From Thermoanaerobaculia bacterium (GTDB lineage Bacteria > Acidobacteriota > Thermoanaerobaculia > Gp7-AA8), in NCBI GenBank assembly GCA_035629865.1, contig DASPHC010000146.1, positions 53,420 to 117,419 of the forward strand: a stretch of DNA of 64,000 bases. The letters run 5' to 3'. The notes below the pieces were generated by a model that made no database searches, was not told where the DNA came from, and was given only the letters and a program-made list of their open reading frames with translations. Position 1 is the first letter of the stretch. Every line of letters begins with the position of its first letter. Position numbers and translations under genes: made by a program. This document shows positions 1-64,000 of this stretch, one piece after another.

Positions 1-2663
1 CGCTTGATGCTCGCCAGCGTAGCCTGTTCGTCGAGCAGGTAAATCAATTGCTCCTCGGGTATCCCGAGTCCACGGTAATAGGCGAGGATCGCGCTCGCGT
101 CGTCCTTTGCAAAGAGGAGATCCGGGATGTCGGGATTCGCATAACTGGAGATTCCGACAACCGCCACCCAGACCTTTCCTTCGTGTCGCCGATGGAGAGA
201 AAGCCTCCGGCTGCCGCGATGCCCTTCGGCCGACACCACGATGACTTCAAAGACGTTCTCTCCATACTCGAGCTGGACCTGGGGCTTGTATTGCCAGGCA
301 TAGCTCCCCTGATCCTGAATCAGCATCGCGGGCCCGGCTTCGACGGAACGGCGGTTCTGCTCGAGCCGTATCGTTTCCACCGGGGCGTGCGACTGGACCT
401 CGAACTTCAGGACAACACTTTCCTGCTGCAGGTGGCTACCGTTCTCATGACCGTGAAACGAGACCACTGCCGGAATCGCCGCCGTGCGAGCGTGTGTACG
501 TTCGAGTGCCGGAGGCGGCACGGCGGAGATCACCGCCGCCTGTTCGCGCTGGATGGGCAGCGTCGTCTGATGCTCGGCGGAAGGAAAATCGCTCTGGGAA
601 GCGACGATCTTGAGCGACACGCCGGAGCCGGCGACGTTGCGGCGGATGTGCGCCTTAAAGGAGAGTCTCGTCGCGGATGCTGCCGCACCGACAACGCCGA
701 CCTCGAGCTGGAGCTTGCGAGCCGGGGCGCCTGAATCGTCGAGCAGTTCGACGCCGTCGTTCTCACTGCTCAACTCCAGCCGGACTTTCTCCGCCGGCAG
801 GGAGCCCTGGTTGCGAACGTCGAGGGCGAATACGGCGGCCTGGCCTTCGGTCAGCGGCGATGCCGCGATGACGTCGGCGACGAGCTCGGGCCGGCGGGCA
901 CGGAACGGGAGAGCGATCTGCTGTTCCGGGGAGGAAAAGTCGCGTTGGGTGATGGCGACGGTGAGGGGGAGATTGGCGGGAGCGGTGTCACGTCCGAGCA
1001 CGCGCGGGATTTCGAGGCGCACGCGCTGCTCGGCTCCCTCCGAATCAGCGGGGAGGTCGCCGACCCGAATCTTCTGCGGATTCACGGCGACGCCTGTCTG
1101 GCGCGACGCGACCGAGATCCAGACGTCGCGCGCCGCGAGCGCTCCACGATTGACGGGCGTGAGAGCCAGCTCCACTGTTTCTCCATTATTCGCCACGCCG
1201 TCGCGATCGCCGCGCGATCCGGGAGAGCCTCCGTCGTATAGCCGGTGACGCACTTCCAGTGAGGGCCGATTGTTCTGCACTTCCCACGTCCGGGTCTTGC
1301 TCGTCTGCGCCACTGTCGATCCTCGGGTCTCCACGGCATGAACTGTCAGAGGAAGCTCCGCACCGGAAAATGTCACGGGCAGGCGGACGAGGGTGCGTGC
1401 CTCTTTGACGGAATGAGCGGGAATGCGAGGAACGGCGACATTCTGTTCGACGATCTCGACTCCTGCGGTGGGCGACGAGATCATCACGCCGGCGCCGACG
1501 GCGTCCCCGGGACCGCTGTTACGAATCAGCACGACTGCCTCGAGCGTCTCTCCGTTCGACGGCCGGCCGTCCGCATCGCCCTGCGCGCGCCCTCCATGGT
1601 CGCTCAGGCGAAAGTCGGCGATCTCCAGGTGCGGCGGGTTCAGTCGTTCGGTGGCCAATTTCACGATGACGGGACGGCCGCCATACCCGCGTTTTTCCGT
1701 CGTATCCACCCGGAGTGTGGGAAGCGCCGTCTCGACGTCGAGGCCGGCCGCGATGGCCACGCTCAGCTCCTTCCTGGCGCCGGGCGGCAGCTCTCCGATC
1801 TCCGTGGCGGCAGGGAACGACACTGCTACGGCCGCGGAAGAGATCTTGAGCTGGACACCGAACCCGGGTCCGCCGCCCCTATTGTGAACGGTGAAGAGCA
1901 GCCGTGCGGTCTCGCCCGCGTCGAGGCGGCCGTTCGGAAAGAACGCCAAACTGTCGTCGAACCGCGCGGTGAGCTCCAGATCGGAAGGCCGTGCTCTTTG
2001 CGTGGCCACTGCCCACAGGTGGGTCTTCAGCGGTTCGTCTTCGAGGATGTTGCGGACGAGTTGATCGAGCATTTCCTGTAAAGCGGGAATGCCCACGGCC
2101 CGGCTTCTGGTGCGACTGGACCAATAAAGCCTTTTTTTGAATTCGCTCGTGCCGACTGCCGTGATGGTGCTCAGCGCATTTCCATGTTCATCGCTTACCT
2201 CGAGGGTCCCGAACACATCCGCTCCTCGAGGCCACATCAAGTCCCGATTCATACGGATGCGTGAATCCACCCCCGCTATCAATACCAGGTCGAACCCGGA
2301 GCGCGAATCAGTGGCTCGGAGAATCTCAGTCCGCGGAAAAAGACGACGGACGATACGCGGAAGCACGCCGGATGTGGCTTCGGCGAAGTTAATGACGATG
2401 TTGTCGTACTCAGCAACGTTCGCGTAATCCAACCCTCCCCACACACCATTTTTCCAACTCACGGCGGTTCCGAAAGTCGCGCTCGTTGTTGGCTGGAACG
2501 TTGGCAGTACGAGAGCCACACGGAGACTTTTGTCGAGCGGGCGGGCAGGAAGGGTGGGCGGCAGATAGTTTTTTGGGAAGTCGATCGTGATGTGCACGAC
2601 GTTCCTGAGCTCAGGAAGCGCGTATGCCGACGGGCTGCATAGGCAGGAGAGAATCCACATCAT
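1..2663 (-). CDS. Large secreted protein with a signal peptide, about five CARDB-like repeats and a C-terminal caspase-like (peptidase C14) domain. The 3' end runs off the window. Absent from the ORF track because no stop codon lies in the window.
   Basis: I translated the minus strand by hand from ATGATG at 2663 and found it open all the way to position 1 (about 887 codons). The N-terminus MMWILSCLCSPSAYA is hydrophobic. There are repeated CARDB-like blocks such as ARLLFTVHNRGGGPGFGVQLKI, EAVVLIRNSGPGDAVGAGVMI and AVFALDVRNQGSLPAEKVRLEL. The final segment, KVWVAVVGISSYANPDIPDLLFAKDDASAILAYYRGLGIPEEQLIYLLDEQATLASIK, fits the start of a caspase/metacaspase domain. The in-frame stop at 2709-2711 delimits the upstream end. 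The + strand ORFs 48..734, 610..1248 and 1338..2081 are antisense artefacts. Confidence 0.6.
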   Translation of the reverse strand, partial: MMWILSCLCSPSAYALPELRNVVHITIDFPKNYLPPTLPARPLDKSLRVALVLPTFQPTTSATFGTAVSWKNGVWGGLDYANVAEYDNIVINFAEATSGVLPRIVRRLFPRTEILRATDSRSGFDLVLIAGVDSRIRMNRDLMWPRGADVFGTLEVSDEHGNALSTITAVGTSEFKKRLYWSSRTRSRAVGIPALQEMLDQLVRNILEDEPLKTHLWAVATQRARPSDLELTARFDDSLAFFPNGRLDAGETARLLFTVHNRGGGPGFGVQLKISSAAVAVSFPAATEIGELPPGARKELSVAIAAGLDVETALPTLRVDTTEKRGYGGRPVIVKLATERLNPPHLEIADFRLSDHGGRAQGDADGRPSNGETLEAVVLIRNSGPGDAVGAGVMISSPTAGVEIVEQNVAVPRIPAHSVKEARTLVRLPVTFSGAELPLTVHAVETRGSTVAQTSKTRTWEVQNNRPSLEVRHRLYDGGSPGSRGDRDGVANNGETVELALTPVNRGALAARDVWISVASRQTGVAVNPQKIRVGDLPADSEGAEQRVRLEIPRVLGRDTAPANLPLTVAITQRDFSSPEQQIALPFRARRPELVADVIAASPLTEGQAAVFALDVRNQGSLPAEKVRLELSSENDGVELLDDSGAPARKLQLEVGVVGAAASATRLSFKAHIRRNVAGSGVSLKIVASQSDFPSAEHQTTLPIQREQAAVISAVPPPALERTHARTAAIPAVVSFHGHENGSHLQQESVVLKFEVQSHAPVETIRLEQNRRSVEAGPAMLIQDQGSYAWQYKPQVQLEYGENVFEVIVVSAEGHRGSRRLSLHRRHEGKVWVAVVGISSYANPDIPDLLFAKDDASAILAYYRGLGIPEEQLIYLLDEQATLASIK

Positions 2664-2908
2664 CCGGATCGTACGAGCGACTGCCGCGGTTCGTGATGTT
2701 GACACGTCCTATCCTCCGTCCCGGAACACTGAAGCCAAGGCTCGCGCCGGATGCTTGACGCGGTCACTTCCTCTTTGAGGGGTGCTGGAACGACGTGGAA
2801 TCCCTACCGCAGGTAGACACGGCTGGTGGTAGGAAGTGGCGGAAACGATGTCGGCGCTCCGTGAGGCTAAACTTCGTCCCGTTGTTTCACGCTCCGCGAC
2901 TGGCCCGC

Positions 2909-3196
2909 ATGGCGGCGTTTCTCCATTCGATCGGCATTCCCATGGAAGCAGGGACGGTGGACGTCCCGACGATCTTCCCGGGCAGCCTGATCGCGCGAGG
3001 CGCTCTGGTGATCGACGAGGCGAAGCTGGTGGCGCCGGGGGATGCGCTGCATGCGGCGGCGCACATCGCGCTCGCTCCGCCCGAGCGGCGCGGGTCGGAC
3101 TTTGCCTTTCTCGACGGGGCGGATGACGGCGAGGAGCTGACGACGATCGCCTGGTGCTGGGCGGCATCGCTCGAGATCGGGCTCTTGCCCGCGTAA
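2909..3196 (+). CDS. Small Ala-rich hypothetical protein (doubtful)
   Basis: A 96-codon ORF in the 600-bp gap between the TIR-STAND gene and the caspase-domain gene. No recognisable motif. Confidence 0.25.
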   Translation: MAAFLHSIGIPMEAGTVDVPTIFPGSLIARGALVIDEAKLVAPGDALHAAAHIALAPPERRGSDFAFLDGADDGEELTTIAWCWAASLEIGLLPA

Positions 3197-3261
3197 AGTC
3201 TCCAGAACTTCGTCTGTGTTCATGCTGTCGTTACCCTCTTCAGTTGTGAAAGCAAGTAACG

Positions 3262-5553
3262 CTACGGGAGTTGCGCGAGGATGCTGTCGTAGTGGCGGGC
3301 GAGCTCCGGATGACCGCGGTCGTTCAGAATCTGCAAGAGCTCGCGGACCGTCTTCGCGAGTGGCAGGTAGCCGGCGTCGAGCGTCCCGGTCAGAGCCTGG
3401 TTGAACTGCGTCGCGGCGTCAAACGGGTCGCCGGTTCGTGCGGCCTGCAGCGCCGCCTGGAGGCGCAGCCGGTGCGTCTGCTCGTGGTCGGGACCGAGCT
3501 CGCGCTCCGCGATCGCGAGCGCGCGTGCGATGTGTGCGGCGGCCTCGTCGAAGCGGCCGAGCTCCGTCAGCACGGCGCATGCGTTGGCGAGCGTGCGAAT
3601 GAGCTTCGCGTTGTCCGGACCATAATGTTTCTCCTGGATTGCGAGCGCGGCCTCGATCTCATTCGCGGCGGACGCGAAATCTCCCATCCGCTCGAACGCC
3701 ATCGCGATGTTGTTCTTCGTCACACCGAGGTATTTCTCCACGTCCAGCTTCCGGAAGAGCGCCTCCGCTTCACGCAGCAGCGGGAGCCCTTCCGCGGGGC
3801 GGCCCGCTTCCGCGTAGGCGTTGCCGAGGTTGCTGAGGTCCAGAGCGACGACGGCGTGGACGTCGCCGTACGTGCGGCGATCGACGTCGATCTTCTCCTG
3901 AAAGACCGCGATGGCATCCTCGATGTCGCCAGCCTGGCCGCGCAGGATGGCGACGTTCGCCCGCAGGGTCACGAGCGCCGGATCGCTCTCTCCCCGGAAG
4001 CGAACCATCCACCGCGCGGCGGCGTCGAACGCGGCGGCCGCAGCATCGAGGTCGCCGCGATGGCGCAGGTACATCGCGGCGCGATTCAGCAGAGGTCCGG
4101 CGTCGTCGTTGACGGCTCCCTCCTCTTCGGCGAGGCGGCACGCGGCGCGGCCGTGCGGCAGGATCCGCGCGGCCGTATGCCACTCGCGGGAATCCTCAGG
4201 ACTCATGGGGAACGCGAGGTTCACGGCGGCACATGCTTTCCGTGTCGCGTGCGCCCGCTCGTCCGCCGGCATCTGGTCGCGAATGACGAGCTGCACGAGC
4301 TTGTGAATGGCGACCGCGCGTTCGTCCGCGCGGATCAGCGAGTACGCGCGTGCCGCGGCAATGGCTCTGTTCACCGCCAGCTTGCCTTCGCTGTCGTTCA
4401 GCAGCGACCGCGGGATGTCGTCGGGCGCGACGAACGCGCAGAGCATCAACGGCTGTGCCACGTCGCGGATGTTGTCGATCGACAGCTTCCACGTCGCGGC
4501 AATCGTACTTTTGGTGTCGTGCCGCACGGTGCGGAAGGATTCGAGATAGTCGGCAATCGAGGACGCCGTTCGCTCGACGTACGCGGCCGCGTGTTCGAGC
4601 GCGAGAGGAAGATCGCCGAGGTCGTGCGCGAGCTCGTCCGCAGCCTCAGCATTGGTTGCGCCGCTGCGCGCGAGAAACAACTTCACCGCGTCGCTGCGCG
4701 GAAGCACGCCGACGGGAAGGGGTGTGCCCGCGCCGGGCTTCGGCGGATTGGGAGTGGTCACGATGACGTGTCCCGGCGCGCCGTCGGGAAGATACGGCAT
4801 GACGTCCGCCGGATCGTCAGCATCATCGAAGATGAGGAGCCAGCCGGGCGTGGCGGCGAGATGGTTCTTCACCGCCTCGACGATGGCGTTCTGGTCCGCC
4901 CAGTCTCGTTCCTCGAGCGCGCGCTCATCTGCGAGCATCGCGTAATCGGAGGCGAGGGTCGACGGGTCGTCCGCCCGGATCCACCAGATGGTCGAGTACT
5001 CGTGCGCGTGGCGGTGCGCGTATTCGATCGCGATCGAGGACTTGCCGGCGCCGTCCAGCCCGACAAGCACCGGCACTCGCTTGTGCGCGAACGCTTCGCC
5101 GAGTTGTACGAGCACGTCCTCGCGTCCGGTGAAATGGGTGTTGCGCGGCTGCAGGTTCGAGACCCGCCACACTTCGGCGAAGGCGCGCGGCAGATGGTCG
5201 TCGACGTCGGGCCACATCACGACCTGGTGCCGCGCGAAAGGACGCGTACGCCAGTCACAGGCGTCGTCGAGGATGATTGGGATCACGCGAGTCCGCTCGC
5301 CCGCCATCGCGGCCTCGGTTTCGAGCGTGCAGAAATCCGAGTCGAGGAAATCCTTGCTGACCAGCAGCAGCGCGAAATCCGATGCCCGGATCTGCAGGAG
5401 GATCTCAGGATGGTACTGCTCGCCGGCCACGAGCTCCCGGTCGTGCCACATCGAGAGCCTGCCGTTGATTTCGAACGGGCGCAGACGTTCGAGCAGTTCA
5501 TCCTTGCGCTGTTCGTCTTCACGTGCGTACGACACGAAGACGTTGAGGGGCAT
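3262..5553 (-). CDS. TIR-NB-ARC(STAND NTPase)-TPR protein
   Basis: The N-terminal TIR domain begins MPLNVFVSYAREDE and carries an SDFCTLE motif compatible with the catalytic Glu of NADase-type TIR domains. The P-loop is GLDGAGKS, with a hhhhDD Walker-B at LLIFDDADD. The C-terminal 300 aa are TPR-like repeats of the LGNAYAEAGRPAEGLPLLREAEALF type. Confidence 0.85.
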   Translation of the reverse strand: MPLNVFVSYAREDEQRKDELLERLRPFEINGRLSMWHDRELVAGEQYHPEILLQIRASDFALLLVSKDFLDSDFCTLETEAAMAGERTRVIPIILDDACDWRTRPFARHQVVMWPDVDDHLPRAFAEVWRVSNLQPRNTHFTGREDVLVQLGEAFAHKRVPVLVGLDGAGKSSIAIEYAHRHAHEYSTIWWIRADDPSTLASDYAMLADERALEERDWADQNAIVEAVKNHLAATPGWLLIFDDADDPADVMPYLPDGAPGHVIVTTPNPPKPGAGTPLPVGVLPRSDAVKLFLARSGATNAEAADELAHDLGDLPLALEHAAAYVERTASSIADYLESFRTVRHDTKSTIAATWKLSIDNIRDVAQPLMLCAFVAPDDIPRSLLNDSEGKLAVNRAIAAARAYSLIRADERAVAIHKLVQLVIRDQMPADERAHATRKACAAVNLAFPMSPEDSREWHTAARILPHGRAACRLAEEEGAVNDDAGPLLNRAAMYLRHRGDLDAAAAAFDAAARWMVRFRGESDPALVTLRANVAILRGQAGDIEDAIAVFQEKIDVDRRTYGDVHAVVALDLSNLGNAYAEAGRPAEGLPLLREAEALFRKLDVEKYLGVTKNNIAMAFERMGDFASAANEIEAALAIQEKHYGPDNAKLIRTLANACAVLTELGRFDEAAAHIARALAIAERELGPDHEQTHRLRLQAALQAARTGDPFDAATQFNQALTGTLDAGYLPLAKTVRELLQILNDRGHPELARHYDSILAQLP

Positions 5554-5562
5554 GCCGCGATT

Positions 5563-6032
5563 CTACACGGTCATCACGAGTCACCTTCACCCTTGGATGA
5601 CGACCGCCTTCAGGCGCACACGAACCGCCGTCACCTTGATAACGACCGCCATCAGGCTCATCACGAATCACCTTCATCCTTGATAACGACCGCCTTCCGG
5701 CTCGCAACGACGTCCTTCCGGTTCGCAACGACCTCCGTCGGGTTCAATACGACTGTCCTTCCGGCGCGCAACGACGTCCTTCAGGTTCAATACGACTGTC
5801 CTTCCGGTTCGCAACGACCTCTATCAGGTTCAATACGACTGTCCTTCCGGTTCGCAACGACCTCTATCAGATTCAATACGACTGTCCTTCCGGTTCGCAA
5901 CGACCTCTATCAGGTTCAATACGACTGTCCTTCATCGTCGATAGCCACTTCCTTCGCCGTCGATGGTCATCTCCATCGTCCTTGATAGCTGCCTCTATCG
6001 TCCTTGATAGCTGCCTCTATCAACCGTTGCCC
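5563..6032. repeat. Array of about 20 head-to-tail degenerate 21-22-bp repeats, such as gcaacgacctctatcaggttc and aatacgactgtccttccggttc, in the TIR-gene upstream region
   Basis: Direct reading shows the units abut without unique spacers. The 21-22-bp period is not a multiple of 3. The last five or six copies are near-identical and earlier copies are more diverged. Confidence 0.8.
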
Positions 6033-6105
6033 GTCCCGCGATTCTCCTGCCCGTGGCCTGGAGCCGGACTTCTTGGACTAGAATTGAGACTCGGAGGAGG
6101 ACGCC

Positions 6106-6867
6106 ATGCCTCACGTCACCTCACATCCCCCTGGTTCCTTCTGCTGGGTCGAGCTCGGGACGACGGACGTCAACGCGGCCCGGACGTTCTATACGCAGCT
6201 CTTCGGCTGGACGGTCAACGAGATTCCGATGGGAGAGTTCGGGGTCTATACGATCTTCCAGAAGGATGGCCGCGATTGCGCGGCCGGCTATGAGCTGATG
6301 TCTAACCAGCCCGGTGTCCCGCCGAACTGGCTGTCGTACGTCGCGGTCGCCGATACCGATGCGGCGGTCGGGAAGGCGAAGGGCCTCGGCGCGGCGGTGG
6401 TCTCCGAGCCGATGGACGTCTTCGACAGCGGCCGGATGGCGGTGCTGGCCGATCCGCAGGGAGCGGTGTTTGCGGTCTGGCAGGCGAAGGAGCACATCGG
6501 GGTGCAGATCCGCGATGAGCCCGACACGCTCTGCTGGAACGAGCTGCAGGTGCGCGATCTCGAGGCGGCGAAGAAGTTCTACCCCGCGCTTTTCCCCTGG
6601 CGGATGAAGGAATCGCCGGAGTACACGGAGTGGCATCTCGGCGAGAACGCGGTCGGCGGCATGATCGTCTCGCAGTGGCCACCCGAGGTCCCGTCAGTCT
6701 GGCTGCCGTACTTTGCGGTGACGGATTGCGAGGGGACGGTGGCAAAGTCGGGCTCGCTCGGCGGCTCGACGATCGTGCCGCCGATGGAGATTGCGAATGT
6801 GGGGAGGATGGCCGTGCTGTCGGATCCGCAGGGGGCGGTGTTTGCGGTGATCCGGCTGGCGTTGTAA
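6106..6867 (+). CDS. VOC-family protein with two tandem glyoxalase/bleomycin-resistance-like domains
   Basis: The two halves are internally duplicated (GRMAVLADPQGAVFAVWQ and GRMAVLSDPQGAVFAVIR), typical of tandem VOC domains. An AGGAGGA ribosome-binding site precedes the ATG. Confidence 0.8.
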   Translation: MPHVTSHPPGSFCWVELGTTDVNAARTFYTQLFGWTVNEIPMGEFGVYTIFQKDGRDCAAGYELMSNQPGVPPNWLSYVAVADTDAAVGKAKGLGAAVVSEPMDVFDSGRMAVLADPQGAVFAVWQAKEHIGVQIRDEPDTLCWNELQVRDLEAAKKFYPALFPWRMKESPEYTEWHLGENAVGGMIVSQWPPEVPSVWLPYFAVTDCEGTVAKSGSLGGSTIVPPMEIANVGRMAVLSDPQGAVFAVIRLAL

Positions 6868-6972
6868 TGGATGGGTTCGATGGGACGGATGGGACGTATG
6901 GGACCTATGGGACCCGCCCCTCCCATAGGTCCTATAGGTCCCATTTGTCCCATCCGTCCCATCGGGTTTCCA
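6868..6972. repeat. Palindromic hairpin element built from 9-bp NATGGGACN units (GGGAC/GTCCC family)
   Basis: The left arm is gatgggacggatgggacgtatgggacctatgggaccc. The right arm, ccataggtcctataggtcccatttgtcccatccgtcccatcggg, is its imperfect reverse complement. It sits immediately after the VOC gene stop. Confidence 0.7.
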
Positions 6973-7094
6973 TTTCTTGCACTCAGTGGAAATTCAACCC
7001 CACCCCACCCTGTTTCCACTGTCGCTTCCGGGAAGATTTGCCGCAGTGTGGATCTCCGTCAGGTAGCTAGTTTCGCGAAAGGAGATCTACCCAC

Positions 7095-7301
7095 ATGAGT
7101 CGTCAGCACGGAACCGTCAAATGGTTCAACGATGCCAAGGGCTTCGGCTTCATCACGACCGAGGGCGGTGAGGACGTGTTCGTCCACTTCAGCGCCATCT
7201 CGGCCAATGGCTTCCGTTCCCTCCAGGAAGGGGCCCACGTCGAGTTCGAAGTGACCCAGGGCCCGAAGGGCCTGCAGGCCCAGAACGTCACCCTCAGCTA
7301 A
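7095..7301 (+). CDS. cspA: Cold-shock protein (CspA family)
   Basis: [20 protein letters not shown]...VFVHFSAI carries the RNP1 and RNP2 motifs. An AAAGGAG ribosome-binding site precedes the start. Confidence 0.92.
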
Positions 7302-7326
7302 TCCACAACCTACGCTGTAACAGAAA

Positions 7327-7354
7327 GGGCGCGCCGCGAGGCGCGCCCTTTTTG
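7327..7354 (+). terminator. Rho-independent terminator after cspA
   Basis: The stem gggcgcgcc-gcga-ggcgcgccc is followed by ttttt. Confidence 0.7.
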
Positions 7355-7426
7355 ATTGTCTTCGGAGTAATCCTTCGCCGTCTGCGCGGCTTCAGGATGA
7401 CCGTGCCGGGCATTCACCCCCCACGG

Positions 7427-8038
7427 TCACTTCTTCCGCGAGTAGGCGATCTCCATCATCTTGTACATCTTCCCGTCCGGTCCCGGGGTCCACATCTCCA
7501 TGGTGTGGTGATCGGCGTCGGTGACGATGATCTTCTCCTTGATCGGGGCGTCTTTGCCGGTCATCGGGTCAGCCATGGAGGCGTCGAACGTGTAGGTTTT
7601 TCCGTCGGCCGAGACGGAGCCGGTGGACGTCATCATGCCGGTCGACATGCTGTCCATCCAGGTGCCGAAGTACTGCTTCTTCACGTTGTCGTAGCCGGTG
7701 TATCCGAGGCCGGTGAAGGGCATGCCCATCATTTCGCCCTCGAAGCGCTGCTCGAGGTAGCGCCCGTCCATGATCCACGCGTTGGTCGACTTACCCTTGT
7801 GGCTCATCGGATCGGTGCCCGGCGCCATCCACATCGAGATCGTGGTGTCCCAGGTGCCGGCGAAGACGTCGAGCTTCTTGTGTGGATCGCTCGGCGTGCC
7901 GGCCTTCGCCATCGCTTCCATCATCGCCGGGTCCATCGGCGCTTTCGCGTCGTGCGGGTGGGCGTGGTCGTGCTGGCCGAGAACCGGGAACGCGAATGCA
8001 CACAGCAGGGCTGCCGCGAGGTGAACCTTGATTTTCAT
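7427..8038 (-). CDS. Secreted Met/His-rich protein, DUF1579-like
   Basis: Signal peptide MKIKVHLAAALLCAFAFPVLG. The GTWDTT...MWM...GYDN pattern fits the DUF1579 fold. Family assignment is from memory. Confidence 0.5.
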   Translation of the reverse strand: MKIKVHLAAALLCAFAFPVLGQHDHAHPHDAKAPMDPAMMEAMAKAGTPSDPHKKLDVFAGTWDTTISMWMAPGTDPMSHKGKSTNAWIMDGRYLEQRFEGEMMGMPFTGLGYTGYDNVKKQYFGTWMDSMSTGMMTSTGSVSADGKTYTFDASMADPMTGKDAPIKEKIIVTDADHHTMEMWTPGPDGKMYKMMEIAYSRKK

Positions 8039-8077
8039 GAACTATCCTCCTGTCCTGTTTTGAACGGAGGAATCGTA

Positions 8078-9691
8078 CTACTTGCGCCGAATCTCGTCGT
8101 CATTCCACGGACGGGAGATAACGCAGGAGTTGATGCCGCCGACGCCCATGCTCAGTTTTCCACTGTAGCCGGCCTTCAATTCGCGTCCGCCGCGGTCGAC
8201 GAAGTTGGCGCTGTGGATCTTCACGTCGGCGTGCAATTCTCCCTCCGTTAGAGGCATCGGAAAGAGTTTGCCCCTGGCCATGCCGAGGTGCTGGGCGGTC
8301 AGCTCCCAACCGCCACCGACCGACATGCCATGGCCGAAGGTGCCTTTCCGGGCGGTGAAGATGACGTCGGGATGGAGCAGCTCGAGCGAGTTCTCGATCT
8401 CGGTGGCGTCGCCCGGCGTGGCGGTGGCGTGCATGTCCCAGGTGGTCACCTCGTGGGCCTGCACGTGTTCGAGCGCGGCTTTCATGGCCAGCTGCGGGCC
8501 CCCTTTCGAGGGGGTGATGATGTGGTGGGCGTCGGAGGAGGTGCCGATGCCGACGAGCTCCATCCCCACGGGCTCGAAGCCTTTGGCCATCAGCTCGTCG
8601 GCGTCGCCGACGATCCAGATGCACGCGCCGCCGGCGATGTGCGTCCCTTTGAGGCCGGTGAGCGGGCGGGAGACGTCGGCGTCGGCGGAGAGGACGTTGG
8701 CGTTGTAGAAGGCGGAGATGACCATCTCGTGCGGCGGCGGGTCGGTCATGCCGATGACCACGGCCGTCGCTTCGCCGCGATGGATGGCGTCCATGGCCAG
8801 TTTCGCCGCGATGCCGAACGAGGCGCACGCCGCCACCGGGCACCAGGCCGGCCCGACGATCTTCGCGAGCATGGAGATCTGTGCGGCGGGGATGTTGTTG
8901 ATGTTCCAGAGGAGGTTCGGCGAGACGGCCGCCCACGGTTCCTCGGGGCATCCGTATTTCTTGTTGAGGGCGCGGATGCGGTTCAGTTTCTGCCGGATCG
9001 TGCTGAGCTTCGCCGATCCGGAGGCGGGAGGGACGGGCTCGGCATGGACGTCGCGTGCCTCGGCGAGGTATTCGGTCAGTGCGTCGCTCTTTGCCGCCCA
9101 CCAGCCTTCCCAGGCATGTTTCGCGTCGATCCACGCCTCGGTGCCGGGCTCGAGCTCGGCCGGGTTGCGCGGGGCCCCGGCGTCGCTCTCGCCTTCGAGA
9201 TGACGGCGCAGGGGAGTGCAACGCTCGGGCTTGGCCCAGAACTCGTTCCAGCGTCGCAGCGCACGGTCATAGATCAGCGCCTGTTCCTGGGTGACGGTGA
9301 TGTCGCCGAGGCCGGTGCCGACGTAAATGTGGGCTTTCACGCCGAGGGACTGGAGGTACTCCTCGATGCCGGGGTTCTGGCCGAGCGACTGGATGAAGGC
9401 GCCGATGGCGTACTGGACCATCGGGCCCATCTTGTCCTTGAGCTGGGCGAACTTGGCCGGCGGGAAGCGGTCGTCGAACCAGATGCGGTAGGAGTTGAAG
9501 TCGAACTCGGGGTTACCGACCAGGAAGTTCGACTGTCCGTAGCCGGTGAAGGGGGAAAGCCAGGTGCCGGAGTCCTCGAGGTTCTTCTCGAACGCGTTGA
9601 CGTTGGGCGACTTAGGCGCGACGACGCCCCACCCGAAAATACCGACTCTCCTCCGCTCCGCCATGGGCGGTGCATTGTACCGAAATTGCAT
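8078..9691 (-). CDS. Beta-ketoacyl-ACP synthase family protein (KAS I/II type, long form)
   Basis: Active-site Cys in VAACASFG, and His residues in HATATPGD and KGTFGHGMSVGG. About 120 extra N-terminal residues relative to FabF. Confidence 0.75.
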   Translation of the reverse strand: MQFRYNAPPMAERRRVGIFGWGVVAPKSPNVNAFEKNLEDSGTWLSPFTGYGQSNFLVGNPEFDFNSYRIWFDDRFPPAKFAQLKDKMGPMVQYAIGAFIQSLGQNPGIEEYLQSLGVKAHIYVGTGLGDITVTQEQALIYDRALRRWNEFWAKPERCTPLRRHLEGESDAGAPRNPAELEPGTEAWIDAKHAWEGWWAAKSDALTEYLAEARDVHAEPVPPASGSAKLSTIRQKLNRIRALNKKYGCPEEPWAAVSPNLLWNINNIPAAQISMLAKIVGPAWCPVAACASFGIAAKLAMDAIHRGEATAVVIGMTDPPPHEMVISAFYNANVLSADADVSRPLTGLKGTHIAGGACIWIVGDADELMAKGFEPVGMELVGIGTSSDAHHIITPSKGGPQLAMKAALEHVQAHEVTTWDMHATATPGDATEIENSLELLHPDVIFTARKGTFGHGMSVGGGWELTAQHLGMARGKLFPMPLTEGELHADVKIHSANFVDRGGRELKAGYSGKLSMGVGGINSCVISRPWNDDEIRRK

Positions 9692-9762
9692 GAAGGCCAG
9701 GCAGTACCGATTTCGGGCGCTGTCTTCTTGATTCCCGCGCTCCAGGAGAGAGATTTGTTCGT

Positions 9763-10054
9763 GAAGAGATCGATCGTTGTCCCGTCACTGATTCTGCTGG
9801 TCGTCGTCCTCGCGCTACCGGCATGCCGGGACCGCGAGGCCACGGCCGGAGGGGAGGCGACGGAGACGATCGCACCCGCTTCGCCGCAGCCGCAGCCGAC
9901 CGGAACGGATGCCATGACCCAGACGGTGGACGTGGAGGCCGGACGCTCGGAGGCGGAGGGGGGCGGCCCGAGCAACCCGAACGCGCCGCTCGACACGGCT
10001 ACGGATACTGCTGCCACGACCGCCACCACGCCGCCCACGACGACGACGCGCTGA
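9763..10054 (+). CDS. Small lipoprotein with a Thr/Ala-rich tail
   Basis: GTG start after GGAGAG. Signal peptide with lipobox LPAC. It lies in the 3' tail of the spurious ORF 8288..10054. Confidence 0.4.
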
Positions 10055-10055
10055 G

Positions 10056-10823
10056 ATGCCGGGTGCTGCCGGCGCCCTCTACCCTCTGTTGATCGAGCGC
10101 GAGCTCGACGCGATCCCGGCCGCGGCCCGCTCGTTCGCCGAGTCGCAGTCGGAGGAGGAGCTGTGGGTGGCCGTGGCGCGCTTCGCCGTGCTGGCGTACG
10201 CACCGTCGCAGCACGCGAAGCGGGCGGTGATGGCGGTTTGGGCCGCGCACGCGGTACGGGATTTCGCCGGTGACCGATGGGTCGATTGGATCGTCGAGTG
10301 CGCGCGCTATTCGGCGGAGAGCCGTCCGCCGTGGAGCGAGCCGCCGATTCTGGACGATCTGGCGGTTGATGAATCGCGGCTGACAGAGATCCGGGACGGC
10401 GATGCGCTGCTGATGCTCGATACGGCAAGGGCGCTGGAGCCGCTGCTGGGGGAGAAGGGGAGGGCGGCACTGCTGCGCATGCCGCTGGAGGAGTTGGGGG
10501 TGGGTGGCGAAGAGGTCAACGGGACGCTGGAGTCGCTGGTGGACCAGGCGATCGCGTCGCAAGGCGCGGTAGATGATGTGCGTGCGGTGTTCGTGGCGAT
10601 CGCGAAGCGTGAGCTCCATCCGTCCCATGAGTCCCATCAGTCCCATTCGTCCCATGGGACCTATGGGACTCTTTTGCCTTACCACCTGGCCCGAGACTAC
10701 GCCCAGACCCTGATCGCTCACGCCTACGGCCGCCGGCTGGACTACCGCACCGATGAATTTCTCGCCGCCGTCCACTACAACCTCGAACACGGCGACAATT
10801 ACGCGGAATGGAGCTTCGCCTGA
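10056..10823 (+). CDS. Hypothetical protein
   Basis: A 255-aa ORF that starts 1 nt after the preceding stop. It contains an in-frame insertion of GTCCCAT 9-mers. Confidence 0.4.
   Translation: MPGAAGALYPLLIERELDAIPAAARSFAESQSEEELWVAVARFAVLAYAPSQHAKRAVMAVWAAHAVRDFAGDRWVDWIVECARYSAESRPPWSEPPILDDLAVDESRLTEIRDGDALLMLDTARALEPLLGEKGRAALLRMPLEELGVGGEEVNGTLESLVDQAIASQGAVDDVRAVFVAIAKRELHPSHESHQSHSSHGTYGTLLPYHLARDYAQTLIAHAYGRRLDYRTDEFLAAVHYNLEHGDNYAEWSFA
10617..10668. repeat. GGGAC/GTCCC 9-mer repeat copy lying in-frame inside a CDS (encodes HPSHESHQSHSSHGTYGT)
   Basis: The stretch catgagtcccatcagtcccattcgtcccatgggacctatggga is the same unit family as at 6868, 27733 and 63961. Confidence 0.5.
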
Positions 10824-10936
10824 ATTTCGTGCAACGCAGCCTCACCAGAACGCCGGCGCGGGACGCCGCCGGTCCAGCCGACGTGACGTCGGCGCTCCGT
10901 CGCACGGACCGCACGCAGTCGCTATCCGAAACGCCG

Positions 10937-12184
10937 ATGTCTCGCGTTGGAGCGCCGACGTCGCGTCGGCTGGCGTGGCGGCGTCTCGCCGGCACTGCGG
11001 CGTCTCGCCGCCGGTTTGCTGCGCTGACACTCGCCGTTCTACTCACTGCCTGCGCCACCGCCCCACCGCCGCCCTCCCTCCCTTCCCGCATCGACGCGGC
11101 CATCGATCGGCCGACCGTCCGCCACGCGTACTGGTCGATCCTCGTGGAGGAAGCGGACGGGCGCGTCCTCTACGAGCACAATGCCGACAAGCTGAACATG
11201 CCGGCGTCGAACCGGAAGGTCTTTGCCGCGGCCACGATCGCGAACTGTCTCGGCCTCGAGACCCGGCTGCAGACGGAGATCTGGCGCGACGGTGAGGATC
11301 TGGTCCTGCGCGGCGACGGCGATCCGTCGCTCGGCTCCTGGCGTTACTACCGGGAGAATGATTTCGACGTCCTCGCACAGCAGTTGCGGGCGCAGGGCGT
11401 CACCCGCGTGCGCGACGTGATCGCCGACGTCTCGCTCTTCGACAGGATCACCATCCCCGGCTCCTGGAAACACGGGAACATCGGCAGCGACTACGCGGCG
11501 CCCGTCGATGCGCTGACCTGGGGGGAGAGCGAGGTTCCGGTCGATCGCGCCGTTCCCGACTCCGGCCTGCACGCGGCGAATGCGCTGCGCGAGGCGCTCC
11601 TCCTCCGCGACGTCGAGGTGACGGGCACCACCCGCCTGCAGACCGAGCCGCGCGTCTGGCCGGAGAAGCTGGCTGTGCTGCCGTCGCCGTTCGTCTCGCA
11701 ACTGCTGACGACGGTGCTGAAGAACAGCCACAACCTCTACACGGAGATGCTCTTGAAGCGCGCCGGCGGCGGTACGTACGAGCGCGCATTCGCCCTGGAG
11801 CGCGAGCTGCTCACTCGCGAGCTGGCCGTCAACGGCGAGTGGTTCCGCTTCGTCGACGGCTCCGGCCTCGCTCCCGACGACCTGGTCACTCCCCGGGCCA
11901 CGGTCAAGGCGCTGCGCTGGATGCACGACCCCGTCCGCCGAGGCTTCTGGTGGTCCGTTCTCGCCCAGCCGGCCAGCGAAGGGACGCTGCGCCGCCGCCT
12001 TCTCCCCCTCGAACAGCGTCTGCGAGGCAAGACCGGCACGATCAACGGAGTGAATGCGCTCTCCGGAATCCTCGAGATGCCCGGCGGAGGATTCCGCTAT
12101 TTCTGCGTCGTGGTCAACCACCACGCCGGAGATGCGGACGCGGTGGCGGTGATCGACGAGATCGTCCGGATGGTGGCCGAGTGA
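10937..12184 (+). CDS. dacB: D-alanyl-D-alanine carboxypeptidase/endopeptidase (PBP4/DacB, peptidase S13 family)
   Basis: SxxK (SNRK), SxN (SHN) and KTG (GKTGT) motifs. Lipoprotein-like signal peptide RRRFAALTLAVLLTACATA. I chose ATG 10937 over the upstream extension that overlaps the previous gene. Confidence 0.8.
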   Translation: MSRVGAPTSRRLAWRRLAGTAASRRRFAALTLAVLLTACATAPPPPSLPSRIDAAIDRPTVRHAYWSILVEEADGRVLYEHNADKLNMPASNRKVFAAATIANCLGLETRLQTEIWRDGEDLVLRGDGDPSLGSWRYYRENDFDVLAQQLRAQGVTRVRDVIADVSLFDRITIPGSWKHGNIGSDYAAPVDALTWGESEVPVDRAVPDSGLHAANALREALLLRDVEVTGTTRLQTEPRVWPEKLAVLPSPFVSQLLTTVLKNSHNLYTEMLLKRAGGGTYERAFALERELLTRELAVNGEWFRFVDGSGLAPDDLVTPRATVKALRWMHDPVRRGFWWSVLAQPASEGTLRRRLLPLEQRLRGKTGTINGVNALSGILEMPGGGFRYFCVVVNHHAGDADAVAVIDEIVRMVAE

Positions 12185-12190
12185 GAGTCC

Positions 12191-13678
12191 TCAGCGCTTG
12201 ACGAACGTCTCGCCGAAGATCGAAAGCGTCCGGACCTTCCGCTCCCCGTCCAACTCGAACTCCACCTGTTCATCCACGTCGTCGTACGTCGATTCGGCGT
12301 TGAAGACGTCGTAGTGAAAGTGGGTGAGGGGGATGGTCATGCGGCTCCACTGGAGGACGAGCTGGCCATCCACCTCCGAGATCTTCGCCGTGCCGTAGGC
12401 GCGGCTCTCGTAGTCGCCGGTGTAGCTCGCGAGGGCGTGTGTCGGCGTGGTGTTCGGGATTCTCTTCGCGAGCCGCGTTTCTTTGTCGCGTGCGTCTTTC
12501 TCGTCGTACTTGCGGTCGATCATCAGGTAGTACGGGTTCCAGTCGCGGCCGTTCTTGCCGGACAGAAGATCCGCCAGGGCGTTGCGGAGGGAGATGACGG
12601 CCATGCCGCGGCCGGAGTTGATCATCACCACGAAGCCGGCGTTGCGCTCGGGGAGGAGATCGACGTGCGTGCGAAAGCCGTTCAACGCGCCGGCATGCGA
12701 GACCAGCAGCTCGCCGCGGTAGTCCTGCACCACCCATCCCATCCCGTACGCCATCACGTTCGTTTCGGGGTTGGCGTCGCGAGCGAGGTTCTCGCGGCGG
12801 ATCACCGTATGGGGCGTCTTCGTCTCCTCCAGCACTGCCGGGTCGACGAGCTGCGTGAGGTCGTACACGCCGTTGGCGAGGTGGAAACGGATCCAGTTCC
12901 CCATGTCGCGCGCATTCGACTTGATCGCGCCGGCCGCGCCCAGGGTCGCGGTGTCGATCGGACGCTGCGGGGAGAGCCGGTCCGTCTTCCAGTCGTAGCG
13001 ATAGCCGCTGGCGTGGTCGCCGGAGTCGTTCCACTCGCGGTCGGAGATGATCGTGCGGGTCATTCCGAGCGGCTTGAAGATGCGCGCCTTCATGAATTCG
13101 TCCCACGACATCCCGGACGCGCTGGCGACTGCCTCTCCGGCGGCGATGAACGTGATGTTCTGGTACTGATACGCGCTGCGGAACGGCTTGGTGAGCTCGA
13201 CCTGGCCGATGCGGCGGATGACATCCTCGCGCGTCCACGGCGAGTTATCCCACAACGCGTCGTGGCGAGTGAGGCCCGTGCGGTGGGTGACGATGTCGCG
13301 AAGCCTGACCTGCGAGTCGGCGCACAGGTCGCTGAGGCGGAAGTAGCCGACGTGCTGGCGGACGGGATCGTCCCAGGAGAGTTTCCCGTCGCTGACCAGC
13401 ATCGCCAGTGCGGTGCTGGTGAAGGCTTTGGTGGTGGAGGCGATCTGGAAGAGGGTGTCGGGTGTGACCGCCGCGCCGCCGAGCTCTTTCACTCCGTAGC
13501 CCTGGGCGTAGATGACGCGGTCGTTTTTCACGACGGCGACGGCGGCGCCGGGGATCTGCCACGCCTTCATGGTGGAGGTCATGATTTTGTCGATCGCTTT
13601 GGCGTCGACGACGATGTGCTGGGCCGGAAGGGAAGTGGTGAGGACGCAGGTGAAGATCAGTACCGCTGCCAAACGCAT
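12191..13678 (-). CDS. Class C beta-lactamase-related serine hydrolase with a C-terminal extra domain
   Basis: Signal peptide. SxxK (STTK) and YxN (YQN) motifs. Long C-terminal extension. Confidence 0.85.
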   Translation of the reverse strand: MRLAAVLIFTCVLTTSLPAQHIVVDAKAIDKIMTSTMKAWQIPGAAVAVVKNDRVIYAQGYGVKELGGAAVTPDTLFQIASTTKAFTSTALAMLVSDGKLSWDDPVRQHVGYFRLSDLCADSQVRLRDIVTHRTGLTRHDALWDNSPWTREDVIRRIGQVELTKPFRSAYQYQNITFIAAGEAVASASGMSWDEFMKARIFKPLGMTRTIISDREWNDSGDHASGYRYDWKTDRLSPQRPIDTATLGAAGAIKSNARDMGNWIRFHLANGVYDLTQLVDPAVLEETKTPHTVIRRENLARDANPETNVMAYGMGWVVQDYRGELLVSHAGALNGFRTHVDLLPERNAGFVVMINSGRGMAVISLRNALADLLSGKNGRDWNPYYLMIDRKYDEKDARDKETRLAKRIPNTTPTHALASYTGDYESRAYGTAKISEVDGQLVLQWSRMTIPLTHFHYDVFNAESTYDDVDEQVEFELDGERKVRTLSIFGETFVKR

Positions 13679-13707
13679 CCGTTGATTGTAACCAACGAAG
13701 AGGGAAC

Positions 13708-13844
13708 GACGGGGGGCCTCCGGCGGGCGGGCCCGGCCCGCAGCGTTTGTTTTCGCGTGAACCGCGATTCGAGCGAGAGGCGCGCGTTCAGGCTAGGCCA
13801 ACAAACGCGGCGGGCCGGGCCGGCCCGCCGGAGGCCCCCCGTCG
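13708..13844. repeat. Family-1 palindromic element (roughly 140 bp; about 36-bp GC-rich stem and about 50-nt loop), copy 1
   Basis: gcctccggcgggcgggcccggcccgcagcgtttgtt pairs with aacaaacgcggcgggccgggccggcccgccggaggc. Small ORFs with MATNAAGRAGPPEA peptides in the track are artefacts of this repeat. Confidence 0.8.
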
Positions 13845-13857
13845 TCTCTCGCCGTTG

Positions 13858-14661
13858 CTACAACCGTACGATCTGATTGACAGCGGCGACGATCTTCAGC
13901 GACCGGGCCGACCGGCCGAGCGTCACTTCCGACAGCCCGTTCGACATCAGCGCCTTCTGGCCGTGCTTCTGCCACCAGCGCCCGACGAAGATCTGCTTGC
14001 CGATGCGGCCGATCACCAGCTCCCCGCTGGCGGCGCGGCCGCGGGGGCGAAGCTCGACGATCAGCAGGTCCCCGTCCTCGATTCCCTGGTCGCGCATGTT
14101 GTCGCCGCGGGCCCGGAAGACGATTTCACCCTCTTCCACCAGGTTGGGTGGGAAGGCGAGAGTTTCCTTCGACTCCTCGTTGATCGCATCGCCGTGACGG
14201 ATCTCACCAGCGGTGACGATCTGGGCCCACTCCGGACCTTCCCGCACCACACCTCCATTCCCCGGCGTGGGCTGACTGATCCTTCGGATCGGCATGCGCG
14301 GGAACGTGACCTCGGCGTGTGCGCCATCCTGCGAGCCGTTGCCTCCCAGCAGCGTCTCGGCGCGGGCGAGGATCACCTGCGCGCGATGCGCTTCCGCGCG
14401 CGCCTCGCGGATCGTGTCGGCGAGCAGCGGGACGTTGAGCGTGGAGCGTTCCGGCTCGCTCGAACGGACGGCGAGATCGGTGCCGAAGCTGATCGCCGTC
14501 AGGTCCAGCACCTGCGCGACGCGCTGCAGGATATTGATCGACACGTTGGCTCCCTTCTCGAGGGCAGCCAGGTGACGGCGGCTCACTCCGGCGAGCTTGG
14601 CGAGGCGCGCCTGGGTGAGGTTCTTTCGAATCCGGGCTTCTTTGATGGTTTCACCGAGCAT
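13858..14661 (-). CDS. CI/LexA-like repressor: XRE-type HTH plus S24 peptidase (autocleavage) domain
   Basis: N-terminal HTH LTQARLAKLAGVSRRHLAALEKG. The C-terminal S24 Ser/Lys dyad is in GDNM and IGRIGKQ. Confidence 0.8.
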   Translation of the reverse strand: MLGETIKEARIRKNLTQARLAKLAGVSRRHLAALEKGANVSINILQRVAQVLDLTAISFGTDLAVRSSEPERSTLNVPLLADTIREARAEAHRAQVILARAETLLGGNGSQDGAHAEVTFPRMPIRRISQPTPGNGGVVREGPEWAQIVTAGEIRHGDAINEESKETLAFPPNLVEEGEIVFRARGDNMRDQGIEDGDLLIVELRPRGRAASGELVIGRIGKQIFVGRWWQKHGQKALMSNGLSEVTLGRSARSLKIVAAVNQIVRL

Positions 14662-14953
14662 AAATTGGAACTTATAGGTTACTCACTGCGTGAGCGATCG
14701 GCAACACACTTCGCAACACCGGCCGGCGGCGTCAGAGTGGGACGAGTGTGCGAAGGCTCGATCGAAGAGCTGAAACAGAGACGTTCATACAAAGGCACTC
14801 TCGCACACGGAGTGACGCTCAGACACTTTTCCACCCCCTGTGGAGCGGATGAGTGTCGGGCTAGGTTGCGGCGGGATGGAAAGGAGGAAGTCCAGTGTCA
14901 CCTATGAGTTGCGCAATATCGTGCGCGTCCCGTCGACTGAGGAGCAGATCCGG

Positions 14954-14996
14954 ATTGACATCCATCCTGCTCCTCCCTATAGTGCAGGATACTGCA
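14954..14996 (+). promoter_or_regulatory. Sigma70-like promoter (TTGACA-17-TATAGT) with a palindromic operator TGCAG-GATA-CTGCA overlapping the -10, just upstream of the Cro-like gene
   Basis: Read directly from the sequence. Coordinates are accurate to about 1 nt. A second palindrome, CTCAC-TGC-GTGAG, lies around 14688-14700 in front of the divergent repressor. Confidence 0.5.
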
Positions 14997-14997
14997 C

Positions 14998-15219
14998 ATG
15001 ACTACACGTCTCGAGAAGTTCCTCAAGAGCCGGGGAATCAAGCCGGCCCACCTGGCGCGGGAGTCCGGATACAGCCGTCAGCACCTGCTGCGGATCCGGA
15101 CCGGACGGATGGAGCCGACGCGGCGCTGCATCGTGGCGATCGCATCGGCCTGCCGCCGTCTGTCCGGCGAACAGGTGCGGGCGCACGATCTCTTCGACCT
15201 CGAAGGGGAGGATGAGTAG
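14998..15219 (+). CDS. Small XRE-family HTH protein (Cro-like), divergent from the S24 repressor
   Basis: A 73-aa protein containing LARESGYSRQHLLRIRTG. Confidence 0.6.
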   Translation: MTTRLEKFLKSRGIKPAHLARESGYSRQHLLRIRTGRMEPTRRCIVAIASACRRLSGEQVRAHDLFDLEGEDE

Positions 15220-15225
15220 CAGCCA

Positions 15226-15612
15226 TTGCAGCAGGTGGAGCATAGCTCCGGGCTCGCGATGTTCACAATTCGCCGTGTCGCGGTAGTCGAAGGAAACCGC
15301 ACTGCTGGGGAAATGCTGCACACTTTCTTCCGCCTGATGGAGCTGGAGTGCTCCCTGGTGCGCGCCGGTTTCGAGGCCGTTCCCACGCTCCGTAGACTTC
15401 GCCCCGACGTCGTGATCCTCGATCTGGACCTCCCACATCTACAGGCGCTGGAGATCGCACGCGGAATCCGCAGCTTCGAGCCCGGCCTGCCGGTGGTCCT
15501 GCTCACTGACCGCGAGCCCGAAATGGTTGCCTTCGACGCCCCGGTCCTGCGAAAACCGCACGACCGGTTCGAGGAACTGCTTGGGTTACTGGAAGTGATG
15601 CTGCGGCTCTAG
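15226..15612 (+). CDS. Stand-alone response-regulator receiver-domain protein (degenerate acidic pocket)
   Basis: VVILDLDLP has the phospho-acceptor Asp and RKP the conserved Lys. The N-terminal DD is replaced by VVEGN. The start may instead be ATG 15259. Confidence 0.5.
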   Translation: MQQVEHSSGLAMFTIRRVAVVEGNRTAGEMLHTFFRLMELECSLVRAGFEAVPTLRRLRPDVVILDLDLPHLQALEIARGIRSFEPGLPVVLLTDREPEMVAFDAPVLRKPHDRFEELLGLLEVMLRL

Positions 15613-15619
15613 TCGCCGT

Positions 15620-15666
15620 TCATCGCTCATCTCTCGCTCATCTCTCATCTCTCATCTCTCATCTCT
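15620..15666. repeat. Heptanucleotide microsatellite (TCATCTC) x 5
   Basis: ctcatctctcgctcatctctcatctctcatctctcatctctg lies between the receiver gene and the next gene's start. Confidence 0.6.
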
Positions 15667-15755
15667 GTCTTCTCCACTGTTCACCATTCCGTCACTAACC
15701 ACTCACCACCCTTTGCGTACTTACGAACGACTTCGTAGCAAAGTTGGGGGTGTTC

Positions 15756-17972
15756 ATGAAGCGAGCTGCCTGCGTTGCGTTCCTTCTTCTGTCCGTCGTC
15801 CGTCCGTCCGCCGCCCAGCCGGTTGTCCTCGCGCCGACCGAAGCAGCCATCCAGATCGACGGAAACCTCAGCGATGCTGTCTGGCAGAACGCCACGAAAT
15901 ACGAGATCTGGTACGAGACCAATCCGGGCGACAACATCGAGCCGAGCGTGAAAACAGTCGGCTACGTCACCTACGACAGCCGTTTCCTCTACTTCGGCGT
16001 CGAATCGATCGACCCGAATCCCGGCGCGATCAGCGCCCCCTTCGCCGACCACGACCAGATCAGCGGCAACACCGACGACTACGTCGGCGTCCTGCTCGAC
16101 ACCCGCAACGACGGGAAGAGCGGCTATCTCTTTCTTCTCACCGCGCGCGGCGTGCAGTACGACGCCATCACCGACGACGCCGGGAACGGCGAGGACAACT
16201 CACCCGACTTCTTCTGGGACTCGGAGGCGCGCATCCATGAGAAAGGGTGGACCGCGGAAGCGCGCATCCCCTTCTCCTCTCTGCGCTACGACGGTGCCAG
16301 CCCGGAGCAGTGGGGGCTGATGCTCTACCGCAACTACCCGCGCGACCGCCGTTATCAGATGTTCACCAACAAGCTGCCACGCGACAAGAGCTGCTTCGTC
16401 TGCAGTTGGGGGAAGGTCACCGGCCTGCGCGGCCTGCCGACCGGCGACCACATGGTCATCGCCCCCTACGCGACGGCGAACCAGGTCGGGCAGCCGCGCG
16501 ACGAGGTGCTCGGCAATGAGTTCGTGAACCGCCCCGTCGGCGCCGAGGCGGGGCTCGACTTCAAATGGAGCCCGACCGCCGACATGGCCGTCGACGCGAC
16601 GATCAATCCCGACTTCTCGCAGATCGAATCCGACGTCGCGGTGATCTCGACCAACGAGCGTTTCGCCATCTTCATCCCGGAGAAGCGGCCCTTCTTCCTC
16701 GAAGGAGTCGACCTCTTCTCCACCCCCATCCAGGCCGTCTACACCCGCACCATCACCGCGCCGCGCTGGGGCGCGCGCACGACCGGCAAGACCGGCGATT
16801 ACGCCTACACGCTGCTGGTCGCGCAGGACCGCGGGGGCGGCGACGTCATTCTGCCGTCGGCCTTCGGCTCCGACTTCGCGCAGCAGGACTTTTCGTCGCT
16901 CGCCGCGATCGGCCGCCTGCGCCGCGACTTCGGCCAGCGCTCGCACGTCAGCTTCCTCGCCACGACCCGCGAGGCCGAAGGGGGCGCCCACAACCGCGTC
17001 TTCGGTCCCGACTTCCAGTGGCGCATTAACGACAACGACACCCTCACCGGCCAGGTGCTCTACAGCAGCACCCAGAACCCGGACCGCCCCGATCTCAGCG
17101 ACCAGTGGACCGGCCAGAAGCGCGGCGGCCACGCCGCGCACATGTGGTTCTCCCACAACACCGCCAAGAACGACTTTTACGTGCAGGGGAGCGACTACGA
17201 CGGGGAGTTCCGCGCCGATAACGGCTTCGTACCGCAGGTCGGCTGGCGCGGCGGCTACATGGAAGGGGGCCACACCTGGCGCCCCAAGGGGTTCTTCAGC
17301 CGCGTCCGCGCCTTCGGCATGACCGAGTACCAGCAGACGCAGGGCGGCGACCTGCTGTATCGCCTCATGTCGGCCGGCATCGCCGGCGACGGGAAGCGCC
17401 GTTCCTTCACCCGCATCCGCCTGGCGAAAGACTCGGTGGCCGCCGGCATCGGCGAGGTCTTCGACCGCGACCGCATCTATTACCAGGTGCAGTTCGCCGT
17501 CAGCCGCGTCATCAGCTTCCTCAGCTTCGACGGCTGGGTCGGCGACGAAGTCGACTTCTCCCAGAACCGCCTCGGCCGCGGCGCGAGCGTCAACAGCAGC
17601 GCCACCCTCCGCCCCTCGAACCACCTCCAGCTCGGCCTCACCTCCGGCATCCGCTGGCTCAACATCGACGGCGACCGCCTCTTCACCTCCCAGGTCGAAC
17701 GCCTCCGCGCCACCTACACCTTCAACCCCCGCATGTTCGTCCGCGCCATCGTCCAGAACGAGCGCACCAACCGCGACCAGGCCCTCTACGGCTTCGGCCC
17801 CCAATACACCGGCGGCCTCGCCGCCCAAGGCCTCTTCGCCTACAAACTGAACTGGCAGACCGTCTTCTACGTCGGCTTCGGCGACCTCCGCGAAGTAACG
17901 ACCGAGGAAGGGGAGTTCGAGCCCAGCAGCCGGCAGTTCTTCGCGAAGATCAGTTACGCGTTCCAGAGGTAA
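15756..17972 (+). CDS. Secreted CBM9-like/DUF5916-type protein (putative outer-membrane or exported hydrolase-like)
   Basis: Signal peptide MKRAACVAFLLLSVVRPSAAQ. The N-terminal IDGNLSDAVWQNATKYEIWYE is CBM9-like. Family assignment is from memory. Confidence 0.55.
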   Translation: MKRAACVAFLLLSVVRPSAAQPVVLAPTEAAIQIDGNLSDAVWQNATKYEIWYETNPGDNIEPSVKTVGYVTYDSRFLYFGVESIDPNPGAISAPFADHDQISGNTDDYVGVLLDTRNDGKSGYLFLLTARGVQYDAITDDAGNGEDNSPDFFWDSEARIHEKGWTAEARIPFSSLRYDGASPEQWGLMLYRNYPRDRRYQMFTNKLPRDKSCFVCSWGKVTGLRGLPTGDHMVIAPYATANQVGQPRDEVLGNEFVNRPVGAEAGLDFKWSPTADMAVDATINPDFSQIESDVAVISTNERFAIFIPEKRPFFLEGVDLFSTPIQAVYTRTITAPRWGARTTGKTGDYAYTLLVAQDRGGGDVILPSAFGSDFAQQDFSSLAAIGRLRRDFGQRSHVSFLATTREAEGGAHNRVFGPDFQWRINDNDTLTGQVLYSSTQNPDRPDLSDQWTGQKRGGHAAHMWFSHNTAKNDFYVQGSDYDGEFRADNGFVPQVGWRGGYMEGGHTWRPKGFFSRVRAFGMTEYQQTQGGDLLYRLMSAGIAGDGKRRSFTRIRLAKDSVAAGIGEVFDRDRIYYQVQFAVSRVISFLSFDGWVGDEVDFSQNRLGRGASVNSSATLRPSNHLQLGLTSGIRWLNIDGDRLFTSQVERLRATYTFNPRMFVRAIVQNERTNRDQALYGFGPQYTGGLAAQGLFAYKLNWQTVFYVGFGDLREVTTEEGEFEPSSRQFFAKISYAFQR

Positions 17973-17980
17973 CAGGGAAC

Positions 17981-18118
17981 GACGGGAGGCCTCCGGCGGG
18001 CCGGCACGGCCGGCAGCGTTTGTTTCCGCGTGAATCGCGTTTCGAGCGAGAAGCGCGCGCTCAGCCTATGGCAACCAACGCTGCCGGCCGTGCCGGCCCG
18101 CCGGAGGCCTCTCGTCGT
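17981..18118. repeat. Family-1 palindromic element, copy 2
   Basis: Same arms and loop as copy 1. It explains the spurious N-terminal extension of ORF 18020. Confidence 0.8.
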
Positions 18119-18142
18119 CCCTACTCGTATACTTCCGCGCGC

Positions 18143-20206
18143 ATGAAACGCGCTCTGCTCCTCCTCCTCACCCTGACCCTCGCCGCCTGCGCCACCTCGA
18201 AGCCGCCGCAGGCGCCGCCACCGCCGCGGCCTCGGGCGTTGCTTGGGGCGCATGGGTTCGAGCTTTCGCAGGTGGATCGGACCGTGAGCCCCTGCGACAA
18301 CTTCTATCAGTACGCGACGGGCGGGTGGCAGAAGGCGCATCCGTTGCCGTCGACGTATGCGCGGTACGGGCGGTTCGAGGAGGTGGCGGAGCGGAACCGG
18401 GAGACGTTGCGGGCGATCCTCGAGAGCGCGGCGGCCGAGAAGGCGTCCGAGGCGGGGAGCAATACCCAGAAGCTCGGTGATTTCTGGGGGGCGTGCATGA
18501 ATGAGGCGGCGATCGAGACGGAGGGGATTGCGCCGATCCGGGGCGATCTCGATCGCATCAACGCGATCAACAGCCGTGCGGACGTCGTCGCGGAGCTGCA
18601 CCGGCAGCATCAGAAAGGAGTGGCGCCGCTCTTCCGCTTCTCCGCGCAGAACGATTACAAGAATTCGAAGATGATCATCGCCGCGGTCTCGCAGGGCGGC
18701 CTCGGCCTGCCGGACCGGGAGTACTACCTGCGCGTTGACGAGAAGTCGAAGAACTTCCGGAAAGAGTACGTCGCGCATCTCACGCGGATGTTCGAGCTGG
18801 CGGGGCTCGACGCGGCGAAGGCGGCCACGGATGCGGAGCGGGTGATGGCGCTGGAGACGCAACTGGCGCGCGCGTCGATGGCCCGCGTCGACCAGCGCAA
18901 GCCGGAGAACACGTACCACATCACTCCAGTCTCGGACCTGCAGGCCGACACGCCGCTGCTCAACTGGCCGGCGTTCTTCAGCGGCGTCGGGCTGCCGGAG
19001 CTTGCGTCGATCAACCTCGCGCAGCCGGAGTACATCCGCGAGGCGCACCGTCTGCTCGACGAGGCGGCGCTGGAGTCGTGGAAGGCGTACCTCCGCTGGA
19101 ACGTCCTCGACGCGGCGGCACCGCTGCTCTCGACGCCGTTCGTGAACCAGGACTTTGCCTTCCGCCAGACCATCCTCACCGGGACGAAGGAGATCCAGCC
19201 GCGCTGGCAGCGCTGCATCCGCGCCGCGGATCAGAACCTCGGCGAGGTGCTGGGACAGGAGTATGTGAACCGCGCCTTCACCGCCGAGGCGAAGACGAAG
19301 ATGAACGAGCTGATCGACAATCTCGTCGGCGCGTTGCGGGAAGGGATCCCCGCGCTCGGCTGGATGGGGCCGGAGACGAAGACGACGGCGCTGGCGAAGC
19401 TCGAGGCGTTCCGGCGGCGCATCGGCTATCCGGACAAATGGATCGACCTCTCCACGCTGAACGTCGGCCGCGGCTCGTACGCGGAGAATGTCTTCGCGAC
19501 GCGCGCGTTCAACGTTCGCCGCACCGCCGGCCGGATCGGCAAGCCGGACGATCCGAACGAGTGGGGGAACTTCACGCCGTCGACGGTCAACGCGAGCTAC
19601 AGCCCGAGCCGCAACAACATCACGTTCCCCGCGGGCATCCTCCAGCCTCCGTTCTACGACCCGAACGCCGACGACGCGTACAACTACGGCGGCATCGGCA
19701 CGGTGATCGGGCACGAGATGACGCACGGCTTCGACGATCAGGGGGCCAAGTTCGACCCGGAAGGGAATCTGCGCAACTGGTGGTCGGCGAAGGATCTCGA
19801 GAACTTCCAGGCCCGCGCGGAGTGCATCGCGAAGCAGTACGGCGCATGGCAGGTGGAGGACAACCTGACGCTGCAGGGCGAACTGGTGACCGGCGAGGCG
19901 ATCGCCGATCTCGGCGGCGCGACGCTCGCGCTGCGCGCCTACCAGAAATCGCTCGCCGGCCAGCCGCGCACGACCGTCGACGGCTACACCCCCGAGCAGC
20001 GTTTCTTCCTCGGCTTCGCCCAGGTATGGGGCCAGAACATGGCCACCGAGGAAGCCCGCCGCCGCGCGCTTACCGATCCGCACGCGCCGGGCCCGGCGCG
20101 CGTGAACCTGACCGTCTCCAACATGCCCGAGTTCGCGGACGCCTGGAACTGCGTCGCCAGCTCGAAGTTGGTGCGGGCGACTGAGCAGAGGTGCACGATC
20201 TGGTGA
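18143..20206 (+). CDS. pepO: M13 family zinc metallopeptidase (neprilysin/PepO-like) lipoprotein
   Basis: HEXXH zinc-binding motif in GHEMTHGFD. GEAIADLGG carries the family's EXXXD glutamate. The C-terminus ends in W. Lipoprotein signal MKRALLLLLTLTLAACA. Confidence 0.9.
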   Translation: MKRALLLLLTLTLAACATSKPPQAPPPPRPRALLGAHGFELSQVDRTVSPCDNFYQYATGGWQKAHPLPSTYARYGRFEEVAERNRETLRAILESAAAEKASEAGSNTQKLGDFWGACMNEAAIETEGIAPIRGDLDRINAINSRADVVAELHRQHQKGVAPLFRFSAQNDYKNSKMIIAAVSQGGLGLPDREYYLRVDEKSKNFRKEYVAHLTRMFELAGLDAAKAATDAERVMALETQLARASMARVDQRKPENTYHITPVSDLQADTPLLNWPAFFSGVGLPELASINLAQPEYIREAHRLLDEAALESWKAYLRWNVLDAAAPLLSTPFVNQDFAFRQTILTGTKEIQPRWQRCIRAADQNLGEVLGQEYVNRAFTAEAKTKMNELIDNLVGALREGIPALGWMGPETKTTALAKLEAFRRRIGYPDKWIDLSTLNVGRGSYAENVFATRAFNVRRTAGRIGKPDDPNEWGNFTPSTVNASYSPSRNNITFPAGILQPPFYDPNADDAYNYGGIGTVIGHEMTHGFDDQGAKFDPEGNLRNWWSAKDLENFQARAECIAKQYGAWQVEDNLTLQGELVTGEAIADLGGATLALRAYQKSLAGQPRTTVDGYTPEQRFFLGFAQVWGQNMATEEARRRALTDPHAPGPARVNLTVSNMPEFADAWNCVASSKLVRATEQRCTIW

Positions 20207-20207
20207 C

Positions 20208-20374
20208 TGGTTGTCGGTTGTCAGTTGTCGGTTGTCTGCGCCTTTTCGCGGAAAAGGGACAGCAGCTCAGATCGACCACGGCAAGATACGTTTGTCATCC
20301 CTCGCTCGACGCTCGGGATGACAGAAGACTTAGGCGCTACCGGTTCGGACAACTGACAACCGACAACTGACAAC
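20208..20374. repeat. MITE-like element with 27-bp terminal inverted repeats made of GTTGTC hexamers
   Basis: ggttgtcggttgtcagttgtcggttgtc at 20208 pairs with gacaactgacaaccgacaactgacaac at 20349. The core contains hairpins ccttttcgcggaaaagg and tgtcatccctcgctcgacgctcgggatgaca. A one-armed relic lies at 28783-28812. Confidence 0.5.
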
Positions 20375-20376
20375 GA

Positions 20377-21777
20377 ATGTCCTACCCTCTCGAACCCTCC
20401 GCCGCCGAAATGCACCGCCTCGTCGACGAGGCGATGCGGCGCATCGTTGCGCACATCGAGTCGCTGCCGAGCCAGCCGGCGATGAATGTCGAGGGGGCGG
20501 CGGAGTATTCGCGGACGCTGATCGAGCCGTTGCCGCGGAAAGGGGAATCGTACGAGACGCTGCTCGACTTCCTCTTCAACGACGCCATCCCGCGCTCCTT
20601 CACGGCCGCGGGGCCGGGGTATCTCGGCTATGTGCCGGGCGGCGGGATCTTCCACGCCGCGGTGGCGGACCTGATTGCCGATGCGGTGAACCGCTACATC
20701 GGCGTCTTCGCGGCCGCGCCGGCGCTGGCGCAGCTCGAGGCGAATGTCGTCCGCTGGTTCTGCGAGATCCTCGGCATGCCGCGCGGCTCGGGCGGCTTCC
20801 TGACCACCGGCGCGTCGCTGGCGAACTTCAGCAGCGTCGTCGCCGCGCGCAAGGCGTTGTTGCCGGATGACTTCCTGCGCGGCACGCTCTACTGCTCCTC
20901 GCAGATCCACCACTCGTTCCAGAAAGCGGCGAACCTGGCCGGCTTCCCGTACGCGAACATCCGCGAGCTGCCGGCGGACGCGCAGTTCCGCATCCGCGTC
21001 GACGCGCTCGAAGAGGCGATCGAGCGCGACCGGCGCGAAGGCTGGACGCCGTTCATGATCGCCGGCAGCGCCGGGACGACGAACACCGGCGCAGTCGACG
21101 ATCTCGAAGCATTGGCGCGGGTGTCGCGGGAGCAGAAGTGCTGGTTTCACATCGACGGCGCATACGGCGCGCTGTTCGCGCTCACGGAGCGGGGACGCGC
21201 AGTGCTGAAAGGGATCGAGCAGGCCGACTCCATCATCCTCGATCCGCACAAGACGCTCTTCCTCCCGTTCGGCACCGGCGCCGTGCTCGTCCGCGACGCC
21301 CGCACGCTGCGCCGCGCGCACAGCCTGCACGCCGACTACCTCCCGGACATGCAGCAGGAGGACGAGCTGGTCGACTTCTGCGAGATCTCGCCCGAGCTCT
21401 CCCGCGACTTCCGCGGCCTTCGGGTCTGGCTGCCGCTGAAGCTGTTCGGCATTGAGCCGTTCCGCGAGCAGCTCGACGAGAAGCTCGACCTGATCGCCTT
21501 CACGATGGACGAACTGCGGAAGATCGACGGCCTCGAGATCGTCGCCGAGCCGCACCTGACCATCACCGCCTTCCGCCTCGTGCGGGAGGGCGCCGACCTC
21601 AACGCCCTCAACCGCGCGCTGCTCGAGCGGATCAACGGGCGTAAACGGGTCATGCTCACGCCGGCGGTCCTCGACGGCCGGTTCGTCATCCGCATCGCCA
21701 TCGGCTCGCATCGGACGCATCGCGACCGGGTGGAAATGCTCCTCGAAGACATCCGCGTGGCGGTCGCCGAGGTGTGA
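20377..21777 (+). CDS. PLP-dependent group II (aromatic-L-amino-acid type) decarboxylase
   Basis: PLP lysine in DPHKTLFLPFG. Overall fold-type I decarboxylase pattern. Confidence 0.85.
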   Translation: MSYPLEPSAAEMHRLVDEAMRRIVAHIESLPSQPAMNVEGAAEYSRTLIEPLPRKGESYETLLDFLFNDAIPRSFTAAGPGYLGYVPGGGIFHAAVADLIADAVNRYIGVFAAAPALAQLEANVVRWFCEILGMPRGSGGFLTTGASLANFSSVVAARKALLPDDFLRGTLYCSSQIHHSFQKAANLAGFPYANIRELPADAQFRIRVDALEEAIERDRREGWTPFMIAGSAGTTNTGAVDDLEALARVSREQKCWFHIDGAYGALFALTERGRAVLKGIEQADSIILDPHKTLFLPFGTGAVLVRDARTLRRAHSLHADYLPDMQQEDELVDFCEISPELSRDFRGLRVWLPLKLFGIEPFREQLDEKLDLIAFTMDELRKIDGLEIVAEPHLTITAFRLVREGADLNALNRALLERINGRKRVMLTPAVLDGRFVIRIAIGSHRTHRDRVEMLLEDIRVAVAEV

Positions 21778-22658
21778 TGCGGCGCGGGTTGATCCTCGGC
21801 GTGCTCGCGGCGGTCGTCGCCGTCGTCTACTTTCGCCCGCTTGCCGTCTACGTCACCGGGCGCGCGCTTTACCTCCGCGCGATCGGCATGCGCCACGAGC
21901 ACGTGCAGGTTGGCCCGCACCGCATCCATTACCTGGAGGGTGGGGAAGGGCCGCCGCTGCTGATCGTGCACGGCGTTGCCGCACGCGCCGCCGACGGCGC
22001 GCCGCTCTTCCGCCGACTGAAGCAGCGCCACCGCGTGATCGCCGTCGATCTCCTCGGCTACGGCGACTCCGACAAGCCGCGCGACGGCGATTACTCCGTC
22101 GCCGCGCAAACGGAGCTCGTCCGCCGGTTCATGGACGCGCTGCAGCTCCGCGACGCCGACGTGATGGGCGTCTCTCTCGGCGGCTGGATCTCGCTGAAGC
22201 TCGCCGCCGACCATCCGGAGCGCGTTCGCCGCCTCGTCCTCGTCTCCAGCGCCGGCCTGCAGTTCCCGACCACGATGACCGACTCCGCCTTCTCTCCGTC
22301 CAACCTCGGCGAGCTGCGCCATTCGCTGGCGATGCAGACCGACCAGGCGGAGCGACTCCCCGAGTTCGTCCTCCGCGACTTTCTCCGCCTCTCGAAACGA
22401 AAGGCATGGGTCGTCCGCCGCTCGATGGCCTCCGCGCTCGCCGGCCGCGACCTGCTGGATGGCAAGCTGCAGCGCGTGAAGATGCCGGTGCTGCTCATCT
22501 GGGGCACCGCCGACCGAGTCATTCCCTTCAGCGTCGCCGCCGGCATGAAGCACGAGATGCGGCACGCCCAGGTCGTCCCGCTCCCCGGCTGCGGCCACCT
22601 GGCCATCATCGAATGCCGCGACCAGGCGCTGCCGGCGATCGAGCGTTTCCTGCGGTAA
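21774..22658 (+). CDS. Alpha/beta-hydrolase fold protein
   Basis: Nucleophile elbow GVSLGG, a LIVHG oxyanion region and a C-terminal His. Overlaps the previous gene by 4 nt. Confidence 0.85.
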   Translation: MMRRGLILGVLAAVVAVVYFRPLAVYVTGRALYLRAIGMRHEHVQVGPHRIHYLEGGEGPPLLIVHGVAARAADGAPLFRRLKQRHRVIAVDLLGYGDSDKPRDGDYSVAAQTELVRRFMDALQLRDADVMGVSLGGWISLKLAADHPERVRRLVLVSSAGLQFPTTMTDSAFSPSNLGELRHSLAMQTDQAERLPEFVLRDFLRLSKRKAWVVRRSMASALAGRDLLDGKLQRVKMPVLLIWGTADRVIPFSVAAGMKHEMRHAQVVPLPGCGHLAIIECRDQALPAIERFLR

Positions 22659-22690
22659 CCAGACGACCAACGCAAATCCCGCACGGTCCC

Positions 22691-22889
22691 TTGCTGCCGT
22701 AGGCAGCAAAAGACCTGTAGGCCCGGCCTTCAGGCCGGGTACGACAATCGCCCGCCAGGCGAGTCCGCGGAGCGGGCGACAGAAAAGACCTTCTCTCGTC
22801 TGTCGCCCGCTACGCGGGCTCGAGGATCCGTTCACGGCTTACCCGGCCTGAAGGCCGGGTCTACAGATCTTTAGCTGCCTATGGCAGCA
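22691..22889. repeat. Family-2 nested palindromic element (roughly 200 bp), copy 1
   Basis: Outer arms are ctgccgtaggcagcaaaagacctgtaggcccggccttcaggccggg and its complement. The inner hairpin is gagtccgcggagcgggcgacag...ctgtcgcccgctacgcgggctc. It lies between convergent genes. Confidence 0.75.
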
Positions 22890-22939
22890 GCGAGCGTGGT
22901 TGGCGTTGGTCTTCTGAACGCGTCTCGTGTAGCGCTGCG

Positions 22940-23245
22940 TCAGCGCTCGTACTCTTGGCTGCTGCGCGGCGCGTCCGGCGCCTGCCGGTCCAGCGACTCG
23001 CGGTAGCGCAGGCAGCCGCGCAGAAACTGCGGCCACTCCGGCACGACCGGCACCGGATCGGTCTTCTCCGGCAGCAGTCCCCACAGCGCCGGATGATGCC
23101 AGCAGAGCCCCTGCCCGGTACTGTCGCGATGCTGCCGGATGCCGTCGCGCAGCCGGCGCACTTCGGAGAGCAGCTCCTCGCGGGACATCTGGTCGAGGTC
23201 GGCGTCGATCACTTCGTCTCCTGTGGTTCCGTCACGACGATTCAC
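22940..23245 (-). CDS. Hypothetical protein
   Basis: A 101-aa charged ORF. No motif assigned. Confidence 0.35.
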   Translation of the reverse strand: MNRRDGTTGDEVIDADLDQMSREELLSEVRRLRDGIRQHRDSTGQGLCWHHPALWGLLPEKTDPVPVVPEWPQFLRGCLRYRESLDRQAPDAPRSSQEYER

Positions 23246-23645
23246 GGATCACGAAATCGCCGCCGGGAGATGCCGCTTTCAAAAGCGCGTCCAGCTTATC
23301 TACCGTCGGAACGGCATCACCGCGCTCGTATCGCGCATAGGCGTTGCGTGAAGACGTTCCGAGGCGTTCGGCCACGTCGCGGAGCGATGAGCCACTCGCC
23401 TCGCGCCGTCTCCTGAGGAGCAGCGCAGTCATGGCAGCGGCATCGCTCCCGGAGATTTCAAACTCGCTCTTGCTGCGGGCGTGAACCTGCGCGCTGAAAC
23501 CGTCGCGGCCGACCATGGTCTCCAGCCAGTCGCCGATCATTTCCAGTGCTTCCTTACGGGTACGGCCCTGGGTGATCGCATCGAGCAGAGGAATCTCCGC
23601 CAGCCAGAACCGCCCGTCGCGTGCCACCTTGCCCTCGAATCTCAT
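23232..23645 (-). CDS. hicB: HicB-family antitoxin (RNase-H-like N-domain plus C-terminal HTH)
   Basis: MRFEGKVARDGRFWLAEIPLLDAITQGRTRKEALEMIGDWLE matches the HicB N-terminal pattern. The C-terminal HTH is SLRDVAERLGTSSRNAYARYERG. I trimmed the start to the internal ATG that overlaps the hicA stop. Confidence 0.65.
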   Translation of the reverse strand: MRFEGKVARDGRFWLAEIPLLDAITQGRTRKEALEMIGDWLETMVGRDGFSAQVHARSKSEFEISGSDAAAMTALLLRRRREASGSSLRDVAERLGTSSRNAYARYERGDAVPTVDKLDALLKAASPGGDFVIRESS

Positions 23646-23821
23646 GTCGCCTCCCTGCAGGCACGGCGGAGAATCGCTTGCGCAAGCCGTTCGTTGATCT
23701 CGCGATGCCGAGGGACCGCTTCCTCGCTGCCGCCGTCGGTCCAGACATCGTGCCTGCCGCCGCTCCGGAGGAACCACCAACCACAGGCGGTCAGCCGTTT
23801 CTCCAGGTCGCGCCGCTTCAC
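23642..23821 (-). CDS. hicA: HicA-family mRNA-interferase toxin (not in the ORF track)
   Basis: Hand translation from GTG 23821 gives VKRRDLEKRLTACGWWFLRSGGRHDVWTDGGSEEAVPRHREINERLAQAILRRACREAT. This fits the HicA K.L...GW...R.GSH....P....V.VP.H pattern. The TGA stop overlaps the hicB ATG (ATGA). Confidence 0.6.
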   Translation of the reverse strand: MKRRDLEKRLTACGWWFLRSGGRHDVWTDGGSEEAVPRHREINERLAQAILRRACREAT

Positions 23822-23905
23822 TCAGCTACTGTACACCGATCCGTGGACGGAGTGTAAAGGGGCCGCGCCGCCGTAGAATCAACTGAGACAAGCGGGAGGA
23901 CGACG

Positions 23906-24265
23906 ATGATCAACGGTGCGCACGTCATCATCTACAGCACGAACGCCGAGGCCGACCGCGTGTTTCTGCGCGACGTCCTCGCCCTGCCGAATGTCGATGC
24001 CGGGGAAGGTTGGCTGATCTTCGGCCTGCCGCCTTCGGAGGTGGCTGTCCATCCGGGAGCGGAGAACGACTCACACGAGCTGTACTTCATGTGCGAGAAC
24101 GTGGAGCAGTTCGTCGGGCGGATGAAAGAACACAGCGTTGAATGCGGCGAAGTGCATGACCACGGCTGGGGCTTGCTGGCTCAGGTGACGTTGCCCGGCG
24201 GCGGGAAGCTCGGGGTTTATCAGCCGCGGCATGCGCGGCCGACGTCGGCCCGCGCCTCTCTGTGA
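23906..24265 (+). CDS. Small VOC/glyoxalase-like protein
   Basis: A 119-aa single VOC-type domain. Confidence 0.55.
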   Translation: MINGAHVIIYSTNAEADRVFLRDVLALPNVDAGEGWLIFGLPPSEVAVHPGAENDSHELYFMCENVEQFVGRMKEHSVECGEVHDHGWGLLAQVTLPGGGKLGVYQPRHARPTSARASL

Positions 24266-24274
24266 GACCACGCC

Positions 24275-24436
24275 CCTCCCTGTCATCCTGAGCCGCAGGC
24301 CTGATCCCATAAGCAGCATCCATGGCGGCGAAGGACCCCCTCCGGCTGCACGCGACGCGTTCAACTGCGGGGGGTCCTTCGCCGCCATGCTTTTGCCACG
24401 AAGGACCATTCCTGCGGCTCAGGATGACAGGAGGGA
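24275..24436. repeat. Family-3 nested hairpin element, copy 1
   Basis: Outer stem is cctgtcatcctgagccgcagg paired with cctgcggctcaggatgacagg. Inner stem is catggcggcgaaggaccccctcc paired with ggggggtccttcgccgccatg. It lies between convergent genes. Confidence 0.75.
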
Positions 24437-24449
24437 TTCTTGACTGTGA

Positions 24450-25688
24450 TCACACCAATCCCGACGGCAACCTCGGCGACGACAGCAGCTCTGCAAACAC
24501 CTCCCAGCGCTTCTCCGCATCCCCTTCGCTGCGGCGTTCGACGTAGTTGCGGACGAGGTCTTTGCCGAGGTTGTAGTTGATGACGTAGCTGCGGTACTGG
24601 TCGAAGAACTTCACGCGCTGGCGCGCGCGGGCGGGCTCCATCAACGCATACGTCCTCAGCCACTCCGCGGCCTGCTCGGCGGTGAAGGCCCCGTCGAGGT
24701 AGCGGCGGGCGGCTTCGTTGCCGGCGTAGCCGGTGCGGGAGATGAGGTCGTAGACGCGGTAGTACTGCTCGGCGCGTGCGGGGTCGAGTCCGGCGACCGG
24801 GAAGAGGCGCTCTTTCTCCATCGCCACGCGCTCGTCGGCGGGGAAGGCCACTTCGATCCCGTAGTTCGCGCTCCCTTCGGCGATGAGGGACTGGGCGGAG
24901 AAGAGGGCGTAGACGGAGAACTCCGGCCAGCCGCGGTCGCGCACCAGCGTCTTTTCCAGCAGGGCGTTGTAGACGTGATGGCCGGGATAGCCTTCGTGGC
25001 AGGCGAGGTCGATGGCGCGGTCGATGAAGATCGGGAGGTCGGTGTTGACCTGAATGAGGCTGGTGAAGTTTCCTTGGTACCAGTTGTAGCCGCTCCACGA
25101 TTTGCCGGTCACGTATTCGACGGTGAACGACTCGCCGGCTGGTAACGCCATGTGGTCCGCGGTCTTTTCGCGGCAGACGTCGATGGCCGCACCGAACGTC
25201 GCGTCGAGCTTTTCGCGCGGGATGACGAACTCGCGCCGGAACTGTTCCACCCGCTCGACCAGCGGTCCGCTGCCCGGCAGCTCGGTCTCGATCGCGGCGT
25301 TCAGCGTCCGGAAGTAGTCTTCGCCGTGCGTCGGCGCGACGGCGTCGTAGAGGGCTTTCGACTCTTCGTCGAAGGAGAGCTGCCGTCCCTGCAGGATCTC
25401 GGCGCGGGCGATCAGGGCGTCGGTCTGGCGACGAACGTAGTCGAGCCGCAGGCCGTCGATTGTCTCCGCCGGACGTGCGGTCGCGCCGAGCGTCTCGCGC
25501 AGCGCGACCGCATGGGTGCGGATGGCGTCCAGCGACCGTTTCGCGGCGCGGACTTCGTCGCGCCACGCGGCGGGACCGTAATAAGAGTCGACGTAATCGG
25601 CGTCGTGCTCCCCCATCGCGAGCACGAGCCGGACGTATTGTTCAGCGGCGTCGTTCATCGCGCCGCATCGTATTCCACTCCGGTACAC
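24450..25688 (-). CDS. DUF885-family protein (putative metallopeptidase-like)
   Basis: HEGYPGHHV motif and overall DUF885-like composition. The start may instead be ATG 25658. Confidence 0.65.
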   Translation of the reverse strand: MYRSGIRCGAMNDAAEQYVRLVLAMGEHDADYVDSYYGPAAWRDEVRAAKRSLDAIRTHAVALRETLGATARPAETIDGLRLDYVRRQTDALIARAEILQGRQLSFDEESKALYDAVAPTHGEDYFRTLNAAIETELPGSGPLVERVEQFRREFVIPREKLDATFGAAIDVCREKTADHMALPAGESFTVEYVTGKSWSGYNWYQGNFTSLIQVNTDLPIFIDRAIDLACHEGYPGHHVYNALLEKTLVRDRGWPEFSVYALFSAQSLIAEGSANYGIEVAFPADERVAMEKERLFPVAGLDPARAEQYYRVYDLISRTGYAGNEAARRYLDGAFTAEQAAEWLRTYALMEPARARQRVKFFDQYRSYVINYNLGKDLVRNYVERRSEGDAEKRWEVFAELLSSPRLPSGLV

Positions 25689-25695
25689 ACAGGGG

Positions 25696-25837
25696 ACGAC
25701 GGGAGGCCTCCGGCGGGCGGGCCCGGCCCGCGGCGTTTGTTTTTCGCGTAAACCGCGTTCCGTACGAAGGCGCGCGTTCAGCCTATGGCAACCAACGCTG
25801 CGGGCCGGGCCCGCCCGCCGGAGGCCCCCCGTCGTCC
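25696..25837. repeat. Family-1 palindromic element, copy 3
   Basis: Same family. Confidence 0.8.
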
Positions 25838-25856
25838 CCTGTGTGTTACCCAGCGG

Positions 25857-27314
25857 CTACTTGTTGCGCGCGACGCGGATGGTCTTTCCCTCGATCGTGG
25901 CGGTGAGTCCGTGCTGCTTCACGATCTGGTCGAAGGCCTGATCCCACGGCATGCCTACGACGTTCATCGTCACCTTCGCATCGATTCCCGGCTCGACCGT
26001 GATGTCGAAGCCGGTGATCTGTCCGAACGTATGCATCACGTCGCGCAGATCCGCGTTCTTGAGGTTGATCGAGATCGGCGCGCCGTTGTACGTCGAGGAC
26101 TTCTCCTGCTTTGCGTCGTGCTCCTGCTTGTAATCGTGCACGGTGCGGTGGAGGACTTCGCCGTTGGCGGTAGCGACGAACGTGACGCTGCCGCTCTCAT
26201 GAGTGCCACGCGCGTCGATCCGGAAGTCGGTCGTCTGCCCTCCCGCCTCGGTGCCAAACCGGACGACAGCCGGCTCATTCGGCGCGGTCTTCACTTCCGG
26301 CTGGGCCAGGACCCTGCCCGTGGCCTTGTCGGTGACGGTGAAACGGAAGACCACCTGGTCTCCGTCGCGGTCGACGCGCGTCTGCAGGTCATAGCCGCCG
26401 GAGGTCTTGTTGCCGGCGATTGCCAGGGTCGAGACCATGATCACGATTGCCGTCGTCATCAGCGTGACGCGATGCGACCATGCTCTTCGTTTGATGCTTT
26501 CGTAACTCATCAGATGCTCCAGTCTTTCTTTGATTCGCGAACTGGCCATGCACGACACACCTGCGGTTCGCGGCGCGAGCGCGGCGTGACATAGTTTCGT
26601 GAGGGCGGAGACGTACGATCCGGTCCCGTGCATGGCCTCGGCGACGGTCTCGTCGCACGCTTCCTCGCGCGCGCCGGTGAGGTCGTGCGAGGCGAGCCAG
26701 ACCAGCGGATGGAACCAGAGGATCGACGTGGCCAGCGCCTGCAGCAGCGCGGCGAGGTTGTCGTGACGCGCGACGTGCGCGCATTCGTGCAGGATCAGCG
26801 AGCGCAGCTCATCGTCGTCCAGGTCGTCCGCACCGTTCGGCGGGAGGACGATCATGGGCCGGATGACGCGAATCACCGCCGGCGCTTCGCAGATGGGGGA
26901 GCGGACGATGTCGATTGCCGTACGGATTCCCAGTGCGAGCCGTGCCGCCTGCACCACCTCGCGCTCGCGCGGCGACGCCGGTGCGGCATCGCGCAACGCC
27001 GCGGAGACGGTGCGGGTGCGCAGCAGGAGCCAGCGCGCGAAGAGGAGCAGCGCGATGACAGCCCAGAGAATGGGCAGCCACTCGATCGCCGAGGTCGTCT
27101 CCGCAACCGCGCGCGTGGCGCCGCCGCCGAGAATGCGCAGCGGGCTCGGGACCGTCTCCGCGGGAATCAGGCGGAAGGCGTCGGTGGGGATGGCGAACTT
27201 CACCAGCCCCGCGAGGAGGATCGCGTAGCGCGTGCGGGCGGTGAAGGGAAGGAAGCGAGCCGCGGCGACGGCTGCGGCCAGAAGGATGGTCGAGACGATC
27301 AGGTGTCCGGTCAC
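25857..27314 (-). CDS. BlaR1/MecR1-family M56 metallopeptidase signal transducer with a C-terminal secretin/TonB N-terminal (STN)-like domain instead of a penicillin-binding sensor
   Basis: N-terminal transmembrane helices. HEXXH in HECAHVARHD. The C-terminal ISINLKNADLRDVMHTFGQITGFDI...TIRVARN is an STN-type domain. Confidence 0.8.
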   Translation of the reverse strand: MTGHLIVSTILLAAAVAAARFLPFTARTRYAILLAGLVKFAIPTDAFRLIPAETVPSPLRILGGGATRAVAETTSAIEWLPILWAVIALLLFARWLLLRTRTVSAALRDAAPASPREREVVQAARLALGIRTAIDIVRSPICEAPAVIRVIRPMIVLPPNGADDLDDDELRSLILHECAHVARHDNLAALLQALATSILWFHPLVWLASHDLTGAREEACDETVAEAMHGTGSYVSALTKLCHAALAPRTAGVSCMASSRIKERLEHLMSYESIKRRAWSHRVTLMTTAIVIMVSTLAIAGNKTSGGYDLQTRVDRDGDQVVFRFTVTDKATGRVLAQPEVKTAPNEPAVVRFGTEAGGQTTDFRIDARGTHESGSVTFVATANGEVLHRTVHDYKQEHDAKQEKSSTYNGAPISINLKNADLRDVMHTFGQITGFDITVEPGIDAKVTMNVVGMPWDQAFDQIVKQHGLTATIEGKTIRVARNK

Positions 27315-27694
27315 GGTTGGTCTCCCTTCTTGCGGCGCGCGGTCTCTGTCTTCTCCAGCGCCTTCAGGTCTTCGAGGGTCAGCTTGCCGCTCTCGAGAAG
27401 CTGCGCCACCACCGGCTGCGCGGAGCCGCCGAAGAGGTCGAGCAACTCGTCGAGGATGCGCCGGTACGCCGACTTACGCGTCACCGCCGGCGCAAACATC
27501 AGCGCGTTGCCGATCTTGCGCGTCCGGGCGAGAGCGCCCTTCGTCTCCAGCCGCTGCACGATGGTCTGCACGGTGGTGTAGGCGGGGCGCTTCTTCTCCG
27601 CCAGGGCGTCACAGACCTCGCGCACCGAGGCCTCCTTGACGCGCCAGAACACGTCCATGATCTCGAGCTCGAAGCGGGTGAGGTTGATCGCCAT
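27311..27694 (-). CDS. blaI: BlaI/MecI/CopY-family transcriptional repressor
   Basis: The winged-helix RFELEIMDVFWRVKEASVREVCDAL...TTVQTIVQRLETKG fits. It overlaps blaR1-like by 4 nt. Confidence 0.9.
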   Translation of the reverse strand: MAINLTRFELEIMDVFWRVKEASVREVCDALAEKKRPAYTTVQTIVQRLETKGALARTRKIGNALMFAPAVTRKSAYRRILDELLDLFGGSAQPVVAQLLESGKLTLEDLKALEKTETARRKKGDQP

Positions 27695-27732
27695 GTCTGT
27701 AGTTGATGCTACTACGAGTGTAGTAGGTCGTC

Positions 27733-27850
27733 AAGTGGGGGTGAGGGGATGGGACCAATAGGACGAATAGGACCTATGGGACCGATAGGACGGACAGCCT
27801 TCCCACTCGTCCCATCGGTCCCATCAGTCCCATTCGTCCCATCGGTCCTG
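27733..27850. repeat. GGGAC/GTCCC 9-mer palindromic hairpin element
   Basis: atgggaccaataggacgaataggacctatgggaccgataggacgg pairs with tcgtcccatcggtcccatcagtcccattcgtcccatcggtcc. Confidence 0.7.
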
Positions 27851-27906
27851 CGGTCACGCGGTTCACCGCCCCGCATCGAGGCACGCTTTTCGCGTTCCCC
27901 CGGCGC

Positions 27907-28776
27907 ATGAAGTTCTGTACAAAGTGCGGCGCCGAACTGATGCCGGACGCCCTTTTCTGTCCCCGCTGCGGCACGCCGGCCCCCGATGCGACGCCGCCGG
28001 CGGTCCAGCCGGCCGCGCCCGCCGTAGCGGCGCCCCAATCCCGCACCCTCCCCCCGGTCACCGCGGCGCCCACCGCCTCCGTCCCCGCTTCTCCTCGGAG
28101 CACCTGGTGGATCATCCCCCTGGTCATCATCGGCATCGTCGTCATCGCCTGGCTGCTCCTGGCGGGACTTCCCTTCGGCCGCGGGGAAGAAGGACCGCGC
28201 GCCGAAGCGCCCGCCACCGAGACCATCGCCGAAGGCTCCCCCCCGGAGGGTGCCGCGCCGCCGTCCAGTGGAACTTTGATCGACGTGGAGGGCGAAGAAG
28301 ATCCGGTCACGACCACCCTCGCCCCTCCCGTCCCCACGAGCACGGTATCCACCGTGCCGTTTCCGACCGCCACCCAGCCACCGCCGGCGAGCACCACCCA
28401 ACCGCCGCCGGTGACGCGGCCGCGTCCGACAACCCCGCAGCCGCGGCCGCGTCCGACAACCCCGCAGCCGCGGCCCGACCCGACACCCCCACCGGCCACG
28501 GCCACCACCGCCCCGCCCCCGCGCCCCTCGGAGGAGATCAGCGACGCCGAGGCCGCCTCCACCCTCCGCCCGTTCGCCGGGAGGTTCTACAGCGACGTGA
28601 GCAGCGACTGCCTAGAGATCCGCAGCCACGGCTACCGCAACGTCGGCTACACCTTCTCCGCCTGGGACACCTGCGTCCAGGGCGGCGGTTCGAGAATGCT
28701 CGGCCGCTGGCGCGTCGACTCGAAAACGAGGGAAGTGTTCCGGCAAGGGGAGGATGGGAGGTATCTGAAGCCGTGA
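27907..28776 (+). CDS. Zinc-ribbon membrane protein with a Pro/Thr-rich linker
   Basis: CTKCGAEL...CPRCG double CxxC, then one transmembrane helix. A 27-bp in-frame duplication encodes RPRPTTPQP twice. Confidence 0.6.
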   Translation: MKFCTKCGAELMPDALFCPRCGTPAPDATPPAVQPAAPAVAAPQSRTLPPVTAAPTASVPASPRSTWWIIPLVIIGIVVIAWLLLAGLPFGRGEEGPRAEAPATETIAEGSPPEGAAPPSSGTLIDVEGEEDPVTTTLAPPVPTSTVSTVPFPTATQPPPASTTQPPPVTRPRPTTPQPRPRPTTPQPRPDPTPPPATATTAPPPRPSEEISDAEAASTLRPFAGRFYSDVSSDCLEIRSHGYRNVGYTFSAWDTCVQGGGSRMLGRWRVDSKTREVFRQGEDGRYLKP

Positions 28777-28903
28777 GCTCGGGTTGTCCGTCGTCGGGTT
28801 GTCGGTTGTCCGAACCGGCAGCGCCCGAATGGGGTCCGGGCGAACGCGTGCGAGAGATCGAGGCAATATCTTCCCCCCCCTCCCGCGTTCCGCGAGATCC
28901 AGG

Positions 28904-28932
28904 TTGACAGGACGGGAACGCGTCCGTATGTT
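28904..28932 (+). promoter_or_regulatory. Sigma70-like promoter (TTGACA-17-TATGTT) for the tRNA pair
   Basis: ttgacaggacgggaacgcgtccgtatgtt lies about 45 nt upstream of tRNA-Lys. Confidence 0.45.
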
Positions 28933-28980
28933 GACCACCTTCGCGAGCCGCGCTGCTCGCAAACGTTCGTTGAAGTCGCG

Positions 28981-29055
28981 GGCCCGTAGCTCAGTGGTAG
29001 AGCACCTGGCTTTTAACCAGAGGGTCGTAGGTTCGATCCCTACCGGGCTCACCAG
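28981..29055 (+). tRNA. tRNA-Lys (anticodon UUU)
   Basis: Cloverleaf by hand. Acceptor stem GGGCCCG/CGGGCTC, anticodon loop CUUUUAA, T-loop TTCGATC, 3' CCA. Confidence 0.9.
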
Positions 29056-29084
29056 CCCGCCCCCGCACGCATGCACCAGTCACG

Positions 29085-29160
<76 letters not shown>

Positions 29161-29197
29161 GCGGCACGGCCGCCGGCGTTGGTTGGCCAAGCCTTCT

Positions 29198-29608
29198 TCA
29201 GGGTTTGTCATCGGCCGGCGACTTCCCGGCGAACTCGCTCACCACGCGCCCTTCCCATACTTCTTCCCACGTGACGCCGGGAACGCGGCTGTGGATCTCG
29301 ACTCGCAGCAGACCGCCGAACGACAGGATGTCCCCGCAGATGAAGTCTGCCGCGGCATACTCCGGGTCGAACGAGCCCCAGGCGGCAACGGCGCGTCTCG
29401 CGTTCTCCCCGTTCTCGAGCGTCGGCTCGATCAGGACGTCGAGGTCACGCGTCGTTCGATAGGGGATGTGCGCCAGGACCGCGATCCCCCCGATCACTAC
29501 ATAGGCCACGCCTTCTCTGTTGAGTGATTCCAGGAAATCGGCAAAGTCCTTCGCCACCGTCCAGTCCTCTCTTCGTCCACAACTCGTAGGCGCTGTCGAG
29601 CAGGGCAA
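29198..29608 (-). CDS. Minimal nucleotidyltransferase (MNT, pol-beta fold) protein
   Basis: hGG...DhDhh signature in VVIGGIAVLAHIPYRTTRDLDVLI. No HEPN partner seen. The start is uncertain (possible GTG at VAKDF). Confidence 0.45.
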   Translation of the reverse strand: MPCSTAPTSCGRREDWTVAKDFADFLESLNREGVAYVVIGGIAVLAHIPYRTTRDLDVLIEPTLENGENARRAVAAWGSFDPEYAAADFICGDILSFGGLLRVEIHSRVPGVTWEEVWEGRVVSEFAGKSPADDKP

Positions 29609-29818
29609 TCAGAGCGTCCATGCGTTCTGCTGGCGTCGCGGCATATGCATCTTCAACCTCCTGCCGCATGAGCTCCTCGCGAGATGTGCTGAGGGAAAAG
29701 CGATGGCTCCTGGCGCGAGGTCTTGCCTCAGGTCTCGTTGTGCTCTCGTCAGGGACTTCCGGGTCGGCGCCATCCATGCTTCCCGATGCTACAGCGGTTC
29801 CCCGCAGTTCGCGCGACC

Positions 29819-29849
29819 AATGACACCGCCCTTTCATGGCGGCGACACG
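29819..29849 (+). other. Partial duplicate of the tRNA-Glu anticodon arm (att-like scar)
   Basis: tgacaccgccctttcatggcggcgacacg differs at 2 of 29 positions from tRNA-Glu 29107-29135. Confidence 0.55.
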
Positions 29850-29999
29850 CAAAAGAGAAAGGGAAAGCTCTGACCCCATCGGCGATACTAGAAGGAACCG
29901 AAAGGTGACTGTCGAGGTACTTCCGTCACTCCCTCGGGTGGAGAGGGCGCCCTCCTCAAATCCATATGACCGGTCTTGAGCCGGATGAGGAGGAGCTGT

Positions 30000-30197
30000 A
30001 TGCGTCGTGTGTTCTATTCGGTGGGTCGAGGTGTGTCCGCAGTGTTTCTGGTCGTCGTTCTTGCGGGAAGCGCGTTCGCCGCGCCGCAGGAGCGGGACCG
30101 GGAGTTCCGGGAGAAGAAGAATCCTTCGCCGATCGTGAACGTCGTGAAGAAGGTCGTCCGCGCGTTCGGGGATCTCCTCGTGACGCCAACCCCGTAG
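30000..30197 (+). CDS. Small secreted peptide (66 aa)
   Basis: GAGGAGGAG ribosome-binding site 5 nt before the ATG. Signal peptide MRRVFYSVGRGVSAVFLVVVLAGSAFA. Confidence 0.4.
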   Translation: MRRVFYSVGRGVSAVFLVVVLAGSAFAAPQERDREFREKKNPSPIVNVVKKVVRAFGDLLVTPTP

Positions 30198-30198
30198 G

Positions 30199-31362
30199 TC
30201 ACAGCTCGTAGCTGAACTCTCGCTCCGGGTAGGTCCGGAGCGAGAGTATGTACTCGCGGACGTGGGTGACGAGCGAAGTGGAGGCTCTTTGTGCCGTGAT
30301 GGCTTCGCTGAGATATCCGAGAGCGGTGATCGCCCGGCTGTTGAGATTGGCGACGGTGAATTCCCGCACGATCTTCCGGGCAAGAGTCTCCGCCTGGGAG
30401 TGCCGCCCGAGTGCGAGCAGGGCCTCGACGATGTCGAGGCCGGAGATACCCGCTTCTTCCGGCATCGCATAGCTCAGGAACCGCCTTCGGACCGTGCGAA
30501 GGTGGGTAATCGCCCGTTCGTATTCGCCGCGGCGAACGAACAATCGTCCTTTCCCGGCGTCCGGCTTCAGGGCGTCGAGCGGACGTCCGGCTTTCTGGAA
30601 GAAAACGATGCCTTTGGTGAAGTTGGCCTCGGCTTCCTGTAGGTCGCCAAGCTCGACCGAGCAGAGACCGATCGCATGATGAAGGGCGGCGAGGCTTTCA
30701 TCGTCCAGGTTGGAGCTCGAAGCGAGGATGAGAAGGTAGGTTTCCCGGGCTTCCCGGTATCTTGCAAGGCGTTGGAGGAGCGCTCCCTCGGCGATTCCCA
30801 CCATGACGACGAGCCGTTCGTCGTCGTAGTCGCGAAAGACCTGTTTGCTCTCGGTAAGGAGCGGCATCGATTCTTTGTGCCGTCCGATCTCCTGGTAGAC
30901 GATCGCCAGGTTGAACCGGACGACGGCGATGTCGTACTCGAGCGAGCCGTGGTCGGGACTGGATACGAGTAACGACTCCGCGTGGTGGAGGGCCTTCGCG
31001 GATTCCTCATATCGGGCGAGAGTGCGGAGCGCCTTGCCGAGGTCTTTCCACGCGTAGGCAAGGATCTGCGAAAGGACCACAGCCGGGTAGGCGGTCGCCG
31101 GGATTGCCTCGGCTGCGGCTACCGCAAGTTGAGCTAAGGCAAGCGCGTACTTCGAGTCGCGAGAGTAAGCTTCGGCGAAGAGTTGGCCGATCCGCTGGAC
31201 CGCTCCGGAATTCTGCAGGTCGGGGTGCTCGGCAAGCTGGGGCCACTTGGCTCGCGGGGTCTTGTTCAACAGGGGCTCGACGGTGACGGCGGCTCTTTCC
31301 CGCTCGGCGTAGATCGACCGGATGAGGGCTCGGAACCGGGCATCACGGAAGGCGCGGCGCAC
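30199..31362 (-). CDS. TPR-repeat protein
   Basis: TPR-like helices of the SKYALALAQLAVAAAE type. The putative GTG start shares its G with the TAG stop of the upstream sigma-fragment ORF. The Arg-rich N-terminal extension in the track is rejected. Confidence 0.55.
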   Translation of the reverse strand: MRRAFRDARFRALIRSIYAERERAAVTVEPLLNKTPRAKWPQLAEHPDLQNSGAVQRIGQLFAEAYSRDSKYALALAQLAVAAAEAIPATAYPAVVLSQILAYAWKDLGKALRTLARYEESAKALHHAESLLVSSPDHGSLEYDIAVVRFNLAIVYQEIGRHKESMPLLTESKQVFRDYDDERLVVMVGIAEGALLQRLARYREARETYLLILASSSNLDDESLAALHHAIGLCSVELGDLQEAEANFTKGIVFFQKAGRPLDALKPDAGKGRLFVRRGEYERAITHLRTVRRRFLSYAMPEEAGISGLDIVEALLALGRHSQAETLARKIVREFTVANLNSRAITALGYLSEAITAQRASTSLVTHVREYILSLRTYPEREFSYEL

Positions 31363-31634
31363 TACGGAGCACCCTTCCCGAGGTGCCGCCTGGCGGCGTG
31401 GGTCACGGCGACGGTCAGCCAGGTCTCGACATTGGGCATCGTGTCGAGGTGGCGGATGGCCGCGGCGAGGACTTCGTCGACGAGGTTTTCGGCATCGTCC
31501 CGCGGAATTCCGAAGTCGCGAAGGACGAGGTCTACGAGAGACTCGAAGTATCTCTCGTGCAACGAGGCATGTGAGTCCTTGTCGTTCGGGGGATCGTTGG
31601 ACGGGACCATATCCGAGCCGGTGGACACTACCAC
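31362..31634 (-). CDS. ECF sigma-70 region-2-like fragment lacking region 4 (possibly truncated or pseudogenic)
   Basis: DAENLVDEVLAAAIRHLDTMPNVETWLTVAVTHAARRHL matches the ECF region-2 pattern DAEDLVQE...F...WLY.IA.N. No region 4 in any downstream frame. Confidence 0.4.
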   Translation of the reverse strand: MVVSTGSDMVPSNDPPNDKDSHASLHERYFESLVDLVLRDFGIPRDDAENLVDEVLAAAIRHLDTMPNVETWLTVAVTHAARRHLGKGAP

Positions 31635-32725
31635 TCCAGGCGGTAGTAAACAATTAGTTCTATCCTTATGACTCTAATGAGAGTCTTATGCGGTGTTGGG
31701 GTTCGCCCCTCAACGTGCGGGAGGAGGAAGATTCGTCCCGGTGGCAATGCGGCAGTGCTTCGGTGGGGTTCCGTCGTCGTCATCGGCGTAGACAACGGCG
31801 GTCACCCAGGTAACCACTCGCGGCTACCGCTGGAGGTTCGCTCGCATCCGGAAGCGGGACGATCTCCCTGCCGGAGTAGCCGCGGCGGCCTGGAGGGGTC
31901 GGTGCGCCGTGTCGCGGGGTGGCGAGTGTGGTCGCTCGAGTGAAGGCGATGGCTCACCGGGGTGGGTTGCCGGACCCGCCGGAGTAGCCTCGGCAGGTTG
32001 AGGGAGTAGGCACGCCTCCATCGCGGAGCTCGTCGCGTTCCCATCCTCATCACGAACGCCGGCTACTCCGCGTTGGAGCCCGTCCTACTCCGCGATGACC
32101 GCTGTACTACTCGACCAGGGCACTGCTCCTGCTCCGTGAGGAAGCGCGGGTCACTCCGGCGGGGGTGCGCTCCATCTCCACAAGGAAACGCGACCCGGCC
32201 CGTCATGGACGCGGGGCTACTTCTCGCGGGCCGCCGGCTACTCGGCCAGGTCAACGCTCCCACTCACTGATGGGGCTCGACCGACTCACTCGTGCGGCCG
32301 GACACACTCTTCCATGGAGGTTGCTTTCCATAACCACGCATCCAAATGCAGTCCGGCATGACCCTGTAACAGTTTGTTCACATTGTGAATTGGACCGTCC
32401 ATTGTCGGGCCGTTGACTGCGGCTCGAAGCGGGCGTACCTTGATCGTGCCGCCGGGGCTGGTTGAGCCATGCTGGTATCGCCGGTGCGCAGCGAGGGAAC
32501 GCCCCGGTCGATCGCCGGAAGCCCGGACGCTGCAGGGGACGGTCCGGTCCGAATCCGGGTCGCCTTCGGGAGTCGAGCAATCGCCCCAGCAGCACCTCCG
32601 ATCGGCGGGAAGCGGACGCGCTTCCCGATCCATTCCGAGTCCGGTCCTCGGGAATCCCATCAACCGCAGCCACTGGCGTGTGGCCCGTGGCACAACCGTC
32701 CGCATGGACAGATTGGAGGAGAGCC

Positions 32726-33253
32726 ATGACTTCGAAAGTCATCCCCGAAAAGTTCAATAGTCCCACCGTTGACCCACTGACCCCGGAGATTGCGGTGCAG
32801 GAGATCCGCACGATTCGCGATCGGATCCCTTCGTTCGCCCTGTTGCGCGTCGCCGAGACGCTGTCGCTCACGCGCGCCGCGACCATCAGCATGGATTTCA
32901 TTCACGCCGCGATCAATGCCGTCGCCGCGCTGCTTGCGCTCCGAGGAGCGATCGGGCGCGACGCGATGGATCTGCGTCTCGAAGTGGAGGAGGCGGCCCG
33001 CTGGTCTCAGGTCCTCGATGAGATCGACGCGCTGCGCCTCGGCGTCATCGGCGCGATCCGCATGCGCCGCTACCGCCTCGGAACGATGGCGTTCCGGGTC
33101 TACCAGCTCAGCCGGAGTCTCGTCCGCGATGAGGAGAACGCCGTCCTCCTGCCGCACATCGACGCGATGAAGCGCGCCGCCAAGTTCGGCAAACACCGCC
33201 CGCAGGGCAAGGCGGATCCGCAGCCGGATGACGCGCCCGTCCCGAAGGTGTAG
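32726..33253 (+). CDS. Hypothetical protein
   Basis: GGAGGAG ribosome-binding site 5 nt before ATG 32726. The longer upstream extension in the track is Arg/Ser-rich junk. Confidence 0.5.
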   Translation: MTSKVIPEKFNSPTVDPLTPEIAVQEIRTIRDRIPSFALLRVAETLSLTRAATISMDFIHAAINAVAALLALRGAIGRDAMDLRLEVEEAARWSQVLDEIDALRLGVIGAIRMRRYRLGTMAFRVYQLSRSLVRDEENAVLLPHIDAMKRAAKFGKHRPQGKADPQPDDAPVPKV

Positions 33254-33301
33254 TGCAAAGGCCCCCGCGCGCTCGCGGCACGCGGTAACATCCCACCCCA
33301 G

Positions 33302-33332
33302 CCGGGCGCGCCGCGACGCGCCCGGCGTTTCC
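33302..33332 (+). terminator. GC-rich hairpin (ccgggcgcgcc-gcgac-gcgcccgg) resembling the cspA terminator stem
   Basis: Read from the sequence. Only a weak T-tract (gttt). Confidence 0.35.
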
Positions 33333-33399
33333 GGGCTCCGGCGTCGAAGTGCCGCCCGTCATTTGTGAACGCAACGTGCATCAAATCGGAGGTCTCTCC

Positions 33400-34263
33400 A
33401 TGGCTGATGGTTCGATTTCGAACATTCTCGTCCCCACGGATCTGAGCGAATTCGGAAAGATTGCGCTGCAGTGGGGGGTGCGGTTCCGGGATCTGTTCGG
33501 GGCGCGGATTACGCTGCTGCACGTGGTCGACGTCTATCCGCCCGTCGCGGTGATCGAGATCCCGGAGCCGGCCGTGCTGCCCAATCTCGCCGAGGTCATG
33601 GCGAACCTGGAGGAGGCGTTGAAGCGCCATGCCACGGCGAGCGTCGGGGATGCGGCGGCGGACATCGATCTGAAAGTCGACCAGGGTCTGCCGGCGCCGG
33701 TCATCCACGATACGGTGAAGGAGTCGGGCGCGGATCTGGTGATCATGGGGACGCACGGCCGCCGCGGCTGGCGCCGTCTGCTCCTCGGCTCGGTCACGGA
33801 GACCGTGCTGGTCCACGCCGAGCGTCCGCTGCTCACTCTTCTCGCGACGTCGCTCGTGCCCGATATCCGCAAGATCGTCTGTCCGGTGAACTTCACTCCG
33901 ATCGCGCGGAAGGCGCTGGACCTGGCGAGCGAGATCGGGCAGAAGTTCGACGCGCAACTGATCCTCGTCCACGTATCGGAGCGCGAGGGCGAGCCGCACC
34001 CGCTCCCGCTCGACGACCACTTCGAGCAGTGGGTGAATCCGATCGTCCGGCAGCGCCTGCAGTACTCGCGCGTGGTGCGGACCGGAAATGTGGCCGAGGA
34101 GGTGCTGCGGCTGGCGGAGGAGGAGAAGGCGGACCTGATCGTCGTCGGCGCGGAGCACCGCGGTTTCCGCGACGCGACGGTCATCGGCACCACGACGAGC
34201 CGGGTGGTCCGATTCGCGGATCGTCCGGTGCTGACGGTGCCTGCGCGCGAGGGCGAAGCGTAG
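33400..34263 (+). CDS. Tandem universal stress protein (UspA x2)
   Basis: Two Usp domains, each with ILVPTDLS...ADLIVMGTHGRRG and the ATP-binding G-2x-G-9x-G(S/T) region. GGAGG ribosome-binding site. Confidence 0.85.
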   Translation: MADGSISNILVPTDLSEFGKIALQWGVRFRDLFGARITLLHVVDVYPPVAVIEIPEPAVLPNLAEVMANLEEALKRHATASVGDAAADIDLKVDQGLPAPVIHDTVKESGADLVIMGTHGRRGWRRLLLGSVTETVLVHAERPLLTLLATSLVPDIRKIVCPVNFTPIARKALDLASEIGQKFDAQLILVHVSEREGEPHPLPLDDHFEQWVNPIVRQRLQYSRVVRTGNVAEEVLRLAEEEKADLIVVGAEHRGFRDATVIGTTTSRVVRFADRPVLTVPAREGEA

Positions 34264-34274
34264 CGGTACGCAGG

Positions 34275-34697
34275 TCAGCTCTTTTCGCCCCGCTCCACCG
34301 TCAGCGGCGTGAAGATCTCCGCCTGGAGCAGCCACCCGTCCTTTGTGTAGTGCCATTTGGCGGCGTACACGCCGGCGAGCTCCATCGGGCCGTCGTTGGC
34401 CATGAGGGTGCCGGTCCAGCGGCCGTGTTCTTCGGCCATGCCCCATTCTTCGTTGACGTGGATCTCCTCGGGGGTGCGGCCGTAGGTGGAGGTGGCGTCG
34501 CGGGCGAACATGTCGGCCCAGCTGTTCATGCTCTGCTCCCGCCCGGTGCGCTGCAGGCTGCGGGCGGTGACGACGTGGTAGTCGGGAAGGAAGTAGGCGG
34601 CGATGCCTGCGGGGTCGCGGCGGGTGATGGCGTCGTTGATCGCGGTGCGGGCGGTGCGGATGGCTTCTCGGCTGTCTTGCGTCATCGACGCGATCAT
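34275..34697 (-). CDS. SnoaL-like/NTF2-fold protein (DUF4440-like)
   Basis: Size and composition pattern. Weak assignment. Confidence 0.5.
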   Translation of the reverse strand: MIASMTQDSREAIRTARTAINDAITRRDPAGIAAYFLPDYHVVTARSLQRTGREQSMNSWADMFARDATSTYGRTPEEIHVNEEWGMAEEHGRWTGTLMANDGPMELAGVYAAKWHYTKDGWLLQAEIFTPLTVERGEKS

Positions 34698-34712
34698 ACG
34701 ATCTCAGCCATG

Positions 34713-34788
34713 TGGCCCGGCCTTTTAGTCCGGCCGGCACTCGGGAGGAGCCTGCCGAGAGCCGGCCCGGACTAAAAGGCCGGGCCAC
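34713..34788. repeat. Palindromic hairpin (gtggcccggccttttagtccggccggc ... gccggcccggactaaaaggccgggccac)
   Basis: A perfect roughly 28-bp stem in a divergent intergenic region. Confidence 0.6.
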
Positions 34789-35019
34789 AGGTGGCGGCTT
34801 CCGGACCTCGTGCCGGGTCGGGATGTGGGGGCGGCGCGGGATTGGGCTGCGGGATGGTCTGCGGTTGTGCGGGCGGCTGTTGTGGCGAGTCGGGTTGCGG
34901 CGGGGCGGTCGGGGATGGGCTCGGGTGGGGGATTTCCTGCGGGGTTTCTGTGGCCTCGGCGTTCATGGAGGTGGAGATCGTGCAACACATGTTCCGCGCT
35001 CGAACCGTAGAATTCGTGC

Positions 35020-36240
35020 ATGCACAGGATCTTCGTGGTCGCGGTGGCGCTGGCCGCCGGTTGCGCTTCCATTCCTCCGGCGCCCACCGCGGCGCGTGCG
35101 ATGGGTCTCGTGCAGCGCGTGGAGCACATCGACGTCGTCGGGCGGGAGCCGATGCTCGTCGAGCATCCGAACGGGGCGCTGTTTGTGGCGGGGTATGGGG
35201 AGCCGCGGCCCACGTTGTGGAAGAGTGCCGACGGCGGGGCGAGTTGGGCCCGCGTGGATGTGGGGACGGAGGCGCAGGGAGCGACAGGGAACTCGGATGT
35301 CGATCTGGCGATCGCTCCCGATGGGACGCTCTACTTTGCGTCGATGACGTACGACCGGGCGGCGAACGAGGGGCGGCAGATTGCGATCGGCGTGAGCGGC
35401 GATGCGGGGGCGAGCTGGCGGTGGTCGACGGTCTCGAACGCGCGTTTCGATGACCGGCCGTGGGTGGAGGTGACGCCTGACGGTACGGCGCATGCGATCT
35501 GGAACGACGGCGGGGTCTCGTATACCGCGAGCCGCGATGGTGGCGTGACCTGGGCGCCCGTGAAACGCATTCACGATCGAGGAGGCTCGAGCCATCTCGC
35601 GGTGGGACCGGCGGGGGAGCTGGCGGTGCGGGTGACGCCGCTGTCGGCGTCGGGCAACAAGTACGACGCCGGCGTCGACCTGATCGTCGTCAGCACGGAC
35701 GGCGGGGCGTCGTGGCAGACGCATGCGGCGCCGGGGGAGCGGGACTGGTCGCCCGATTTCATGTCGGAGGCGACGCCGCGATGGGTGGAGCCGCTGGCCT
35801 GGGATGCCGCCGGGCGGTTGTATTCGCTCTGGACGGACAAGAAGGGGGTCCGGCTGGCGCGGTCGGGAGATCGCGGTGCGACATGGCGGACGTGGACGGT
35901 GGCCGACACGGCGGCTCCGGCGTTTTTCCCGTATCTGGTGGCACGCCGCGAGGGGGAGCTCGCCGCGACGTGGTTCACGGCGTCGACGAATGAGATGCAC
36001 GATCTGCAGTGGTTCGTGGCGCGTGTCGACGCGGCGGGCGAGGCGGAACCGCGGGTGGTCGTCTCGGCGCCGCAATCGATCGAGAGCCGCCGGAGGCGCG
36101 TGAAGGACGGGCCGTTCTTCAACGATCCGGCAGGGGAGTACCTCCCGGTCGCGTTTCTGCGTGACGGGAGTCTGGCGGTGGTGACGCCGGTCCAGAACCA
36201 GCCGGAGCAGCGCGTGGGATTCGTCTGGTGGCGGTTTTAG
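35020..36240 (+). CDS. BNR/Asp-box repeat (sialidase-like) lipoprotein
   Basis: Lipobox LAAGCAS. At least five SxDxGxTW boxes: SADGGASW, SGDAGASW, SRDGGVTW, STDGGASW, SGDRGATW. Confidence 0.8.
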   Translation: MHRIFVVAVALAAGCASIPPAPTAARAMGLVQRVEHIDVVGREPMLVEHPNGALFVAGYGEPRPTLWKSADGGASWARVDVGTEAQGATGNSDVDLAIAPDGTLYFASMTYDRAANEGRQIAIGVSGDAGASWRWSTVSNARFDDRPWVEVTPDGTAHAIWNDGGVSYTASRDGGVTWAPVKRIHDRGGSSHLAVGPAGELAVRVTPLSASGNKYDAGVDLIVVSTDGGASWQTHAAPGERDWSPDFMSEATPRWVEPLAWDAAGRLYSLWTDKKGVRLARSGDRGATWRTWTVADTAAPAFFPYLVARREGELAATWFTASTNEMHDLQWFVARVDAAGEAEPRVVVSAPQSIESRRRRVKDGPFFNDPAGEYLPVAFLRDGSLAVVTPVQNQPEQRVGFVWWRF

Positions 36241-36253
36241 GCAGAACGCATCT

Positions 36254-36462
36254 CTGCTGCCGTAGGCAGCAGGAGATCTGTAGCCCCGGCCTTCAGGCCG
36301 GGGACAGCGGAGACCCACGAAGTGAGCCCGCGTAGCGGGCGACAGAGAAGACCGTCCGCGCGCGTTTCTCGTCTGTCGCCCGCTACGCGGGCTCAAAGAT
36401 CTTCCACGCTTTACCCGGCCTAAAGGCCGGGCCTACAGATCTTTTGCTGCCTACGGCAGCAG
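36254..36462. repeat. Family-2 nested palindromic element, copy 2
   Basis: Same outer and inner arms as copy 1. It lies between convergent genes. Confidence 0.75.
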
Positions 36463-36512
36463 AGAGGCATGCACCGGACTAGAACGGAGAAGACCGACCG
36501 GGGGGCCTCCGG

Positions 36513-37007
36513 TCACTTCTTCTTCGCCCGTGTCCGGGCCGCCTTCTTCGCGGCCGCCGATCGTTCCGCCGGACCCTTCGTACGCGCTGCTTTCTTCGCC
36601 GCGGCCGAGCGCTCTCCGGCCGTACGCTGGCGCGCCGCCTTGCGCGCGTGCGCCGCGAGTGACGGCTTCGACGCCGCCGACTTTCCCTCGTCCTTCAGCG
36701 CGGCAGTCGCCGCACGGGCGCGCTTCGCCGACGGCTTCTTCCGCGTCGAGGCGCTCTTCAGATCCTGCTTCGCGCGCTTGCGCGTCGCGGCCGGAGCCTC
36801 ACCCGGATCGGGAGGCGGCAACTTCACCCCCGCGCGCCGCGCCTTCGATAACCCGATGGCAATCGCCTGTTCGGGAGAGCGCGCTCCATGCTTCCCGTGG
36901 CGGATGTGCTCCATCTCCTCGCGCACGAACTCCCCTGCCTGCGTCGAGGCCGACTTCCCCTCGCGCTTGTCCTTCCTGGCCCGCTCGATCGTCTTCTTTT
37001 CCGGCAT
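36513..37007 (-). CDS. Basic Lys/Ala-rich histone-H1-like protein
   Basis: A structured N-terminal 60 aa followed by an AKK/KKAAR low-complexity tail with a duplicated ERSAAAKKAART. Confidence 0.5.
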   Translation of the reverse strand: MPEKKTIERARKDKREGKSASTQAGEFVREEMEHIRHGKHGARSPEQAIAIGLSKARRAGVKLPPPDPGEAPAATRKRAKQDLKSASTRKKPSAKRARAATAALKDEGKSAASKPSLAAHARKAARQRTAGERSAAAKKAARTKGPAERSAAAKKAARTRAKKK

Positions 37008-37050
37008 GGAGATTTCGCGTGCAACACGTGTTCCGGGCGAGACGCGAGGA

Positions 37051-37193
37051 GACGACGGGAGGCGTCCGGCGGGCGAGCACGGCCCGCTGCGTTTGTTTTC
37101 GCCCGGACCGTGTTCGAGCGACAGGCATGCGTTCAGGCTAGGCCAACAAACGCCGCGGGCCGAGCCCGCCCGCCGGAGGCCCCCCGGTCGTCT
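37051..37193. repeat. Family-1 palindromic element, copy 4
   Basis: Same family. Confidence 0.8.
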
Positions 37194-37205
37194 CTCGTCT
37201 GACCC

Positions 37206-39557
37206 TTACTCCACCTCGTACGTCACGCTGTCCGAGCGTCCGATGTCGTCGACCACCACCACCCGGTGCGTGCCGCGGGCGGGGCGGACGAAGGCGCGGC
37301 GGGTGGGGGGGAGGGAGGCGATGAGGGTGCCGTCGACGTACCAGTAGAGGCGGTTCACCTCGGCGGGGACCTGGGCCTGGAGGAGGATCTCCTGGTAGTC
37401 GATCGGCGCGTCTCCACGGATGCGGTACGGCGTGGTGGCGTCGGGGGAGACGATGCGGGGCGCTTCGTCGGCCGCAACTTCGCTGCAGGCGGCGCTGAGC
37501 GGCGGCATCCCTTCCACGGCCTGCCCCTGCGCGTGCCAGTAGGCGACCAGCTCGGCGGGGTAGACCACCGAGATCTCCGGCTCGTGCGGCCGTGTCGCGA
37601 CGCACTCGCCGGCGAGACGCTCGCGGGTGGTGCGGTCGACGAGGATCCGGCGGTGGTAGGTGCAGCGGCGGAGCTGGGTGCGCTCGGGGATGTAGGGGAT
37701 GGCGATCGTCTTCGCGCAGTCGGGGCCGGGGAGCTCGTGGCTCAGCGCGCAGACGTCGACGCGCTCGATGTCCGCGTACTTCGTGTCGGGACGCGCGGCG
37801 CGGCCTTCGATCGTCCGGAAAAGGTCGAAGAGCAGCGGGGCGGCGTGCTCGGAGCCGGAGATCCCTTTCTGGCCGCGGCCGTCGAAGTTTCCGACCCAGA
37901 CTCCGATCGTGTAGCGCTTCGAGAAGCCGACGCTCCAGGCGTCGCGGTGACCGTACGACGTCCCCGTCTTCCACGCCACGGTCGGCGCTTCTCTCGTGAG
38001 ATCCCATGTCTGCGGGAGGTCGGGGCGTTTCACTTCGCACAGGATCTCGGTGATCATCTGCGACGCCTCGGCGGAGAAGATCCGCTCCCCCTCCGGGGCC
38101 GGTCCGCGGAACATTTGCGCAGGCCGGTGCACGCCTCCCTCGGCGAGGGTGCTGTAGAAGTTGGTCAGGTCGAGCAGCGTGACTTCGCCCGCGCCGAGGA
38201 TCAGCGAGAGGCCGTAGGAACCGGGACGCCGGTCGAGCGTGGAGAGGCCGCCTTTGCGCAGGACGCCGAGAAAGTCGTCGAGACCGACCCGCGCCAGCAG
38301 CCGGACCGCGCTGGCGTTGAGGGAGAGCACCAGAGACTCGCGAACCGTCAGGCGGCCGCGATAGGTGCCGTCGTAGTTCTCGGCGACGTAGCCGGAAAAG
38401 TCGGTGGGGATGTCGAGGAGGTACGAGTCGGGCAGCAGGTGCCCTTCGTCGAACGCCTTCGCGTAGAGGAACGGTTTGAGGGTCGAGCCGGGAGAGCGGC
38501 GGGCGAAGGCGCCGTTGACCTGGCCGTCGAAGCGGCGGTCGAAGAAGTCGGCGGAGCCGACGAGGGCGCGGACGGTGCGGCTCTCGTTCTCGATCACGAC
38601 CACCGCGGCGTTCTCGATGCCGAACGTCCGGAGGGAGCCGATTCGCGCCGCGACCTGCCGTTCGGCGATCTTCTGGAGTCCCTGGTCGAGGGTCGTGAAG
38701 AGACGCGGCGCGCCGCCGCCGCGGGCGACGGCGAGGTCGGTGAAGTGCGGCGCCGTAAACGGCGTGCGCTGCAAGCGGGTGGGGATCGGCTGCAGCAGCG
38801 CTTTCTCGATCTCGGCCGGGGGAAAAGCGCCGCGGCTGCCGAGCTGGCGCAGCACTTCGTCGCGCGCGGCACGGGCCTGTTTCGGATCGCGCAGCGGGTC
38901 GTAGCGATTCGGCGAGCGGGGGAGCGTGGTCAGGAGGGCGATCTCGCCGAGGGAAAGCTGGGAGGGCTTCTTCCCGAAGTAGAAGTACGAGGCCGCGCCG
39001 ATCCCTTCGATGTTCCGGCCGTAGGGAGCGATGTTGATGTAGATCTCGAGCAGCTCGCGCTTCGAGTAGCGCCGCGACAACTGCAGCGCGCGGAACGCCT
39101 CGATCCCTTTGGAGCGGAGGCTGCGCCGCTTCGGCTCGGCCATCCGCGCGATCTGCATCGGGATGGTGGACGCGCCCGAGACGACGCCGCGCGCGCGCAG
39201 GTTCGTCCACGACGCGCGCACGACTGCCAGCGGGTTGACGCCCGGATGCCGGTAGTACCAGCGATCCTCGGAGGCGACGAGCGCCGCGATCAGTTCCGGC
39301 GGCACCTCGTCGAGCGTCACCGGAATCCGGTACTTTTCGTCGCGCGGCAGCACGATGCGAAGCTCCCGCCCTTCACGGTCATAGATCACGGTGGCGGGCG
39401 GAGGGCGGAGCGCGTGGATGGGCGGCGGAAAGACAACGTCTGCGATGAAGGTAGAAAGCAGAAGGCAGAAGGCAGAAGTGAGAAGGATCGCGCAGCGCTT
39501 TGTGCGAGCGCTGCTTCCTTCTGCCTTCTGCCTTCTGACTTCTGCCTTGATTCTCAT
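37206..39557 (-). CDS. pbpC: Penicillin-binding protein 1C (transglycosylase-transpeptidase)
   Basis: Transglycosylase motif EDRWYYRHPGVN. Transpeptidase motifs STLKP, SLN and KTGTS. The ATG overlaps the upstream stop (ATGA). The track's 1180-aa ORF is an artefactual 5' extension. Confidence 0.9.
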   Translation of the reverse strand: MRIKAEVRRQKAEGSSARTKRCAILLTSAFCLLLSTFIADVVFPPPIHALRPPPATVIYDREGRELRIVLPRDEKYRIPVTLDEVPPELIAALVASEDRWYYRHPGVNPLAVVRASWTNLRARGVVSGASTIPMQIARMAEPKRRSLRSKGIEAFRALQLSRRYSKRELLEIYINIAPYGRNIEGIGAASYFYFGKKPSQLSLGEIALLTTLPRSPNRYDPLRDPKQARAARDEVLRQLGSRGAFPPAEIEKALLQPIPTRLQRTPFTAPHFTDLAVARGGGAPRLFTTLDQGLQKIAERQVAARIGSLRTFGIENAAVVVIENESRTVRALVGSADFFDRRFDGQVNGAFARRSPGSTLKPFLYAKAFDEGHLLPDSYLLDIPTDFSGYVAENYDGTYRGRLTVRESLVLSLNASAVRLLARVGLDDFLGVLRKGGLSTLDRRPGSYGLSLILGAGEVTLLDLTNFYSTLAEGGVHRPAQMFRGPAPEGERIFSAEASQMITEILCEVKRPDLPQTWDLTREAPTVAWKTGTSYGHRDAWSVGFSKRYTIGVWVGNFDGRGQKGISGSEHAAPLLFDLFRTIEGRAARPDTKYADIERVDVCALSHELPGPDCAKTIAIPYIPERTQLRRCTYHRRILVDRTTRERLAGECVATRPHEPEISVVYPAELVAYWHAQGQAVEGMPPLSAACSEVAADEAPRIVSPDATTPYRIRGDAPIDYQEILLQAQVPAEVNRLYWYVDGTLIASLPPTRRAFVRPARGTHRVVVVDDIGRSDSVTYEVE

Positions 39558-42500
39558 CTCCGGATCTCCAGCGTTCCCCTTTCTCCTGTCGCGTGGATGG
39601 CCGGCTCGTACATCGCTTCGATCTGCACCGGCGGGACGCGGAAGGTGCCGGGGGTCACAGCGCGGACGAGGGTGTAGAAGGTGACGCCCTCGGTCTCGGG
39701 GAGGGTGAGGAAGAAGAGGACCCGGTCGTCGCGGAGGTCGAGGGAGTCGGGTTGGGTGGACGCGCCGACCCATGGCAGCGCTTCGGTGGTGGAGAGGCGC
39801 GGGTTTTCGATCTCCAGGCCGGCGGGGAGGAGGTTCTCGATGACGACGTTCTCGACCCGTCCCGAGAGGCTGCGCGCTTCGACCTTCACCACCAGCAGGT
39901 CTCCCTGCTTCACGGTCGTGATGGGCTTGCCGTCGCGGGTCAGGTAGGTGCGGGAGACGGTGACGCCGGCGCTGGACGGCTTGAAGGCGGCGTCGGCCGG
40001 GATGCCGCGCGTGCGGACGGCGAAGTAGGCCGCGCCCTCTTTGTAGCCGTCGTTCATCTTCACGACGATCGGGCCGTTGCCGCGCAGGCCGGCGAAGCGG
40101 GTTGTCCTGGCGTCGAACGCTCCGACCAGCTTGCCGTCGAGGTGGACGGTTCCGGAGTAGGGGCCCTTCGCTTTCTGCTGCTTGAAGAACTGGCCGAGGG
40201 CCAGGAGCACGAACGAGCTCTCCTGCGTCGTCCAGCCGTAACCGGTGGTGTTGGCGTCGCGGACGAGGCGCTGCACGATCTCCGGAATGCGCGGATCCTT
40301 CGGCGCCGCGTCGAGCATGGCCAGGAGAAGCAGGGCGCGGTCGCGCATCGCCGAGTTGAGGTTGCCGCCGGTATCGCGCCGCACCTCGTCGACCTTGCCG
40401 ATGTCGGCGATCATCTGGTGCAGCGAGCGCGGATTCCCGATGGCCGCGTAGGCAGCGCCGAGGAGGGCGCGCGACTCGGTGCTCAGGTCCTTCAGATGAC
40501 GGTCGCGGAGGAAGTCCATCGTCCCCACGTCCGCCTTCCCGGCCCGCGCGAGCACGTAGAGCGCGTAGGCGATCTGTTCGAGCTCCGACTGGTTGTACGT
40601 CGCCCGCGCCTTGGCGAGCTGCCCGACGTAGTCGAGGGCCCGGTCGTGGATGTGGTTTTCGACCAGATGCCCGGCCCGCCGCGCTTCGACGAGGAAATGC
40701 GTGGCGAAGACGCTGCCCCACGGGTAGGCCTCGCCCCCGTGGGGCCACATGGCGAAGCCGCCGTGATGGAGCTGCATCGTGCCGAGGCGGCGGATGCCCT
40801 CGCGCACGTAGCCGGCGGTGTCGCGTTTCTTGAAGCGGACCGGGTCGAGATCGCGGGCGATGTCGGCGAAGTAGATCAGCGGAAACGCCGCCGACGTCGT
40901 CTGCTCGACGCAGCCGTAGGGATAGCGGAGGAGATAGTCGAGCCGTCCGGAGAACTGGACGAGCGGCAGCGGGCTGACGATCAGCTCGCGCGCGACGCTC
41001 TCCGCCCGGAACTGCTCGATGCCGGTTGCGGCCAGGGTGGCGGACGGCTGGGGGAAGTTGCCGGTGACCTCGACCGTCCGCGGCGGAAGGTCGGGATAGA
41101 CGGCGATGACTTCTTTCGACGACGCCTTCTCGGCGTTGCCGGAGGCGCTGACCTGTGCCCGGATCTCTCCGGCACGCGACGCGGTGGTGAGCGGGAAGTA
41201 GAGGGTCTTCTCGGTGTCGCGGGCGAGCTGCACTTGCTGGGTCTGAGTGGCGGGCGTTGCCTCGCCGGCGAGGCTCAGCGAGACGTCGAACAGGCCGTCC
41301 TTTGCCGTGCCGTTGCGGACCGTGACCGGCAGCTCGACCTTCTCTTCGAGCGACAGGAAGCGCGGATACGTCGGGAGGATGGTGATCGGGTCGCGGACGC
41401 GGACCATCGTCTCCGACGACCCGAAGCGGTCGCCGTCATGCACGACCGCCATCACCCGCAGCGCCCCCTGGAACTCGGGGACGCTGAACGAGATCTTCGC
41501 TTTCCCGTTCGCATCCGCTTCGAGCGCGCCCGACCAGAAGGCGACCGGCTCCGAGCGCCGGATCCCCTCGGTCCGGACGAACTGCGCGAGCCCTTCTCCT
41601 CCGTCGCCGCCGCCCGCCACGGCCCTGTTGTTCGGCCGGACCTCCGGGAGGAGCAGCGAATAGATGTCGTGCGTGCTGACGCCGAGCGCCAGCTTTCGGT
41701 AGAAGTAGCCGAACGGATCAGGGACCTTCTGCGCGACGAGCTGCAGGATGCCCTCGTCGACCGCGGCGATGGTGACGACCGCGCCGGGAGCGGCGGCGAC
41801 CTCGAGGTCGAGCTTCCGGTTGCTGCGCATCTGCTGCGAAGCCTTGATGGCGGGGCTCAGGCGGTTCGAGACCCGGTCGACACTGACCGGGATCGCGCCG
41901 AACGCGCGGCCGGCCTCGCCCGGCTCGAGATCCTTCGCCGCGCGGACCAGCGTGGCCGTGACGTACGCGTTCGGCCGCAGCTCCGCGGCGAGCGGGATCG
42001 TCACCTTCCCGCTGTTGCTCGTCAGGGTGGCGAAGCTGGTGTGGAAGACGCGGTCGCGCTCGACCGTGACCATCAGCCGTCCCGGAAACGGCGCCTTCAC
42101 CTGGAGCGTCGCCGTCTCTCCGGCCGCGTACTCCTCCTTGTCGAGCGCGAGCTCGAGCCGCCCCGGATTCTTCATGGCCCACGGTGAGTAGCCCCAGCCG
42201 GAGGCATAGAGCTCGAGCTCGGACGAGGCGCCGGTCGCCGGGTCGGTCACCACCACGCGGTACGAGCCGTGCTGCCGCGGCGTGAACCGGAACTGGCCGC
42301 GCTTCTTCCCCGATGGCAGCGTCTGCACGCTGAGCGGAATGGCGTCGCGGGTCGACTCGTAGTTGTAGCCTCCGGACGACGTCCGCCGCAGCACGGTGTG
42401 CCACTCGTCTCGATAAAAGTCGGCGCGCAGCGAGCCGGGAGCGGTCTCGGCTCCGGCCGTGCCGACGGCGACGTACTCGAAGGTGACCTGCTGGCCGGGC

Positions 42501-44965
42501 TCGGGAGAGCGGTCGCCGAGCTGCCGCAGCCCAACGTAGTAAGGATAAGGATGGACGGGGACGCGCGTGAGCGCGGCGACGCCGCGTCCTCCCTGCTCCC
42601 GCACGCGGGCGGTGATGGTCGCCTGGAGCGAGGAAGGAACCGAGAGGCCTCCCGGAATCGCGACTTTCAGCTCCGTCTTCCCCTGCGCGTCGAGCGTCCC
42701 CTGCTCGGCCGACAGCTCGCGCGGGTCGAACTTCCGCCCGCCGTTCTCGAACGTGAAGCTCTCGTAGCCCTTCGCCGTGAACGTGACGGGCGTGAGGCGG
42801 ACCCGGCTCTCCACGTGCAGCCCCGCCGCGGGAGGGCCGAAGAGATACGCCGACTCGACGCTGTAGGCGATCTCCGTGGCGCGGCCCGCGGCGGCGGGCG
42901 GCCTGGCCTTGATCTCGACCTTGATGCGGTCGGGAACGAACTCCTCGACCTGGAAGCGGTAGCTGCCGATGGCCTCGTCGCCGGCCCACACTTCGAGCAG
43001 GTGATGGCCGGTCCGGGTGTAGGCCGGCAGGTCGACCGCGATCTTCGCGACTCCCTTGGCGTTGGGGGTGATGCGATGGCTGCCGCGCTCCTCGCCGGCC
43101 GGATCTTTATGGCGCAGCACGAGCGGCATCGCCGGCGGCGCGCCGAGGCGGCGGTCGCGGACGACGGCCAGACCTTCGACCTTTTCTCCCGGACGGTAGA
43201 TGTCGCGCTCCCCGTAGACGAACGCCGAATAGCCGCCCTCGGAGATCGTGTCGCCGCCGACGTCGAACGACGAGGTGTCGACGCGGGTGTTGTCGAGCAG
43301 GAGGAAGCTGAAGTCGTCGCCCCGCTGGACGACCAGCATGTACGGCTTCTTCCCCTTCAGCCTGCGGGTCAGCTCCTTCGCCGGCCAGACCCCGCGCTCG
43401 TCGGTCTGCCCTTTGGCGACGGTCTGGTTCTGCGTGGTGAGCAGCGTCACCGTGGCCCCCTCGCCGGGGGAGAGGTCGCGGAACGACGACACCCAGACGG
43501 TGAGCTCGTCGGGGGCGTGCTTGGCGACGATGCCGAGGTCGGTGATGAGGATCCAGCGCTGGACGCCGCGCCATTCGTCTTCGCGCGACACGGTGACGCG
43601 GTAGAGGCCCGGCTCCTCCGCTTTGACGTACTTGCCGAGATCGAGGGTCGTGGTCGCGCGGTGGTTGCGGCGCGTGTCGAGGGCGAGCTCTTTCTCCACG
43701 ATCCGGTCGCCGAATTGCTGGTCGACGGCGTACCCGCCGTAATACGACTCGCCGTCGCCGTTGGCCGGACCGTAGTACTGGAAGTAGGAGAAGAGGTTGT
43801 TGCGGTAGACGCGGTCGACGGTCAGCTTGGCGCGGGCGACGTTGATGCTTTGGAAGGCGACGCTCTTGTAGCCGCCGGCCGAGAGGAACATCCCCTGGCT
43901 CTGGAAGTCGAGCAGCGGATCGAGGTCGCGCACCTGCACGGCCTGCACGAAGTCGTCGCGCAGCACCGCGGAGTCGGCCGCCACCAGGCCATTCCCGACC
44001 GCGACGTCATACGCCGCGCCCGGGGTGAACGCGCCGGTCAGCACGAGGACGCCCCCTTCCGCGGAGATCCTGTATTTCACCGCCGGCTTGACCGAGATGT
44101 ACTTCGCGGCGACTTCGGCGTCGACGGGGGAGGAGAGCTCGATCCGGACGGCCGAGTCTTTCTCGCCGGGGACCGCGGCGATCGAACGGACGGCGAGATG
44201 CTCGCGCGAGCCGAGCTGGATCGGCTGCGTGTAGTCCGTGCCGAGGGTGACGTTGCTCTCGGCGGGCGTGAGGCTCCCGTCGATGATCAGCGCCAGCGTT
44301 CGGGCGTCCTTCTGTTTCTGGACTTCGACGGTGCGGAAGCTGATCACGTCGTGCTGCCACCCGGTCAGCAGTTGCACCTCGCTTTTCGCCGCTCCGTCTT
44401 CCAGGCGGATGAGCGGCGCCAGCGCGTCGGGGCGGACGGCGTAGTTGAACTGGATCTCTCCGCGCAGGACGACGCGGCCGGGAGCCGACGGCACCGGCTC
44501 CTCGCTGACCGTCACGCGGCGCACGAGGAACTGGTCGGTGCGGATCGCGAACGTGCTTTCGCCCGTCCATTCCTCGTCCTCCTTCAGCAGCTTGTGGACG
44601 GCGAGGATGATCTTGTACTCGCTGGCCATCGGGAAGCCGCCCGCCGGCTCGAAGCGGAGGACGTTGTTCGCCTGCCATCGCCAGACGCCACGGATCGGCG
44701 GCGAGACCTCGGCGGGCGAGTGTGCGAGGATCTCCCCCTCTTTCCCCGCCGCCACCGGCGCCGTGAAGATGACGTCGGCGAAGACCCGCTTCGCGTCGAG
44801 ATGCACCCGGTGGACCGCCACCTTCGGCCCGCTTCGCGCGAAGAGCGGCACCTTCCCCAGCGAGACGAGACTGATGAGCAGCGTGCTTGCCGCGGCGATG
44901 AGGGCGACGAGGGCATGGCCACGATACTTGCGCAACGGATGATCCGGCTTGCTCTCTGGATCCAT
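39554..44965 (-). CDS. Bacterial alpha-2-macroglobulin-family protein with a thioester motif
   Basis: GCVEQ thioester in YPYGCVEQ. About 1800 aa, N-terminal transmembrane anchor, GGGAG ribosome-binding site. It is translationally coupled to pbpC, as in the yfhM-pbpC type operon. Confidence 0.9.
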   Translation of the reverse strand: MDPESKPDHPLRKYRGHALVALIAAASTLLISLVSLGKVPLFARSGPKVAVHRVHLDAKRVFADVIFTAPVAAGKEGEILAHSPAEVSPPIRGVWRWQANNVLRFEPAGGFPMASEYKIILAVHKLLKEDEEWTGESTFAIRTDQFLVRRVTVSEEPVPSAPGRVVLRGEIQFNYAVRPDALAPLIRLEDGAAKSEVQLLTGWQHDVISFRTVEVQKQKDARTLALIIDGSLTPAESNVTLGTDYTQPIQLGSREHLAVRSIAAVPGEKDSAVRIELSSPVDAEVAAKYISVKPAVKYRISAEGGVLVLTGAFTPGAAYDVAVGNGLVAADSAVLRDDFVQAVQVRDLDPLLDFQSQGMFLSAGGYKSVAFQSINVARAKLTVDRVYRNNLFSYFQYYGPANGDGESYYGGYAVDQQFGDRIVEKELALDTRRNHRATTTLDLGKYVKAEEPGLYRVTVSREDEWRGVQRWILITDLGIVAKHAPDELTVWVSSFRDLSPGEGATVTLLTTQNQTVAKGQTDERGVWPAKELTRRLKGKKPYMLVVQRGDDFSFLLLDNTRVDTSSFDVGGDTISEGGYSAFVYGERDIYRPGEKVEGLAVVRDRRLGAPPAMPLVLRHKDPAGEERGSHRITPNAKGVAKIAVDLPAYTRTGHHLLEVWAGDEAIGSYRFQVEEFVPDRIKVEIKARPPAAAGRATEIAYSVESAYLFGPPAAGLHVESRVRLTPVTFTAKGYESFTFENGGRKFDPRELSAEQGTLDAQGKTELKVAIPGGLSVPSSLQATITARVREQGGRGVAALTRVPVHPYPYYVGLRQLGDRSPEPGQQVTFEYVAVGTAGAETAPGSLRADFYRDEWHTVLRRTSSGGYNYESTRDAIPLSVQTLPSGKKRGQFRFTPRQHGSYRVVVTDPATGASSELELYASGWGYSPWAMKNPGRLELALDKEEYAAGETATLQVKAPFPGRLMVTVERDRVFHTSFATLTSNSGKVTIPLAAELRPNAYVTATLVRAAKDLEPGEAGRAFGAIPVSVDRVSNRLSPAIKASQQMRSNRKLDLEVAAAPGAVVTIAAVDEGILQLVAQKVPDPFGYFYRKLALGVSTHDIYSLLLPEVRPNNRAVAGGGDGGEGLAQFVRTEGIRRSEPVAFWSGALEADANGKAKISFSVPEFQGALRVMAVVHDGDRFGSSETMVRVRDPITILPTYPRFLSLEEKVELPVTVRNGTAKDGLFDVSLSLAGEATPATQTQQVQLARDTEKTLYFPLTTASRAGEIRAQVSASGNAEKASSKEVIAVYPDLPPRTVEVTGNFPQPSATLAATGIEQFRAESVARELIVSPLPLVQFSGRLDYLLRYPYGCVEQTTSAAFPLIYFADIARDLDPVRFKKRDTAGYVREGIRRLGTMQLHHGGFAMWPHGGEAYPWGSVFATHFLVEARRAGHLVENHIHDRALDYVGQLAKARATYNQSELEQIAYALYVLARAGKADVGTMDFLRDRHLKDLSTESRALLGAAYAAIGNPRSLHQMIADIGKVDEVRRDTGGNLNSAMRDRALLLLAMLDAAPKDPRIPEIVQRLVRDANTTGYGWTTQESSFVLLALGQFFKQQKAKGPYSGTVHLDGKLVGAFDARTTRFAGLRGNGPIVVKMNDGYKEGAAYFAVRTRGIPADAAFKPSSAGVTVSRTYLTRDGKPITTVKQGDLLVVKVEARSLSGRVENVVIENLLPAGLEIENPRLSTTEALPWVGASTQPDSLDLRDDRVLFFLTLPETEGVTFYTLVRAVTPGTFRVPPVQIEAMYEPAIHATGERGTLEIRR

Positions 44966-45146
44966 CGAAGTCACTCCCGATGCATGGATGCGGATGGCGG
45001 AGGAGGGGAGGGGCGAATGAGCGGCTTTGTTCTGCCCACCATTCCACCGCCCCTCGCGGGCGTGAGGATGTCCGTGTTGAGGAAAAGCAAAGGAAGGATT
45101 GCCGCGAAATTGTGGCGGCCGGCGCGGCGTACACTCTTGCCACACC

Positions 45147-45335
45147 ATGTCCGACGAGATCTACTCCCTCGTTGCCGCCCTCTCAGTCCTCGTCTCCGCG
45201 GTCGCGCTCTGGTCGGCGATCCGCCGCCGCCAACTGATGCGCCGCATTCTGCGATCGCTGAATAAAGAACAGCTCCGCAGCGTGGGGCTGGAGGCGCCGG
45301 AGGACGTTCGTGCGGAGGACTTGAAGAAGGAGTAA
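45147..45335 (+). CDS. Small single-transmembrane membrane protein (doubtful)
   Basis: MSDEIYSLVAALSVLVSAVALWSAIRRR. Divergent from the A2M operon. Confidence 0.3.
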   Translation: MSDEIYSLVAALSVLVSAVALWSAIRRRQLMRRILRSLNKEQLRSVGLEAPEDVRAEDLKKE

Positions 45336-45628
45336 TGCGGGTTCACCCGGTACGCGGAGGCTGGCGCGCCTCAGGCGCGCCGCCGCGGACCGCCGACGTC
45401 ACCGTCGGCCGGTCCGCCCGCGTCCTCGCGGGCACGCTCTTGCGCAAGACTCCCCTACTGCCCAGTTCCGCGGCGTCCCGCCGCCCTCGCCCGGCGGCGA
45501 GACGCCGCCCGTGCCCACGAGGACGTGGGCGGACCGGCCGACGGTGACGTCGGCGGTCCGGCGCTCCGCGTGATGCAAGCGTTGGTTCTTTGGGTGCGTT
45601 CTGCTCAGGTCTACAGACCGGCGCTCCG

Positions 45629-48600
45629 TTACCTCACCCCCGCCCGCACGCCCGTTACATGCGCTGCCCGTACGACAGTCGTTCCAGCCGTGATGGTCGG
45701 ATCGGTGTAGACCAGCGCGGGCAGTCCGAGGGCGCTGCGGGCGGCGTCGAGGGCGGTGCGGAGCTCGATGAGGTGGATGCGGCGGACGCGGATGGCGGCA
45801 CTCAGAGCCGGGTCGGTGAAGGTGGCGGCGGGTTGGCCGGCCAGGTCCCGGACGGCGTTCACGGCGGTGCGGAGCTGGGTGATGTGCGTGGCGCGCACGC
45901 GGGTGACGGCGGCGGCGAGCGGGTCGTCGGTGAAGATCACCGCGGTGGCGAGGTCGGGATCGCTGTCGACGGAGGTGCCGGAGCCGTTGACGGCGCGAAC
46001 GCGGTAGAGATAGCTGGCGCCGGAGGTGACGGCGTTGACGAACGGCGGGGCGGCGGGCGAGCCGGCCAGGAGATACCCGCCGCCGGCGGCGCGGCGGTAG
46101 ACCTCGTACGACGTCGCTCCGGCGACGGCGTTCCAGTTCACGGTCACCGAGGTGGCGGTGGTGGCGGTCGCGGTGACGCCGGTGGGGGTGGCGATCGCGC
46201 CGTCGAGGGAGAGGCGGGCAATGGCGGAGGGGAGACGGATCAGCAACTCCGCTTCCTGCTTGCTGAGCGGGCTCGGATCGGCGAGGGCGGCGTTCCAGGC
46301 GAACTGCGCGAGGTCGAGCTCGAGCGCCGCCAGCCCCGCCTCGCCGGTCGAGTCGGCGGCCCGGGCGATGGTGGCGGTCATGACCGCCTTGCCGGTGTCG
46401 TAGAGATTGGGATCGCCGCCGCCCTGGTTGGGGGTGACGCTGGTGAGCGTCCCGCCGACGCGGTTGCCGGTGAAGGTGAAGAAGAGCGCGTTCGGCCAGG
46501 TGCCGGCGGCCGTGCCGTTGCCGCCCGCGGCGACGGTGGAGCCGAACTGGTCGAGCGTGCGCGCCCACGCGGCGATGATCTGGCTCGGCACCAGCGGCGG
46601 GCTGCCGGGCTGTCCGTCCAGGGGGGCGTCGTTCGTGTCGACCTGGAGGCGGTACAGCAGGTTCTGGTCGTACAGCGACGCCATCCAGAGCTGATCGGTC
46701 GAATAGGTGCCGGGGCCGTCGATCTCCTGCCGGAGGGTGCCGTCGATGAGGAAGCCGTAGCGGACGCCGTTCTGCAGGACGTCGGCGTAGTTGAGCGTGT
46801 ACTGGCGGGCGATGTTGGCCGCGTAGTCTTCGAGGAACGTCGCGTCGGAACCGGCCAGGCCGGCGAAGCGGAAGACCCACTGCCACTGCGTGAAGACGCG
46901 GCCGGTCATGTTGGCGTAATCGTCCTCCGGCGCGTCGGTCGGGAGGCAGGCCGAGGCCGGCCGGCGCGTGCAGAAGTAGTTGCGCATCGACGACGCGCCG
47001 CGCTGCAGCGTCTCCACGACCGTATAGTCGCCGGTGAGCCAGTAGTACAGCATCAGGTTGTCGAAGTAGGCGTGCGAGCTGTTGAAGTCGGCGCGGTAGC
47101 CGCCGTACCCGGCGGGAGCCTGGCCGCAACGGAAATTGTCGTCGTCCGGTCCGCACTGGAAGATCTGGGTGTGGAGCGAACGGAGCGCACCCGGCGTGGC
47201 CAGCTCGTCGAGCCATTCGGTCCGCCCGTTGCGCATGGCGAACCGAGGGATGGTCATGACGGCGTTGTGGTAGTCGGTCCAGGTGGCGCACCAGTAGGGG
47301 TCGTCCCACGTTTCCGACGGCGTGACCGCGTCGTCGCAGTCGATCTCATCGGAGTAGAGGGGGTTGGCCCAGTTGCGCGGATAGAGGCCGAAGGTCATCA
47401 GGCCTGCCAGTCCGCGGTTGTCGATCTCTTCGAGCGTGGTGGCTGCGACGTCGATCGCCTCGTCGTCGTACTCCGCAAACTCCGCCGCCGGCGTCCCCAC
47501 CGGAAACTCTTCGACCGCCTCGGAGGCCGCGAACCATTCCGCCTGCGGCCACGCATGCAGCGGCTCGTTCAGCGGCGCCCACACCTGCCGGTCCAGCGTC
47601 GCCCGCGACGGCGCGGACGCGAAGACGCCGGTGGCGAGCGTCGCGAACAGTCCCTGCCGCGCCCCGAGCCATGCCGAGCCGCCGGCTGCGGCGGTGTCGA
47701 CGAGATCGACCGCCAGCCGGCCGTCGGCGAGGATGCGCAACGCCTGCGGCTCGTAGCGGTGCATCTGATTCAGCGCGACCGCCACCGCCCCCGCTGCGCT
47801 GCTGACCGCGAGCATCCCGCCGTCGGCCTTCACGGCATTGACCGTTGGTGATGCTGCAAGATTGACTATGGCGGCCAACGGGTCCTCGCGGTCCTGGCGG
47901 AGAAGCTGGCGGACGGCCGCGGTCTGGCCGGCGTTGACGGTGCCGCTGGTCGTCGTAGCAAATGCGCCGACCGCCGTCGCCGCGGCAGGGTAGGCGACGT
48001 CGAGCGACAGCGCGTCGCGTACCTGCTGCACGCGGACGGCGTTCGGCGACCCACCGCAGGCGAGATTCCCGGCACCGCACCGATCTCCTTCCCACGCCAC
48101 CGAATGCCGCACGATCGCGACCGGAGAGCCTGCGCTGAAAACGTACCGCCGCCGCGAGCCGAGCCCGCCCCCGCCGACGGCCGGCATGGCGTAACTCCCT
48201 TCGACGACCACGACCGCGCTGAGCGGTCCGCTCGACTCGAGCACGGCCCGCCGGGTGGTGGGATGGGCGTGATTCGTCCCGTCCACCTGCGCGGTGATCG
48301 TGCTGCCGCTCACCAGACGGGTGTTGTTCGCCAGTCGGATCTCATCGAACAAAGCCCCCGATCCGCCGCCGACGACGAAGCGTGCCGCACCGGTGTCGAT
48401 GGTGAATTCGTTCCCATCCTGGGTCACCGTCAAAGGCGTCGCCGGCGCGGGATTGCTGCCTGACGATCCGTCGAAGACGACGCGATACGTCGCGCTGCCG
48501 TTCGCCGCGACGGTGGCCGGAAACGTCACCAGCAGCCACTGGATCGGCGCCGTGGTGACGGTGAGCCCCGCATGCCACCGCGCCAGGATCCGGAACTCCG

Positions 48601-48841
48601 CCGGCACCAACTGCCCCGCCCCGTCGACCAGCGCCAACGCCAGCGTGCTTTGAACGTTGAGCGCCCGCGGCAGCGGAACGCCGGAACGTACGATCTCGGC
48701 AGTGCGCGCGATGCCTGCGCTTTCCCGCACGGTCAGGAGGAGCGAGTTGGGACGCGGCGGCGGCCACGCCGCGATCACCGGCCACGCTGCGAGCAGCGAC
48801 GCGGAGAGAAGAAGAACAGCGATACGGGATCGCGGGCGCAT
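45629..48841 (-). CDS. Large secreted protein with an FN3 domain and a C-terminal HLIELRTA repeat module
   Basis: Signal peptide. FN3-like TSVTVNWNAVAGATSYEVYRR...YRVRAVN. The C-terminal tail is shared with the gene at 60655. Confidence 0.7.
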   Translation of the reverse strand: MRPRSRIAVLLLSASLLAAWPVIAAWPPPRPNSLLLTVRESAGIARTAEIVRSGVPLPRALNVQSTLALALVDGAGQLVPAEFRILARWHAGLTVTTAPIQWLLVTFPATVAANGSATYRVVFDGSSGSNPAPATPLTVTQDGNEFTIDTGAARFVVGGGSGALFDEIRLANNTRLVSGSTITAQVDGTNHAHPTTRRAVLESSGPLSAVVVVEGSYAMPAVGGGGLGSRRRYVFSAGSPVAIVRHSVAWEGDRCGAGNLACGGSPNAVRVQQVRDALSLDVAYPAAATAVGAFATTTSGTVNAGQTAAVRQLLRQDREDPLAAIVNLAASPTVNAVKADGGMLAVSSAAGAVAVALNQMHRYEPQALRILADGRLAVDLVDTAAAGGSAWLGARQGLFATLATGVFASAPSRATLDRQVWAPLNEPLHAWPQAEWFAASEAVEEFPVGTPAAEFAEYDDEAIDVAATTLEEIDNRGLAGLMTFGLYPRNWANPLYSDEIDCDDAVTPSETWDDPYWCATWTDYHNAVMTIPRFAMRNGRTEWLDELATPGALRSLHTQIFQCGPDDDNFRCGQAPAGYGGYRADFNSSHAYFDNLMLYYWLTGDYTVVETLQRGASSMRNYFCTRRPASACLPTDAPEDDYANMTGRVFTQWQWVFRFAGLAGSDATFLEDYAANIARQYTLNYADVLQNGVRYGFLIDGTLRQEIDGPGTYSTDQLWMASLYDQNLLYRLQVDTNDAPLDGQPGSPPLVPSQIIAAWARTLDQFGSTVAAGGNGTAAGTWPNALFFTFTGNRVGGTLTSVTPNQGGGDPNLYDTGKAVMTATIARAADSTGEAGLAALELDLAQFAWNAALADPSPLSKQEAELLIRLPSAIARLSLDGAIATPTGVTATATTATSVTVNWNAVAGATSYEVYRRAAGGGYLLAGSPAAPPFVNAVTSGASYLYRVRAVNGSGTSVDSDPDLATAVIFTDDPLAAAVTRVRATHITQLRTAVNAVRDLAGQPAATFTDPALSAAIRVRRIHLIELRTALDAARSALGLPALVYTDPTITAGTTVVRAAHVTGVRAGVR

Positions 48842-48904
48842 GACGCTTGTAGCCGTGTGCCCGTCATTTAACGCCCTTTTGGGGGTGGTGGCTAGCGGGG
48901 TGGT

Positions 48905-49050
48905 CTATGGAGCGCCGGTCTTCGACCGGCCGGTCCGCCGGCATTCTGCCGGCCGTCTCTCGCGGAGAGGTCTTTCCGCAGACTGCCGACCGAAGGTCGG
49001 CGGACCGGCCGGTCGAAGACCGGCGCTCCAGTGAAGACCGGCGCTCCATT
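48905..49050. repeat. Palindromic element (ggagcgccggtcttcgaccggccggtccgccg ... cggcggaccggccggtcgaagaccggcgctcc) plus a direct repeat of gaagaccggcgctcca
   Basis: Read from the sequence, in the promoter region of the 1070-aa gene. Confidence 0.55.
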
Positions 49051-49067
49051 ACGGTACTCTTCCGTCG

Positions 49068-49370
49068 ATGCTCGCACCGACCCCACGCGACCGGATCGTC
49101 GACCCGCAGGGACGCCCGTACTTTCTATGGGACATGGAGATGACTCTGGAGGAGTTCGAGCGGGCCATCCATGGCAGCGACGCGGCGTTACGGGCTTATC
49201 TCGTCGGAAAGGTCATGCGCCAGGCCAAATCGGATGACGCCCTGCAGTTCGTCTCCGCCCAGGAGATGGCAGACATGTGGCCGGACGTCGATCGTTATCT
49301 CGGAAAGTCGCGCGCGTTCTGGGCGTGGCTGCTCGAGCAGTGGGAGCTGCGTGGTTACATCAGGCGGTAA
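49068..49370 (+). CDS. Hypothetical protein
   Basis: A 100-aa helical ORF. No family assigned. Confidence 0.45.
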   Translation: MLAPTPRDRIVDPQGRPYFLWDMEMTLEEFERAIHGSDAALRAYLVGKVMRQAKSDDALQFVSAQEMADMWPDVDRYLGKSRAFWAWLLEQWELRGYIRR

Positions 49371-49545
49371 GCTCAGTCATCGTCGCTGCGGGTGATTTGG
49401 CACCACCCTTACGGCGGGACGCCGTCCGCCGGCGAGACGCCGCCGGTCCAGCCGACGCGACGTCGGCGCTCCGGCGCATGACCGCGGTTCTCGCGAGGAG
49501 CCTGTGGAGAACGGATTGACTCACGGTTCAAACGATCCGAAGGCT

Positions 49546-49715
49546 CCCCTTTCCTGTCATCCTGAGCCGCAGGATTGATCCGATGGGTAGCAAGCATGGC
49601 GGCGAAGGACCCCCTCCAACAGAGCGAGCAGCGTTCAACTGGAGGGGGGTCCTTCGCCGCCATGCTTTTGGCATGTGGGAGTCATTTTTACGGCTCAGGA
49701 TGACAGGAAGGGGGG
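49546..49715. repeat. Family-3 nested hairpin element, copy 2
   Basis: Same outer and inner stems as copy 1. It lies between convergent genes. Confidence 0.75.
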
Positions 49716-49787
49716 AGTTGGCGTCCGCGAGCGTGGAGCGCCCGCGTCGCGCGGGCTGGCGCGGCGGCGTCTCGCCGTAAGGGACGT

Positions 49788-51239
49788 TCACATTGCCCCC
49801 GCCAACCTCTCCACCCCTTTCTCAATATCCCCCGCCGCCACCGTCGTGTACCCGAGGATCAGCGTCGCGTGGCGGGGCGCGAGCTGGTAGTACTGGCGGG
49901 CGCTGTAGACCTGCACGCCCTGGGTGCGGGCTTTGGCGATGAGGCGGTCGGTGGCGTCGGCGGGGACGTGGGGGAGGCGGAGGAAGATGTGGGTGCCGGA
50001 GGCGGCGCCGGTGGCGCGGACCTGGTTCTCGTCGAAGTGTTCGCGGATGGCGGCGACCATGCGGTCGCGTTTTTCGCTGAGGGCGCGGACGCTGCGGCGG
50101 CGGAGGCTTTCGTAGGCGCCCGATTCGAGGAGGGTGGCGATGGCCTGTTGTTCGAGGGTGGGGCTGCCGCGGTCGGCGAGCCATTTGACGGCGCGGAAGG
50201 CGTCGCGGAGGGAGGGCGGGGCGACGATGTAGCCGAGGCGGAGGGAGGGGAAGAGCATGCGGGCGAAGGTGCCGATGTAGATGACCCTCCCGCGGCCGTC
50301 GAGGCCCTGCAGCGCCGGGATGGCGCCGACGCCGTAGCGGAACTCGCAGTCATAATCGTCTTCGACGATCCAGGCGCGGTTGGTCTCGGCCCAGCGGAGC
50401 AGCGCCAGGCGGCGGGCCACGCTCATGATGGCGCCGGTCGGGAATTGGTGCGACGGGGTGACGCAGACCGCGCGGGCTCCCTCGAGACGCGCGGCGTGGC
50501 GCTCGATGTCGAGGCCTTCCTCGTCGACGGCGCAGGGGATGACGCGCGCTCCCGCGGCGACGAGCACCTGCCGCGTCCCCTGGTAGTGCGGGTCTTCGAG
50601 TCCGACCGCCGTCCCTTCGTCGCAGAGGACGCGCGCGGCGAGGTCGATGGCCTGCTGGGCGCCGTTGACGATGAGGATGTCGTCCGGATCGGCGGTGACG
50701 CCGCGCTGTTCGAGGAGGTGTGTCGCCAGGAGGCGGCGCAGTGCGGGGAGGCCGGCGGGATCGGGATAGTCGACCTGCGGATCGGCAGCGGCACGCGCGA
50801 CGGCCTGCCGCCAGAGCGCGACCGTGCGCGCGTCCGGAACGGTCGTGGTGTAGCGGAAGTCGATGAGCGGCTTCCCGCGGCGCGGCTTTTCTTTCGGCGT
50901 CTCGTGCGGCGCGAGCTGGCGCGCTCTTCTCGCATAACCGGAGATCGTTCCCTCGCGCGCCGCCGCGCTCCTGCGCGTCCGTTTCGGCGGTTCCGCGAGC
51001 GCGGGCACCTGCACGGCCACGCGCGATCCGGAGCCGACCGCCGACTCGATGTACCCCTCGGCGGCGAGTTGTTCGAAGGCCGCCAGCGCCACGATGCGGG
51101 AGACGCCGAGGTCGCGGGCCAGGGTGCGGGTGCCGGGGAGCGGCACGCCCGCGGCGAGCTCGCCGCTGAGGATCTTGTCGCGCAGCGCCTCGTAGACGCG
51201 CCGGTACAGCGGTCCCGCGGCTCTCAGTCGCAGCAGCAT
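49788..51239 (-). CDS. MocR-family regulator (GntR HTH fused to a PLP-dependent aminotransferase-like domain)
   Basis: N-terminal YRRVYEALRDKILSGELAAGVPLPGTRTLARDLGVSR. Aminotransferase fold-I body. Confidence 0.85.
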   Translation of the reverse strand: MLLRLRAAGPLYRRVYEALRDKILSGELAAGVPLPGTRTLARDLGVSRIVALAAFEQLAAEGYIESAVGSGSRVAVQVPALAEPPKRTRRSAAAREGTISGYARRARQLAPHETPKEKPRRGKPLIDFRYTTTVPDARTVALWRQAVARAAADPQVDYPDPAGLPALRRLLATHLLEQRGVTADPDDILIVNGAQQAIDLAARVLCDEGTAVGLEDPHYQGTRQVLVAAGARVIPCAVDEEGLDIERHAARLEGARAVCVTPSHQFPTGAIMSVARRLALLRWAETNRAWIVEDDYDCEFRYGVGAIPALQGLDGRGRVIYIGTFARMLFPSLRLGYIVAPPSLRDAFRAVKWLADRGSPTLEQQAIATLLESGAYESLRRRSVRALSEKRDRMVAAIREHFDENQVRATGAASGTHIFLRLPHVPADATDRLIAKARTQGVQVYSARQYYQLAPRHATLILGYTTVAAGDIEKGVERLAGAM

Positions 51240-51309
51240 GGGGTGGTTATACCAAACGGCGGGGATGTGGTCATTTACCGGGACCACCGTAGTGGTTAAT
51301 GTGACGGTG

Positions 51310-51960
51310 ATGGAAATCGAGATTCGGATCTGCGAGATCGAGCTGTTCCGGCGGTGGGAGTGGGTGCAGTTCTTTCAGGAGAAGTTCCTCCCGCTGCACG
51401 CGCGCATCGGCGCCGGGAAGGTCGTGGGGCAGTTTCTGGCGTATCGCGACGACGCGACGTTCATCTGGCTGCAGGCCTTTGGCGGTTCCGAGGAGCGGCT
51501 GGCGTCGCGGGAGCGGCTGTGGAACGACGCGGAAGTTCAGGCGCTCCTCGCCACGGCGCCTCCGCTCCGGTCGACGACGGTCCACAATTACGTCCCGGCG
51601 GCGGCGTCGACGATCGCGTCGCCGGAGGATTTCGGACGCATCGCCGAGTCGAAGCTGCTCGAGCTGCGGCAGTACCGCATCGCGCCGGGGATGCGCAGCC
51701 GGTTCGCGACGTTCTTTCACGAGAAGACGCTCCCGTCGCAGGGGGAGCACGGGATGGCGGTGTACGGCCCGTTCGAGTCGCTCGACGACGGCACCACCTT
51801 CACCTGGTTCCGCGGCTTCCCCGATCTCGTGGAGCGCGACCGCCGGAAGGCGGCCTTCTACGGCAGCCGGCTCTGGCTCGAGGATCTGCAGGACGAGGCG
51901 TTCTCGATGATTGAGGATTACTCGAACGTCCTGCTGGTAACGCCGCTGGGAGCTCGCTGA
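51310..51960 (+). CDS. NIPSNAP-family (Dabb-like) protein
   Basis: Two ferredoxin-like halves. Divergent from the MocR regulator. Confidence 0.65.
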   Translation: MEIEIRICEIELFRRWEWVQFFQEKFLPLHARIGAGKVVGQFLAYRDDATFIWLQAFGGSEERLASRERLWNDAEVQALLATAPPLRSTTVHNYVPAAASTIASPEDFGRIAESKLLELRQYRIAPGMRSRFATFFHEKTLPSQGEHGMAVYGPFESLDDGTTFTWFRGFPDLVERDRRKAAFYGSRLWLEDLQDEAFSMIEDYSNVLLVTPLGAR

Positions 51961-52053
51961 CGGCCGGGACGCGCGGCCTTGCGGCGGCATTCGCTGGAGC
52001 AGTTACAATCGCGGTCCGCGCCGGCAGCACTTCGAGCGACAGGAGAATTCACG

Positions 52054-53178
52054 ATGCCCGTTCCCAGTCACATCACTCCTCAGGATGGCGATGTCCTTTT
52101 GCTGGTCGGCACGATGAAGGGTGCCTTTGTCCTGCGCGCCGATGCGGGGCGCAAGTCGTGGGAGGTCGGCGGGCCGTACTTTGCCGGGAGCGCCGTTTAC
52201 GCGATGGCGTATGACGGCCGGCAGGGGCGGAATCGGATCTGGGCCGGTCCGCAGAGCATGCACTGGGGCGCGGTGCTGCGGTCGAGCGATGATTTCGGAC
52301 AGAGCTGGACGAACCCCGAGGAAGCGAACGTGAAGTTCCCGGAGAGCGCGGGGGCGGCGCTCGCGAATATCTGGCAGATCGAGCCGGGACGCGACGGGGA
52401 GGCGGACACGCTGTATTGCGGAGTCGAGCCGGCGGCGCTGTTCCGGTCGAGCGATGCCGGCGGGTCGTGGAGCCTGGTCGAGGGGTTGTGGAATCACCCG
52501 CAGCGGCCGAAGTGGCAGCCGGGCGGCGGCGGGCTTTGCCTGCATACGATCCTGCTCGATCCGGCGGCGCCGGAGCGGATCCGCATCGCGGTCTCGACGG
52601 GCGGCATGTACGTGACGGAGGACGGCGGCGCGAGCTGGCGTCCTTCGAACCAGGGCGTCCGCGCGCAGTTTCTCCCCGATCCGTATCCGGAGTTCGGCCA
52701 GTGCGTGCACAAGGTGGTGCAGGCGGAGAAGCAGCCGGAGCGGATGTTTCTGCAGAATCACTGGGGGCTCTACCGCAGCGACGACCGCGGCGAGAGCTGG
52801 ACGGACATCGCGAACGGGGTGCCGTCGGATTTCGGCTTCCCGATGGCGGTGCATCCGGAGGACGCGGACTGCGCTTGGATCGTGCCGCTGGAGTCGGATG
52901 AGTTCCGCTGTACCCCCGAGGGGAAGCTGCGCGTGTACCGGACGCGCGACGGGGGGAAGAGCTGGGAGGGGATGACGGACGGGCTGCCGCAGGAGGGGGC
53001 GTTCGAGACGGTGCTGCGCGATGCGATGGCGGTGGATCCGTTCGGTCCGGCAGGGGTTTATTTCGGGACGCGCAGCGGGAAGCTCTTCGGTTCGGCAGAC
53101 GAGGGAAGCAGCTGGTCGATGATCGTCGACGGGCTGCCGGCGGTGGTCTCGGTGGAAGCGGTCCGCGTGAGGTTGTGA
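52054..53178 (+). CDS. BNR/Asp-box repeat beta-propeller protein (sialidase-like / photosystem-II-assembly-factor-like fold)
   Basis: SDDFGQSW, SSDAGGSW, TEDGGASW, SDDRGESW and TRDGGKSW boxes. AGGAGA ribosome-binding site. Confidence 0.7.
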   Translation: MPVPSHITPQDGDVLLLVGTMKGAFVLRADAGRKSWEVGGPYFAGSAVYAMAYDGRQGRNRIWAGPQSMHWGAVLRSSDDFGQSWTNPEEANVKFPESAGAALANIWQIEPGRDGEADTLYCGVEPAALFRSSDAGGSWSLVEGLWNHPQRPKWQPGGGGLCLHTILLDPAAPERIRIAVSTGGMYVTEDGGASWRPSNQGVRAQFLPDPYPEFGQCVHKVVQAEKQPERMFLQNHWGLYRSDDRGESWTDIANGVPSDFGFPMAVHPEDADCAWIVPLESDEFRCTPEGKLRVYRTRDGGKSWEGMTDGLPQEGAFETVLRDAMAVDPFGPAGVYFGTRSGKLFGSADEGSSWSMIVDGLPAVVSVEAVRVRL

Positions 53179-53459
53179 TGGCGTTTCTGTTCGTGATCCC
53201 CGGACCGCTGCGCGAGCTCGCCGGTAACCGCGGCGAGGTGCGGCTGGAGGGTACGGCGGGCTCCGTGTCGGAGGCGCTGGCGCTGCTCTGGGCGGAATGT
53301 CCGGGCGTGCGCGATCGTGTGATCACGGAGCTCGGCGAGGTGCGGCAGCACGTGAATGTGTTCGTGGATGGGGAGAGTATCCGCGACGGGAGCGGGCTGC
53401 AGACGGCCGTGCGCGAGGGCTCGGAGATTGTGATTCTGCCGGCTTTGAGCGGCGGGTAG
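53175..53459 (+). CDS. MoaD/ThiS-family sulfur-carrier protein
   Basis: A 94-aa beta-grasp-sized protein ending in GG. ATGA overlap with the previous gene. Confidence 0.7.
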   Translation: MMAFLFVIPGPLRELAGNRGEVRLEGTAGSVSEALALLWAECPGVRDRVITELGEVRQHVNVFVDGESIRDGSGLQTAVREGSEIVILPALSGG

Positions 53460-53468
53460 CGGCGCAAG

Positions 53469-53514
53469 AGAACCGACCGGGAGGCCTCCGGCGGGCCGGC
53501 CCGGTCGGTTTCTC
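53469..53514. repeat. Short hairpin sharing the terminal motif of family 1 (gggaggcctccggcgggccgg)
   Basis: gagaaccgaccggg...cccggtcggtttctc. Confidence 0.5.
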
Positions 53515-53743
53515 GTGTTCCCATAAGGCGCTTCAAACGTGACGCCCGTCATCATCGGCCGCGGAATCGTCATGCTAGATTCGCCTCCTCTCTCGACAAC
53601 CACCTGGAGGCTCGCATGCGTCTGTCCGCGATCGTTCCCGTTCTCGCGATTGCTCTCGCTCCCACGGTTCTCGGTAACACCATCACGTCAACGGTCTCGG
53701 CGACTCGCTGGCCACGAACGGCGTCTGCACGCTCCGCGAGGCG

Positions 53744-55723
53744 GTGATCAACGCCAACAGCAACACCTCCACGTATCCCGACTGCGCCGCCGGCTCGGGG
53801 GCGGACGTGATCAACCTGCCGGCCGGCACGATCACCATGGCCATCGCCGGAATCGTCGAAGACGTCGCGGCGACGGGCGACCTCGATCTCTACGACTCGG
53901 TCACCATCAACGGCCATCCGTCGGGGACGACGATCGACGGCAATGACCTCGACCGCATCTTCGACATCAACTCAACGCTCTTCTCCCTCATCCCGCCGGG
54001 GCTGCCGATCACGGTCGGCCTCCACGGGCTGAACATCGTCAACGGGACGACGGTCGGCGACGGCGGCGGTGTGAGCGTCTACCGTTTTGCCACGGTGACG
54101 ATCACCGACACCACCATCGCCGACTGCCGCACGAACAACGACGCCGGCGGGTTGTCGATCACCAGCGATGCCGCGGCGACACTGATCAACGTGACGGTGA
54201 CGGGCAACGCCTGTCCGTGGCTGGCCGCCGGCATCCGGACCGACAGTCCGATCACGATGAAGAGTTGCACGATCACCAACAACCACACATTCGGCGGGAC
54301 GCCGACGCGCGGCCAGGGGATTGGCTCATATGCCAACACGACGATGCAGAACACGCTCGTCGCCGGGAACGGCAGCGCGCCGGGCCAGCCCGACACGGAA
54401 GGCTTCTTCACGAGCCTCGGCCACAACATCATCGGCAACATCGACCTCATCACGACCATCACGCCGGCGACTGGCGATCAATTCGGCGTGACGACGGCGC
54501 AGGTGAATCTCGCTCCGCTGGCGAACAACGGCGGCCCGGTCCGGACACACGCGCTGAATGCCGGCAGCGTCGCGGTCGACAAGGGGAACAGCGACGGCGT
54601 GACCACCGACGCGCGCGGTGACGCGCGTCCGTGCGACCAGCCGGCGATCGCCAACGCCGCCGGCGGCGACGGCGCGGACATCGGCGCGTTCGAGGTGCAG
54701 GGCACCTGCAGCGCGGCCAACGTGGCGCCGGAAGCGGTCGACGACTTGGCCAGCGTCGCGGAGGACAGTGCCGGGAACATCATCGACGTGCTGGCCAACG
54801 ACAGCGACGCCAACGGCGACACGCTGACGATCACCGCGGTCGCGCAGGGGGCGAACGGGACGACGGTCAACAACGGGACGGACCTGAGCTACACGCCAGA
54901 TCCCGACTTCGCCGGCAACGATTTCTTCACCTACACGGTCACGGACGGCAACGGCGAGTTCTCGACCGCCGTCGTCTACGTCACGGTCACGCCGGTGAAC
55001 GACCCGCCGGTCGCGACCGGCGAGAACTACGTCATCAACCAGGATACGGTGCTGAACGTCGCCGCTCCGGATGTGCTGGCCAATGACACGGACGCCGACG
55101 GCGACGTGCTGACGGCGATCAACTACACCGCCCCTGCGAACGGGACGCTCGCCGGCAATACCAACGGTTCGTTCACCTACACGCCGAATCCTGGTTTCGC
55201 CGGGACGGACTCGTTCACTTACTGTGTCTTCGACGGCATCGCGCCATGCGTGCCGGCGACGGTGAACATCACGGTCAACGACACGCAAGGCCCGGACATC
55301 ACGGCCTCCCTCGGGACGGCGTTGCTCTGGCCGCCGAATCACGCGCTGATCAACGTCGGCTTCTCCGTGAGCGCCACCGACAACGGCGGCGGCGCGGTGA
55401 CGCTGGGATACGCGGTTTTCAGCGACGAGGATGACGTGGCGCCGAACAATGGCGGTCCGTCTCCCGACGCTGTCGACATCGCCCCGGCGACGCTCCGCCT
55501 CCGCTCGGAGCGCGACGCCACCAGCGACGGCCGCGTCTATCTGGTCATCGTCACCGCTTCCGACGGTTCGTCGAATACGAGCACGAGCTGCCTGACCGCG
55601 GTCGTCCCAAAGAGCATGAGCCCCGCGAACGTCAATTCGGTGAACGCACAGGCCTCCGCCGCTGCCGCGCAATGCCAGGCCACGGGCATGGCGCCGGCGG
55701 GTTGGTTCCCGATCGGGGAGTAG
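53744..55723 (+). CDS. Secreted adhesin-like protein (parallel beta-helix N-region plus tandem cadherin-like/VCBS Ig-like repeats); the 5' part is apparently frameshifted
   Basis: ANVAPEAVDD...TVTPVNDPPVA repeats and DxDxDGD-like motifs. The signal peptide MRLSAIVPVLAIALAPTVLG is at 53616 in another frame (see finding). Confidence 0.6.
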   Translation: MINANSNTSTYPDCAAGSGADVINLPAGTITMAIAGIVEDVAATGDLDLYDSVTINGHPSGTTIDGNDLDRIFDINSTLFSLIPPGLPITVGLHGLNIVNGTTVGDGGGVSVYRFATVTITDTTIADCRTNNDAGGLSITSDAAATLINVTVTGNACPWLAAGIRTDSPITMKSCTITNNHTFGGTPTRGQGIGSYANTTMQNTLVAGNGSAPGQPDTEGFFTSLGHNIIGNIDLITTITPATGDQFGVTTAQVNLAPLANNGGPVRTHALNAGSVAVDKGNSDGVTTDARGDARPCDQPAIANAAGGDGADIGAFEVQGTCSAANVAPEAVDDLASVAEDSAGNIIDVLANDSDANGDTLTITAVAQGANGTTVNNGTDLSYTPDPDFAGNDFFTYTVTDGNGEFSTAVVYVTVTPVNDPPVATGENYVINQDTVLNVAAPDVLANDTDADGDVLTAINYTAPANGTLAGNTNGSFTYTPNPGFAGTDSFTYCVFDGIAPCVPATVNITVNDTQGPDITASLGTALLWPPNHALINVGFSVSATDNGGGAVTLGYAVFSDEDDVAPNNGGPSPDAVDIAPATLRLRSERDATSDGRVYLVIVTASDGSSNTSTSCLTAVVPKSMSPANVNSVNAQASAAAAQCQATGMAPAGWFPIGE

Positions 55724-55772
55724 TCTGCGGCGTGGAGCGCCGGTGGATATTGCCGGCGCTCCACCCACCCGG

Positions 55773-55917
55773 GGACGACGAAGGGCCTCCGGCGGGCGGG
55801 CACGGCCCGCAGCGTTGGTTGCCATAGGCTGAACGCACGCTTCTCGCGCTGAACGCGGTCCGGGCGAAAACAAACGCTGCGGGCCGTGCCCGCCCGCCGG
55901 AGGCCCCCTCGTCGTCC
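55773..55917. repeat. Family-1 palindromic element, copy 6 (inverted orientation)
   Basis: The loop reads as the reverse complement of the other copies. The flanks extend the palindrome (cacccacccggggacgacg / cgtcgtcccgggtgggtgg). Confidence 0.8.
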
Positions 55918-55933
55918 CGGGTGGGTGGAGCGG

Positions 55934-58189
55934 CTACCGTCGCGCCGCTCTCACGCGTCCTGCCAGCTTCGCCACGTACGCGCGTTCCACCGTGCCGGTA
56001 TGCGTCTGCGGCGACGGATACCAGCGCGTACTGTAGGCGAGCCAGACGTGCGCTCCGTCGAATGCGACGTCGCTGATCCTCGGGGTATCAGAGCCGCTGA
56101 GGACGAGGGCTGGCGAGGCCTTCGGCGTCCCTTCGCCGTCGAGGAAGATCGCCCGCGTCTCGCCCTCCAGCCTGCCACTCCCGGTGGGGGACGGCGTCGC
56201 CTGCGGCGTGTACAGCACGGTCGCGCCGCCGGCGCTCTTCACGATCCGGACCTCGATCGCGTTCCCGGGGATGGCCAGCTCGGACGGCGTGCCGAGGGCC
56301 TCGCCTGCGAGGTTGAAACGATGGGAGAAGAAGGACGGGCCGTTGCGGACGACGGCGACCAGCGTGTCGTCCAGGAGGACCGCGTCGTCGACGGCCTGAT
56401 TGCGGACCAGCGTCTTTTCCTCGGCCACCGCACCATCGGCGCCGAGCGTCGTCAGCCGCTCCTCGAACGGAAGGTACGTGCAGAAACGGCCATAGCAGGG
56501 GGGACTGAGCTGCTGATGCCACACCAGGCGGAACCCGCCGCTGTCGGCGAGGAGCGCGATCGGCTGCTGCGAGAGACCGATGTCGGCGGTCAGGCCCTTC
56601 GGGTCGATCTCCACCGCGCCGCCTGCCGGAATGGCTGCCGGAATGACGGAGGTGAAGATCCTGGTCACCAGCGGATGGCTCGCCTGCTGGCGCCACGCGA
56701 CGAGGAACGAGTCTCCGCGCGCCGCCACGATCGGAGTGCGGCCGCCGGGTGCGATGTCGAAGCCGTGGGCGTCGAGCAGCTCCCCGGCCTCCGTGACCCG
56801 GGCGCCGCGCACGCCGCGGTCGGCTTCTTCCCACACCAGGAGGTACGTATCGCCGTTCGACGCGATGCGCATGCTGTCCAGCCACGACCCCACGCCGGCC
56901 ACGCGGATCCCGCCGCCGTCGAGCGGGCTGCCGCCGCGGGAGAGGCGTCCTGCATAGACGGCTCCCGTCTCGTGCCAGGCCGCGAGCACGTTCGACGTTC
57001 CCACCGCGATGGCCACGTTGCGCTGCGGCAGGTAGATCTCGGAGGAGAAGAGCTCCTCTTTCACCCGCGGTGTCGACGACGGCCGGATGACGAACTTCTC
57101 ACCGTAGGCCAGGAGGAGAAAGATCCGTCCGTTCGAGGCCACCGCCATTGGCCTGTGCCAATCCTGCTCCGGCCCGACCGCGAACGTGTCCAGCACCTGG
57201 CCGGTCCCGCTCACGACCGCGGCGTACGGCTGCACGGGATCGGTGTCGAGGCGCATATCCCGGTTCCAGAGCACGAGGTGCGAGACGCCGTCCCAGGCGA
57301 TGGCGGCGTCCGTCGGGTTGCTCTCGGTGGTGAGGCGAAAGGTTTCGGGAGCGCCCTCGGCGATTCGGGCGCCGTGGACGCCGCCGGGGGTGGTCCAGAC
57401 TACGACGAAGGCGTTGCCATTCCACGAGACGGCGGGCTTCATCGCCTCCAGATAGCGTTCCGGAAAACCGTCGAACTGCTCCGGAATCGGAAGCGACGCG
57501 AGGAGCTGCGGCGCGCCGAGGCTCTCTCCCGACGCGCTGAAACGCCACGCGTAGAGCAGATCCTCGCTGTCTCCGCGGATGCTTTCCCACACCAGCAGGA
57601 AGCCGCCGCCGCCCGCCGCCACCCGCGCGAGGCGGATGTGATCGCCCGCCGGCAATGGCGTGCTCGTCTCGACCCGCAGTTGATGGCTCAGGAGGACGAA
57701 CGAGATGGTATTGGCAGTGCCGTCGCCCATCACCGCCGCATAGCGCTGGCCGTTCCACGCCAGCGACCGGTGGAAACCGAGGTGCGCCGGGAAGAGCTCG
57801 CCCGCGCGCTCGGTGTGCCCGTCCTCCTCCACCGCGAGCGGAAACGTCCCCATGTGCTCCGACGGCGCGAGCGTGAGGTATCTCTGGCCGTCCCACACGG
57901 CCGGCGATGCGTAGTCAGGACGCCATGTTGCGTGGACCGGGAATCCGCTCCGGTCGATCAGCTCGCCCTCGGCGTCGAGGCGCGCGCCATAGATATCGGT
58001 GTTGCCGTACCGGTCGTCATTCCACACGGCGAGGAACTCGTCGCCGTTGGTGGTGATGTACGGCTCGAACGCCACCACGCCCGGCCGCTTCACCGGCTCC
58101 GCGATCGGTTGCCTTGCATGGGAAACGCTCGGCGTCTGTGCGGATGCGGTGAAGACCAGGAGGAGGAGGGCGAGGAATCGGGTGAGCAC
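55934..58189 (-). CDS. Secreted repeat protein, paralog A
   Basis: GTG start chosen by homology to paralog B (VLTRFLALLLLVFTASAQ). Repeated W-rich blocks (SWNGNAFVVVWTT, ASNGDTYLLVWEE). C-terminus AYVAKLAGRVRAARR. Confidence 0.6.
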   Translation of the reverse strand: MLTRFLALLLLVFTASAQTPSVSHARQPIAEPVKRPGVVAFEPYITTNGDEFLAVWNDDRYGNTDIYGARLDAEGELIDRSGFPVHATWRPDYASPAVWDGQRYLTLAPSEHMGTFPLAVEEDGHTERAGELFPAHLGFHRSLAWNGQRYAAVMGDGTANTISFVLLSHQLRVETSTPLPAGDHIRLARVAAGGGGFLLVWESIRGDSEDLLYAWRFSASGESLGAPQLLASLPIPEQFDGFPERYLEAMKPAVSWNGNAFVVVWTTPGGVHGARIAEGAPETFRLTTESNPTDAAIAWDGVSHLVLWNRDMRLDTDPVQPYAAVVSGTGQVLDTFAVGPEQDWHRPMAVASNGRIFLLLAYGEKFVIRPSSTPRVKEELFSSEIYLPQRNVAIAVGTSNVLAAWHETGAVYAGRLSRGGSPLDGGGIRVAGVGSWLDSMRIASNGDTYLLVWEEADRGVRGARVTEAGELLDAHGFDIAPGGRTPIVAARGDSFLVAWRQQASHPLVTRIFTSVIPAAIPAGGAVEIDPKGLTADIGLSQQPIALLADSGGFRLVWHQQLSPPCYGRFCTYLPFEERLTTLGADGAVAEEKTLVRNQAVDDAVLLDDTLVAVVRNGPSFFSHRFNLAGEALGTPSELAIPGNAIEVRIVKSAGGATVLYTPQATPSPTGSGRLEGETRAIFLDGEGTPKASPALVLSGSDTPRISDVAFDGAHVWLAYSTRWYPSPQTHTGTVERAYVAKLAGRVRAARR

Positions 58190-58236
58190 GAGGTTGATAC
58201 GTCGATCGCGCTGTATTCGTCTGCGATTCGCCCACA

Positions 58237-58387
58237 GGAAACCGACGAGAAGCCTCCGGCGGGCCGGCACGGCCGGCAGCGTTTGTTTTCGCCCGGACCG
58301 TGTTCCGTGAGAGAGCGCGCGTTCAGCCTTGGGCAACCAACGCTGCCGGCCGTGCCGGCCCGCCGGAGGCCTCCCGTCGGTTTCCTG
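58237..58387. repeat. Family-1 palindromic element, copy 7
   Basis: Same family. It lies between the two paralogs. Confidence 0.8.
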
Positions 58388-58395
58388 TCGGTTGC

Positions 58396-60624
58396 TCAGC
58401 GCCCCGCCGCCCGCACGCGTCCTGCCAGCCTCGCCACATAGGCGCGGTTCACGACTCCGGTGTGCGACTGCGGCAACGGATACCAGCGTGCGGTATATGC
58501 GAGCCAGACGTGCGTCCCGTCGGACGATACGTCGCTCAGGGTCGGGGCGTCGGCGCCGCTCAGCACCGTCACCGGCGGCGCTTTCGGCTGGCCGCCGCGA
58601 TCGAGGAAGATCGCGCGGATCTCGACATCCGGAAGCGGGGCGGGCGTCGTCGCCACCGAATAAAGCACGACCGGTCCGCCCGCACTCCTCGCCATCCGCG
58701 CACGCAAAACGTCTTGCGGGAGCTCGGCCGGTTCACCGAGCGTCTCTCCTGCGAGATTGAAGCGGTAGACGAAGAAGCGAGGGCTGAAGCGATCGCCGCC
58801 CTGCACGACGGCAAACAGCGAGCCGTCCTCCAGGATCGCGTCCTGGATCTGCTGATCGCGGAGGAGCGGATACGTGGCGGCCTGGTTGCCGTCCGCCGTG
58901 AGGGACATCAGGCGCTGCTCGTGCGCGACGTCGGTGCAGAAAGGCCTGGGACACGACCGGCCGAGATCCTGCTGCCAAACGAGCTGATAACCGGCGGCGG
59001 AGGGAAGCAGCGCGATCGGAGTCTGTAAGAATCCGATATCGACGGCCGGGCTCCGCTCCTGGATTTCGACAGCTCCCGTGGCCGGAATCGCGGCCGTGGC
59101 GATCGTCAGGCCGTAGACCTGGCTGCCCGGCTCCTGCCACGCCACCAGGAACGAATCGCCGCGCGCGGCGGCGAGCGGCATGAAGCCGCCGGGCGCGATG
59201 TCGAAGCCGCCGGCGTCGAGCAGCTCTCCATCCGCCGTCACGCGCGCGCCGTGCACGCCGGAGTCTTCCCACACCACCAGATACGTGTCTCCCGCGGAGG
59301 CAATGCGGATCGTCCTCACATGCGTCGAAATGCCGGCGATGCGGATTCCGCTGCCGTCGAGCGGCTGTCCGCCGCGCGAAAGCCGCCCGGCGTAGATCGC
59401 GCCATCTTCCTGCCATGCAGTGAGCGTGTTCGCCGTCCCGGAGGCGATCGCGGGCAGGAACTGGTGCGCGTAGATGTCGGAGGTGAAGCGCTCCTCCTTC
59501 ACGATCCGCGGCGTCGACCACGGGCGGATCACGAACCGTTCGCCGTCCACGAAGAGGAGAAAGATCTTGCCGTTCGACGCCAGCGAGGGACGTCCGCCAT
59601 ACGTCTGCGGCCCGACGGGGAAGATCTCTCCCACGATGCCGGTGCCGCTGAGCAACGCCGCGGACGGTTGCACGTAGGAGAATTCGAGGCGGCGGTTCCA
59701 GACCACGAGGTGCGCGATGCCGTCCCACGCGATCGCGGCGTTCGCCGGTTCGGCCTCGGCCGTGATGCGGAACGGCTCGGTGTCCCTGCCCGCCGCGATT
59801 CGCGCTCCATACACACCGTCCGGGGTGGTCCAGACGGCGACGAACGCATTGCCGTTCCACGACACCGCCGGCTCCATCCGGCCCTCGTAGGTTTCGAGAT
59901 CCCAGAACCACTCCGGGACCGGGATCGAGGCGAGGAGCTGGGTCGTGCCGATCGCCTCGCCGCCAGCGCTGAAGCGCTGCGCGGACACCAGATTGTCATG
60001 GCCGCGGATGCTCTCCCACACCAGCAGGAACTCCCGCCCGTCCGTGGCGACCCGCGACGTGCGGACGTTGCCCGACGAGGGGATCGGCGTGCGTGTCGTG
60101 ACCTGCAGCTCGCGATTCAGCAGGACGAACGAGACCGTTCCGTCGCTGGTGTCGCTCATGACGGTTGCGTAACGCTCGCCGTTCCACGCCAGCGTGCGCT
60201 GGAAGAACGCGAGATGCACGGGGAGAAGCTGGCCAGCCGGCTCCACGGCCCCGTCTTCGCCGACGGCGACCGGGAACGTCCCCATGTGCTCCGAGACCGC
60301 GAGCGTGAGGTAGCGCTGCCCGTCCCAGACGGCGCGGGGCTGATAGTCGGGACGCCAGGTGGCGCGCACGGTGAAGCCGCTCCGGTCCAGCAACTCCCCC
60401 TCGGCGCCGAACCGCGCGCCGAAGACGTCGGTGTTGCCGTAGCGGTCGTCTTCCCAGAGGGCGAGGAACCCGTCGCCGTTGGTGACGACGTAAGGCTCGT
60501 ATGCGACGCGCACCGGCCGGGTCACCGGCTCGGCGACCGGCTGCCGCGCATGGGAAGGGACCGGCGCCTGCGCCGAGGCGGTGGAAACGAGGAACAGGAG
60601 GATGGTGAGGAATCGGGCAAGCAC
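58396..60624 (-). CDS. Secreted repeat protein, paralog B
   Basis: Collinear with paralog A along the whole length. Signal peptide MLARFLTILLFLVSTASAQA. Confidence 0.6.
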   Translation of the reverse strand: MLARFLTILLFLVSTASAQAPVPSHARQPVAEPVTRPVRVAYEPYVVTNGDGFLALWEDDRYGNTDVFGARFGAEGELLDRSGFTVRATWRPDYQPRAVWDGQRYLTLAVSEHMGTFPVAVGEDGAVEPAGQLLPVHLAFFQRTLAWNGERYATVMSDTSDGTVSFVLLNRELQVTTRTPIPSSGNVRTSRVATDGREFLLVWESIRGHDNLVSAQRFSAGGEAIGTTQLLASIPVPEWFWDLETYEGRMEPAVSWNGNAFVAVWTTPDGVYGARIAAGRDTEPFRITAEAEPANAAIAWDGIAHLVVWNRRLEFSYVQPSAALLSGTGIVGEIFPVGPQTYGGRPSLASNGKIFLLFVDGERFVIRPWSTPRIVKEERFTSDIYAHQFLPAIASGTANTLTAWQEDGAIYAGRLSRGGQPLDGSGIRIAGISTHVRTIRIASAGDTYLVVWEDSGVHGARVTADGELLDAGGFDIAPGGFMPLAAARGDSFLVAWQEPGSQVYGLTIATAAIPATGAVEIQERSPAVDIGFLQTPIALLPSAAGYQLVWQQDLGRSCPRPFCTDVAHEQRLMSLTADGNQAATYPLLRDQQIQDAILEDGSLFAVVQGGDRFSPRFFVYRFNLAGETLGEPAELPQDVLRARMARSAGGPVVLYSVATTPAPLPDVEIRAIFLDRGGQPKAPPVTVLSGADAPTLSDVSSDGTHVWLAYTARWYPLPQSHTGVVNRAYVARLAGRVRAAGR

Positions 60625-60654
60625 GTGGTGATTACGTGTTTCGCGCGGTAAGTG

Positions 60655-63600
60655 TCATTTCACGAGCGCTCTCAGCTCCTGAACGTGCGCCAGGAGCACC
60701 TTGCTGCCGGTCGTCGTGCCGCTGCTGAAGGCCGGGGCGGGAAGGCCGAGGCTCGTCAGGGCGGAGGAGAGGGCATTGCGCAATTCGGTCAGGTGCACGG
60801 TCCGCACTTTCGTCGAGCCGGCCGTGACGACGCTGTCGGTAAACGCCGCCGCGGTCAGGCCCGCCAGTACGCGCACGGCGTTGACCGCCGTCCGCAACTC
60901 GATTAGGTGGGTGCGCTTGACGCGGGTCGACTGCAACCCCAGCGGCTCGTCGGTGAAGACGACCGTCGTGGCGAGGCTGCCGTTGCTGAAGCCGGACGTC
61001 CCGCCGTCGGCGACGGCTTTGACGCGGTAGAGGTGCGCGGTCGAGGCGGCAGCGGTGGTGTCGGTGAATGCGGCGACGACCGAGGTCCCGATCGGAGACT
61101 CACTCCCGCTGCCGGAGCGGCGGAAGATCTGGTAGCTCGCCGCGAACGGCGACGCGGTCCAGGTCAGCGCGACCTGCGTCGCCCCCGTGGCGGTGGCCAC
61201 GAGATTCGTCGCCGCGGCCGGCGGGCCGTCCGGAACCTCCTCAGTGAGCTTGAAGCCGGTGAGGCTGGCGAGGTGTCCGTCGAACTTGCCGCTGAACGTG
61301 TAGATGCGGAACTCGACCGCAGCGTTGACGGCGGAGAAGGGGGCGGTGTTCGGGAGGGTGACGAGGTGTTCGTGCTCGTCGTGGTCGAAGGACTGGACGG
61401 CCTCGCTCGTGTAGAGCGCGTTCGCTTCGGCGAAGCCGCCGATGCTGGAGAAGAGCGCGTAGCGCCGCGGCGAGTGGTCGCCGGTCCGGCGGATGGCAAA
61501 CGCGAAGGTCGCGCCGCGCAGGTCGAGCGGACCGGAGGCCGGGGTGATGGTGGCGGTCAGGTACTCCTGCTCCGCGAGCGCCTGCGCCAGCGTCGATCCC
61601 GGCTCGGCCGCCGGGCCGCTGATGCTGAAGAAGAACGCGTCGTCGCCCGCCCGCGGGATCAACCCGGCGCCGATGTTCCAGCCGCTCCACGTCACCTTCG
61701 GCGAGAGGACGAACGTCAGTGTCCATGGCCGGTGCAGCGCAGGGTCGTCACCGCGGAAATCGCTCTGCACGAGCGTCCCCGGACCGCCGAACGTCTGCAG
61801 GGTGAAGATGCGCCAGGCGGGGTCGCCGTCGGCGTCTTGCACCCGCGCCAGGATGTAGTTCTTCCGGCTGGTGGTCGGCGTGCCGCTGATCCGGAGGTTG
61901 CCCGCCGCCGGAGCGGCGGCGATGGAGAGTCCCGGCTCGAGGAACGCGCCGATGACGGTGATGGTCCGCGCGCCGTTGCCGCCGCTCGTGACGATGTCCT
62001 GCGAGTAGGCCTGGCCGACGATCCCCGGCGTCATGCCGGCGTTCGTGGTGAAGGAGGGCACGAGGCCGGCCGGCGTGTCGATGTGCTTGAGCGTCGAAAA
62101 GGTCGAGAAGTGCTCGAGCATCAGCGCGTACTTTGGTGCGCCGGCGGGAGGCTGCTCGAGGTTCTCCAGATGGCCCCACTGCCCGAAGCGCCCCCACTGG
62201 CTGGAGTCGACGTACGGCGTGTGCGTCCAAAGGCCTTTGCTCTTCGCGAGGTCGAGGTGGATGCGGTAGACATCGGCGATGCGCGGGTCGCGGTTCATCG
62301 CCTCGACGAACGTCGTGACGTGGTCGTCGGTGGGGACGCCGCCCGACTGCGCGCCGAGGTCGATCGTGTTCGTGAAGAGCGACGGGCCGCCTTCGTAAGC
62401 GACGATCGGCAGCGAATAGCCGAGGGTCTCGTTCGGAAGCGTGCGGAGAGACTCCGAGAACCCGCCGCCGATGCCGGTCGCATCCGGCCCCGCGCCGGTC
62501 GACGCGTCGCCGGCGAGCATGCGCCGCTTCCATTCGTCAAAGGCAATCGTGAGGTGAGAGGCGAAGGCGGGGCTGGTCCAGTACGGATCGTTGAACAGCT
62601 TTCCGGCCGTGAAGCCCTCGTCGTTCACGAAGTCCTGGATGCCGTTGCCGAAGTAGGTCGTGACCGCGAGCACGTCCGGCCGGACCTGCGGCGAGAGGGT
62701 GATCCCGTAGGTCCCGATCTCTTCGAGGAAGGCCTCGGAGTAGGTGTTGTTGGCGGTGAAGATCGCCGCTACGCGTACCAGGCGCGACGTGCCGCCGAAG
62801 ACGTCCTGGAAGATCCTCCAGGTGTCGCAGAACCTGCGTCCGGTGAAGCGCGCCCGGCCGGCGAGATCGTTCGCGTTCGTCGCCAGCCCGGCGATTACCG
62901 CCTGCTCCTGCGCCCAGTTCCCCTGCGCGAAGGCGAAGCCGCTCGACCAGATCTCGTTCGAGAACTCGACATAGACCTTCAGCCCCGCATCGAGCGGCGG
63001 GAACTCGGCGCTCGGCGTAGTGGTCGTGTACGGCTCGCTGCCGTTGCTGCCGAAGCGGATCAGCCGGGCGAGCTTCGTGATGTACTCGGGCGTCGCCAGG
63101 TGAGGGATGGTGATCCACATGTTCCGGCCGGTGGCGTTGCAAAGCGCAACCATGTGCTCGAACGCCACGCCGGTCTCGCGGTTCGGGTCCGAGCCGCTGG
63201 ACGGTGCGCGCGCGGTGATGATGCCGTTCTGGAAGATGTGTCCCGGCCTGCGGCGGTCGCTCCACTCCTGCTGCGGGCTGGCGTTCGTGTTCCCCCAGTC
63301 CATGAAGCGGATGAAGCCCCAGTCGGCGTCGGCGATGCGGTCGAGCAGCAGCGGGTGGAAGAGCTCTCCTTCGAGCGTGCCGGTCTGGTTCTCGTTCACC
63401 GCCGGCGTGGCGGGATCGTCCGGCGGCGCGAGCCACACCTTCAGGTCGGTGATCGGCGTCTGGATGGCGTGGATCTCGATGGTCTGCAGCGCGGCAGAGC
63501 AGAGATAGACGCGCCGGCCGTTGCTGATCGAGCCGGTCGCCGCCCCGTTCGACTCGCCTGCCTGGAACGTGCAGTTGACCAGCCGCACGTCGGCGTTGCC

Positions 63601-63960
63601 GGCCCAGGTCATGACGATGTGCCCCTTCGCCAGCGTGTCGCGCGCCGGCCAGGCGGCGGGGCGGAGGGTACTGTTGATGTTCAGCCCGAACAGGAACCCC
63701 CGCAGTTTCTGGCCGGGGTCGAGGAACTGCGGATAGCCGTTGACGAACTGCGCCGGCTTCGAGTTGAAGGCCACCGCCGTCCCGAACTCCGCCCCCGTGA
63801 ACTCGAACCACTCGCCGCCGTGCGCGAGCGCGTTCGCAAAGTACGGAGTGTTGTAGTAGGCGACGTGGCTCGGGTGATACCCCACCGGCCGGAAGATCGC
63901 GGGATCGACCTGGGCCTGAGCCGTCAGGCACAAGGCCAGGGCAAGGAGTGCTCTCTTCAT
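60655..63960 (-). CDS. Large secreted protein (glycoside-hydrolase-like N-region?) with an FN3 domain and a C-terminal HLIELRTA repeat module
   Basis: Signal peptide MKRALLALALCLTAQAQ. I trimmed the start to ATG 63960, since the track's start lies inside the GTCCCAT repeat. The FN3 domain and tail are paralogous to the 45629 gene. Confidence 0.7.
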   Translation of the reverse strand: MKRALLALALCLTAQAQVDPAIFRPVGYHPSHVAYYNTPYFANALAHGGEWFEFTGAEFGTAVAFNSKPAQFVNGYPQFLDPGQKLRGFLFGLNINSTLRPAAWPARDTLAKGHIVMTWAGNADVRLVNCTFQAGESNGAATGSISNGRRVYLCSAALQTIEIHAIQTPITDLKVWLAPPDDPATPAVNENQTGTLEGELFHPLLLDRIADADWGFIRFMDWGNTNASPQQEWSDRRRPGHIFQNGIITARAPSSGSDPNRETGVAFEHMVALCNATGRNMWITIPHLATPEYITKLARLIRFGSNGSEPYTTTTPSAEFPPLDAGLKVYVEFSNEIWSSGFAFAQGNWAQEQAVIAGLATNANDLAGRARFTGRRFCDTWRIFQDVFGGTSRLVRVAAIFTANNTYSEAFLEEIGTYGITLSPQVRPDVLAVTTYFGNGIQDFVNDEGFTAGKLFNDPYWTSPAFASHLTIAFDEWKRRMLAGDASTGAGPDATGIGGGFSESLRTLPNETLGYSLPIVAYEGGPSLFTNTIDLGAQSGGVPTDDHVTTFVEAMNRDPRIADVYRIHLDLAKSKGLWTHTPYVDSSQWGRFGQWGHLENLEQPPAGAPKYALMLEHFSTFSTLKHIDTPAGLVPSFTTNAGMTPGIVGQAYSQDIVTSGGNGARTITVIGAFLEPGLSIAAAPAAGNLRISGTPTTSRKNYILARVQDADGDPAWRIFTLQTFGGPGTLVQSDFRGDDPALHRPWTLTFVLSPKVTWSGWNIGAGLIPRAGDDAFFFSISGPAAEPGSTLAQALAEQEYLTATITPASGPLDLRGATFAFAIRRTGDHSPRRYALFSSIGGFAEANALYTSEAVQSFDHDEHEHLVTLPNTAPFSAVNAAVEFRIYTFSGKFDGHLASLTGFKLTEEVPDGPPAAATNLVATATGATQVALTWTASPFAASYQIFRRSGSGSESPIGTSVVAAFTDTTAAASTAHLYRVKAVADGGTSGFSNGSLATTVVFTDEPLGLQSTRVKRTHLIELRTAVNAVRVLAGLTAAAFTDSVVTAGSTKVRTVHLTELRNALSSALTSLGLPAPAFSSGTTTGSKVLLAHVQELRALVK

Positions 63961-64000
63961 AGGACTAATGGGACCCATAGGACCTATAGGACCTATAGGA
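63961..64000. repeat. GGGAC/GTCCC 9-mer repeat, truncated by the window edge
   Basis: aggactaatgggacccataggacctataggacctatagga. Confidence 0.5.

Follow-up and report, generated by a model that had tools for sequence, protein, structure and literature searches.

The hicAB locus on the minus strand at positions 23232-23821 of the window (the whole 64,000-nucleotide stretch of DNA that was analysed), located on the chromosome of an uncultured member of the Thermoanaerobaculia (Acidobacteriota), is in all likelihood (probability about 0.9) a classical two-gene type II toxin-antitoxin operon of the hicAB family, belonging to 'Class 3' of Gerdes 2024. In this class, the toxin gene comes first and the antitoxin carries a C-terminal helix-turn-helix (HTH); this is the 'classical' arrangement, which includes the system of E. 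coli K-12 (PMC10865869). The initial annotation had proposed a hicA-hicB pair at this place, and the proposal is borne out for the toxin by Pfam and fold, and for the antitoxin by fold, HTH and context. The pair is an ordinary representative of the classical HTH-type class, and its toxin gene is already annotated in GenBank. The refinements made here are limited to the name of the antitoxin and to the layout of operator and translation signals in one clade, and they matter little beyond annotation hygiene: with an ORF cut-off of 60 aa a real toxin gene stays hidden, and first-start calling over-extends the antitoxin by 45 codons.

The toxin gene hicA (23642..23821, minus strand) encodes 59 aa from a GTG start to a TGA stop, and is recognised as an ORF, by Pfam and by fold. 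A GTG-initiated HicA-like frame of this length had been described from hand translation, and it was found without frameshift or internal stop; its absence from the ORF track, also reported at that time, is real and has a trivial reason, since the default cut-off of the ORF tool is 60 aa and hicA is one residue shorter. The Pfam profile PF07927 (HicA_toxin) matches residues 4-54 over profile positions 2-56 of 58, with 31.2 bits for a gathering cut-off of 27, so that neither of the two findings named beforehand as arguing against the toxin (a lack of HicA-family matches or a frameshift) was seen in the 59-aa ORF. The NCBIfam scan and the PADLOC defence-system models returned no match for HicA, and phmmer against the PDB, as a single-sequence search, gave a marginal HicA match (E 0.85). 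A database search recovered 245 homologues at E <= 1e-3, many of them named HicA by NCBI or JGI; the best match is an identical 59-aa protein on a 222-kb contig of a Thermoanaerobaculia MAG (HYI12495.1), whose name in GenBank is 'type II toxin-antitoxin system HicA family toxin'. Exact-sequence contig look-ups of HicA (P0001) and of P0242 returned no record, and no second hicAB copy was found in the 64-kb window. When hicA is compared with 33 equal-length orthologues, median pS is 0.68, pN 0.16 and pN/pS 0.22, which places the frame under purifying selection; the median pN/pS of hicB is 0.23, and both genes are thus under purifying selection. The position of the start codon is common to the orthologues, which use GTG (29), ATG (12) or TTG (1).

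The predicted structure of the toxin agrees with this assignment. The AlphaFold model of HicA (pLDDT 86.9) has an alpha-beta3-alpha topology, composed of a first helix (residues 3-12), three strands (16-20, 24-28 and 33-37) and a second helix (44-55), and the top seven PDB matches of this model in Foldseek are all HicA toxins, with TM values of 0.59-0.73; they include Y. pestis 4p78_C, S. pneumoniae 5yrz_B, B. pseudomallei 6g26 and 4c26, E. coli 6hpb_A and T. thermophilus 1whz. The predicted catalytic histidine is His24 (codon CAC, 23750..23752, minus strand), in the motif G21-G22-R23-H24. It comes after a glycine, where strand 2 begins, and is aligned with the histidine of the GSH motif in 5yrz_B, which corresponds to His36 if that chain carries an expression tag of 21 residues. 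In S. pneumoniae, His36 has been validated for both catalysis and toxicity, and the equivalent catalytic histidines are EcHis23, BpsHis24, YpHis28 and StpHis36 (PMC11594946). Across 23 aligned homologues, with identities as low as 57%, fourteen residues are invariant, namely K2, R4, L6, G14, W15, G21 and H24, followed by D25, G30, R38, E41, N43, E44 and I50. According to both model and alignment, the HicA of the window thus has the HicA fold and keeps the catalytic histidine.

The antitoxin gene hicB (23232..23645, minus strand) encodes 137 aa from an ATG start. The two genes overlap by four nucleotides, ATGA (23642..23645, minus strand; tcat on the plus strand), in which the TGA stop of hicA covers 23644-23642 and the ATG of hicB 23645-23643, as the initial annotation had noted. 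Its further claim, that the track shows an N-terminally over-extended hicB, also proved correct: the mechanical ORF (23232..23780, minus strand) has 182 aa, begins with a TTG 45 codons 5' of the conserved ATG, and overlaps hicA in another frame, because the ORF tool takes the earliest start available after a stop. HicB homologues are 137-138 aa long and share an invariant MRFEG N-terminus, which sets the start of hicB at the ATG of 23645 and marks the 182-aa form as an over-extension. Could the 59-aa ORF still be a chance product of a GC-rich genome, and the 182-aa TTG ORF the real gene? The window is indeed GC-rich and contains many long spurious ORFs on both strands, and the small hicA gene was missed by several gene callers in four related loci (L001, L003, L004 and L006). 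However, the homologues of the long ORF all begin at the internal ATG, and its 45-codon extension lies in another frame over a HicA that is conserved by Pfam match, fold and pN/pS, so that this explanation deserves practically no credence. The 59-aa ORF is more than a chance ORF: it is a HicA toxin.

Recognition of the antitoxin follows a different route, as its sequence is captured by HTH models only. Pfam detects HTH_31 (40.4 bits, cut-off 27) and HTH_3 (39.6 bits, cut-off 23) over residues 75-124, PADLOC models give generic HTH matches only, and residues 1-70 have no Pfam or NCBIfam match. Curated HicB models (PF15919, PF05534 and NCBIfam) do not match the HicB of the window at E <= 0.1, and a single-sequence phmmer search of the PDB returned no HicB match; the HMM check suggested in the initial annotation therefore held for HicA_toxin and failed for HicB. 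An exhaustive HMMER search collected 829 representative relatives of HicB at E <= 1e-3, of which 69 diverse ones were aligned. Among these 69, HTH_31 or HTH_3 models match 67, and PF15919 (HicB_lk_antitox) weakly matches 3 (best E 3.4e-4). The profile built from the 69 relatives matches the HicB-like TTHA1756 (2yzt) at E 0.004 and, weakly, E. coli HicB (6hpb_B) at E 0.93, in both cases through the N-terminal region. Many HicB homologues are named 'RNase H-like HicB family nuclease' by JGI.

At the level of structure, the AlphaFold model of HicB (pLDDT 97.3) combines an N-terminal domain of three strands, a helix and two more strands (residues ~1-67; 23445..23645, minus strand), which has the partial RNase H-like fold of HicB, with a C-terminal XRE-type HTH of four helices (residues ~69-125; 23271..23441, minus strand). 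Its three best PDB matches in Foldseek are full-length E. coli HicB structures (6u0i and 6hpb), aligned over 141 columns with probability 1.0. In the antitoxin, an N-domain of HicB fold is thus joined to an XRE HTH, the former being the predicted HicA-binding and neutralising domain, the latter the domain for DNA binding and probably also for dimerisation. The gene also lies immediately 3' of hicA in what reads as one operon. Since no curated HicB sequence model matches (these models being a means of detection and not a structural definition), membership in the HicB group is claimed here by fold and context, and not as membership in a Pfam family. The identical protein in GenBank (HYI12494.1) is named only 'helix-turn-helix domain-containing protein', a name that could be sharpened to HicB family antitoxin.

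Among characterised systems, E. coli K-12 HicAB (6hpb/6hpc, 6u0i) is one of the closest. It has the same gene order, hicA then hicB, and the chains solved are of nearly the same size (138 residues for HicB and 57 for HicA, compared with 137 and 59 aa in the window). E. coli HicA has an alpha-beta3-alpha fold with catalytic His23 (PMC11594946), to which the HicA of the window is alike with H24, and E. coli HicB, with its N-terminal HicB fold followed by a C-terminal XRE HTH, is the best full-length structural match for the antitoxin, although the structural alignments show low identity (HicA 30%, HicB 18%). The regulatory regions differ: E. coli uses two promoters, with the operator hicO at P2, and P2 yields the antitoxin only (PMC11594946), whereas the window has a single conserved dyad, over a -10-like hexamer that directly precedes the start of the toxin. 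The ATGA overlap and the uncultured Acidobacteriota host are further differences. The best Foldseek match of the HicA model is Y. pestis HicA3-HicB3 (4p78; E 3.5e-3, TM 0.71), for which one promoter 5' of hicA has been described, with the main operator BS2 over the -10 box (PMC11594946); the operator layout proposed for the window resembles that of BS2 in PhicA3. In contrast, B. pseudomallei HicAB (6g26, 6g1c, 6g1n) has a different type of DNA-binding domain, and matches through the N-domain only, over ~60 residues, with 14-17% sequence identity.

A scan of species-representative genomes produced 80 related loci, or 81 when the window is counted. Most of the 80 belong to Thermoanaerobaculia or Acidobacteriota MAGs, and a few to Binatia, Latescibacterota, Gammaproteobacteria, Clostridia, Omnitrophota, Nitrospinia and others, with two or three hicAB-related copies in some genomes. 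An intact hicA lies directly 5' of hicB in 53 of the 81 loci. Three loci (L002, L005 and L007) repeat the arrangement (HicA of 59 aa, HicB of 138 aa, 4-nt overlap) among unrelated neighbours, and hicAB recurs as a unit while its genomic surroundings change. The possibility that the pair of the window lies in a mobile element or a defence island was considered and rejected: the neighbours are of housekeeping type (an M13 peptidase, a PLP-dependent decarboxylase and an alpha/beta hydrolase), and a tblastn search with HicB against 72,556 plasmids and 50,697 phage records gave no match.

By the criteria used, the other 28 loci are devoid of an intact hicA: in 12 no HicA ORF is detected, and in 16 the matches are weak or fragmented; some of these 28 cases could be due to assembly errors or divergent genes. 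In two of them (L015, at ~1971-2000, and L024), the deletion of hicA is clean, and hicB directly follows the dyad and -10-like element as an orphan antitoxin. Because about a third of the related loci have lost an intact hicA, the activity of any single copy is not to be assumed. The pair in the window might accordingly be imagined as a decaying or silent relic, with intact-looking genes, a toxin that is unexpressed or inactive, and a HicB that acts mainly as an orphan XRE-type repressor, a view to which these losses lend some weight, together with the one consensus mismatch in the operator of the window and the GTG start of a hicA that has no Shine-Dalgarno (SD) motif. However, the hicA of the window is full length and its family HMM score of 125 bits is the highest among all loci, every invariant residue including H24 is kept in a family with a pN/pS of ~0.22, and a GTG start without SD is the norm of the family and not a lesion. 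Decay is thus improbable here, and an intact toxin-antitoxin operon is the preferred reading.

Which signals could control such an operon? Directly upstream of hicA, a putative HicB operator (23831..23848, minus strand) is formed by the dyad GTCCAC-GGATCG-GTGTAC. In the aligned upstream regions of the family the dyad has the consensus NACAC-N6-GTGTAC, with a right arm running into a -10-like hexamer, and the copy in the window shows one left-arm mismatch (GTCCAC vs GTACAC). The strict motif occurs at a fixed position before hicA in 54 of the 81 loci. In 325 kb of flanks, there was no dyad match away from this fixed site among those listed matches that were inspected, the extra minus-strand matches being the same palindromes read backwards; the only other match in the 64-kb window is an unrelated 1-mismatch site at 4579-4594. 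The -10-like hexamer of the window, TACAGT (23828..23833, minus strand), overlaps the right arm of the dyad and lies 6 nt 5' of the GTG start. Its counterparts in related loci are TACACT (36), TACAAT (4) and TACAGT (4), and the gap between hexamer and start is 6-9 nt in 35 of 42 loci. A weak -35-like element, TTACAC (23852..23857, minus strand), may be placed 18 nt 5' of the -10-like hexamer. At this position, most Thermoanaerobaculia loci have GGAAT, and relatives outside Thermoanaerobaculia have TTGAC-like -35 hexamers with a spacing of 17-18 nt. A scan of 22700-24400 for generic sigma-70 promoters and intrinsic terminators called none, so that the promoter assignment rests on conservation across loci; no second promoter was detected at the hicAB of the window.

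The translation signals of the two genes are unequal. A GGGAGG Shine-Dalgarno motif for hicB (23650..23655, minus strand) is located within the 3' end of hicA and separated from the ATG by 4 nt, and the hicA of the window has no such motif; among 47 related loci, an SD-like motif precedes hicB in 38 and hicA in 1. The 4-nt ATGA overlap, present in 31 of the 42 related loci with clean starts, suggests translational coupling.

By analogy with the family, free HicA would act as a ribosome-independent RNase that arrests growth, until the N-domain of HicB binds it and masks the face bearing the active-site histidine. HicB would dimerise via its HTH domains, and HicB2 or HicA2B2 would bind the operator through the paired HTH domains. 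These steps have been established for the HicAB systems of E. coli, Y. pestis, B. pseudomallei and S. pneumoniae (PMC11594946, PMC10865869). As the dyad overlaps the -10-like hexamer, binding of HicB to NACAC-N6-GTGTAC would repress the operon, and sequence conservation at this site suggests such an autorepression. In addition, the GTG start, without SD and only 6 nt after the -10-like hexamer, suggests that the toxin message is weakly translated and possibly leaderless or nearly so, while the antitoxin, with its ATG, GGGAGG motif and ATGA coupling, would be translated efficiently; weak signals for the toxin and strong ones for the antitoxin would together keep the antitoxin in excess. More generally, toxins of this Thermoanaerobaculia-centred hicAB clade may be made from leaderless or near-leaderless, mostly GTG-initiated mRNAs, with a -10 element that is at the same time one half of the HicB operator, a proposal drawn from comparison of upstream regions that we regard as tentative and give slightly less than even odds. 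If true, the translation of the toxin would be held below that of the antitoxin in a hard-wired manner with one promoter, unlike in E. coli, where hicAB relies on two; the word 'leaderless' does not occur in the review PMC11594946. The operator/-10 layout, and the frequent loss of hicA with hicB kept, are modest and testable details of one clade within a well-studied family.

Downstream, a 90-aa gene (22940-23212, minus strand; HYI12493.1, hypothetical in GenBank) begins 19 nt 3' of hicB, which raises the question of whether it could be a functional third component of the module. It lies on the same strand, with no predicted terminator in the 19-nt gap, and co-transcription would be plausible in this genome. 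Yet its family amounts to 7156 matches at E <= 1e-3, compared with 1277 for HicB, and its relatives are found in unrelated neighbourhoods without hicAB, which places the gene outside the toxin-antitoxin module; in L002, hicAB is followed by a radical SAM gene on the opposite strand, and in L005 by a ribbon-helix-helix antitoxin-like gene. A three-gene system is therefore very improbable, and the two-gene operon remains the favoured reading. Many members of the 90-aa family are ~80% identical, all are hypothetical and without Pfam domain, and the protein of the window contains the stretch CWHHPALWGLLPE.

The gene that follows hicAB in L005 occupies 5435-5695, directly 3' of hicB, and the next ~60 nt contain the apparent truncated start of a MazF/PemK-like toxin; the two, identified by eye, would be a second, decayed toxin-antitoxin module beside hicAB.

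On the other side of the operon, a gene of 119 aa (23906-24265, plus strand) is divergent from hicA, and its product has a sub-threshold Glyoxalase_2 match only (E 0.07), with no match in NCBIfam. As both genes share an intergenic region of 84 bp, the promoter of the 119-aa gene must overlap the promoter/operator region of hicA. Beyond this gene, ~450 bp from the hicAB promoter, lies one of two copies (24278-24432 and 49552-49708) of a ~155-bp palindromic, long-hairpin intergenic repeat, with termini CCTGTCATCCTGAGCCGCAGG ... CCTGCGGCTCAGGATGACAGG and inner arms CATGGCGGCGAAGGACCCCCTCC / GGGGGGTCCTTCGCCGCCATG. It looks like a REP- or MITE-like element. The 12-mer GTCATCCTGAGC occurs 7 times at <=1 mismatch, vs 0.5 expected.

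Short GC-rich hairpins, cccggcctgaaggccggg and gctgcctatggcagc, are found at 22800-22900, between the converging genes for the alpha/beta hydrolase and the 90-aa protein; these intergenic hairpins are possible terminators that lack a T-tract, and the terminator scan left them uncalled. An Rfam scan of the whole window identified two tRNAs only, far from hicAB, which are arranged in tandem on the plus strand ~5 kb from the locus, tRNA-Lys(ttt) at 28980-29054 and tRNA-Glu(ttc) at 29084-29159.

Follow-up and report, generated by a model that had tools for sequence, protein, structure and literature searches.

Results

Probable control region and 5' leader of p175

The interval 31654-32725 of a 64,000-nt window (the whole stretch of DNA analysed here) is probably the control region and 5' leader of p175, a gene for a protein of 175 amino acid residues, and includes a phased repeat array, a set of promoter-proximal sites and a folded RNA leader. 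The genome from which the window originates is high in GC. As noted in the initial annotation, there is no credible open reading frame in the interval, and protein-coding signal was absent by both lines of evidence examined: the codon-position GC spread was 0.02-0.12 over 31650-32700 as compared with 0.26-0.56 in the flanking genes, and six-frame translation of the interval gave no Pfam match at E ≤ 1. No frameshifted protein gene spanning the interval was found by the same six-frame search. On the left side, a sigma-70 region-2 fragment (31362-31634) and a TPR reading frame (30199-31353) are located on the minus strand, mutually out of frame. On the right side, p175 (32726-33253), a tandem Usp gene and a SnoaL-like gene follow on the plus strand.

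The p175 product, an all-helical hypothetical protein, matches at 100% identity a hypothetical protein encoded in a Thermoanaerobaculia MAG (Acidobacteriota). Exact-sequence look-up and single-protein scan of genome contigs gave no relatives, and relatives were collected by homologous-protein search followed by an alignment-based contig scan. Homologues of 42-70% identity were found in metagenome assemblies, and further loci with identity down to 31% were added by the alignment-based scan. By profile search against 1.84 billion representatives, the family was found to include 816 cluster representatives at E ≤ 1e-3. No relative of p175 was detected in Pfam, NCBIfam, PHROG, PADLOC or PDB, fold search with its AlphaFold2 model (pLDDT 85) gave no match, and no homologue was present among 72,556 plasmids and 50,697 phages. 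Within the family, R92, W93, R114 and R115 are invariant and the C-terminal tail is basic.

Conservation in related genomes was evident at the level of layout. The order of array, promoter and approximately 275-nt leader precedes the p175 homologues in most of about 18 metagenomic or MAG loci, and this layout is kept in more than 15 loci, with indels whose lengths are not divisible by three. A gene-free stretch of 600-930 nt lies before every p175 homologue for which enough upstream DNA is available. The flanking genes vary by locus, and no gene other than p175 is always present with the array, the promoter and the leader.

Structured RNA leader

The leader (32450-32725, plus strand), as defined by nhmmer, covariance models and covariation, occupies the 3' quarter of the interval, directly 5' of p175. 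In 11 loci, the nhmmer search with 32360-32730 gave a match (E from 2e-39 to 5e-4) just 5' of the p175 homologue; the proteins of these loci are only 47-70% identical to p175. RNAalifold returned a poor structure from the raw MAFFT alignment, owing to the variable length of the hairpin tips, and helices derived by hand from the sequences were used instead, together with two covariance models built for the 3' half (R1) and the 5' half (R2). Both models gave one match per locus, always abutting the p175 start codon, with scores of 47-123 bits. R1 also found two loci outside its seed, L006 (E = 2e-5) and the 5'-truncated L008 (E = 0.007), and all other matches of R1 and R2 in 163 kb stayed at E ≥ 0.06.

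The leader folds in the model as follows. Helix P1 (32450-55 with 32481-86) encloses the hairpin P1a with the conserved loop GGUUGAG, and P2 (GCAGCG 32488-93 with CGCUGC 32528-33) encloses the first of two CGAUCG boxes (32509-14). P3 (32535-43 with 32559-67) and P4 (about 32568-87) are followed by the second CGAUCG box (32599-604), P5 (32607-14 with 32619-26) and P6 (32634-39 with 32647-52). A conserved single-stranded UCAACC (32660-65) lies between P6 and P7 (32669-91), and P8 (32698-709) precedes the Shine-Dalgarno sequence GGAGGAG (32715-21).

For the 5' half, pairing was observed in 88.5% of cells as compared with 37-49% after the pairing was slid by 1-3 columns, and for the 3' half in 77.1% as compared with 34-48%, both in model-fitted alignments, which favour the structure. 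In the same model-fitted alignments, double-change cells numbered 53 in the 5' half (7-17 when slid) and 47 in the 3' half (7-18 when slid). The inflation of pairing by model fitting is shared only in part by the slid controls. The covariation score was 0.336 for the 5' half (at most 0.096 when slid) and 0.258 for the 3' half (at most 0.114 when slid), and in neither half was the score reached by any of 500 shuffles. Double changes occurred in 34 of the 63 leader pairs, and the compensatory changes were mostly in P1, P3, P5 and P7, while GCAGCG/CGCUGC (P2a) is invariant and P8 is poorly aligned, with 52% paired. The frequent G-U pairs in P1 and P3 fit the plus strand only and thereby fix the strand of the RNA. 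On this covariation evidence, 32450-32725 is a structured RNA. The structured non-coding RNA suggested in the initial annotation was thus recovered within the interval, but not at its GGAGTAG and CTACTCC segments, which lie upstream of the promoter; covariation among relatives supports the helices of the leader, whereas the fold of the array is not conserved.

As a single sequence, the leader is not unusually stable (z = -1.06), and P3 and P5-P8 reappear in its MFE fold. The two CGAUCG boxes may form a pseudoknot: the pairing was kept in 73% with double changes in three pairs, a level matched by 222 of 500 shuffles, both boxes being palindromic. A tertiary pair between the P1a loop and the single-stranded element (GGUUGA:UCAACC) was considered and rejected, as at least 6 bp could be formed in about 7 of 15 loci, mostly no better than shuffles.

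The leader is a structured 5' leader and a riboswitch candidate new to Rfam. It lies on the coding strand between the conserved putative promoter and the start codon, the position of a 5' untranslated region, and has, in the model-fitted alignments, the covariation-supported conserved structure of a cis-regulatory RNA. An Rfam search had been proposed in the initial annotation; the leader gave no match to the 4227 models of Rfam 15, the whole 64-kb window gave only two tRNAs at gathering thresholds, and at E ≤ 10 the segment 31300-33000 gave one chance match of 14 bits against a threshold of 100. As for an expression platform, no intrinsic terminator-like site was detected in 31500-33400, P7 is GC-rich with no U-run behind it, and no conserved helix hides the Shine-Dalgarno sequence, P8 stopping 5 nt before it. 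An anti-Shine-Dalgarno role of the CUCCC strand of P4 is a speculation. A leader-derived pattern gave 24 matches in viral contigs, none of which rose above chance level in R2 scoring (21 bits at most, as compared with 68-123 bits for true members), and a literature search on riboswitches of Thermoanaerobaculia found nothing relevant.

Putative promoter and promoter-proximal sites

A putative sigma-70-type promoter of the p175 transcript is located on the plus strand in front of the leader, with TTGACT (32413-18) as the -35 and TACCTT (32436-41) as the -10 hexamer, separated by a 17-nt spacer. The two hexamers are conserved across the loci as TTGNCN and TAC(C/T)TT. P1, the first helix of the leader, begins 8-9 nt past the -10 hexamer in every locus, and the transcription start is therefore inferred to be at about 32448-32450. 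This promoter was not called by a generic consensus promoter scan because TACCTT matches TATAAT at only three positions. Another candidate, a sigma-54 promoter at TGGCAC (32687), was rejected because, as judged by eye, its spacing is wrong and it is not conserved; this sequence forms the 3' strand of P7.

Two further elements lie just upstream of the promoter. The box TGTAACA-GTTT-GTTCACA (TGTAACAGTTTGTTCACA; 32365-32382, plus strand), conserved in the 15-locus alignment, consists of two similar 7-mers approximately 11 bp apart and is located about 67-84 nt 5' of the inferred transcription start. The box is unique in the window even with three mismatches allowed (0 expected), and is probably a direct-repeat site for a transcription factor. 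The palindrome AATTGGAC-CG-TCCATT (32388-32403) is located just 5' of the -35 hexamer. As judged by eye in the alignment, a palindrome is kept at the equivalent position in other loci with different inner bases, for example AAATAGTCG..CGACTATTT.

Phased repeat array upstream of the putative promoter

The motif GGAGTAG occurs on the plus strand at 31873, 31981 and 32003, and its complement CTACTCC at 32063 and 32085. Among the 10 occurrences of GGAGTAG or CTACTCC in the window, five fall within 220 nt, while 3.2 are expected across the whole 64 kb. The clustering pointed out in the initial annotation is therefore beyond chance, but the coordinates given there were off by 2-5 nt, and the third complementary segment is CTACTCG at 32238, not CTACTCC. 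The motifs stand in a strict spacing of approximately 22 bp, a register that had been missed.

The array (31873-32310) is composed of two blocks in opposite orientation. In the right block (32048-32310), about 12 units of approximately 21.8 bp were identified by register print, self-match, phase test and TRF, each ending in CTACTC or NNACTC on the plus strand. Its core variants, CTGCTC, TCACTC, CATCTC, CCACTC, CGACTC and ACACTC, are one or two bases off and the spacers differ. The sequence ACTC was found nine times in 32040-32320 (281 nt) as compared with 0.65 expected, with a phase coherence of 0.945 at period 22.0, a value reached by none of 2000 random placements. Self-match at lags of 22, 44 and 66 was 0.398, 0.392 and 0.439, respectively, against a maximum of 0.381 in 200 shuffles, and TRF gave a period of 22 for the array. 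The left block (31873-32047) carries the core GAGTAG on the plus strand, with three good units (31873, 31981 and 32003) at multiples of about 21.7 bp and decayed units between them; the phase test on this block alone (five GAGT, coherence 0.735) was not significant (p about 0.7). In the window array as a whole, the 6-bp core is kept in phase and the spacers have diverged, a pattern that would be expected of selected binding sites.

About 22 bp corresponds to two turns of B-DNA, and a two-turn unit places every 6-7-bp core (CTACTC/GAGTAG) on the same face of the helix. With tandem direct repeats at a period of about 22 bp, the array has the form of iteron-type repeats (tandem direct repeats of 17-22 bp). 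It does not have the form of a CRISPR array (repeats of 23-50 nt with unique spacers of about equal length), the unit being only 21-22 bp in total with no unique spacers. The GGAGTAG and CTACTCC arms are 71-82% complementary over 17-38 nt, and the fold of 31860-32320 (z = -2.9) was better than those of all 100 shuffles. The nested helices proposed in the initial annotation could thus form physically. The segments are complementary because they belong to two opposed blocks of one tandem repeat of approximately 22 bp.

Arrays in related loci and before other genes

TRF detected arrays with a period of 21/22, 42-44, 63-65, 86-88 or 129 upstream of the p175 start in 14 loci (the window, L002, L003, L005, L006, L009, L010, L011, L012, L013, L015, L020, L023 and L024). 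In these loci, the array ends 350-550 nt upstream of the p175 start and contains up to about 12 copies. The array is present even at L020, where the p175 homologue is 31% identical; at this locus, a second array block ends 51 nt before the provisional start codon. The unit sequences are unrelated between loci, and GGAGTAG/CTACTCC is not conserved in any related locus. Elsewhere, the units are inverted repeats of 7-8 bp in many cases and purely direct in others, and two opposed blocks, as in the window, occur in some arrays. The arrays of L003 and L006 are all-direct. The L003 array likewise has a good fold (z = -2.6), made up of small hairpins formed locally. The period is the sole invariant of the arrays. 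This favours a role for the DNA duplex, or at minimum a constraint on it, over a conserved RNA fold.

Arrays were not confined to p175. A second array in the window (5571-6021), between a TIR-STAND-TPR gene and a glyoxalase-family gene, is composed of about 17 direct units of the form ACGAC..CCTTC..GGTTC with a period of 21.5, and its unit is unrelated to that of the array at 31873-32310. Away from p175, arrays were also found in L010 (285-660) and L008 (1470-1760). A total of 59 TRF rows with a score of at least 60 were obtained in 164 kb, and 46 of these had a period of 21, 22 or a multiple, a count that includes overlapping rows and refers to loci picked for p175. From the periods in these contigs, phased arrays are a general intergenic feature of this lineage. 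As they precede unrelated genes, the arrays are not a p175-specific feature and need not share one binding protein; a role of p175 as the array-binding protein is accordingly less likely. A literature search on two-turn intergenic tandem repeats found nothing relevant.

Discussion

Proposed model of the p175 control region

In the preferred model, the array at 31873-32310 would serve as a double-stranded-DNA scaffold, to which a protein or an oligomer would bind in register upstream of the promoter. The promoter-proximal layer would consist of the direct-repeat box (32365-82), the palindrome (32388-403) and the sigma-70-type promoter (32413-41). Transcription from about 32448-32450 would produce the leader of approximately 275 nt, presumably co-transcribed with p175 and folding into at least seven helices (P1-P7). 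The leader would then most likely control p175 in cis through an effector that it binds; this effector could be a small molecule or a protein, and p175 itself is one candidate. All the support for the functions of leader and array is computational, from sequence and models. The leader model may take either of two forms, a metabolite riboswitch or an operator bound by p175 itself.

A more integrated and rather doubtful version takes the array, the leader and p175 as one self-contained device, in which p175, as a nucleic-acid-binding protein of a new type, would assemble in register on the phased array and would also bind its own leader RNA. The phased arrays before other genes would then represent a Thermoanaerobaculia-wide class of cis-architectural elements, by which promoters are controlled, in a manner peculiar to this lineage, through long arrays of sites in helical phase that diverge rapidly.

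The preferred model has to be weighed against readings in which the interval is transcribed differently or codes for something else. If the array region (31870-32250) were transcribed, GGAGTAG and CTACTCC could pair into the nested long-range helices of a structured non-coding RNA, as proposed in the initial annotation. The complementarity of the arms and the low fold energy (z = -2.94), the good folding of the L003 array and the inverted-repeat units of many arrays elsewhere are all in line with such an RNA. This complementarity, however, follows automatically from two opposed blocks of one repeat, and the segments lie upstream of the conserved promoter. Neither the sequence nor the block arrangement is conserved, and since the arrays of L003, L006 and window 5571-6021 are all-direct, no homologous long-range helices could be formed there. 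A strict period of 21-22 bp has no rationale in RNA and is exactly two turns of DNA, and a match in Rfam is absent. The nested-helix fold is, on these grounds, unlikely. Another origin considered for the interval is a protein gene lost by decay or frameshift, or what is left of a mobile element. The adjacent sigma-fragment and TPR frames, being out of frame, do indicate gene decay nearby, but no direct support for decay was found in the interval itself. Neither the six-frame Pfam search nor the codon-position GC gave any signal, and the shared layout of more than 15 loci contains indels that do not come in multiples of three; this origin is very unlikely.

The remaining alternatives concern the array alone. 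The array could be an iteron- or centromere-like site belonging to a mobile element, either integrated or former, and p175 could be the cognate DNA-binding protein, autoregulating at its own promoter. Rep proteins and iterons are arranged in this manner, as are SopB and the 43-bp sopC repeats. A period of 21-22 bp, tens of copies and lineage-specific sequence are the classic look of iterons (R6K, pSC101, P1 and F) and sopC-type centromeres, in which many copies of tandem 21-22-bp or 43-bp period, element-specific and often internally palindromic, lie beside the promoter of an adjacent small gene; p175 alone is found with the array every time, the flanking genes being different at each locus, and the window copy, located where GC is lower, has two tRNA genes at a distance of 3.5 kb. 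Every defining partner is, however, lacking. p175 has no Pfam, NCBIfam or fold match and no similarity to Rep, ParB, ParR or other DNA-binding families, it is surrounded by the sigma-fragment, TPR, Usp and SnoaL genes, and its homologues are absent from the plasmids and phages searched. No ParA-, ParM-, TubZ- or Rep-type domain was found by Pfam among the annotated genes of the window at 29198-34697 or, by precomputed Pfam labels of called genes, in the related loci. The contigs, of 149-222 kb, are chromosomal in appearance, the region contains no DnaA box with up to one mismatch, no AT-rich unwinding element is adjacent (the only AT-rich stretch is about 200 nt from the array), and unrelated genes of this genome are also preceded by such arrays. 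Such an element with p175 as the binder is possible, with a low probability. Equally low is our estimate for the possibility that the arrays are functionless by-products of a lineage bias to tandem duplication of about 21-22 bp, leaving only the promoter and the leader functional. Arrays of the same period and unrelated sequence before several unrelated genes, and the predominance of this period among the TRF rows (46 of 59 in 164 kb, counted with overlaps in p175-selected loci), agree with a neutral slippage origin. It is hard to square, however, with two observations. Almost all loci, over a range of 31-70% protein identity, have an array before p175, and its distance from the start codon is similar among them. 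In the window, the spacers have decayed around a 6-bp core kept in phase, a sign of selection acting on the core and not of recent slippage.

Comparison with known systems

With respect to its leader, the p175 region resembles orphan riboswitch candidates and large structured leaders: it is on the coding strand, with a conserved promoter on one side and the start codon on the other, has several covarying helices, is tied to a single gene family, and carries conserved unpaired stretches (GAGCAGCG, CGCUGCAGG, CGAUCG twice and UCAACC). It differs from them in having no recognisable terminator or Shine-Dalgarno-sequestering platform and no match in Rfam 15, and riboswitch aptamers are mostly smaller than this leader of approximately 275 nt. 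As p175 is unannotated, no ligand is guessed. The strict coupling of the leader to one small protein is, on the other hand, also a feature of autoregulatory leaders such as the ribosomal-protein leaders and the thrS leader, and the helical p175, with its invariant Arg and Trp residues (R92, W93, R114 and R115) and basic C-terminal tail, is alike in this respect. Unlike the proteins of these systems, p175 has no recognisable RNA-binding domain or fold, and there is no known second RNA target in nature for the leader to mimic.

With respect to its array, the region may be compared with REP/BIME elements. REP elements are repetitive extragenic palindromes, often with a GTAG tetranucleotide, and do not keep a strict two-turn period when clustered. 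They share with the array the clustering of short GC-rich intergenic repeats in alternating or opposed orientation, and the core in the window includes GTAG/CTAC. The unit in the window is, however, not dispersed: the other five occurrences of GGAGTAG in the 64 kb, as compared with 3.2 expected for the whole window, are at chance level, and the second array (5571-6021) is built of an unrelated unit.

If real, the leader represents a large, well-covarying class of cis-regulatory RNA from an almost uncultured class of Acidobacteriota, linked to a widespread unannotated protein family. It would also provide a handle on the function of the p175 family, as the molecule that binds the leader would tell what the protein responds to. 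The arrays of 21-22 bp are a second, independent lead, recurring before p175 across deep divergence with complete turnover of sequence, and suggest a lineage-wide way of building promoter-upstream regions, so far uncharacterised.

Left edge of the interval

The initial annotation had also raised the possibility of a regulatory leader for the sigma-fragment/TPR genes. These genes are on the minus strand, whereas the RNA reads on the plus strand toward p175, and this assignment does not hold. The AT-rich stretch described there at the left edge was confirmed, with GC decreasing to 0.53-0.57 and the inverted repeat GACTCT (31670-75)-AATG-AGAGTC (31680-85). A weak sigma-70-like site, TTGAGG (31713-31708), N17 and CATAAG (31690-31685) on the minus strand, overlaps this repeat and was not called by the generic consensus promoter scan. 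The inverted repeat and the minus-strand site together may represent a divergent promoter for the sigma-fragment/TPR genes.

Phased arrays in the window and in p175-carrying loci

Another helically phased tandem array was identified at 5571-6021 of the window, in which a 21-22-bp unit (ACGAC..CCTTC..GGTTC) recurs about 17 times in direct orientation, followed by 2.3 copies of CTCTATCGTCCTTGATAGCTGC; within this array, a 43-bp double unit is present in 5.3 copies that are 92% identical. The array occupies the whole of a divergent intergenic gap, flanked by a TIR-STAND-TPR gene on the minus strand (3262-5553; TIR ThsB-like) and, on the plus strand, by a glyoxalase-family gene (6106-6867). Its units are unrelated to those of the array upstream of p175, the gene for a 175-aa protein. 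Arrays in exact 21-bp register were also found in two metagenomic loci, L010 (285-660) and L008 (1470-1760), at positions not adjoining the p175 homologue. The L010 array is composed of two opposed blocks, eight copies of TTTACCTCGCGAA and then nine units containing AGGTAAA, with a small membrane-protein ORF located downstream. Over the 164 kb of the window and the loci selected for carrying p175, 46 of the 59 TRF rows, which overlap one another, have periods of 21 or 22 or of multiples of these.

Variation of the p175 leader among relatives

The two closest relatives, L002 and L022, both carry an extra copy of P1a, the hairpin with a conserved loop inside helix P1 of the structured leader RNA. 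This duplicate (CCGGTTGAGTCATGCYGG) is located at the tip of P3 (L002, 2160-2185; L022, 1215-1240), and its presence there suggests that the P1a hairpin with its conserved loop is a modular unit such as a binding site. In the L011 locus, three copies of a 14-nt repeat, TCCGAGAAAACGAT (2916-2970), immediately precede the p175 homologue's start codon, occupying the position of P8 and the Shine-Dalgarno sequence in other loci.

Sigma-TPR frames, tRNA-flanking region and other short repeats

On the minus strand, a 90-aa sigma-70 region-2 fragment (31362-31634; Pfam score under threshold) adjoins a TPR reading frame (30199-31353) in a different frame, and region 4 is absent from this stretch (30199-31634). 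The pair may be a sigma-TPR gene that has been frameshifted or has decayed, or it may reflect an error of MAG assembly. Within 28980-31700, tRNA-Lys and tRNA-Glu (28980-29159) precede a stretch in which the GC content falls to 0.58-0.65, against about 0.68-0.72 elsewhere, and about 600 nt within this low-GC stretch (29550-30200) are devoid of coding-frame signal. The low-GC stretch, in which no integrase was seen, could be the remnant of an island inserted beside the tRNA genes.

A short intergenic space separating an alpha-2-macroglobulin-like gene from a PBP1C-like one contains, at 39447-39548, two heptamer arrays in opposed orientation, GAAGGCA (5.7 copies, 39447-39486) and CCTTCTG (4.6 copies, 39517-39548). 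Together these arrays could form a long hairpin. The tandem 14-mers GTTGTCGGTTGTCA and GACAACTGACAACC make up an inverted pair 138 nt apart (20210-20236 and 20348-20374), and related 9-nt repeats of the GGACCAATA and CATAGGACC types are present at two distant sites (27752-27848 and 63958-64000).
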